This document shows positions 1-27,914 of a DNA stretch of 27,914 bases, piece by piece. The DNA lies in the NCBI GenBank assembly GCA_964373615.1, contig CAYJVP010000001.1, positions 1 to 27,914 of the forward strand, read 5' to 3'. The notes beneath the pieces were generated by a model. That model saw nothing but the letters and a program-made list of their open reading frames with translations. It was not told the DNA's origin and ran no database searches. The stretch's first letter is position 1, and each line of letters begins with the position of its first letter. This DNA is from an uncultured Gammaproteobacteria bacterium (GTDB taxonomy: Bacteria > Patescibacteriota > Patescibacteriia > UBA9934 > GWF2-40-263). Made by a program: the position numbers and the translations under genes.

Positions 1-152
1 CCCGCCCGAACCCCGCCCGGCAGCTGCCGGGCCTGTCCGACCGCCAGCCCGACAGAGTCATTCTGGCGGGGGTCATCCGGGCGGGCGGGTGTCGAAAGCC
101 GTAGTGAAGCTTAGCCAAAAAACCCTTCGACTCCGCTTCGCTCTGCTCAGGG
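1..152. repeat. Cluster of nested short palindromic (REP-like) repeats downstream of mrdA; probably cut by the window edge
   Basis: Inverted pairs cccgcccg 1-8 / cgggcggg 82-89, cccgcccgg 12-20 / ccgggcggg 77-85, ccgccag 41-47 / ctggcgg 63-69. Perfect 16-bp palindrome cccggcagctgccggg at 16-31. gtcgaaag 91-98 pairs with ccttcgac 124-131 (1 mismatch). cccttcgactccgct...tcaggg at 123-152. Confidence 0.8.
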
Positions 153-183
153 AATAACGTTTTTTGGTATTTTTTTCTACAGA

Positions 184-2118
184 CTAGCGCGCCCGCCGAT
201 GCTCTTCCCACCAGGCGAAGAGATCTTTTGCGATAGGAACGGCCACGGAAGACCCTTCCCCGCCTCGTTCGATGAGGATCGTTATGACAATCTCCGGATC
301 TTCATACGGTCCGAAGCCCGTGAACCACGCGTGGGTTGGTTCGTCGCCGCCTGTTTGCGCGGTTCCCGTTTTTCCCGCAACAGCAAACGGAAGGGCGTTC
401 AGACCCCGCGCGCTTCCCTGCGTGACGGTTTGGCGCATGCCTTCCGAAACAACGGCGATCGCGCGTTTGAGATCATCGGAAAGCTCCACGGACGCATGAG
501 CGGATGCCAACCCATTGACCGCGCGCACGACGGATGGCGCCCACCGTGTCCCGCCGTTTGCAATGGTTGCCGTTCCCACAGCCATCTGAATCGGCGTGAC
601 CAGGATATCCCCCTGTCCAATGGCGAGATGGTATGTGTCGCCCACGTACCACCGCTCGCCTTTGGTTTCCTCTTTCCATTTTTTTGACGGCAGAAATCCA
701 TCTGTCTCGCCGGGGAGATCGATGCCCGTTGGACTCCCAAAGCCGAAGGCGCGAGCGTAGGTGGTGATCCGCTCAACGCCAAGACCTTGAAAATCGTTAT
801 AGCCGCCGCCGATGGTGTAAAAAAAAGTGTTGACAGATTCCGCGATGGCCTTGCGCACGTCTGTGATGCCATGCCCCCCCGGTTTCCAGTCTGGAAAAAA
901 CCAAGGACCGACAGAGATGCCCCCAACGGAGAGAACGGACGTGGTTTCCGAGATGAGACCCTCCGCAAGCGCTGCGGCGGCAACAAACGGCTTAAAGGTT
1001 GAACCGGAAGGAAATTCGCCGGCAATGGCGCGTGGAAAAAGAGGCTCGTTGGGATCGCCAGTAAGATACGCGTAGGTTCGTGTGTCAATCCCCTTCGCAA
1101 AAACGTTGCTATCAAACGCGGGGAGGCTGACGAGGGCGAGGATTTCGCCTGTGCGTGGGTCCATCACGACCGCGCTGGCCTTTTGGGTTCCGGTTATGGC
1201 GAGCGTGTCCAACAATCGTTTCTCCAGCTCGACCTGAAGTTCAAGATCCAGAGAGAGCGTAACATCAGATCCATTGACCGGCGTGGTTTCCGCATAGATC
1301 GTCGTCTCCGCCCCATACGCATCGACCTCGATGAGTTTTTTCCCAGGGGTCCCGCGCAACACACTCTCCAGGCTTTTTTCCACCCCGGCTTTTCCGATTT
1401 CGTCCGTGCGCAGGTACCCCGCATCTCGAAGCATCTCATATTCCTCGACGCTCATTTTTCCCATGTATCCAAGGGTATGGGAAAGCGACGGAGCGCGAGA
1501 ATTGTACTGGCGTTTCGTCAAGATCTCAACGGAAAATCCGGGGAGACGGTATTCCTCAACGAGGGTGATCATCGCGTTCGTGTAGTCAAGATCTTTCTCC
1601 ACCACCACATCCTCACGGGGAGTATTGGCATATTCCTGGAGGAGAAGATCAAGGTCTGTCCGTTGCAAGCCGGCAAGATCCGCGACTCGGTCGAACACAT
1701 CTTGGCGTTGTGTTTCGTCTGTGGGGATGCGCGCGATATGCATGACAAGTGAGAAAGCCGGCACATTTTCAATAAGAATATCTCCAAAACGATCGGTCAC
1801 GGTTCCGCGCGTGGCCGGGATCACCTCGACGCGGAAACGATTTCCTTCGGCGATTTCTCGATAGAAACCACCCGTGAGAAGTTGGAGGTGGGCCGCACGT
1901 GCAACAAAAAGGACCACGACGACGGAGAGGAAGATAAACGCGACCCGAAAGCGTCTCACGGCAACCGTGGGACCCGAAGGGCGCGCCAGGGGCTGTGAGA
2001 GAATTGGGTCCGGATCAAGCAGGGACGCTTCCATGCGTTCCTCGCGATGTCGTGTGGAGAGACGGCCAATTTCATCGGTGAACCGGAAGAGGGGATTTTC
2101 CTTTTTAGAGCGTTTCAT
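184..2118 (-). CDS. mrdA: Penicillin-binding protein 2 (class B transpeptidase)
   Basis: N-terminal TM, PBP dimerisation region (RGTVTDRFG), SxxK (GSTFK), SxN (ESVN), KTG (GKTGT). Start moved to ATG 2118 (MKRSKK), which overlaps the mreD stop. Confidence 0.95.
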   Translation of the reverse strand: MKRSKKENPLFRFTDEIGRLSTRHREERMEASLLDPDPILSQPLARPSGPTVAVRRFRVAFIFLSVVVVLFVARAAHLQLLTGGFYREIAEGNRFRVEVIPATRGTVTDRFGDILIENVPAFSLVMHIARIPTDETQRQDVFDRVADLAGLQRTDLDLLLQEYANTPREDVVVEKDLDYTNAMITLVEEYRLPGFSVEILTKRQYNSRAPSLSHTLGYMGKMSVEEYEMLRDAGYLRTDEIGKAGVEKSLESVLRGTPGKKLIEVDAYGAETTIYAETTPVNGSDVTLSLDLELQVELEKRLLDTLAITGTQKASAVVMDPRTGEILALVSLPAFDSNVFAKGIDTRTYAYLTGDPNEPLFPRAIAGEFPSGSTFKPFVAAAALAEGLISETTSVLSVGGISVGPWFFPDWKPGGHGITDVRKAIAESVNTFFYTIGGGYNDFQGLGVERITTYARAFGFGSPTGIDLPGETDGFLPSKKWKEETKGERWYVGDTYHLAIGQGDILVTPIQMAVGTATIANGGTRWAPSVVRAVNGLASAHASVELSDDLKRAIAVVSEGMRQTVTQGSARGLNALPFAVAGKTGTAQTGGDEPTHAWFTGFGPYEDPEIVITILIERGGEGSSVAVPIAKDLFAWWEEHRRAR

Positions 2119-2641
2119 GGGTCGAGGGGTTGAAAAGGATCGGGCGCAAGGCGCGTCGAATCCGGCCTGACAGGAAGAAAAAAATTGTGATGAGACCAAA
2201 AAGAAGAAGCCCTTGCCAGAGAAGAACATCACGATACACGAGCCACGGGACCGCTTCGAGATTCTTTCTGTTGATCATCGCTAAGCCCAAGATGGTGAGG
2301 AGATGCCACGCTGTCCAGCTTGCAAGCGCGCAAGCGGCCACTCCATAGAGGGATCGGTTCGTAAAAACACGACGCGATACGATCCACGCACCGACGCCCA
2401 CAAAAAGAAGAATGGCCGTCTCTCCGGGGATGACACCAAGCTGCCAGAGATCCAAAAAGAGTCCGTAGCCAACGAGCCAGCCCACACCAACCCGAGACCC
2501 AAAGTGCTGGATGACGTACACCGCGCTCGCAAACACAAGCGGGAGGAAGCGCCAAGGGACTGGCCAGGCGCTCAAAAAGCTTGCCTCAAGGATGTAGAGG
2601 AGAAAAAAGAGAGCGATGGATGTCACAAGACGGAGTGTCAT
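2105..2641 (-). CDS. mreD: Rod shape-determining membrane protein MreD
   Basis: 178 aa, about 5 hydrophobic helices, GLFLDLW motif, lies between mreC and mrdA with overlapping stop/start codons. Confidence 0.75.
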   Translation of the reverse strand: MTLRLVTSIALFFLLYILEASFLSAWPVPWRFLPLVFASAVYVIQHFGSRVGVGWLVGYGLFLDLWQLGVIPGETAILLFVGVGAWIVSRRVFTNRSLYGVAACALASWTAWHLLTILGLAMINRKNLEAVPWLVYRDVLLWQGLLLFGLITIFFFLSGRIRRALRPILFNPSTHETL

Positions 2642-3435
2642 GGAAGGTACGGCACAAGGACAGAGACGATGGATGATTCGGTATGCTCAGCCATCGGTTC
2701 AACGCTCGCCTCCTGAAATGGAGCGGAGCGATCGTCTGTCACCCGATTGACCACACCAATCACGAGGCCTGATGGAATACCCTCTTCGAGCCCAGACGTC
2801 ACCACAAGATTATTAACGTAAACGGCCTCGTCTTGAGGAATAAACCGAAGCGTCAGAAGTGAGCCGCCCGTTCCCTCAACGATTCCGAGCGTCCGCGAGC
2901 TTGTGAGAACAGAAGAGGCTACTTTTGAATGTGGATCCGTCAGGGCCAGAGCCATAGAGGTCACGCGGCCGACCTCAATAATCTTTCCGATCAAGACGCC
3001 GTCCCGCACGATCACGGGAGCGCCAACCCGAACCCCGTCATCGCTTCCGCGATCGAGGATAAATGTCGCGCGAAGAGGATTGCTTGAGCGCATGATCACC
3101 CGGCCGGTCACATGCGTAACTGACTGACGCTCGATAAATCCAAGTTGGGCTTTCACGTCGGCGTTTTCTTGTCGCAGGGCTTCCCATTCAACGCGATCAA
3201 AAGCAAGAGCCGTGAGCTGTTCTTTGAGCCGCGCATTTTCCCCACGAACCGATTCGGGTGCGCGGAAAAATTGGGACCACCACGCGCCGAGCTCAACGCC
3301 CGCCCTCGCAAACGGAGCCAGCACGAAAGGGGAAAAGCGTGGAAAGAAGAAAGAAACGGTGAGGAGAATCGCGGCGATTCCCATCACACCGACAAACATT
3401 TTGAAAACCCGTTGCCACGGAAGCTTTTTTCGCAT
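2638..3435 (-). CDS. mreC: Rod shape-determining protein MreC
   Basis: TM, coiled coil (ENARLKEQL...LRQEN), LDRGSDDGVRVG, VVTSGLEEGIPSGLVIG; follows mreB. Confidence 0.95.
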   Translation of the reverse strand: MRKKLPWQRVFKMFVGVMGIAAILLTVSFFFPRFSPFVLAPFARAGVELGAWWSQFFRAPESVRGENARLKEQLTALAFDRVEWEALRQENADVKAQLGFIERQSVTHVTGRVIMRSSNPLRATFILDRGSDDGVRVGAPVIVRDGVLIGKIIEVGRVTSMALALTDPHSKVASSVLTSSRTLGIVEGTGGSLLTLRFIPQDEAVYVNNLVVTSGLEEGIPSGLVIGVVNRVTDDRSAPFQEASVEPMAEHTESSIVSVLVPYLP

Positions 3436-3474
3436 AGAGGCGACGAAAATCCATCAGTTTTTCAGGGGTCCCCG

Positions 3475-4527
3475 TTAGATGATGCCGCCGTCGCGGGATG
3501 ATGGCAGAGTCACATCTCGAAGCAAAGGTTCGTTGTCAAGAAGCGCTCCCGCGCCACGCACCACACACGTTAAGGGGTCGTCGGCAACGCGCACCGGAAT
3601 CGACGTTTCGGTCGAAAGCAACTTGTCGAATCCCCGCAGGAGAGACCCGCCTCCGGCAAGGACGATGCCGCGTTCATAAATGTCTGCCACGAGCTCAGGC
3701 GGGGTGACCTCGAGGGTTGCCTTTACGTTCTCCACAATGTTGCGAATGGACCGATAGAGCGCTTCGCGGATTTGTGAGTCGTTTACGATGATTTCCTTTG
3801 GTAATCCCGTCAGAAGATCGCGTCCGCGCATCTCCATTTCTAGGGGCTCCTCCAGCCCGGCAGCGCTGCCGATACGGATTTTAACAAGCTCGGCATTGCG
3901 CTCGCCAAGGAGCAGATTGAACACCTCGCGACTGTAGGTCACAATGTTTCGATCGAGTTCGGCGCCAGCCATGGGCAGAGATTTCCAGGTCACAACACCG
4001 GCCAGAGAAATGACCGCGATATCCGTGGTGCCCCCACCCACGTCCACGATCATCGTTCCGATTGATTCCTGCACGGGAAGCCGCGCGCCAATGGCGGCAA
4101 GCATGGGTTCTTCTACCAGGAAGACCTCGCGCGCTCCAGCGGACAAAACAGCGTCCTCGACCGCTTTTCTCTCCACCTCCGTAATTTCAGGAGGAACACC
4201 GATCACGACACGCGGTCGTGGTAAAAAGGTCCGTGATTCCTGATGCACTTTATCAATAAAATATTTGAGCATCTTTTCCGCAACCTCGAAATCAGAAATG
4301 ACGCCCTTGATCAGCGGTTTGATGATCTGTAGATGCGGGGGCGTTTTCCCAAGCATGTCCCGCGCGTCTCGACCAACGGCTAAAATTTGATCCGTGCGTG
4401 TATTGATGGCCACCACGGATGGTTCTTGAATCAAAATTCCCTTGTCTTTGACAAAGACAAGCGTGTTGGCGGTCCCAAGGTCAATGCCCAGGTCTTTCGA
4501 AAACTTTCCAAGGAGGCGGTTTAGCAT
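3475..4527 (-). CDS. mreB: Actin-like rod shape protein MreB
   Basis: GIDLGTANT, EEPMLAAIGA, VDVGGGTTD, LAGGGSLL. Confidence 0.98.
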   Translation of the reverse strand: MLNRLLGKFSKDLGIDLGTANTLVFVKDKGILIQEPSVVAINTRTDQILAVGRDARDMLGKTPPHLQIIKPLIKGVISDFEVAEKMLKYFIDKVHQESRTFLPRPRVVIGVPPEITEVERKAVEDAVLSAGAREVFLVEEPMLAAIGARLPVQESIGTMIVDVGGGTTDIAVISLAGVVTWKSLPMAGAELDRNIVTYSREVFNLLLGERNAELVKIRIGSAAGLEEPLEMEMRGRDLLTGLPKEIIVNDSQIREALYRSIRNIVENVKATLEVTPPELVADIYERGIVLAGGGSLLRGFDKLLSTETSIPVRVADDPLTCVVRGAGALLDNEPLLRDVTLPSSRDGGII

Positions 4528-4553
4528 GGGAAGATGATATCGCTCAGGCCATC

Positions 4554-4582
4554 ATCTTACCGAAGCGCGCACGGAGAATCAA
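4554..4582 (-). promoter_or_regulatory. Putative sigma70 promoter of the mreBCD-mrdA operon
   Basis: Minus strand TTGATT-17 nt-TAAGAT, ending 26 nt upstream of the mreB ATG. Confidence 0.55.
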
Positions 4583-4638
4583 GTGAGACCTTGGATACTC
4601 CTTGTGTTCAAAGCGCCTTTAGAGGGTCTATAGACCCA

Positions 4639-5028
4639 TTATGGGCGGGGCCGCGGCCGTCGAGATGCAAGAAACGCCAACTCAAGCAGACTGAGTGCGG
4701 CAACGAGCAGAATGATATTCCAACCACCAAGAAGATTTTTTCCGAGCAAAACAAGGGCGGCAACGAACAGAAGAGAGAGGAGAACGGACTGACGGAACGA
4801 GACCGAAACCTGGCGTGAGATGAGGTCGTCACGTCGAAAAATTCTGCGCACGGCCGTTCCCAGGATCGTTAATGTCCCCACGATCGCGACAGCAAAGGTG
4901 AGGTAAAAAAAGATAAATCCAGGTGGTCCTGCCACGGTCGGATCAATGCTTACTATCACGTATATCCACGCAGCCCAGACGGTGAGCGTGGCCACGCACA
5001 TCACGACAAGAAAATGACGAAAGGTCAT
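4639..5028 (-). CDS. Hypothetical membrane protein with about 4 TM helices
   Basis: 129 aa, four hydrophobic segments, basic C-terminus, extended -10 upstream; fits gene tiling. Confidence 0.8.
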   Translation of the reverse strand: MTFRHFLVVMCVATLTVWAAWIYVIVSIDPTVAGPPGFIFFYLTFAVAIVGTLTILGTAVRRIFRRDDLISRQVSVSFRQSVLLSLLFVAALVLLGKNLLGGWNIILLVAALSLLELAFLASRRPRPRP

Positions 5029-5031
5029 ACC

Positions 5032-5352
5032 TCAAAACATTCTATCACGAAAGTCGGTCACGAGTCGCGTTTGGACGCGACGCAGGGCCGCATCGGGAAC
5101 GCTTTTCTGAAGAGCACGTATCAAGTCCTCTGCGCGTCCGAGAATGAAGTCCGCGACGGATCCGCTCCGGCACTCTATGATGAGCGTTCCGTCGCGAAAG
5201 GAAAGAATACGAGCGTCTCCCGGTCGATGCGACGGCAAAATGGTCAAAAGGAGCTCGGAAGCGGCATCGACAACAAAGGCGGCCTCCACTTGCCGTGAGT
5301 GGCGTCCTCTCCTCACGGCTCCAGGCAGAAGATCTTTCAGTGAATGAAACAT
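5032..5352 (-). CDS. dciA: DUF721-family protein, likely DciA helicase operator
   Basis: 106 aa with SLKDLL N-terminus and 'ILSFRDGTLIIECRSGSVADFI...EDLIRAL' KH-like DUF721 pattern; begins 3 nt after the helicase stop. Confidence 0.65.
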   Translation of the reverse strand: MFHSLKDLLPGAVRRGRHSRQVEAAFVVDAASELLLTILPSHRPGDARILSFRDGTLIIECRSGSVADFILGRAEDLIRALQKSVPDAALRRVQTRLVTDFRDRMF

Positions 5353-5355
5353 ATC

Positions 5356-8292
5356 CTAGCCATCTTGGCGAAACTCACAGATGTCCCGAAAATCACAAAA
5401 TCGACACCAAAAGCCTGGCATGGCTTCAAATCGGCTCGTTTTCATTCTGTTCACGACATCAAGAACATTTTCTTTCAACGCGCTGATTTCCTCTCTGGAA
5501 CCAATGAAGCTCTGTTGAGAGTGGTCATCAAGGTAATGGTAGGTGAGCTTCACGGGTTTCAAACCAAGCACCTCCTCCGCCGCGATTTGGTAAAGCAATA
5601 ATTGTTCTTTATCGTCGCCCTCGAGCTTTTGTTTTGGCGCCCCGGTTTTGTAATCAATAATCTCCACCCCATCCTCCTCGTCGTCGATGCGATCCATGCG
5701 ACCCTTTATGGTGACGGAACCAATTTTACAGGTGAACCCCTGCTCAATCGCCCGTGGCCGTGGCGGGTGTTCTGTCAGGATCCGATGATAGGTTGTGAGA
5801 GACTCCCTTCCCTTTTTGCGGTATTCTTCCCGCGTGCGATCGTCTGGGTACCAATCGTCAATCCATTTCTCTCTGAAAATTTTTAGAATTTCGTCCACGG
5901 ATGGCATCGCAGACGTTTCCTCCGAGGTCATGGACGAGAAGAGACCTTGTTGAACCTTTCCCGTTCGCTCCATGATGAGGCGAAACCACTCTTGAAGCGT
6001 ATGGTGCATGGTTTTACCGAAGGAAAGGGTCCAGGATTCGAACACAGGAATCTTGAGGATATGCGCGAACTTGTACTGAAGGGGGCACATGGAAAAGGCA
6101 CGCAGTTGCGTGAAGCTGAATTGTTTGGGTAATTCATGTATCGGTTCTTCGGTCGGCGGATGCGCGGGTTCAACCAGAAGAGATTCCTCTGCCGTTTTCG
6201 ATCGATGCACCGATGGCGCGATGTTGAGCTCCACAAGAAAACGTGACGGTTTTTTCTTTCGCGCCCCCCCGTAGGTTTCGGCGGAGGTGAAAAAGAGCGC
6301 GTCTTTTGCGCGGGTCATGGCAACATAGAACAAACGCCGCTCTTCTTCAAGGTGAAGGTCGCCGGCCGGAACGATCTCCTTGACAAGCGCGTCAGGAAGT
6401 TCTATCGCTTCCCTGCGCTCGCTTGTGGGAAATCGTCGATCCACCATGTTGACCACGAAAACAAAACGAAATTCAAGCCCTTTTGCGCTGTGAACGGTCA
6501 TGATCCGAACGAGGTCCGGACCGGCCTCGGGATCGAGAGACAGGGAGCCCTCCTCGCCGGCATCACGCTCATGGGCGAATTCTTCCAGGAACGCATGCAG
6601 ACACCGATCATCCTTGCGATCCTCGAAACGTTTCACGCGTTCATAAAACTGTCTCAAAAAATGAAAGTCGTTCTGCTTGCGTGCTTCCGGGTGATGGTTC
6701 ACGTATTCCATAAGCCCGGTTTCTTGCGCGGCAAGGAGCATCATTTCAGAGGCTGTGCGCGTTTTCGCGTCTTGCGTGAGTTTTTCAATGCGCGCAAGAA
6801 GCGTCTCGATCGAAGAGACGACACGCTCCGAAAGACCGCTGACAGAGCGCGCCTGGCGACAAATTTCATACAGTGTTTTCCCCTTTCTTTTTGCCTCGTG
6901 GGTCAGCGTTACAAGTTCGTGTGGCGGGATTCCTTCCATGGGATGTGAAAGGACGCGATAGAGGCTCGGGCTATCGTACGGTCGGTCGATCACGCGAAGG
7001 ATGGCGAGGATGTCTACGACAACGGGCTTCACGTACAATCCACGCAGCGCCATAAATTGGTAGGGGATGCTGGCATGCTCACACGCCTCCACGAAGGCTT
7101 GGGCCGCACGGTTGGCACGCACGAGGATTCCAACGTCACTCCAACTGGCATCGGGATAGCGCTCCTTCAACGCGAGAATTTTTTCGCAGACGCCGCGTGT
7201 TTCCTCCTCCAGAGTCGCAAAGTGCAGATGTTCGACCGTTCCCTCCAGGCCGCGCTCGGATGTCAGGCGTTTGGAAAGCGTCGTTTCCGACGACATCGCT
7301 CGACCCTCGAGTCGATTTGGATTGTTCCTCTGAATGAAGGTGTACGCTTGATCGAGGATTTTTTGTCCCGAGCGGTAGTTCTTTGTCAGGACAACTTTTG
7401 TGCATGTTGGATAATCTGACTCAAACTGCAAAATGTTTGAGAGGGACGCGCCGCGAAACTTATAGATGGACTGGTCATCGTCGCCGACAACGGTGAGATT
7501 GTGGTTGGGCGCCGCCAGGCGTTTGACGAGTTCGTACTGAGCCCAATTTGTGTCTTGAAATTCATCAACAAGGATGTAGCGAAACTGTTCTCGCAGGGCG
7601 GTGAGGACGCGTGGGCGTTTCTCAATGAGTCGGAGCGCGTACAGAACCAGATCGCCAAAATCGAGAGCGTCATGCTCTAAGAGGATCTGTTGATAGGTGT
7701 GATAAGCGCCGGCCAGTTCGCGCAGGCGCATGCCCTCTGTTTGAGGATCTTGATCTGCCTGGGCGCCGTCGCGATTGGCCATTTCACGTTCCGCATAGGC
7801 AAGGTAGTCATCTGGCTCAACCAGTTCGTCCTTTGCGCGCGAAAAATGCGCCAGCAACGATTTCATGTGCTTGGTGGGGTTGCCAAGGGGCCGATAGTAG
7901 TCAAGGGCGAAACGATCAAGATGTTGTCGGGCGAGCAACCATGCGTCGAGCTCGTTCACAAGGAGAAAGTCGCGAGAAAGTCCGATCTCCGCTCCCCAAT
8001 CCCGAAGCACGCGCTCACAAAACGCATGGAAGGTCGAGATCGGCAGATCGACGTATCCATACGGCAAGAGAATGTCCACACGCTCTTCCATTTCGGCGGC
8101 TGCCTTTTCCGTAAAGGTGAGGGCGAGAATGTTTTCTGGAGCGGCCAATTTTTGCTCAATGAGCCACCCGATGCGGTGCGTGATCACCGTTGTCTTCCCG
8201 GTTCCCGCTCCGGCGATAATCATGAGAGGGCCCTCACGATGGGTGACGGCCTTGACCTGCTCTTTATTGAGATGTTCGAGAAGGTTTTCCAT
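5356..8292 (-). CDS. UvrD/PcrA-type SF1 helicase fused to a C-terminal PD-(D/E)XK nuclease with an Fe-S staple (AdnB/AddA-like)
   Basis: AGAGTGKT, LVDEFQD, VGDDDQSIYKFRGA, TVHSAKGLEF, EERRLFYVAMTRAK; nuclease GRMDRID...IIDYKTG...QLLLY; Cys in CPLQY and CRFCDFRDIC. Start moved to ATG 8292 (MENLL), preceded by AAAGGAGT. Confidence 0.92.
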   Translation of the reverse strand: MENLLEHLNKEQVKAVTHREGPLMIIAGAGTGKTTVITHRIGWLIEQKLAAPENILALTFTEKAAAEMEERVDILLPYGYVDLPISTFHAFCERVLRDWGAEIGLSRDFLLVNELDAWLLARQHLDRFALDYYRPLGNPTKHMKSLLAHFSRAKDELVEPDDYLAYAEREMANRDGAQADQDPQTEGMRLRELAGAYHTYQQILLEHDALDFGDLVLYALRLIEKRPRVLTALREQFRYILVDEFQDTNWAQYELVKRLAAPNHNLTVVGDDDQSIYKFRGASLSNILQFESDYPTCTKVVLTKNYRSGQKILDQAYTFIQRNNPNRLEGRAMSSETTLSKRLTSERGLEGTVEHLHFATLEEETRGVCEKILALKERYPDASWSDVGILVRANRAAQAFVEACEHASIPYQFMALRGLYVKPVVVDILAILRVIDRPYDSPSLYRVLSHPMEGIPPHELVTLTHEAKRKGKTLYEICRQARSVSGLSERVVSSIETLLARIEKLTQDAKTRTASEMMLLAAQETGLMEYVNHHPEARKQNDFHFLRQFYERVKRFEDRKDDRCLHAFLEEFAHERDAGEEGSLSLDPEAGPDLVRIMTVHSAKGLEFRFVFVVNMVDRRFPTSERREAIELPDALVKEIVPAGDLHLEEERRLFYVAMTRAKDALFFTSAETYGGARKKKPSRFLVELNIAPSVHRSKTAEESLLVEPAHPPTEEPIHELPKQFSFTQLRAFSMCPLQYKFAHILKIPVFESWTLSFGKTMHHTLQEWFRLIMERTGKVQQGLFSSMTSEETSAMPSVDEILKIFREKWIDDWYPDDRTREEYRKKGRESLTTYHRILTEHPPRPRAIEQGFTCKIGSVTIKGRMDRIDDEEDGVEIIDYKTGAPKQKLEGDDKEQLLLYQIAAEEVLGLKPVKLTYHYLDDHSQQSFIGSREEISALKENVLDVVNRMKTSRFEAMPGFWCRFCDFRDICEFRQDG

Positions 8293-8869
8293 ACTCCTTT
8301 CCCCACCGGACGATGAGGGCGTGGTATTCGTTGAACAGTTTGGGATCTTGCGGAAGGGAGGTCTCGAAAAATTCTCGGATCTCGTCTGCATCAGCCTCGG
8401 AGAGCGTCTCGTGGCCGTGGAACGTCAGAAACCTCCTTGTGTACGCGTCAACGACAAATACGGGCTGCTCAAAGGCGTACAAGAGAATCGAATCCGCTGT
8501 CTCGCGTCCAATCCCCCAGAGATTCAATAATACCTCTCGGGTCGGGGGACGCTGCCATGTTTCAAAAGCGCGTGCAAGGATCTTTAGTTTTTTCGCCTTC
8601 TGGTTGTAGTATCCAGCCGGACGAATAAGAGATCGGAGGGTCTTTGGATGCACGTTTTTTACAGACAGGGCATCAAGGCATCGGGCCCGATAGAGCGCTT
8701 CCACCGCTTTCTCCACATTTATCCATGCTGTGTTTTGCGTCAACACCGCCCCGACCATGACCTCAAAGGGCGGGTCAAATCCTGGTCGCCTGCGTCCAGA
8801 GTGACGAGGCCACCAGTGCTGCGGCCCATAGCGTGAGAGGAGCTCTTCGTAGGCAGACATCGCGTCCAT
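8264..8869 (-). CDS. HhH-GPD base-excision glycosylase (endonuclease III-related, COG2231-like)
   Basis: WWP, VGAVLTQNTAW, AGYYNQKA, HhH LWGIGRETAD, VVDAY. No C-terminal Cys cluster. Start taken as ATG 8869. Confidence 0.88.
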   Translation of the reverse strand: MDAMSAYEELLSRYGPQHWWPRHSGRRRPGFDPPFEVMVGAVLTQNTAWINVEKAVEALYRARCLDALSVKNVHPKTLRSLIRPAGYYNQKAKKLKILARAFETWQRPPTREVLLNLWGIGRETADSILLYAFEQPVFVVDAYTRRFLTFHGHETLSEADADEIREFFETSLPQDPKLFNEYHALIVRWGKEYGKPSRTSQ

Positions 8870-8887
8870 AGAGGAAGTATTGTACAC

Positions 8888-8926
8888 AGAACAACGAAAC
8901 ACCGCACGTTTAGAGACGTGCGGTGT
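8888..8926 (-). terminator. Probable intrinsic terminator of the infA...rpsI operon
   Basis: Perfect 11-bp stem acaccgcacgt (8899-8909) / acgtgcggtgt (8916-8926), 6-nt loop, followed on the minus strand by T-rich TTCGTTGTTCT; about 20 nt after the rpsI stop. Confidence 0.75.
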
Positions 8927-8945
8927 CGATGGTGGTGAGTGATGC

Positions 8946-9350
8946 TCACCGTTTCGACCACTGCGGTGAACGGCGCGCCTTCTTTTTCCCGTATTTCTTG
9001 CGTTCCTTTACACGTGCGTCCCGACTGAGGTACCCAAGTTTTTTGAGCACGGGTCTCACATCTTGATTGTACACACAGAGCGCCCGCGCAATGGCCAAAC
9101 GGATTCCTTCTGCCTGTCCGCGGATACCGCCTCCCGTTACTTTCACACTGACATCGAACGTTCCTTCCATGCCGCTTGCGACAAACGGCGCCTGAATAGC
9201 CTGTTGCCATTCGGCATGTGGAAAGTAATCCTTGACATCGCGGCCGTTTACGGTGATTTTCCCAGGCCCATGCGTCAAGCGCACTTGCGCCACGGCCTCT
9301 TTACGGCGGCCGATAGCTCGCGTGTACGTTTCCGTTGTTTTCAGAGTCAT
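8946..9350 (-). CDS. rpsI: 30S ribosomal protein S9
   Basis: GRRKEAVAQV, GGGIRGQA, ERKKYG...PQWSKR. Confidence 0.99.
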   Translation of the reverse strand: MTLKTTETYTRAIGRRKEAVAQVRLTHGPGKITVNGRDVKDYFPHAEWQQAIQAPFVASGMEGTFDVSVKVTGGGIRGQAEGIRLAIARALCVYNQDVRPVLKKLGYLSRDARVKERKKYGKKKARRSPQWSKR

Positions 9351-9351
9351 A

Positions 9352-9717
9352 CTAAGCTTCGTTGAACTTCAAACGTTTGAGCCGTGCCGTGCGAAGCCGA
9401 TTTTTTGGCAACATACGCGAAACCGCGTGGCGCAGAACTTCGGTTGGTTTTTCTTTGAACACGCGCTTTACCGGCGTTCGTTTCAATCCTCCCTGATACC
9501 CGGTATGGTGCTTACATTCGGCTTGCTCAAGCTTCTTTCCTGAAAAATGCATGCGTCCCACGTTGACAACCTCAACACAATCGCCCATATCCACATTCGG
9601 AACATAGGTCGGTTTGTGCTTTCCGATCAACAGTCGACTGATCTCGCTTGCCAGACGCCCCGGTGGTTTGCCTGCGGCATCGATCGTATGCGTTTCTCGC
9701 TGCCATTTCACGGTCAT
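9352..9717 (-). CDS. rplM: 50S ribosomal protein L13 (short, 121 aa)
   Basis: IDAAGKPPGRLAS, GKHKPTY, HHTGYQGG, MLPKNRL. Start moved to ATG 9717, just after the rplQ stop. Confidence 0.97.
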   Translation of the reverse strand: MTVKWQRETHTIDAAGKPPGRLASEISRLLIGKHKPTYVPNVDMGDCVEVVNVGRMHFSGKKLEQAECKHHTGYQGGLKRTPVKRVFKEKPTEVLRHAVSRMLPKNRLRTARLKRLKFNEA

Positions 9718-9718
9718 A

Positions 9719-10069
9719 TCAAACAAGTTCAATGTGAACCATTTCAGCCGCGTCTTGTCCGCGCCGGCCAGTTTTCGTGAGGCGCGTATACCCACCGTGC
9801 CGATCTTTATAACGCGGTCCGAGCACCTCCAAAAGCTTTTTCACGGGCAGTTCCGTGTCAAACGTTGCGAGCAATCGACGTCTGACAGAAAGCGTCGGGG
9901 TCTTGCTTGACGTAATCGATCGTTCGACAAGTGAACGGACCGCCCTTGCCTTCGCCTGTGTTGTCTTAACTTTTTCGTACAAAATAACACTTGCCGCTAA
10001 CCCACGCAGGAGGGCGACACGCGGCGCCTTCTTTCGATCGAGAATTTTATTCTTGTTGCGATGTCGCAT
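9719..10069 (-). CDS. rplQ: 50S ribosomal protein L17
   Basis: MRHRNKNK, KTTQAKA, RHGGYTR. Confidence 0.98.
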   Translation of the reverse strand: MRHRNKNKILDRKKAPRVALLRGLAASVILYEKVKTTQAKARAVRSLVERSITSSKTPTLSVRRRLLATFDTELPVKKLLEVLGPRYKDRHGGYTRLTKTGRRGQDAAEMVHIELV

Positions 10070-10075
10070 ACGCCC

Positions 10076-10810
10076 CTACTCCAGAGAAGCTTCTGTGTTT
10101 TCAGCGACCGCGTCGACCGCTCCGGAAGTTCCGGTAAGAAGATGGAAGTGGTCGATGAGAATTTTTGCCGATTGTCTGACCGCTTCTTCTGGATCAATGG
10201 TGCCATCTGTTTCGATCGTCATGACAAGTTTATCGAGGTTGGTGATGTCTCCGACCCGGGTATTTTCTACGCGATATCCGACATTTCGAATAGGGGAGAA
10301 CAGAGCGTCGATGGCGATCATCCCAATTTCATTCACCTCGTTTTTGCGCTCTTCCGTGGCTGAATATCCACGCCCATGCTCGATAACAACCTCAAGCTCA
10401 AACTCGCCTTTCGCCTCTGTGACGGTGGCAAGAGGAAGGTTCGGGTTCATGATTTCAACATCCGCATTCGGTTCAAAATCTCCCGCTGTCACGACCCCCT
10501 CACCCCTCTTGCGCAACTGAAGTTTAATCGGTTGGTCGCTATGAAGCCGCAGGCGCAACGATTTTATATTAAGAATCACCTGTAACACATCTTCCTTTAC
10601 CTGCGGGATCGCTTGAAATTCGTGCGTGGCTCCTTTGATTTTGACGGCCGTCACCGCCGCACCCGGCAGGGTCGATAACAGGACGCGGCGCAGGGCGTTT
10701 CCAAGCGTGGTTCCGTAGCCCCAGTAACAAGGCTCCACGGAAAGAACGGCCGTGTTCGGTTGCTCGCCTGGTTCAAGCGAGATGTGCGTTGGAAGATGGA
10801 TGTTTTCCAT
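10076..10810 (-). CDS. rpoA: RNA polymerase alpha subunit, NTD only (244 aa)
   Basis: GYGTTLGNALRRVLLS, VKEDV, GRGY, IDALFSPI, YRVENTRVG, TDGTIDP; lies between rpsD and rplQ. Confidence 0.97.
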   Translation of the reverse strand: MENIHLPTHISLEPGEQPNTAVLSVEPCYWGYGTTLGNALRRVLLSTLPGAAVTAVKIKGATHEFQAIPQVKEDVLQVILNIKSLRLRLHSDQPIKLQLRKRGEGVVTAGDFEPNADVEIMNPNLPLATVTEAKGEFELEVVIEHGRGYSATEERKNEVNEIGMIAIDALFSPIRNVGYRVENTRVGDITNLDKLVMTIETDGTIDPEEAVRQSAKILIDHFHLLTGTSGAVDAVAENTEASLE

Positions 10811-10840
10811 ACATTTGGGCGAAGTGAGGAATTGTTCCCA

Positions 10841-11455
10841 TTAACGTGAGTACAACTCAACGATGAGTGTCGGATCAAAAACCGTTTCAAGGTCTTCCCC
10901 CTCTGCGGCGCTGACCACCTTTCCTGTTTGGGCCGCGGCATCCAGATGAAGCCATGTCGGGGGCTGGGCTCCACTCAGGCGTTCAGACATATTTTTTACG
11001 AGCGTCTTCTCCGTTTTTGTTGCGTGAATGGCTATCTCGTCCCCAACGCTCACGAGCGCAGACGGGATGTTGAGCGTCTTTCCGTTGACCGTAACGAATC
11101 CGTGCGAAACCATCTGGCGGGCCTGACGACGCGTGACCGCAAACCCGAGGCGGTAGACGACATTGTCGAGACGTCTTTCCAAAATTTGCACGAGAAATGT
11201 GGCGGTGTTCCCACGTTTTCTTCGGGCCATCTCAAAATAGTTACGAAACTGGCGTTCCATGATGTTATATAAACGTTTGGCTTTCTGCTTTTCACGAAGT
11301 TGCTTGCCGTAACCTGAAAGTCTGGACGTTCGCGCCGTGGGGCCGTGAACACCCGGCGGGTATGGCCGGCGTTTGACGGCACATTTTTCACGACCACAAA
11401 GGCTCACCCCCTCCCGGCGGCACATTTTGCAGGTGGACATGAGCGTTTTCCCCAT
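10841..11455 (-). CDS. rpsD: 30S ribosomal protein S4 (Cys-containing, Zn-type N-terminus)
   Basis: CKMCRREG...EKC, PPGVHG, YGKQLREKQK, LERRLDNVVYRLG. Confidence 0.99.
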   Translation of the reverse strand: MGKTLMSTCKMCRREGVSLCGREKCAVKRRPYPPGVHGPTARTSRLSGYGKQLREKQKAKRLYNIMERQFRNYFEMARRKRGNTATFLVQILERRLDNVVYRLGFAVTRRQARQMVSHGFVTVNGKTLNIPSALVSVGDEIAIHATKTEKTLVKNMSERLSGAQPPTWLHLDAAAQTGKVVSAAEGEDLETVFDPTLIVELYSR

Positions 11456-11464
11456 ACGAAGTGG

Positions 11465-11917
11465 TTACACGCGTCGCGCGCGCGGAGCGCGACAGCCATT
11501 GTGTGGAAGAGGCGTGGTATCTTTGATCGTCAGCACGGAAAACCCATTTGCATTCAAGGCACGGACCGCTGAGTCTCGTCCTGAACCAACACCCGTTACG
11601 TATACATTGAGGTCACGCATCCCGTACGGCTCAAGTTTTTCCGCAACCACTTTTATCATAACGCTTGACGCATACGGCGTGGCCTTTTTTGGTCCACGAA
11701 ATCCGCAGTGTCCCGCGCTTGCCCAGGCCAAGGTGTTTCCGTTCAAATCCGTCACGGTGATGATCGTGTTGTTATACGTTGCCTGGATGTAAGCGCGTCC
11801 ATGAGGAATCTGCCGAGTCGTCTTTTTGCTCGCGGATGCGCGTGTCGGGCGCTCCTTTCCCGCCTTCGTGCTTGTGGTCGTAGCTTCCGAACCGCCGGCC
11901 TTGGATTCTTCTGCCAT
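11465..11917 (-). CDS. rpsK: 30S ribosomal protein S11 with an N-terminal extension
   Basis: YNNTIITVTD, KKATPYA, GVGSGR, PHNGCR. Confidence 0.99.
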   Translation of the reverse strand: MAEESKAGGSEATTTSTKAGKERPTRASASKKTTRQIPHGRAYIQATYNNTIITVTDLNGNTLAWASAGHCGFRGPKKATPYASSVMIKVVAEKLEPYGMRDLNVYVTGVGSGRDSAVRALNANGFSVLTIKDTTPLPHNGCRAPRARRV

Positions 11918-11920
11918 AGA

Positions 11921-12307
11921 TTACGTCTTTGTCAGCACGCGACGGCCGCTGCCGGTTGTTTTACGCACATTTCCGCGGACCGTTCGCGAATTCGTTTTCG
12001 TACGCTGACCGCGCGCCGGAAGATGCTTAATGTGGCGCGTCCCTCGATAGCAACCAATTTCTTTTAAACGCTTAAGGTTCCCGAGCACTTCGCGGCGAAG
12101 GTCGCCTTCCACGCGATGGTTTTTCTCAATCAACTCACGAATTTTTGTCACCTGATCTTCCGACAGGTCCTTCGCACGAATGTTCTCATCCACCCCAGCC
12201 GTTTTTAACACGCGGGTGGCGGTTGGGCGACCGACGCCATAAACATACGTCAGGGCAATGACGACGCGTTTATCATTTGGAAGAGTGACACCGGCGATAC
12301 GAGCCAT
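11921..12307 (-). CDS. rpsM: 30S ribosomal protein S13
   Basis: [21 protein letters not shown]. Confidence 0.99.
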
Positions 12308-12325
12308 ACACGAAACCTGACAGGA

Positions 12326-12439
12326 CTATCCCTGCCGCTGTTTGTGGCGAGGATTTTTACAGACGATCACGACGCGCCCCTTGCGGCGAACGACACGACA
12401 ATCGCGACAAATTTTTTTGACCGAGGCGCGGACCTTCAT
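12326..12439 (-). CDS. rpmJ: 50S ribosomal protein L36 (not in the supplied ORF track)
   Basis: Manual translation [37 protein letters not shown]; CxxC...C...H Zn ribbon; lies between infA and rpsM. Confidence 0.98.
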
Positions 12440-12482
12440 AAAAAATGCACAAACGTCACCGAACAGACATTCGATGACGCCT

Positions 12483-12707
12483 TTAAAATCGATAAACGAC
12501 TCGTCCCTTTGTCAAGTCGTATGGGCTCAATTCAACCTTCACTTCATCTCCAGGCAGAAGGCGGATGCGGTGCATGCGCATCTTTCCTGACAGGTGCCCG
12601 ATAATCGTCTGTCCATTTTCCAGCTTGATTTTGAATTTTGCGCCGGGGAGGAGTTCTTCAACCTCGCCGCGGACCTCAATATAGTCTTTCGAGCCCTGGT
12701 CTGGCAT
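12483..12707 (-). CDS. infA: Translation initiation factor IF-1
   Basis: [37 protein letters not shown]. Confidence 0.99.
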
Positions 12708-12755
12708 AACAAGTGCGGAAATACTATCAGCTCAGCCAAAAAATTACAAGGCGCG

Positions 12756-12764
12756 TGTGGATAA
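12756..12764 (-). promoter_or_regulatory. Perfect DnaA-box match (TTATCCACA) in the infA leader
   Basis: Plus strand tgtggataa at 12756-12764; matches consensus TT(A/T)TNCACA. Function not shown. Confidence 0.5.
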
Positions 12765-12777
12765 TTGAAGCGCCGCT

Positions 12778-12806
12778 ATTGTACGTGTGAGGTTTTTTCC
12801 TGTCAA
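12778..12806 (-). promoter_or_regulatory. Near-consensus sigma70 promoter of the infA-rpsI operon
   Basis: Minus strand TTGACA-17 nt-TACAAT in the alaS/infA intergenic region. Confidence 0.8.
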
Positions 12807-12846
12807 GACAATACGTGGACAAACGATTTTTTGGCAAGGTTAAGCT

Positions 12847-14661
12847 TTAACGAGCCTCTGGGTGACTCGTAAGCGTTGCCTTAATTCTGCGCACACCGGA
12901 GGCCACCGCTTCTTCCTTTATAATGGAAAAAAAGCCAAGCTCCCCCGTGCGTTCGACATGAGGTCCGCCGCAGACTTCTTTGCTCTCGTATGCGCCGGTT
13001 GCCTGGTCACCAATAAAGTACACTTTTATCTTGCCGCCAAGCTGCGCGTACGTGTCCTCGAATACGCCGATGGCCCCGCGTTTCTTTGCGTCCTCGAGGT
13101 CCAGGATTTCAAAATGGACGGGAAGATTTTTCCGAATGTTTTCGTTCACGATACCCTCAACGCGCTTGATCTGATCCGCGGTCATCTTTTCCGGATGAGA
13201 GAAGTCAAACCGGAGTCGTTCCTTTGTGATGTTCGACCCTCGCTGGAATACGTGATCGCCGAGAACCGTACGCAGGGCTTGGTGAAGCATGTGGGTAGCC
13301 GTATGGAGACGAGTCGACTCCACGGAGTGGTCCGCAAGCCCGCCGGCAAACTTTTGCTCGGCTCCGGCGCGTGAGAGGCCCTGATGTTTTTTGAATTCGG
13401 CGGCAAACGCTTCGCGGTCAACGCTCTGACCGTTGTCCCGAGCGAGTTCCTCGGTGAATTCAAGGGGGAATCCGTATGTTGAGTAGAGCACGAAGGCGTC
13501 TTCCCCGCTCACCTTTCCACTCATCGAAAATATTTTTTCAAATTCTTTGAGACCTTTTTCAATCGTTCGACCAAATTTTTCTTCCTCACGCTTGAGTTCC
13601 TCCACGATGCGCGGATGGTTCACCTCGAGTTCCGGGTACACATCCCGCATCGTGTGGACGACAACATCCGCCACATTCACCACGAACATCCCCTGAATGC
13701 CAAGCTGGCGGCCGTGGCGAATCGCGCGCCGAATCAGCCGTCGGAGCACGTACCCCTGGTCAACGTTTGATGGTACGACCCCACGCTCGTCTCCAAGAAT
13801 GAACACGGCCGCGCGCAGGTGGTCTGAAATGATGCGCATGGAACGCATCGTGGAAGCATCTTGTGAGGAAGGAAGGCCGGAAACTTGCTCGATTTTTTTC
13901 ATGATCGGCTGGAGGAGATCCGTCTCGTACACGTTATCAAACCCACCGAGAACCGTGAGCGAGCGCTCCAAACCCATTCCCGTGTCTACATTTTTTTTCG
14001 CAAGAGGTTTCAGGGCGCCATCGGCCTCCTTGTTGAACTGCATGAAGACGTTGTTCCAAATTTCAACCCACTGTTTGTCCATTGGGTCAAACGTTTCCGG
14101 CGCCGGAGTCCCGCCCACCCAATAGAAAATCTCCGTGTCCGGTCCCTGCGGACCCGGATACTTGCCGCCGGCCGGCCACCAGTTGTCTTCCACACCAAGA
14201 AAGGCAATGCGTCCCTTCCCAATGCCGATCGAGAGCCAGATATTTGCCGACTCCTCATCGCGAGGAGCCGCGTCGTTCCCAGCGAATACCGTGACCGCCA
14301 GGCGATGCGGGTCAATATTGAGCCACGCAGGACTTGTCAAGAATTCCCAACTCCACATGATGGCTTCGGTTTTGAAGTAGTCGCCGAGCGACCAATTGCC
14401 AAGCATTTCAAAAAAGGTGAGGTGCGTGTTGTCCCCAACATCCTCGATATCGCCGGTGCGAATACATTTCTGCGCGTCCGCAAGCCGATTTCCGGAGGGA
14501 TGCGGTTCGCCGAGAAGGTATGGCACGAGCGGATGCATGCCGGCCGTGGTAAACAAAACGGTCGGATCATTTTCAGGAATAAGAGACGCTGATGGAATGA
14601 TCTCGTGGCCTTTCTGTTTGAAAAATTCTAGAAATTTTGTGCGTAATTCATAGGAAGTCAT
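12847..14661 (-). CDS. alaS: Alanine--tRNA ligase, short form (604 aa) without C-Ala
   Basis: DPTVLFTTAGM, QKCIR, FEMLGNWS, VDTGMGLER, editing HTATH...CGGPH. Start moved to ATG 14661 (MTSYELR). Confidence 0.97.
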   Translation of the reverse strand: MTSYELRTKFLEFFKQKGHEIIPSASLIPENDPTVLFTTAGMHPLVPYLLGEPHPSGNRLADAQKCIRTGDIEDVGDNTHLTFFEMLGNWSLGDYFKTEAIMWSWEFLTSPAWLNIDPHRLAVTVFAGNDAAPRDEESANIWLSIGIGKGRIAFLGVEDNWWPAGGKYPGPQGPDTEIFYWVGGTPAPETFDPMDKQWVEIWNNVFMQFNKEADGALKPLAKKNVDTGMGLERSLTVLGGFDNVYETDLLQPIMKKIEQVSGLPSSQDASTMRSMRIISDHLRAAVFILGDERGVVPSNVDQGYVLRRLIRRAIRHGRQLGIQGMFVVNVADVVVHTMRDVYPELEVNHPRIVEELKREEEKFGRTIEKGLKEFEKIFSMSGKVSGEDAFVLYSTYGFPLEFTEELARDNGQSVDREAFAAEFKKHQGLSRAGAEQKFAGGLADHSVESTRLHTATHMLHQALRTVLGDHVFQRGSNITKERLRFDFSHPEKMTADQIKRVEGIVNENIRKNLPVHFEILDLEDAKKRGAIGVFEDTYAQLGGKIKVYFIGDQATGAYESKEVCGGPHVERTGELGFFSIIKEEAVASGVRRIKATLTSHPEAR

Positions 14662-14731
14662 ACATGGGGTGGTTGTGTTCTCTCTTGTATGCGGACCATC
14701 ATAACGCAATGCCTAGGTTGCGCAACTCTAT

Positions 14732-16336
14732 TTAGGGTGTCAACGTCTCTTTTGGTTGATACGTTCGGAACAACCGCCGACGAAGAGAAACAACGAAATC
14801 ATTCATTTCGGAACTGCGCATAAGCCAGGCAACCAGCGCATAGACGACAAGACCGATTCCACCAGCGACCAGCCCCTGCGTCAAAACACCCAGAAAGGTA
14901 TCAAGGGAGATGATCCGAACCACAGCCGGTTTTAAGATCTGCATGACCACCCCCGCGGCCAAACCCGCAGCGGTAAAAATGTAAAGAGACTGCAGAATGC
15001 GAAGCTCTCCCAAGCTGCCAAGACGCGTGCGCAAGGGGACCCACAGGAGGATCAGGTTGATAATGGCAGCGAGGCTGTAGGCCAAGGCAAGACCCACCAC
15101 ACCAGCCTCGCGGGAGAAGTAAAGGCTGCCGAGTAAACTGACAAGCGCGCTGACCAACCCCGCCGCAAGCGGAGTGATGGTGTCTCGAAGCGCAAAAAAA
15201 GCGCGGGCGAGCAGAAACACAAGGCACTGCGCAAAAAAGCTCAACGTAAAGAAGGCAACCGTATTGGCCGTCACGATGGTCTCTTCCCATCCAAAGGCTC
15301 CTGCTCCGACAACGACGCGTACAATCTGCATACGGAGAATCAGAAAGAGAAGGGTGAGAGGGATGATGAGAAAAAGGACCTGGCGTATACTTCCATTCAA
15401 CGCGAGAACAAACCTCTCCCTTTCGTTACGTTCGGCATGTTCGGAGAGAACCGGAAACGCCGCAACAGCAAAGGAAACCCCAATGATTCCGATCGGCAAA
15501 AATTGGATGTTATACGCGAAATTAAACACGGTCACGCTTCCGGAGGCGAGGCCCGACGCAATAACCGTCATGATGACGACACTGATTTGTGATACGGCGA
15601 GCGCCAACACACGCGGCCCCATGAGAGAGAACATCCCTCGCGCATCTCGATCACGCAGGTCGCACCTCCATTCATATCGATAGCCGGTTTGAAGAACCCC
15701 GTACAGCTGCACCAAAAAATGGAGAAATGCTCCGAGCACCACGCCCCAGGCAAGCCCAATGGGACCGAGGAGATCGGTCAACCAGAGGGCGCCAATGATG
15801 ATGCCGATGTTGTACGCAATCGGAGCGAAGGAATACAGCATGAATCGTCGGAGTCCTTGAAGGACGCTTCCGAAGACAACGGAGACAGAAAGAATAAATT
15901 CAGAGAGCACCATCACGCGTGTAAAATCGGCAACCATTTCTTGTTTCGGGCCGAAAAAACCTGGAGCAATCAGACGTGAAAGAGGGTCCGCAAAAAGAAA
16001 AAGACCGAAAGAAAAAATGGCCATGCTGATGGCAATGAGATGGAGGGCGTTATTCGTGAGTTTCCACGCGCCGAGCTTCCCTCCCACGCGATGATAATGC
16101 TTTACAAAAAGTGGGATGAAACTTGCCGAGAGCGCTCCCACAACGAGCAAGCTGAAAAGAAGATCTGGAATCTTGAATGCGGCGTAGTATACATCAAGCG
16201 TATCGCCCGCCCCGAAGGTGCCGGCAAGAATGCGGTCGCGGATGAATCCGACAACGCGGCTCACAAGCGAAAGAACGCCGACCAGCATGGCGGCGCCTGC
16301 AATGGTTTTTGTTTCATTATTCAAGATCTGAAACAT
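14732..16336 (-). CDS. murJ: Lipid II flippase MurJ (MviN)
   Basis: SRVVGFIRD, FGAGDTLDVY, AFKIPD, LPIGIIG, RAFFA, many TMs. Start moved to ATG 16336. Confidence 0.95.
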   Translation of the reverse strand: MFQILNNETKTIAGAAMLVGVLSLVSRVVGFIRDRILAGTFGAGDTLDVYYAAFKIPDLLFSLLVVGALSASFIPLFVKHYHRVGGKLGAWKLTNNALHLIAISMAIFSFGLFLFADPLSRLIAPGFFGPKQEMVADFTRVMVLSEFILSVSVVFGSVLQGLRRFMLYSFAPIAYNIGIIIGALWLTDLLGPIGLAWGVVLGAFLHFLVQLYGVLQTGYRYEWRCDLRDRDARGMFSLMGPRVLALAVSQISVVIMTVIASGLASGSVTVFNFAYNIQFLPIGIIGVSFAVAAFPVLSEHAERNERERFVLALNGSIRQVLFLIIPLTLLFLILRMQIVRVVVGAGAFGWEETIVTANTVAFFTLSFFAQCLVFLLARAFFALRDTITPLAAGLVSALVSLLGSLYFSREAGVVGLALAYSLAAIINLILLWVPLRTRLGSLGELRILQSLYIFTAAGLAAGVVMQILKPAVVRIISLDTFLGVLTQGLVAGGIGLVVYALVAWLMRSSEMNDFVVSLRRRLFRTYQPKETLTP

Positions 16337-17456
16337 GTGGCGAGGATTCGACCCTTGGCGCGGTCCGACCGATCCGATACCAGACCACAAAAGCGAGAAG
16401 AAGGACAAGGAAAAGGATGCCAATAAGCATCTGAATAAGACGATTTCCAATCGTAAAAAACGGCACGTTGATCGTCGTTGCGTCCATGGCAGTGTTTCCC
16501 GTGGGATCTGTCACACGCACCGAAACGTAAAAATCTCTATATTCCCGAAAGGTATGTTCCACCTCAAAACGTGTAGAGGTCACGCCATCCCCAAAATCCC
16601 ATTCAACTCGGTACCCTTCGACATCTGGAACCTGTGCGCGAAAGAGGAAGGTGTTCCATCTCTCACGCTCATACGTAAACACCGCCTGAGGAGAGGTGAA
16701 CACAGCAGCTTCTGTTGTGTCTTGTTCTTCCTCCGAGGCCTCTGGAGCGCTCCCAGCTGTTGGTTCCGTTGGTTCCGACAACGCAAAGCTCTCCGTTAAA
16801 ACGGACGACGTCGTGGATGTTGGCTCAACCGGTGGCTCACCCACCTGTGTTGGATACAGGTCATCCGCATCGGCTTGTCCATCGGCGTCGGAATCAGGAT
16901 TCTGAGGATCGGTCCCGATCTCCGCCTCAACGTCGTCGCTCACCGTGTCGTCATCGTCATCTTCGTCGCAGGCGTCTCCTTTTCCATCACCGTCTGTATC
17001 TTTCTGATCAGCGTTTTCTTCGTCAACGCAATTGTCGTTATCATTTAAAACACCGTCCCGATCATCATCAAAGAGGGGTGTGATGAGCGCCGTCATCGCC
17101 TCATCGTTCTCTGCATTCTCATCCTGTGGGTCCGTTCCGCGGATCTCGGCGCGGATGTTGAAGCTTCCTGATGGTACGGTGAAATCAACAAAGACTTCCT
17201 CCGCCGCGCCATCCGAACGCACGGAGATCACTTGAGAGTCGCCAACGGGAATACTCCCCTGGGAAAAAGAAACATACCCGGCAACGTCTGTGTCGCCAAG
17301 GTTGTGCACGGCCGCGTAAATACGAACACGATCTCCGGCAATGAGTGTTTCTTTTGAAAACGAGATGTCCGATGTCTCAATCGCCAAATCCACCGTGGCA
17401 GCTGCAACCTGCCAGGGAATGAGGCAGCCCAAAAGGACCAAGAGAAAACGACGCAT
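16317..17456 (-). CDS. Secreted, C-terminally anchored surface protein: CARDB/Ig-like domain, thrombospondin type-3-like repeats, PKD domain
   Basis: Signal peptide MRRFLLVLLG...AAA; VHNLG CARDB-like motif; DNDNCVDEENADQKDTDGDGKGDACD; P/T/E linker; WDFGDG...HTF PKD motif; TM followed by basic residues. Confidence 0.8.
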   Translation of the reverse strand: MRRFLLVLLGCLIPWQVAAATVDLAIETSDISFSKETLIAGDRVRIYAAVHNLGDTDVAGYVSFSQGSIPVGDSQVISVRSDGAAEEVFVDFTVPSGSFNIRAEIRGTDPQDENAENDEAMTALITPLFDDDRDGVLNDNDNCVDEENADQKDTDGDGKGDACDEDDDDDTVSDDVEAEIGTDPQNPDSDADGQADADDLYPTQVGEPPVEPTSTTSSVLTESFALSEPTEPTAGSAPEASEEEQDTTEAAVFTSPQAVFTYERERWNTFLFRAQVPDVEGYRVEWDFGDGVTSTRFEVEHTFREYRDFYVSVRVTDPTGNTAMDATTINVPFFTIGNRLIQMLIGILFLVLLLAFVVWYRIGRTAPRVESSPHVSDLE

Positions 17457-17531
17457 ATCAGCCTCATGATACACGAAAGAGATCGACGATGCGAGCTGAA
17501 CTTTTGTTGTGGCGTAGATGGAAGAAGGAGT

Positions 17532-18062
17532 TTAAAGATAACCTCCTTGAGGTTCGGGAAGCTTCTTGTATGCTTCTTTAGATTCAACGATAGAACGGAT
17601 GTACGCGGTGAAGGTATCGAGCGCAGCATTTTCTGATGAATTGCTGACAGGTTTTTCGCAATCCCACATAAGACGCTTCTGAACGCCTCCTGACTCAACA
17701 TACAGATCATAATTCGAACATGGGTGAACGAGAGTAAAAGTATCGCCCTGATATGCTTCCTGTTCTTTAAAGAGATTCAACTCGTCGATCTTTTGACGGA
17801 CCCCTTCCAGCTCTGCGCTCGTCAACTCTAATGGAATGGTGATGGGGTCATCAACGATCATGTCTTTTGTGAATGTTCCATCGAACGTATTTAATTCATT
17901 TCTCGCCCCGACTCCATATTTAAAAATGAGGTTGAAGGATATGGAGATGGATTGTTCCGCATCTGGTGATTGAGTTTTCTGGCGTCCTTGAGTGTAGGTG
18001 ACTACCCCGATCATACCTGAGAGCAAAATCGCCAAGAGAGCCAATTTGATTGTTAAATTCAT
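17532..18062 (-). CDS. Hypothetical exported or membrane-anchored protein
   Basis: 176 aa, N-terminal hydrophobic helix, FKYGVGARNELNTFDGTFTKDM block, Cys pair (HPC...WDC); lower GC than its flanks. Confidence 0.75.
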   Translation of the reverse strand: MNLTIKLALLAILLSGMIGVVTYTQGRQKTQSPDAEQSISISFNLIFKYGVGARNELNTFDGTFTKDMIVDDPITIPLELTSAELEGVRQKIDELNLFKEQEAYQGDTFTLVHPCSNYDLYVESGGVQKRLMWDCEKPVSNSSENAALDTFTAYIRSIVESKEAYKKLPEPQGGYL

Positions 18063-18170
18063 ACCGATAGTGGATTTGGGGTCAGGTCTGGATACTGGAA
18101 TTACTCTGTACGCGGGTGATTTTTCCTACCGTTGAACGATCTATTTTGAGGAACCCGGCAATCCCCGTCG

Positions 18171-18749
18171 TCAGATCCGCGCGTAAGACGCGGTCGGAAG
18201 CCAGAACCGCGCGGCGTGATCGCTCGAAACATGCAGGGCGGTTTGGAACGTCGGATGAACGCGCACAACGACACGAGGAAGCACAAAGGCGGCCTCTCCA
18301 AGAATGTCGAGGTCGAGCAAGCTTCCTTGACGAAGACCCTGTTGAGCCGCCGCCCGGTCTGAAAGATGCAGGTGCGGGAGGGGAATGATGGTCCCTCGTT
18401 TCAAAACAACTTCCCCGTTTGGTCCAATGAGCCGACAGCCTTCTGATCCATGATGATCGCCGGAAACGCGCTCCGGCGCCTCCACGCCGATCGCCAGAGC
18501 ATCCGTGGTAGACAATTCCACCTGCGTGTCCTTCCGGCACGGACCAAACACAAAAACTTCGTCGATCGCCCCTTCGGGTCCAACGACACGCACGGTCTCT
18601 TGAAGAACAACCTGGCCACGCTGCGACAGAGCGGCGCGCACGTGTACTTCCGCTCCTTTTCCAAACAGCGCCCGCCAATGGGTCGGCGAAAGATGGACGT
18701 GGCGAGGCACAACCTCGATCGGAATGGCGAGTGATTTATGAGACGACAT
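18171..18749 (-). CDS. pduL: PduL-family phosphate acyltransferase-like protein (divergent)
   Basis: RHVHLS, LSQRGQ, VVGPEG, RKDTQVELSTTDA, SGD, GPNGEV, HLH, VVRV, LHV; the duplicated-domain layout of PduL. Confidence 0.8.
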   Translation of the reverse strand: MSSHKSLAIPIEVVPRHVHLSPTHWRALFGKGAEVHVRAALSQRGQVVLQETVRVVGPEGAIDEVFVFGPCRKDTQVELSTTDALAIGVEAPERVSGDHHGSEGCRLIGPNGEVVLKRGTIIPLPHLHLSDRAAAQQGLRQGSLLDLDILGEAAFVLPRVVVRVHPTFQTALHVSSDHAARFWLPTASYARI

Positions 18750-19452
18750 TTTTCTTTTTGTATCCGAATTCGTAGCGGAATCCGTTGTGACGCACAGGGC
18801 CGAGCGTCATAAGGTGGAGCTCGCCCAATGTGTATTTAATGGCGATGTTCAGTCGACCGTCGCGCTCGAAGCGGCGAGTTGAAACATGGATGGACGTTGC
18901 GTTGAGATAGCCGAATGATCCATGCGCACGACAACGTTCCGCGTAGTCATGGTCCTCGCAGAACACAACGGTCTCGTCGAATCCTTTCATGCGTCCGTGG
19001 AGGGTCCGTCGCGCAAAAATGCAAAATCCTGGCGCGTGGGCATGAAACCATTCACAGAGACGGGAGTACTGATTGTAAAAACGGTGGAAGACGTGATCAA
19101 TTTTTTTTTCAGAAATCGGAATAACATTGCAGGTGGCAAAATCAAGTTGACGAGACGCAATTTCTTTAAGCGCATGCTCAATAAAGTGCGTGTCCAAAAG
19201 CTGTACATCCGCGTCCAAAAAAAGAATGTACGTGCCACGCGCGGCTTCTGCTCCACGATTACGTCCCGGCCCTGGCATGCCACCATCGACCACTCGGCAG
19301 CCGTATCGCTCAGCAATGGCACGAGTTTGATCGTTTGAGGAAGCATCCGCAACGATAATTTCGAGCGGCTGTACGGTTTGGCGCCGAATCGAGCGCAAAA
19401 GAATAGGGAGATATTCTTCCTCATTTTTTGTGGGGATCACGATGGAAAGCAT
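18736..19452 (-). CDS. Glycosyltransferase family 2
   Basis: LSIVIPTKNEE, IIVADASSND, GRNRGA, LFLDAD (DxD), CED. Confidence 0.92.
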   Translation of the reverse strand: MLSIVIPTKNEEEYLPILLRSIRRQTVQPLEIIVADASSNDQTRAIAERYGCRVVDGGMPGPGRNRGAEAARGTYILFLDADVQLLDTHFIEHALKEIASRQLDFATCNVIPISEKKIDHVFHRFYNQYSRLCEWFHAHAPGFCIFARRTLHGRMKGFDETVVFCEDHDYAERCRAHGSFGYLNATSIHVSTRRFERDGRLNIAIKYTLGELHLMTLGPVRHNGFRYEFGYKKKNVVS

Positions 19453-19462
19453 ATCGATGTAA

Positions 19463-19493
19463 AGTATAACATGATTCGAATTTCGTGTAGAAT
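19463..19493. promoter_or_regulatory. Back-to-back divergent -10 elements for GT2 (minus) and the RlmD-family gene (plus)
   Basis: Minus strand TG-T-TATACT (19463-19471), 10 nt from the GT2 ATG; plus strand TAGAAT (19488-19493), 9 nt from ATG 19503. Confidence 0.6.
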
Positions 19494-19502
19494 ACTTCTG
19501 CT

Positions 19503-20831
19503 ATGGGCAGCAGACTTAATCAGCAATTTGAGGCGGAGGTCACACGCATTGCGGATGATGGAAGCGGCGTCATGGAGCCCTCATCAAAGCCAATTTTTGT
19601 GGCAAACACCATACCGGGTGAAATCGTGACCGCGACCACGGTCTGCAGGGTCAGGGACGGTATTCAAGCAAAATTAGACCGCGTCGTCAAGCCATCGCCT
19701 CATCGAATAACGCCGATGTGCCCATATGCCGGCGCCTGCGGCGGCTGCAAGTGGCAACATATGGAATACCCACACCAGCTCGCCCTCAAACTTTCCTTGA
19801 TTCGACAAACATTCGCGGAACAGGAGCTCGCCTGTCCCGTCGAAACGATTGAACCTTGTCCAGAGCCTTTCTACTACCGCAATCGAATGGATTATGTTTT
19901 CGGGTCGGATGGAAGCCTCGGACTCAAAGAACCTGGGAGGTGGTGGTCCGTTCTTGATCTCTCCACGTGTTTCCTTCTCTCGAAGGAGGGGGTGGAGATT
20001 CTGCGTCGCGTGCGTGAGTGGTCGCGCCGAAGCGAGCTTCCGTTTTGGCATGCACGGACTCATGAGGGCTTTTTGCGCTATCTTGTTATTCGCGAGGGGA
20101 AACATACAGGGGAAAGACTTGTCATGCTCGTTACTCATCGTCCCTCAAACGAAATGGCGGGGAGCAGAATGCGCGAACTTCCGGACCTCTTGAAGGGACT
20201 CGCGACCTCGATCGTGTGGGGCATCAATCCACGCATCACGGACCTCTCCATGGCCGATGAACTCGTGTCGCTTTTTGGCGATCCTTGGCTTGAAGAAGTC
20301 GTCAATGGTCTGCGATATCGAATTCATCCAAACAGTTTTTTCCAAACAAATACGATCATGGCGGCCATGCTTCAGCAGTACGTGAAGGATCTTTGCGAGC
20401 CTCTGAAGGAAAAAAATATTCTTGATCTGTACTGCGGTGGCGGTTTTTTCACTCTTGCCCTGTCTGGTGCGCGACAATTGACCGGCATCGAGCTTGACCC
20501 TCTTGCTATTGAAAACGCCAAATTGAACGCCCGTCGAAACGGCATCCAGGCGACCTTTCTCGCCACAAAAGCAGAGGAGTATGACTGGATAAAAACGTGC
20601 CCGCAGGTCGTGATCGTCGATCCACCGCGCTCCGGGCTTCACCCGAATGTTATCAAAACACTCCGAAGCGTGCTTCCGGCACAGCTCATCTATGTGTCGT
20701 GCAACCATCGTCGCCTTGTTTCGGAGCTGCCGTTTTTTCTCGATCGGTATCGCGTGAAGGAGGCCAAGGCCTTTGACCTCTTTCCGCATACGCCTCATGT
20801 TGAAGTGGTCGTCAGTTTACAGCGCGTATGA
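19503..20831 (+). CDS. rlmD: 23S rRNA m5U methyltransferase, RlmD/RlmCD (TrmA) family
   Basis: TRAM-like N-terminus, Fe-S motif CPYAGACGGC, SFFQTN, DLYCGGG, DPPRSG, catalytic YVSC, DLFPHTPHVE. Confidence 0.9.
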   Translation: MGSRLNQQFEAEVTRIADDGSGVMEPSSKPIFVANTIPGEIVTATTVCRVRDGIQAKLDRVVKPSPHRITPMCPYAGACGGCKWQHMEYPHQLALKLSLIRQTFAEQELACPVETIEPCPEPFYYRNRMDYVFGSDGSLGLKEPGRWWSVLDLSTCFLLSKEGVEILRRVREWSRRSELPFWHARTHEGFLRYLVIREGKHTGERLVMLVTHRPSNEMAGSRMRELPDLLKGLATSIVWGINPRITDLSMADELVSLFGDPWLEEVVNGLRYRIHPNSFFQTNTIMAAMLQQYVKDLCEPLKEKNILDLYCGGGFFTLALSGARQLTGIELDPLAIENAKLNARRNGIQATFLATKAEEYDWIKTCPQVVIVDPPRSGLHPNVIKTLRSVLPAQLIYVSCNHRRLVSELPFFLDRYRVKEAKAFDLFPHTPHVEVVVSLQRV

Positions 20832-20846
20832 TAGGGTTTCTCCGTT

Positions 20847-21713
20847 ATGCATGAAAACAAAAAAACAAAAGCAGGTTTTGCCGTGCTCGTCGGCCGAAGC
20901 AACGTCGGGAAATCCACGCTCTTAAACGCGCTCGTCGGGAGCAAGATCGCCATCACCTCACCAAAAGCGCAAACCACGCGCAAACCTGTTCACGGAATTC
21001 TCACGGACGAACAGGGCCAGATCGTATTCGTCGACACGCCAGGCGTGTTTAAAGATGCGCGCGATCACCTCTCAAAGCGTCTTCTCGCGTACATCAAAGA
21101 GGCGGTGCGGGACATCGATGTCATCGTCTACGTTGTGGATCCAACACGGGCTATCGGAACAGAAGAAAAATTTGCCCTGAGTCTTATCGATGTGCTCGCC
21201 CAGCCAAAAATTCTCGTGATCAACAAAATCGACGTGCGCGACGCGCCCTACCTCGAGGATTTCCGCGCCCTGGCGGATCGTTTTCAGGAGGTCGTGGAAC
21301 TCTCTGCAAAGAACGGCACGCATGTTGGGACGTTGAAACAACTCATCTTCAAGTATCTGCCGGAATCCGAATTACTCTATCCGGCGGGACAGCTCTCAAA
21401 CATGGCAAACGAAGAGTGGATCGCGGAACTCATTCGAGAAAAATTGTTCCTCCGTTTGCGTCAGGAAGTTCCTTACAGCTTGCACGTTGTGGTTGATGAC
21501 ATGGACCGCCGCGAAAACGGGGTGCTCTACATCGCCGCGCGAATTCTAACCTCTTCCGAGCGCTACAAACGCATGGTGATCGGCGCCGGCGGGCGGGGCA
21601 TCAAAGAAATCGGACAGTCCTCACGACGCGAACTCGAGGCTGTCATGAACACGCCGATTTATCTTGACCTCACCGTTGACGTGGATCCACATTGGGCGGA
21701 GGAACTCCGTTAA
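20847..21713 (+). CDS. era: GTPase Era
   Basis: GRSNVGKS, TTR, DTPG, NKID, SAK; KH domain EVPYS...VIGAGGRGIKEIG. Confidence 0.97.
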   Translation: MHENKKTKAGFAVLVGRSNVGKSTLLNALVGSKIAITSPKAQTTRKPVHGILTDEQGQIVFVDTPGVFKDARDHLSKRLLAYIKEAVRDIDVIVYVVDPTRAIGTEEKFALSLIDVLAQPKILVINKIDVRDAPYLEDFRALADRFQEVVELSAKNGTHVGTLKQLIFKYLPESELLYPAGQLSNMANEEWIAELIREKLFLRLRQEVPYSLHVVVDDMDRRENGVLYIAARILTSSERYKRMVIGAGGRGIKEIGQSSRRELEAVMNTPIYLDLTVDVDPHWAEELR

Positions 21714-21973
21714 GCCGTTTTTCCCTCTGCCCAAGATTTCAACGCTTCGTATTCCGTCGCTCCACAGATGAACTCTCCGGAGTCGGTGTTATAGAAAAAC
21801 GGAACGCCGCCGCACAACCCCTTGTCGTACTCCTTTTGCTTCTTCGCATGTTCCGGATGGTGCCAGGTCTCAAACTGTTGGACATCAAATCCTTCCTTTT
21901 TTAATTTTTCGACAAGCGGAGCCATGCGTTCGCAATGCGGACATTCCTGTCCGTAAAACTCGAGAAGGGCCAT
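21710..21973 (-). CDS. Small thioredoxin/glutaredoxin-like protein
   Basis: 87 aa, ECPHC active site, GVPFF cis-Pro loop, extra Cys pair. Confidence 0.85.
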   Translation of the reverse strand: MALLEFYGQECPHCERMAPLVEKLKKEGFDVQQFETWHHPEHAKKQKEYDKGLCGGVPFFYNTDSGEFICGATEYEALKSWAEGKTA

Positions 21974-22010
21974 AGTGACAAGGTTACTTGTTTACAGGTA
22001 TAATACGCGC

Positions 22011-22655
22011 ATGAACCGTCTGTTGGCAACGTTGATATTCCTGGCCGTCGCCTCACTTCTTGTTGGCGCGCGATTCGGATTTGTGTGGGCAGGCGGTGAG
22101 GGCGTTGTTGCCTCCTTTGAGGCGATCGTCGTTGCGGTTGAAGGAAGCGTCTTTGTCGATCGAGCGGGTGAGGTAAGGTCCGCTGTTCTTGGCCAGTCAT
22201 TGAAACGTGGCGAACGACTTCAAACAGAGAGCGAGAGTCGCGTGGTGGTGCGGGTTGGTAAAGATGCCTATCTTGCCCTTGACGAACGAAGCGCACTCAC
22301 GTTAGACCGTCTGGAGCCGTCTCAAATCTCTGTTTCCATCGGCGTCGGACGCTTGCTCGGTATTGCCGGCACAGAAGCGGAGAGGCTCCGCGTAACCACG
22401 AATCATACGAACGCTTGGATCCTAGAGGAAGCTCTTTCGGTTGTCAATTATGATTTTCTTGAAACTATTTCGGTTGTTCCCTTCAACACAGCGGTGAGCG
22501 TTTTGGTGGAGCCGGACCAAGCATTTGTGACATCACGGGCGACAAACATTCACGAGACCGAGCCGATCCAAACCACGGACGCGGCGTTCAACCCTTCCGC
22601 GATTCCCTTCTACGCCTGGGCCGAACGACAAACCGGATACGACCTTAGTCAATAA
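22011..22655 (+). CDS. Membrane-anchored FecR-like domain protein
   Basis: N-terminal TM; VEGSV...GERLQT...LALDERS FecR-like beta pattern. Start moved to ATG 22011, 6 nt after TATAAT. Confidence 0.6.
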   Translation: MNRLLATLIFLAVASLLVGARFGFVWAGGEGVVASFEAIVVAVEGSVFVDRAGEVRSAVLGQSLKRGERLQTESESRVVVRVGKDAYLALDERSALTLDRLEPSQISVSIGVGRLLGIAGTEAERLRVTTNHTNAWILEEALSVVNYDFLETISVVPFNTAVSVLVEPDQAFVTSRATNIHETEPIQTTDAAFNPSAIPFYAWAERQTGYDLSQ

Positions 22656-23688
22656 TTGCGCCGCCGATCATTTCCTCTCCATCATAAAATACAATGGATT
22701 GACCTGGAGTCACCGCACGTTGCGGCTCATCAAATTCGACAGAGATGTCCGCGTCGTCGATTTTTGTCATCGTGCAGGACGCGAGTGGCTGACGATATCG
22801 GATGCGTGCCTGACATCGTGTGCCAGCCACAGGCTCTCGAAACCAGTTGGATTGGCTTCCGGAAAGAATTTTTTGATAGAGCGCCTGATCGTAATTGCTG
22901 GAAACGACAAGCTGGTTTGTGACTGGACGTTTTTCCACGAGGTAGTACGGCGTACCGCCACCGAAGGAGAGACCTTCGCGCTGCCCAACCGTGTAAAACG
23001 CCATGCCCTCGTGGCGGCCGACCACCTCGCCGGACGTTGTGACGACCTCGCCGGGATGTGGAGTGATTCGACTTTTTAGAAATTCCTGAATGTCGACCTC
23101 GCCCACAAAACAGATCCCAACGCTGTCTTTTTTGTCCGCGACCGGAAGCCTGAGCTCTCGCGCTTTTCTCCGAACCTCTGGTTTTGTCATGTGACCCACG
23201 GGAAACAACACACGTGGGAGGACCTCGGGTTTGATCGCCCAGAGAAAATACGTCTGATCTTTATTTTGATCGGTGCCAACAAGAATCCGACCCTCATCCA
23301 TACGGGCGTAATGTCCGGTTGCGATGAAATCACACCCGAGCTTGTCAGCCTGCTTCAAAAAAAGATCAAACTTTACCAGTTTGTTACACATGACATCCGG
23401 ATTCGGCGTACGTCCGATTTCGTACTCGGCGAAAAGATACTCGATGACCTTGTCGCGATACTCCTGTTCGAAATCAAAGGTCAGAAATGGAATCCCAAGT
23501 TGCGCCGCAACGCGCATGGCGTCGCGTCGGTCCGCTCGCCACTCGCAGTTCGACCAATTTTTCATGAACCCGCCGATCACCTCATATCCAGCCTCCAATA
23601 ACAATGCTGCGGAAACGGACGAATCCACCCCGCCGGACATACCCACAAGCACTTTTTGTTTAGAGATGTTCCCGTTTTGCGGCTTCAT
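22645..23688 (-). CDS. mnmA: tRNA-specific 2-thiouridylase MnmA
   Basis: GMSGGVDS, NPDVMCN, ATGHYA, KDQTYFL, DSVGICF, TVGQR, RIRYRQ, AVTPGQ. Start taken as ATG 23688 (ATG 23697 possible). Confidence 0.97.
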   Translation of the reverse strand: MKPQNGNISKQKVLVGMSGGVDSSVSAALLLEAGYEVIGGFMKNWSNCEWRADRRDAMRVAAQLGIPFLTFDFEQEYRDKVIEYLFAEYEIGRTPNPDVMCNKLVKFDLFLKQADKLGCDFIATGHYARMDEGRILVGTDQNKDQTYFLWAIKPEVLPRVLFPVGHMTKPEVRRKARELRLPVADKKDSVGICFVGEVDIQEFLKSRITPHPGEVVTTSGEVVGRHEGMAFYTVGQREGLSFGGGTPYYLVEKRPVTNQLVVSSNYDQALYQKILSGSQSNWFREPVAGTRCQARIRYRQPLASCTMTKIDDADISVEFDEPQRAVTPGQSIVFYDGEEMIGGAIID

Positions 23689-25063
23689 AAAACGCATCCG
23701 CGTCTTCACGATACACAAAAAAATCCGTGAACTGCAGCTTCTCATTATACTTTTGCAGCAAGTCAGAATACTGAAAGATCGGAATGTAGTCAACCGCACA
23801 CACATTCTTTTTGGCAACGTAGATCATCGCTGATGCGGCAGAACCCTCACCAAGGTGCGTGAGTTCCTTTTCTGAAGCATGGGTGAAATAACGGATCTTG
23901 CAACGATCGCAAAACGCGCAGAGCTCCTCAAGCCGTTGACGGTCTGCAGATCGCGCTGTGTGTAGTCGAAGAATGCGCTTTGCTGGAATCCGACGCATGA
24001 GATGGTGAGACCAGTAATTTTTTTCCTCTTTCGACGCCGCAAACAACATCTCGATCACCTTTCCATCTCGAAGTTCCGTATAGGCAAACGGATCGGTCGG
24101 AATCACGAGGGGAACTTCATGCGTTCGAATGGCCTCCTCAAGATAATGGGCAAACCCTGTTTTGGTTTTGTGAAAATACACCTGATCGATCATGTGATAG
24201 CGAGCAAGCAGGAGATCCTCGAAGGCGCGCACGCCGTTTTCAGAAATTGTAAACACGAGAGGACGTTGCCCTTCGACAAGCTCAGGACCTTCAGCCACCC
24301 CCATGCTTGAGATCAGCCAATCCAGATCGTATTGTCCATAGGCAACCCCGCAGTAGTAACTATCGCGCAACAGATAATCCATGCGATCACAATCAACCTC
24401 GCCTGAAACAAGCGCTTTCAAGATTTTCTGAAGCGTGGGCGCCTTTTTTTCAATGGCGGCGAAGGCGGCAGATGGTTTTACCCCCTCGTGCACGAGAGAG
24501 GCGACATCCTGGGCAAAATCGCGATCGAGCACCCCTTGTTCGGCGAGCGACTGGATGAGAAGAACGCTGTAATCTTCGTGCTTGGCCTGACGCGTGTCGT
24601 TCCCTCCCCTGCCTGAGGGGAGGTTAGCCCGCCCGAACGACCGACGTTCGGTCGGGCGGGGAGGGGTGGGAGTTTCGCGCCACCACTCCCACTTGAGCGG
24701 CAAGCTCGACAGAGGAGGAAACACAACCTCGGACGCATGCGAAAAGGGGCCGTGCCCGATATCGTGAAGAAGACCGGCAAGGCGAAGGCGGCGGCGAAGC
24801 GATTCGATCTCTTCGCCTGTGAGACGGCTCACAAGAACGTCCGAGCTTGCAATAAATCTTCCGAACAATCGCCCCGCCACATGCATGGCGCCGAGCCCAT
24901 GCGTAAAACGGTCGTGCATCCCACCTGGATACACATACGTTTGCAGGAACGAGAGCTGGGCGATAAATCTCAAACGCTGAAAAAACGTGTGGTCAATGAC
25001 CGTCCGCTCAAATTCATCAAAGGGGATGCGTTTGTGAATGGGATCGCGGAGTTCGTATTCCAT
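23660..25063 (-). CDS. HD-domain metal-dependent phosphohydrolase (SAMHD1-like dNTPase family) with apparent repeat-derived insertions
   Basis: RDPIH, FQRLRFIAQL, HDRFTHGLG, LLHDIGHGPFSH, HE, DCDRMDYLLRD, VYFHK. Start moved to ATG 25063. Confidence 0.92.
   Translation of the reverse strand: MEYELRDPIHKRIPFDEFERTVIDHTFFQRLRFIAQLSFLQTYVYPGGMHDRFTHGLGAMHVAGRLFGRFIASSDVLVSRLTGEEIESLRRRLRLAGLLHDIGHGPFSHASEVVFPPLSSLPLKWEWWRETPTPPRPTERRSFGRANLPSGRGGNDTRQAKHEDYSVLLIQSLAEQGVLDRDFAQDVASLVHEGVKPSAAFAAIEKKAPTLQKILKALVSGEVDCDRMDYLLRDSYYCGVAYGQYDLDWLISSMGVAEGPELVEGQRPLVFTISENGVRAFEDLLLARYHMIDQVYFHKTKTGFAHYLEEAIRTHEVPLVIPTDPFAYTELRDGKVIEMLFAASKEEKNYWSHHLMRRIPAKRILRLHTARSADRQRLEELCAFCDRCKIRYFTHASEKELTHLGEGSAASAMIYVAKKNVCAVDYIPIFQYSDLLQKYNEKLQFTDFFVYREDADAFYEAAKREHL
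24269..24289. repeat. cccttcgacaagctcagg-type repeat arm inside the HD gene (encodes GPELVEG)
   Basis: Shares cccttcgac...gctcagg with the intergenic copy at 123-152. Confidence 0.7.
24601..24669. repeat. Composite palindromic repeat inside the HD gene
   Basis: Hairpin cctcccct 24603-24610 / aggggagg 24616-24623, plus a 33-bp element cccgcccga...tcgggcggg at 24628-24660 whose 9-nt left arm is identical to window positions 1-9. Confidence 0.85.
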
Positions 25064-25070
25064 ACGTCCT

Positions 25071-25526
25071 TCACCGTAAAAAAATTTTCGAGTGAGCCAA
25101 CGTCGCGCTGATCGCAACAATGACGAGGCTTCCGATGATGTCCTCGATGTGATGCACCCCGGCCATCACGCGCGAGAGGCCGATGGCGAATGCGACGACG
25201 GCAAACGCGATGCCGATGCGACGGTCGAGGACGAAGATGACAGCGGCCAGCCACGCCGCAAGCAACGTGTGATCCGAAGGGAAACCGTTGTCCGCCGCAT
25301 GCGCCACCAGAGGCGTGAAGCGCTCTTCGACAAACGGTCGCGGATTATCGAAGATGGCGCTTGAGATCCGGGCGAACACAAAGGCGATGACGCCGCTGGC
25401 CAATGCGTAGCGCAGAATCGGAAATTTGGTTTTCCGAAAATACCAGACGACGATCGCTGCCGCAAGGATCTGCACATACACGAGATAGGTCGCGCCGAAA
25501 ACGACAAGAGCCTCAGAAAAAGACAT
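25071..25526 (-). CDS. PAP2-family phosphatase (BcrC-like undecaprenyl-diphosphatase)
   Basis: NPRPF, FPSDHT, SRVMAGVHHIED, TM helices. Start moved to ATG 25526. Confidence 0.9.
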   Translation of the reverse strand: MSFSEALVVFGATYLVYVQILAAAIVVWYFRKTKFPILRYALASGVIAFVFARISSAIFDNPRPFVEERFTPLVAHAADNGFPSDHTLLAAWLAAVIFVLDRRIGIAFAVVAFAIGLSRVMAGVHHIEDIIGSLVIVAISATLAHSKIFLR

Positions 25527-25531
25527 AAACG

Positions 25532-26269
25532 TCACGGAAGCCACTGAATGATTTCGTCTATCAAACTCGGGTCCGCGTCGGTCATGGCCGTCCCGTGGCC
25601 GAGCCCGGTTTGTTTCAGAATAACGGTTTGCTCCGGCGCGAGTTCGTGAAGCCGTTCGATCGCCTGAAATGATTCAGGATCGTCGTCGCTCGCCACAAGG
25701 ATAAGACGTTGGTCTGGGCTTAACACCTGGACAAACGGTTCGGTTAGAATGCCGTGATAATTGAGTCCAGGCGAAAGCGCGATCGCGACCGGAATATTCG
25801 GGTGCTGGGCGAGGTATTCAATCGCGAGATTTGCCCCGATCGAGGCGCCAATCACCACCGTCTTCCCTTCCACTGCCCCCTGCGAGGCGAGGTCCGCGAA
25901 CGCGGCCTCGACGTCAAGAATTTTTGCCTGCTGCTCTGCATCGGTGAATTTTTTATAACTGAGCGTGCCGCCCATGGCGCTCTCGCCGTGCCCGCGTTCA
26001 TCGATCGCGAGCGAGGCATATCCGGCTTCGTCCAATTTTTCCTGCCACAAAGCCCAGCTCTCCTTCGTCTCCGGCATCATGTGAAGAAGGATGGCAAATT
26101 TCTGATCGTTGTTTCGTTTGAAAAGGCCAACGATCTGAATGCCGTCTGATGTGGTAAAAATTTCGCGTTCCGCCATAGAATCAACGGGTGAGGAAGCACA
26201 GCCTGCGCCGAAACTTGCCAGAAGTCCTGCGAGCAGAAACAGGTGAACGGCTCTTGACGCACGCATCAT
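25532..26269 (-). CDS. Exported alpha/beta hydrolase with a lipobox-like signal
   Basis: Hydrophobic signal ending FGAGC, LLHM oxyanion region, RGHGES, nucleophile GASIG, Asp in ASDDD, His in GHGT. Start at ATG 26269 or 26266. Confidence 0.88.
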   Translation of the reverse strand: MMRASRAVHLFLLAGLLASFGAGCASSPVDSMAEREIFTTSDGIQIVGLFKRNNDQKFAILLHMMPETKESWALWQEKLDEAGYASLAIDERGHGESAMGGTLSYKKFTDAEQQAKILDVEAAFADLASQGAVEGKTVVIGASIGANLAIEYLAQHPNIPVAIALSPGLNYHGILTEPFVQVLSPDQRLILVASDDDPESFQAIERLHELAPEQTVILKQTGLGHGTAMTDADPSLIDEIIQWLP

Positions 26270-26273
26270 AGCA

Positions 26274-27914
26274 TCAATTTCGTTCCTCAAGAAAATTTTG
26301 GTAACAGAGTCGACAAAGAAATCGACGATTTTTAAAGGTGGAGTTTTGATAAACGGTGATGACCTTCTGGCAGGCATCACAGACCGCGGTCTCGGTCAGC
26401 GGTCCGTTTGACATGCGGACAAGATTCTTGAGACGCGTCAGAAAGTGTCGCTCCGGAGCGGGAACTCTGTGTTTCTTATAAAACTCCCGCTCGGAATCGG
26501 TGACGCCAAACGGTCGGCCGAGTTCTTCATCCATAACGATAGAGGACGTGCCGATCGCTTCGGGCAAATACATCGTGCCTCGCTTTTCGTCGAAGACCTC
26601 TCCGCCCCACTCTCGAATCTCATCCAGACCATAACCGATGAGTAAGGATCCGGCCGAAAATTGCGCGCCGAGCGGATTGAGGCGTGCCGGCATGGCCCTT
26701 CCGTATTCACCACGATCAAGCATGGCGCATTTGAGCCGATCCACGGTCTGCCAGTAGTCGTCCTCTGTGTATTGTTTGTTCAAAATACAAAACTGCTTAC
26801 GCTGCAAGCCGACGCATCCAAAGCAATTTTCACAGTTGAGACAGCTCATACAGTATTCAAGATTTTGACAGGCTGTGCTGCCGTGGGAAAATTTGATGTT
26901 TTGTGAATGGATGCTGCCGCTTGATTGCCAAAGATCAGACGAGAAACCGCCACCCGTATAATAGGCGACGTTTGTTAAATCGACCCCGTACCAACAACGG
27001 AAGCAGTCGGTAGAATTTTGAAGGTTGTAGCTCTCAAAAACACGAACCGTTTTTTCTAAATAGTCTCCTGAAGACTCTGTGTCGGCAATGTTTGAGTTCT
27101 CTGGCCAGACAGAGTCCTCGATGAGCTCTAAAAACTTGCGCTGATATGCGTCACATGTTGAACGGGTCGAGAGATCGATCTGATCTTTTCGACGCTCCCA
27201 TTCTTCTTGTGAGAGCTGCTCATTGAACCAGAGATATTTTTTGTTCCGCTGATTCGTCGCCCCGAAACAATACTCGCAGTTGCGGCAGTCAAAAAGAAAG
27301 GCAGAATTTAGACAATGGTGACTTTCGATGGCAAACGAACAATGATGCAACGAGCGGCTGTGGTTTATCTGATAGCTGTCAGCAATGCCGCCAAACGATG
27401 CGGTGACGTCGATCGAATCCGATACGAAGCTTGACCCGTAAATGTATGAGGATCGCTGGAGGCCGAGACAGCCAAAAACCATAAAGCTGTCCGTGCATTT
27501 AAACGCGGCCATGCCGACCGTGTTCACCGAGTCTCCGGGGTCAGCGAGGGCGCGGAAGGGCGTCGCGGCGTAGATGACGTCGAGCTGGTCAAAAAATGAC
27601 GATGAGAGATCAAGGGTACGGCCATGCTCGGTGTTGTCGAGTGACATCCACTCCGTATCGCGCACAACTTTTACGCGGCTGTCTGGGTGAACGTAGGTGA
27701 GGATCGGCTCACTCGTAAGAGCGTGCGGTTTCCACCAAAGCGTAAGATCCGTATTGTGCGCAAAAAGCATTTTAAGGCGAACGGTTGGATGAACCACGGC
27801 GGGCGGAACGTGAAATCGTCGACACCACGAAATCTCCTCGTCCGTGAGCATCCACTTCTCTCCGGTCAACGCACAAACCCGCTCGCCGGGTTTCGTGGCG
27901 TCGAGGATGGCTTT
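26274..27914 (-). CDS. Cys-rich uncharacterised protein (CxxC repeats, Zn-ribbon-like); 5' end lies beyond the window
   Basis: Frame stays open to the window edge (KAILDATKPGERVCALTGEKW...); repeats DCRNCEYCFG and CMSCLNCENCFGC...ILNKQY; C-terminal CDAC...CRLC. Confidence 0.8.
   Translation of the reverse strand, partial: KAILDATKPGERVCALTGEKWMLTDEEISWCRRFHVPPAVVHPTVRLKMLFAHNTDLTLWWKPHALTSEPILTYVHPDSRVKVVRDTEWMSLDNTEHGRTLDLSSSFFDQLDVIYAATPFRALADPGDSVNTVGMAAFKCTDSFMVFGCLGLQRSSYIYGSSFVSDSIDVTASFGGIADSYQINHSRSLHHCSFAIESHHCLNSAFLFDCRNCEYCFGATNQRNKKYLWFNEQLSQEEWERRKDQIDLSTRSTCDAYQRKFLELIEDSVWPENSNIADTESSGDYLEKTVRVFESYNLQNSTDCFRCWYGVDLTNVAYYTGGGFSSDLWQSSGSIHSQNIKFSHGSTACQNLEYCMSCLNCENCFGCVGLQRKQFCILNKQYTEDDYWQTVDRLKCAMLDRGEYGRAMPARLNPLGAQFSAGSLLIGYGLDEIREWGGEVFDEKRGTMYLPEAIGTSSIVMDEELGRPFGVTDSEREFYKKHRVPAPERHFLTRLKNLVRMSNGPLTETAVCDACQKVITVYQNSTFKNRRFLCRLCYQNFLEERN

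Follow-up and report, generated by a model that had tools for sequence, protein, structure and literature searches.

A REP-like palindrome nested in a triplex-motif-like repeat within the reading frame of an HD phosphohydrolase gene of Candidatus Uhrbacteria

BoxC/triplex motifs and REP-like palindromes have so far been regarded as intergenic oddities of obscure origin. Motifs of the TMECO/BoxC/PIT type occur in over 260 bacterial genomes besides that of Escherichia coli (Holder et al., 2015; PMC4666352). Their strict TMECO consensus is CCCTCNCCC-N3-6-GGGNGAGGG-N3-GGGNGAGGG; these motifs cause polymerase stalling in vitro, are tied to local genomic instability in E. coli, and in E. coli MG1655 are "always located intergenically" (PMC4666352). 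In REP/REPIN palindromes, one end bears a conserved tag, GTAG or CGTC (PMC3733652). Rickettsia palindromic elements (RPE; Ogata et al., 2000), in the summary given by PMC10969869, are about 100–150 bp long and inserted in frame in unrelated housekeeping genes; PMC10969869 makes no mention of one repeat family nested in another. One repeat family as a landing site is known from Coxiella burnetii, where IS1111 is found in the GTAG REP of QMITE2 (PMC5896051). Our literature search for such repeats in CPR, Patescibacteria, or Uhrbacteria found no paper.

The analyzed genome, herein referred to as G000, belongs to a tiny groundwater bacterium of Candidatus Uhrbacteria (CPR), and its assembly is fragmented into 87 contigs. 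In total, 41 genomes were compared; the relatives named below are G001, G006, G014, G018, G020, G024, G026, G031, and G033. The window, i.e., the whole analyzed stretch of 27,914 nucleotides, contains a gene for an HD-domain phosphohydrolase with a 72-bp (24-codon) insert in frame (Table 1). The odd loop encoded by this insert is probably made of two layers of selfish hairpin-forming repeat DNA, translated by the ribosome. The Pro/Arg/Gly-rich loop originally noticed between the FSH and HE motifs corresponds to residues 133–156, PTPPRPTERRSFGRANLPSGRGGN, flanked by GHGPFSH and HEDYS. In the AlphaFold2 model of the protein (pLDDT 80, pTM 0.81), residues 133–155 are coil with pLDDT <50 and the rest is confident, so the 24-residue insert is modelled as a disordered loop. 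Folding of positions 24603–24660 recovers the two adjacent hairpins proposed for the loop DNA, at −30.3 kcal/mol as DNA vs. −19.8 ± 2.7 kcal/mol for 200 shuffles (z −3.95), none of which folds as well. The peptide ETPTPPRPTERRSFGR is the predicted translation product from the HD insert region.

Table 1. Positions of the HD gene and its repeat units in the window.
Feature	Position	Strand	Basis
HD-domain phosphohydrolase gene, host of the inserts, 467 aa	23663..25063	-	ORF and translation; Pfam HD and HD_assoc_2
Inner 33-bp (11-codon) REP-like palindrome, family B: CCCGCCCGAACGACCGACGTTCGGTCGGGCGGG	24628..24660		Perfect inverted repeats of 9 nt as termini (CCCGCCCGA/TCGGGCGGG), with an asymmetric core of 15 nt between them
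Outer repeat (putative triplex type), 5' piece on coding strand: GAAACTCCCACCCCTC (+ strand: third, purine block GGAGGGG and tail)	24661..24676	-	Identical in the dnaX copy; joins CTAACC directly in solo copies and in the G018 HD orthologue
Outer repeat (putative triplex type), 3' piece on coding strand: CTAACC + hairpin CCTCCCC-TCAGGCA-GGGGAGG + GAAC	24599..24627	-	Hairpin in the fold; solo-copy architecture in G000:C79, G018 (~10 loci), and G006 (4)
Second, separate in-frame insert, 18 bp (GPELVE), small palindromic shell repeat (CCCTTCGAC..GCTCAGG)	24269..24286	-	Other 17 HD orthologues without it
89-bp unit at contig start, bounded by family-B termini	1..89		Sequence and family listing

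After deletion of the 33-mer, the plus strand of the insert reads CCCTCCCC-TGCCTGA-GGGGAGG-TTA-GGAGGGG, a 39-bp outer repeat of the form CCCTCCCC-N7-GGGGAGG-TTA-GGAGGGG. On this strand, the 3' piece runs from the pyrimidine block through loop 1 and the first purine block to loop 2 (TTA). The same layout, one pyrimidine block followed by two mirror-image purine blocks, is found in solo copies of G018, G006, and contig C79 of G000. The original prediction held that removal of the 33-mer restores a single stem-loop. The restored sequence, ACCCCTC joined to CTAACCTCCCCTCAGGCAGGGGAGG, is right and is that of solo outer copies in G000 and related genomes; the element, however, is a three-block motif and not a plain stem-loop. 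By this layout, the outer repeat is assigned to the BoxC/PIT/TMECO-type triplex motifs (PMC4666352) and would belong to a known bacteria-wide repeat type rather than being the new tiny element that had been proposed.

Like BoxC/PIT/TMECO, the outer repeat has three blocks, the loop TTA, a length of about 37–39 nt, a G/C-rich composition, many copies per genome, and neither a function nor a mobilizer assigned. With blocks of 7–8 nt rather than 9 and a loop 1 of 7 nt, it departs from the strict TMECO consensus. TMECO is intergenic in E. coli, whereas the outer repeat lies in frame in the HD, DnaX, and DHFR genes of G000 and in conserved genes of G018. A further difference from TMECO is that another repeat fills the second loop of the outer repeat in G000. 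Of the roughly 10 solo outer elements found in G018, 9 were examined, and no fewer than 8 of them lie in frame within conserved genes, among them LepA (twice), PheT, and LigA; the corresponding sites of G000 carry no insert. Stems differ by genome: CCTCCCC/GGGGAGG in G000 and G006, CCCCCCC/GGGGGGG in G018, and CCAACA/TGTTGG in G024.

The inner palindrome represents a separate family, herein referred to as family B. The first 9 bases of the 33-mer are identical to positions 1–9 of the window, as had been noticed. The 89-bp unit that starts there encloses two more palindromic modules (CCCGGCAGCTGCCGGG; CCGCCAG..CTGGCGG), and the right half of the shell repeat (TGTCGAAAG) comes after it. The genome-wide recurrence expected for arms of the 33-mer type was also found, with 13 paired palindromes in G000 vs. 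2 for a reversed control pattern. GC-rich 8-bp hairpins number 227 in G000 vs. 48–70 in shuffled genomes. A second identical 33-mer is located in dnaX on contig C50; the HD and dnaX copies share the same flanks (16 + 25 nt), and in dnaX the core is flipped relative to them. An inversion between the 9-nt arms is an alternative origin of the flipped core to separate insertions. Family-B palindromes have 30–46 nt, with conserved arms and a variable loop; the units of G000 that are free of nested modules have 32–46 nt. The family was found in six other genera (G006, G014, G020, G026, G031, and G033), between which arms of 13–14 nt are conserved, and also across the source metagenomes. Metagenome contigs with unrelated flanks stop exactly at 24627/24628 and 24660/24661, and the summed metagenome depth across the 33-mer is about 10 times that of its flanks. 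No intact family-B palindrome was found in G018, which has one decayed B-like copy, in DHFR.

Family B also occurs outside the outer motif: inside the shell repeat in Dus and TatD, in C15/C20, and in the riboflavin synthase gene of G006. The C15/C20 unit, which belongs to no motif, has arms matching those of the B unit in DHFR. Elements of the IS200/IS605 type insert 3' of a fixed short target and leave no duplication; in G000, motif-borne B copies have a left flank ending in CTC, as do the copies in G006, G031, and G033, and the left flank differs in Dus, TatD, C15, C21, and C61. No target-site duplication was found around the 33-mer, and its removal gives the exact solo junction with a 1-nt ambiguity. 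It thus has the inverted termini of a DDE-transposon MITE but lacks the flanking duplication of one. A tRNA split by a B unit in G033 was rejected, since ARAGORN finds none there even with the unit removed. Family B resembles REP/BIME/REPIN in being a GC-rich imperfect palindrome that forms mosaics with other palindromes, as in BIMEs (PMC3116915; PMC3733652). Unlike REP, it is often intragenic (8 units in reading frames) and flanks no RAYT-like gene found. It has no GTAG/CGTC tag; its units start with CCCGCCCGA, and the TTAG adjoining some of them is part of the outer motif and absent in other contexts.

Family B(-like) units are located at the point CCCCTC^CTAACC, after loop TTA, in 5–7 of about 13 motif copies of G000. 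At the same point, none of the 14 solo copies of G018 and G006 carries a B unit, and all 14 have the same clean junction. Units at this point occur in both orientations and in differing variants; one variant, with loop ACAGGGCGCGAGTT, is found in two motif types (C44 and C47) in opposite orientations. The inner units of composites are the 33-mer, a 57-bp unit with a further module, and a 59-bp unit made of 21-bp and 38-bp palindromes, whereas the outer parts are alike. Outer and inner are two independent repeat families. At the HD site itself, the orthologue of G018 has the outer element alone, AAACTCCCACCCCCC joined to CTAACCCCCCCTCGGGCAGGGGGGG, without the 33-mer; this gene is the predicted intermediate with only the outer layer. 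Stepwise nesting of the inner repeat into the outer one is well supported by the fixed point, both orientations, the different variants, and the 3n units. The original prediction of two successive insertions, the second into the first, agrees with the two families, the fixed point, the frame kept by 39 + 33 bp, and the outer-only site of G018; the order of the events we infer. The new element here is the nesting.

The expected empty site was found in 13 of the 17 HD orthologues (58–75% identity), where the sequence runs WW(K)xxP-(D)RQA with nothing between. Inserts of dnaX and DHFR are absent in the nearest relative, G020, and in others. At the Dus site, which is variable, G001, G018, and G024 have orthologues of reduced length, and G020 and G006 have inserts of their own. 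In a tree of the HD gene built with the insert columns removed, the bearers are not a clade and fall into four non-sister lineages; this tree represents a single gene and several of its internal nodes are weak. AU tests reject monophyly of G000 and G018 (p 5e-6) and of all four bearers (p 4e-24), and so speak against one ancient insertion at this site, unless it was precisely lost many times. No allele without the 33-mer was found among the assembled contigs of the runs, a kind of data in which such an absence says nothing about population polymorphism.

Genes with the same families in frame in G000 include those for HD, DnaX, DHFR, Dus, TatD, and an N-terminal extension of PolA (two units). 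Coding copies had been expected in lengths of 3n, and the eight B-bounded units inside reading frames agree: 33, 33, 57, 36, 96, 66, 33, and 33 bp. The non-coding units measure 38, 46, 89, 35, 32, and 35 bp, and two more measure 36 and 102 bp. Stop codons are missing from all six frames of the 33-mer and from those frames of the outer unit that are used; with both units being 3n, each insertion step would have left a working gene. Depending on the gene, the repeat DNA is read in several frames and on both strands (TPPNPPLKRGGT vs. PPLFKGGLGGV; PRP.. vs. PPPE.. vs. PAR..).

Several other explanations of the HD insert were considered. A repeat wrongly joined into the HD gene during assembly or binning has a next to negligible probability. 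Contig ends do fall in these repeats and the assembly is fragmented, but a contig from another public run spans 24440–24718 with zero differences, which rules out an artefact at this site; moreover, the reading frame is intact across the insert and three other genomes have related inserts at the same HD codon. It is also very unlikely that selection keeps the loop or the mRNA hairpins for a function, for example in regulation, in an interaction, or in pausing translation, and that they are not neutral selfish DNA. Pairing of the stems between genomes through compensatory changes and the filling of one HD site in four non-sister lineages would fit such a function. The same DNA, however, yields unrelated peptides in different frames and strands, the loop is predicted to be disordered, the majority of orthologues lack it, and genome-specific stem variants common to all copies fit recent spread or gene conversion better than selection. 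The peptide is presumably without selected function. An improbable, though more plausible, alternative does without a second insertion: the composite would be the full-length ancestor and would have moved in a single piece, the solo outer copies of G018, G006, and C79 of G000 being internally deleted and later amplified. Palindromes are prone to deletion, and the HD and dnaX composites have identical flanks and the same 33-mer. DHFR of G018, moreover, has a decayed outer + inner composite at the site used in G000, so some composites are of old date, and the solo copies could in principle have arisen by deletion. Against this origin, inner units differ in length and modules while the outer parts are alike, one inner variant occupies two outer types in both orientations, the inner family is found without the outer element in several contexts and in G020 (no outer repeat detected), and a single clean junction is common to all solo copies.

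Under stepwise nesting, a 39-bp three-block outer copy would enter the HD gene where it encodes a surface loop, and the 33-bp family B palindrome would later be placed within this copy, between loop 2 (TTA) and the third block; the gene would work each time, and the protein would gain a 24-residue disordered Pro/Arg/Gly loop. Family B may be pasted into single-stranded loops of DNA that is already structured, at hairpin apices and in loop 2 of the triplex motif. This would most likely be the work of an HUH/RAYT-like enzyme specific for single strands, or else result from template switching where such structures stall replication forks. Four RAYT-like (Y1_Tnp, HUH) genes were found in G000, each bracketed on both sides by its own different hairpin, as with the cognate hairpins of REP-RAYT (PMC3116915; PMC3733652). 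These hairpins are mostly non-coding, and the pattern is repeated in relatives. The proteins score 29–39 bits vs. a cut-off of 80 for NCBIfam REP_Tyr_transpos, and a PDB sequence search with them gave no match. None of the four, nor any in the relatives, is flanked by outer (A) or B palindromes, and the presence of Y1 transposase genes does not track that of family B across the 41 genomes. With differing hairpins and no co-occurrence, the RAYT-like genes were rejected as mobilizers of A or B. A profile search of G000 found no IS110/IS1111-type transposase (PF01548). A search for the DUF559 nuclease (PF04480) found none in G000 and G020; in G018, G006, G024, and G001, the gene exists and has triplex-type repeats on both sides. 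The only TnpB-like match is weak, a 521-aa frame on C9 that is below Pfam's cut-off for the protein alone, and the genes between two identical B copies in G006 are ordinary housekeeping genes with no nuclease. A mobilizer flanked by these repeats, predicted as a RAYT/IS200-like HUH transposase or a small GIY-YIG/DUF559 nuclease, was thus not tied to either family in G000. This fits a reading without any dedicated transposase, in which the triplex- or hairpin-forming outer repeat stalls replication, template switching or gene conversion closes the gap with a palindrome copied from another place, and nesting is a by-product of instability caused by the structure. Such a reading also agrees with insertions in loops of existing structures (motif loop 2; the shell hairpin apex in Dus and TatD), with the missing target-site duplication, and with the stalling in vitro and instability in E. 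coli linked to TMECO (PMC4666352). It nevertheless appears unlikely to us, at roughly one chance in a few: sharp, constant unit ends in many unrelated contexts and genomes are more typical of enzyme-defined cleavage, and the conserved 13–14-nt arms across genera suggest recognition by a protein.

As outer and inner repeats recur in other essential genes, selfish hairpin DNA would add floppy loops to proteins. This resembles RPE, which are likewise in-frame palindromes in unrelated housekeeping genes of a reduced genome, add surface segments, and have empty sites in orthologues. RPE are about 100–150 bp long vs. 33–39 bp per unit in G000, with presumably unrelated sequences in a different phylum; by unit size, the inserts are an analogue of RPE rather than a member. 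In Coxiella, the incoming element is a full IS with a transposase and the sites are mostly non-coding, whereas in G000 it is a gene-less 33-bp palindrome in a reading frame (PMC5896051). Both repeat types are translated inside essential genes of a reduced genome, as with RPE, which shows a route by which tiny genomes gain protein segments. A defined point of one family as the landing site of another offers a testable handle on the movement of gene-less repeats, which may proceed through recognition of single-stranded loops. For annotation, this means that a Pro/Arg/Gly-rich loop of unexplained origin in a CPR protein can be repeat DNA and not a lineage-specific functional insertion. Current activity is suggested by the identical copies and the distribution on the tree. 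More speculatively, and with considerable doubt, Uhrbacteria may host a still-active ssDNA-based system that drops frame-neutral (3n, stop-free) palindromes into loops of structured DNA, forming "Russian-doll" repeats in essential genes, with the same codon hit or precisely left repeatedly across lineages. Such a system would provide a continuous supply of new protein surface loops, and the 30-year-old orphan BoxC/triplex repeats would gain a defined interaction partner.

Besides outer and inner, the HD gene contains a third repeat type, the shell, as its second insert. The shell encloses a family-B palindrome in Dus and TatD and is also found at positions 123–152 of the window.

The gene for an HD-domain phosphohydrolase in genome G000 (0.90 Mb, 87 contigs, 55% G+C; closest named relative, a Candidatus Uhrbacteria MAG) encodes PTPPRPTERRSFGRANLPSGRGGN at residues 133-156, between GHGPFSH and HEDYS. 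The corresponding DNA folds into two adjacent hairpins (-30.3 kcal/mol vs. -19.8 ± 2.7 for shuffled sequences, z -3.95). A search of 40 related genomes provided 17 full-length orthologues, of which 13 have WW(K)xxP directly joined to (D)RQA(K)HEDYS. Relative to these empty sites, the G000 gene is longer by 24 codons (72 bp). The nested palindromes described for this gene in the original prediction were confirmed, as was the identity between the left arm of the inner 33-bp palindrome (33-mer) and positions 1-9 of the window. An assembly error is excluded by a contig from a different public run, which matches positions 24440-24718 without difference. In the AlphaFold2 model, built from an 18-sequence alignment and confident overall (pLDDT 80, pTM 0.81), residues 133-155 are predicted as coil (pLDDT <50) between helices 125-128 and 162-175. 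The gene also carries a second, 18-bp insert, formed by another small palindromic repeat (shell). Coordinates are collected in the table.

Repeats and genes with their coordinates (contigs belong to G000 unless another genome is named; C1 is the window)
Feature	Location	Strand	Description
HD-domain phosphohydrolase ORF	C1:23663-25063	minus	467 aa; Pfam HD and HD_assoc_2
33-mer	C1:24628-24660		family B unit
Second HD insert	C1:24269-24286	minus	18 bp, in frame (GPELVE); in 0/17 other orthologues; solo shell palindrome CCCTTCGAC..GCTCAGG
Shell	C1:123-152		
Contig start	C1:1-152		starts within 89-bp unit having family B termini and enclosing two additional palindromic modules; right half of shell comes next
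DHFR nest (L027)	C28:3791-3900		in frame; triplex motif enclosing family B palindrome enclosing CCGCCAG..CTGGC
PolA extension (L023)	C56:3591-3780		63 GC-rich repeat codons preceding conserved LILDGNALLHRAWHA start of 5'-3' exonuclease domain
tRNA-Gly cluster (L034)	C21:11082-11253		102-bp family B cluster adjoining tRNA-Gly(TCC) 5' end
Paired units (L044)	G033 C9:1642-1682 and 1952-1992		two identical family B units, 310 bp apart
Y1 gene (L035)	C15:9255-9935		hairpin on both sides GGTTCCGGAGTCCGGAACC
Y1 gene (L032)	C44:6318-6995		hairpin on both sides CTGGCCCGGCTCGAGGAGCCGGGCCAG
Y1 gene (L040)	C33:212-901		hairpin on both sides GGTGGCAACTTAGTTGCC
Y1 gene (L038)	C10:12957-13634		hairpin on both sides TACCGTCACTAAGTGACGGTA
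521-aa frame (L155)	C9:1444-3006	minus	weak Cas12f/TnpB zinc-ribbon match (21.7 bits on its own, cut-off 26.3)

With the 33-mer removed, the HD coding strand reads GAAACTCCCACCCCTC|CTAACCTCCCCTCAGGCAGGGGAGGGAAC, 39 bp longer than the empty site. This outer element, herein referred to as family A, is present without the 33-mer at the same codon of the G018 orthologue, in that genome's own stem variant (AAACTCCCACCCCCCCTAACCCCCCCTCGGGCAGGGGGGG). The alignment of solo copies is sharp and reads (T)AACCCC(T/C)C-CTAACC-(T/C)CCCC-loop7-GGGG(A/G)GG-AA, or CCTCCCC-N7-GGGGAGG-TTA-GGAGGGG on the purine strand. In the latter reading, a pyrimidine block and a purine block complementary to it are followed by the loop TTA and a second purine block, the mirror image of the first. 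The BoxC/PIT/TMECO intrastrand triplex motif ("type A", loop TTA) has the same architecture, with blocks in its E. coli TMECO consensus longer than those of family A (PMC4666352). The pattern CTAACC-N0-3-CCCC-N3-12-GGGG has 5 matching loci in G000, roughly 10 in G018, and 4-5 in G006; G020 and G024 have none, and the reversed control pattern gave no match. Of 9 solo copies inspected in G018, at least 8 are in frame within conserved genes: those for LepA (twice), PheT, LigA, prepilin peptidase, a kinase, an ATP-grasp protein, and an SMC-like protein. The encoded peptide is TPPNPPLKRGGT or, for copies in the opposite orientation, PPLFKGGLGGV. G000 lacks the insert at the sites of these copies.

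The inner palindromes (family B) are REP-like. G000 has 13 units with the termini CCCGCCCGA...TCGGGCGGG, vs. 2 for the control pattern. Closely related arms (CCGCCCGAACGACCGAAC...GTTCGGTCGTTCGGGCGG) were found in G006, G014, G020, G026, G031, and G033, which belong to other genera and families of the same order; intact copies are lacking in G018. In the source metagenomes, summed contig depth over the 33-mer is ~10x that of its flanks, and contigs whose flanks are diverse, unrelated, and often AT-rich end at 24627/24628 and 24660/24661. This identifies the 33-mer as a discrete unit with precisely the predicted ends. A 30-nt variant is also common in these metagenomes. Assembly breaks of G000 tend to fall in these repeats (C1 start; also C71:41). 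In the tRNA-Gly cluster, the first five bases, CCCGC, are the 5' acceptor bases of the tRNA and are repeated at the far end. Each of the paired units in G033 is flanked by sequences resembling a tRNA 5' part (GCGCCCGTAGCTCAGTTGGATA | GAGCGTCAGG); an interrupted tRNA was rejected here, as ARAGORN made no call with the unit present or removed.

Eight B-bounded units lie within reading frames (33, 33, 57, 36, 96, 66, 33, and 33 bp). All are multiples of three, as had been anticipated for coding copies, with a chance probability of (1/3)^8; outside genes, lengths are 38, 46, 89, 35, 32, and 35 bp, and additionally 36 and 102. The 33-mer is stop-free in all six frames. Since the arms are translated as PRP, PPPE, or PAR in different genes, it is the DNA that is conserved, not the peptide.

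Nesting of B in motif copies is a rule in G000 and goes beyond one case. B or B-like units occupy CCCCTC^CTAACC, between the loop TTA and the third block (ambiguous by 1 nt), in the copies of HD, dnaX, DHFR, C44, and C47, and decayed forms were found at C44:6015 and C11:12255. Solo motif copies are located in C79, C14, C29, and C12, and none of the 14 solo copies of G018 and G006 contains a B unit. The inner units are the 33-mer (HD, dnaX), 46 bp (C47), 57 bp (DHFR), and 59 bp (C44, a 21-bp plus a 38-bp palindrome). The loop of the DHFR unit holds a third module, CCGCCAG..CTGGC, giving three levels within one gene. In Dus and TatD, B is enclosed not by the motif but by the small shell that also forms the second HD insert (GACCCTTCGACA^GGGCTCAGGGTC), and in PolA the 63 codons after ATG consist of nested repeats. 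The PolA repeats form a triplex-type motif whose loop 2 holds a 66-bp unit and whose loop 1 holds one of 33 bp. At the DHFR site, G018 (L151, contig C3) has a decayed composite, and G020, G006, and G024 are empty.

Such composites could have moved as one fixed element, or B could have been placed repeatedly into pre-existing structured repeats. The HD and dnaX composites have identical flanks (16 + 25 nt) around a reverse-complemented 15-nt core; one inner variant is common to C44 and C47, flipped, within two different motif types; and the DHFR unit agrees in its arms with a C15/C20 unit lying outside any motif. Because inner/outer combinations, sizes, and orientations are discordant, these comparisons favour repeated, orientation-free placement. 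For units to enter an essential gene one after another, each must be a multiple of three in length, and each layer separately has this property (the outer element adds 39 bp). Together with the solo outer element in G018 and the two separate families, this lends good support to the nested-insertion reading originally proposed for the HD loop, and stepwise nested insertion in this gene is probable.

The HD site itself has a complex history. In G006, a decayed outer element holds the shell palindrome at the inner position, and G024 retains no more than an 18-bp hairpin whose loop is the same. In a protein tree inferred after removal of the insert columns, the four bearers (G000, G018, G006, and G024) are not grouped; AU tests rejected sisterhood of G000 and G018 (p 5e-6) and grouping of all four (p 4e-24). 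This single-gene tree moderately suggests either several hits on the same codon or many precise losses of an old insert. The HD copy of G000 equals its dnaX copy, and stem variants are genome-specific and common to the copies within each genome, suggesting that copies have recently spread, or been homogenised, within genomes.

Palindromic repeats lying in frame have precedents in Rickettsia (RPE) and, on occasion, in Coxiella and others (PMC10969869, PMC5896051), triplex motifs have been described as intergenic (PMC4666352), and a repeat serves as target of another element in the case of IS1111 in QMITE2 (PMC5896051). We found no paper on such repeats or nesting in CPR bacteria. What is new here is an independent REP-like family at a fixed point of a triplex motif, nested in both orientations, up to three levels, with each layer frame-neutral, within essential genes.

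Several candidate mobilisers were considered. G000 encodes four ~226-aa Y1 (HUH) transposase-like paralogues, with REP-associated tyrosine transposase as best NCBIfam match, below cut-off (29-39 vs. 80 bits). As in REP-RAYT systems, each gene is bracketed by its own cognate hairpin (19-27 nt), and homologues in at least 8 related genomes have the same two-sided arrangement; thus, REP-RAYT-like systems are present and diverse in the group. Three of the four genes abut assembly gaps or contig ends. As movers of A or B they were rejected: the flanking hairpins are neither A nor B and mostly non-coding. Presence of Y1 genes does not track that of family B across 41 genomes. Triplex-type repeats (TAACCACCCCTAACCCCTCC-TTGAAAA-GGAGGGG) lie on both sides of the DUF559 endonuclease genes of G018 (L178, L180), G006 (L177, L181), G024 (L179), and G001 (L176); no DUF559 gene was found in G000 or G020. 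No IS110 was found in G000.

Units could be placed in loops by an enzyme specific for single strands, or by template switching where structures stall forks; either would fit, because B units show no target duplication and are located in structure loops (triplex loop 2, hairpin apices). TMECO stalls polymerases in vitro and marks unstable loci (PMC4666352). Present activity and a dedicated palindrome-targeting machine are hypotheses that we regard as rather doubtful. The 521-aa frame of L155 may encode a TnpB-like protein.
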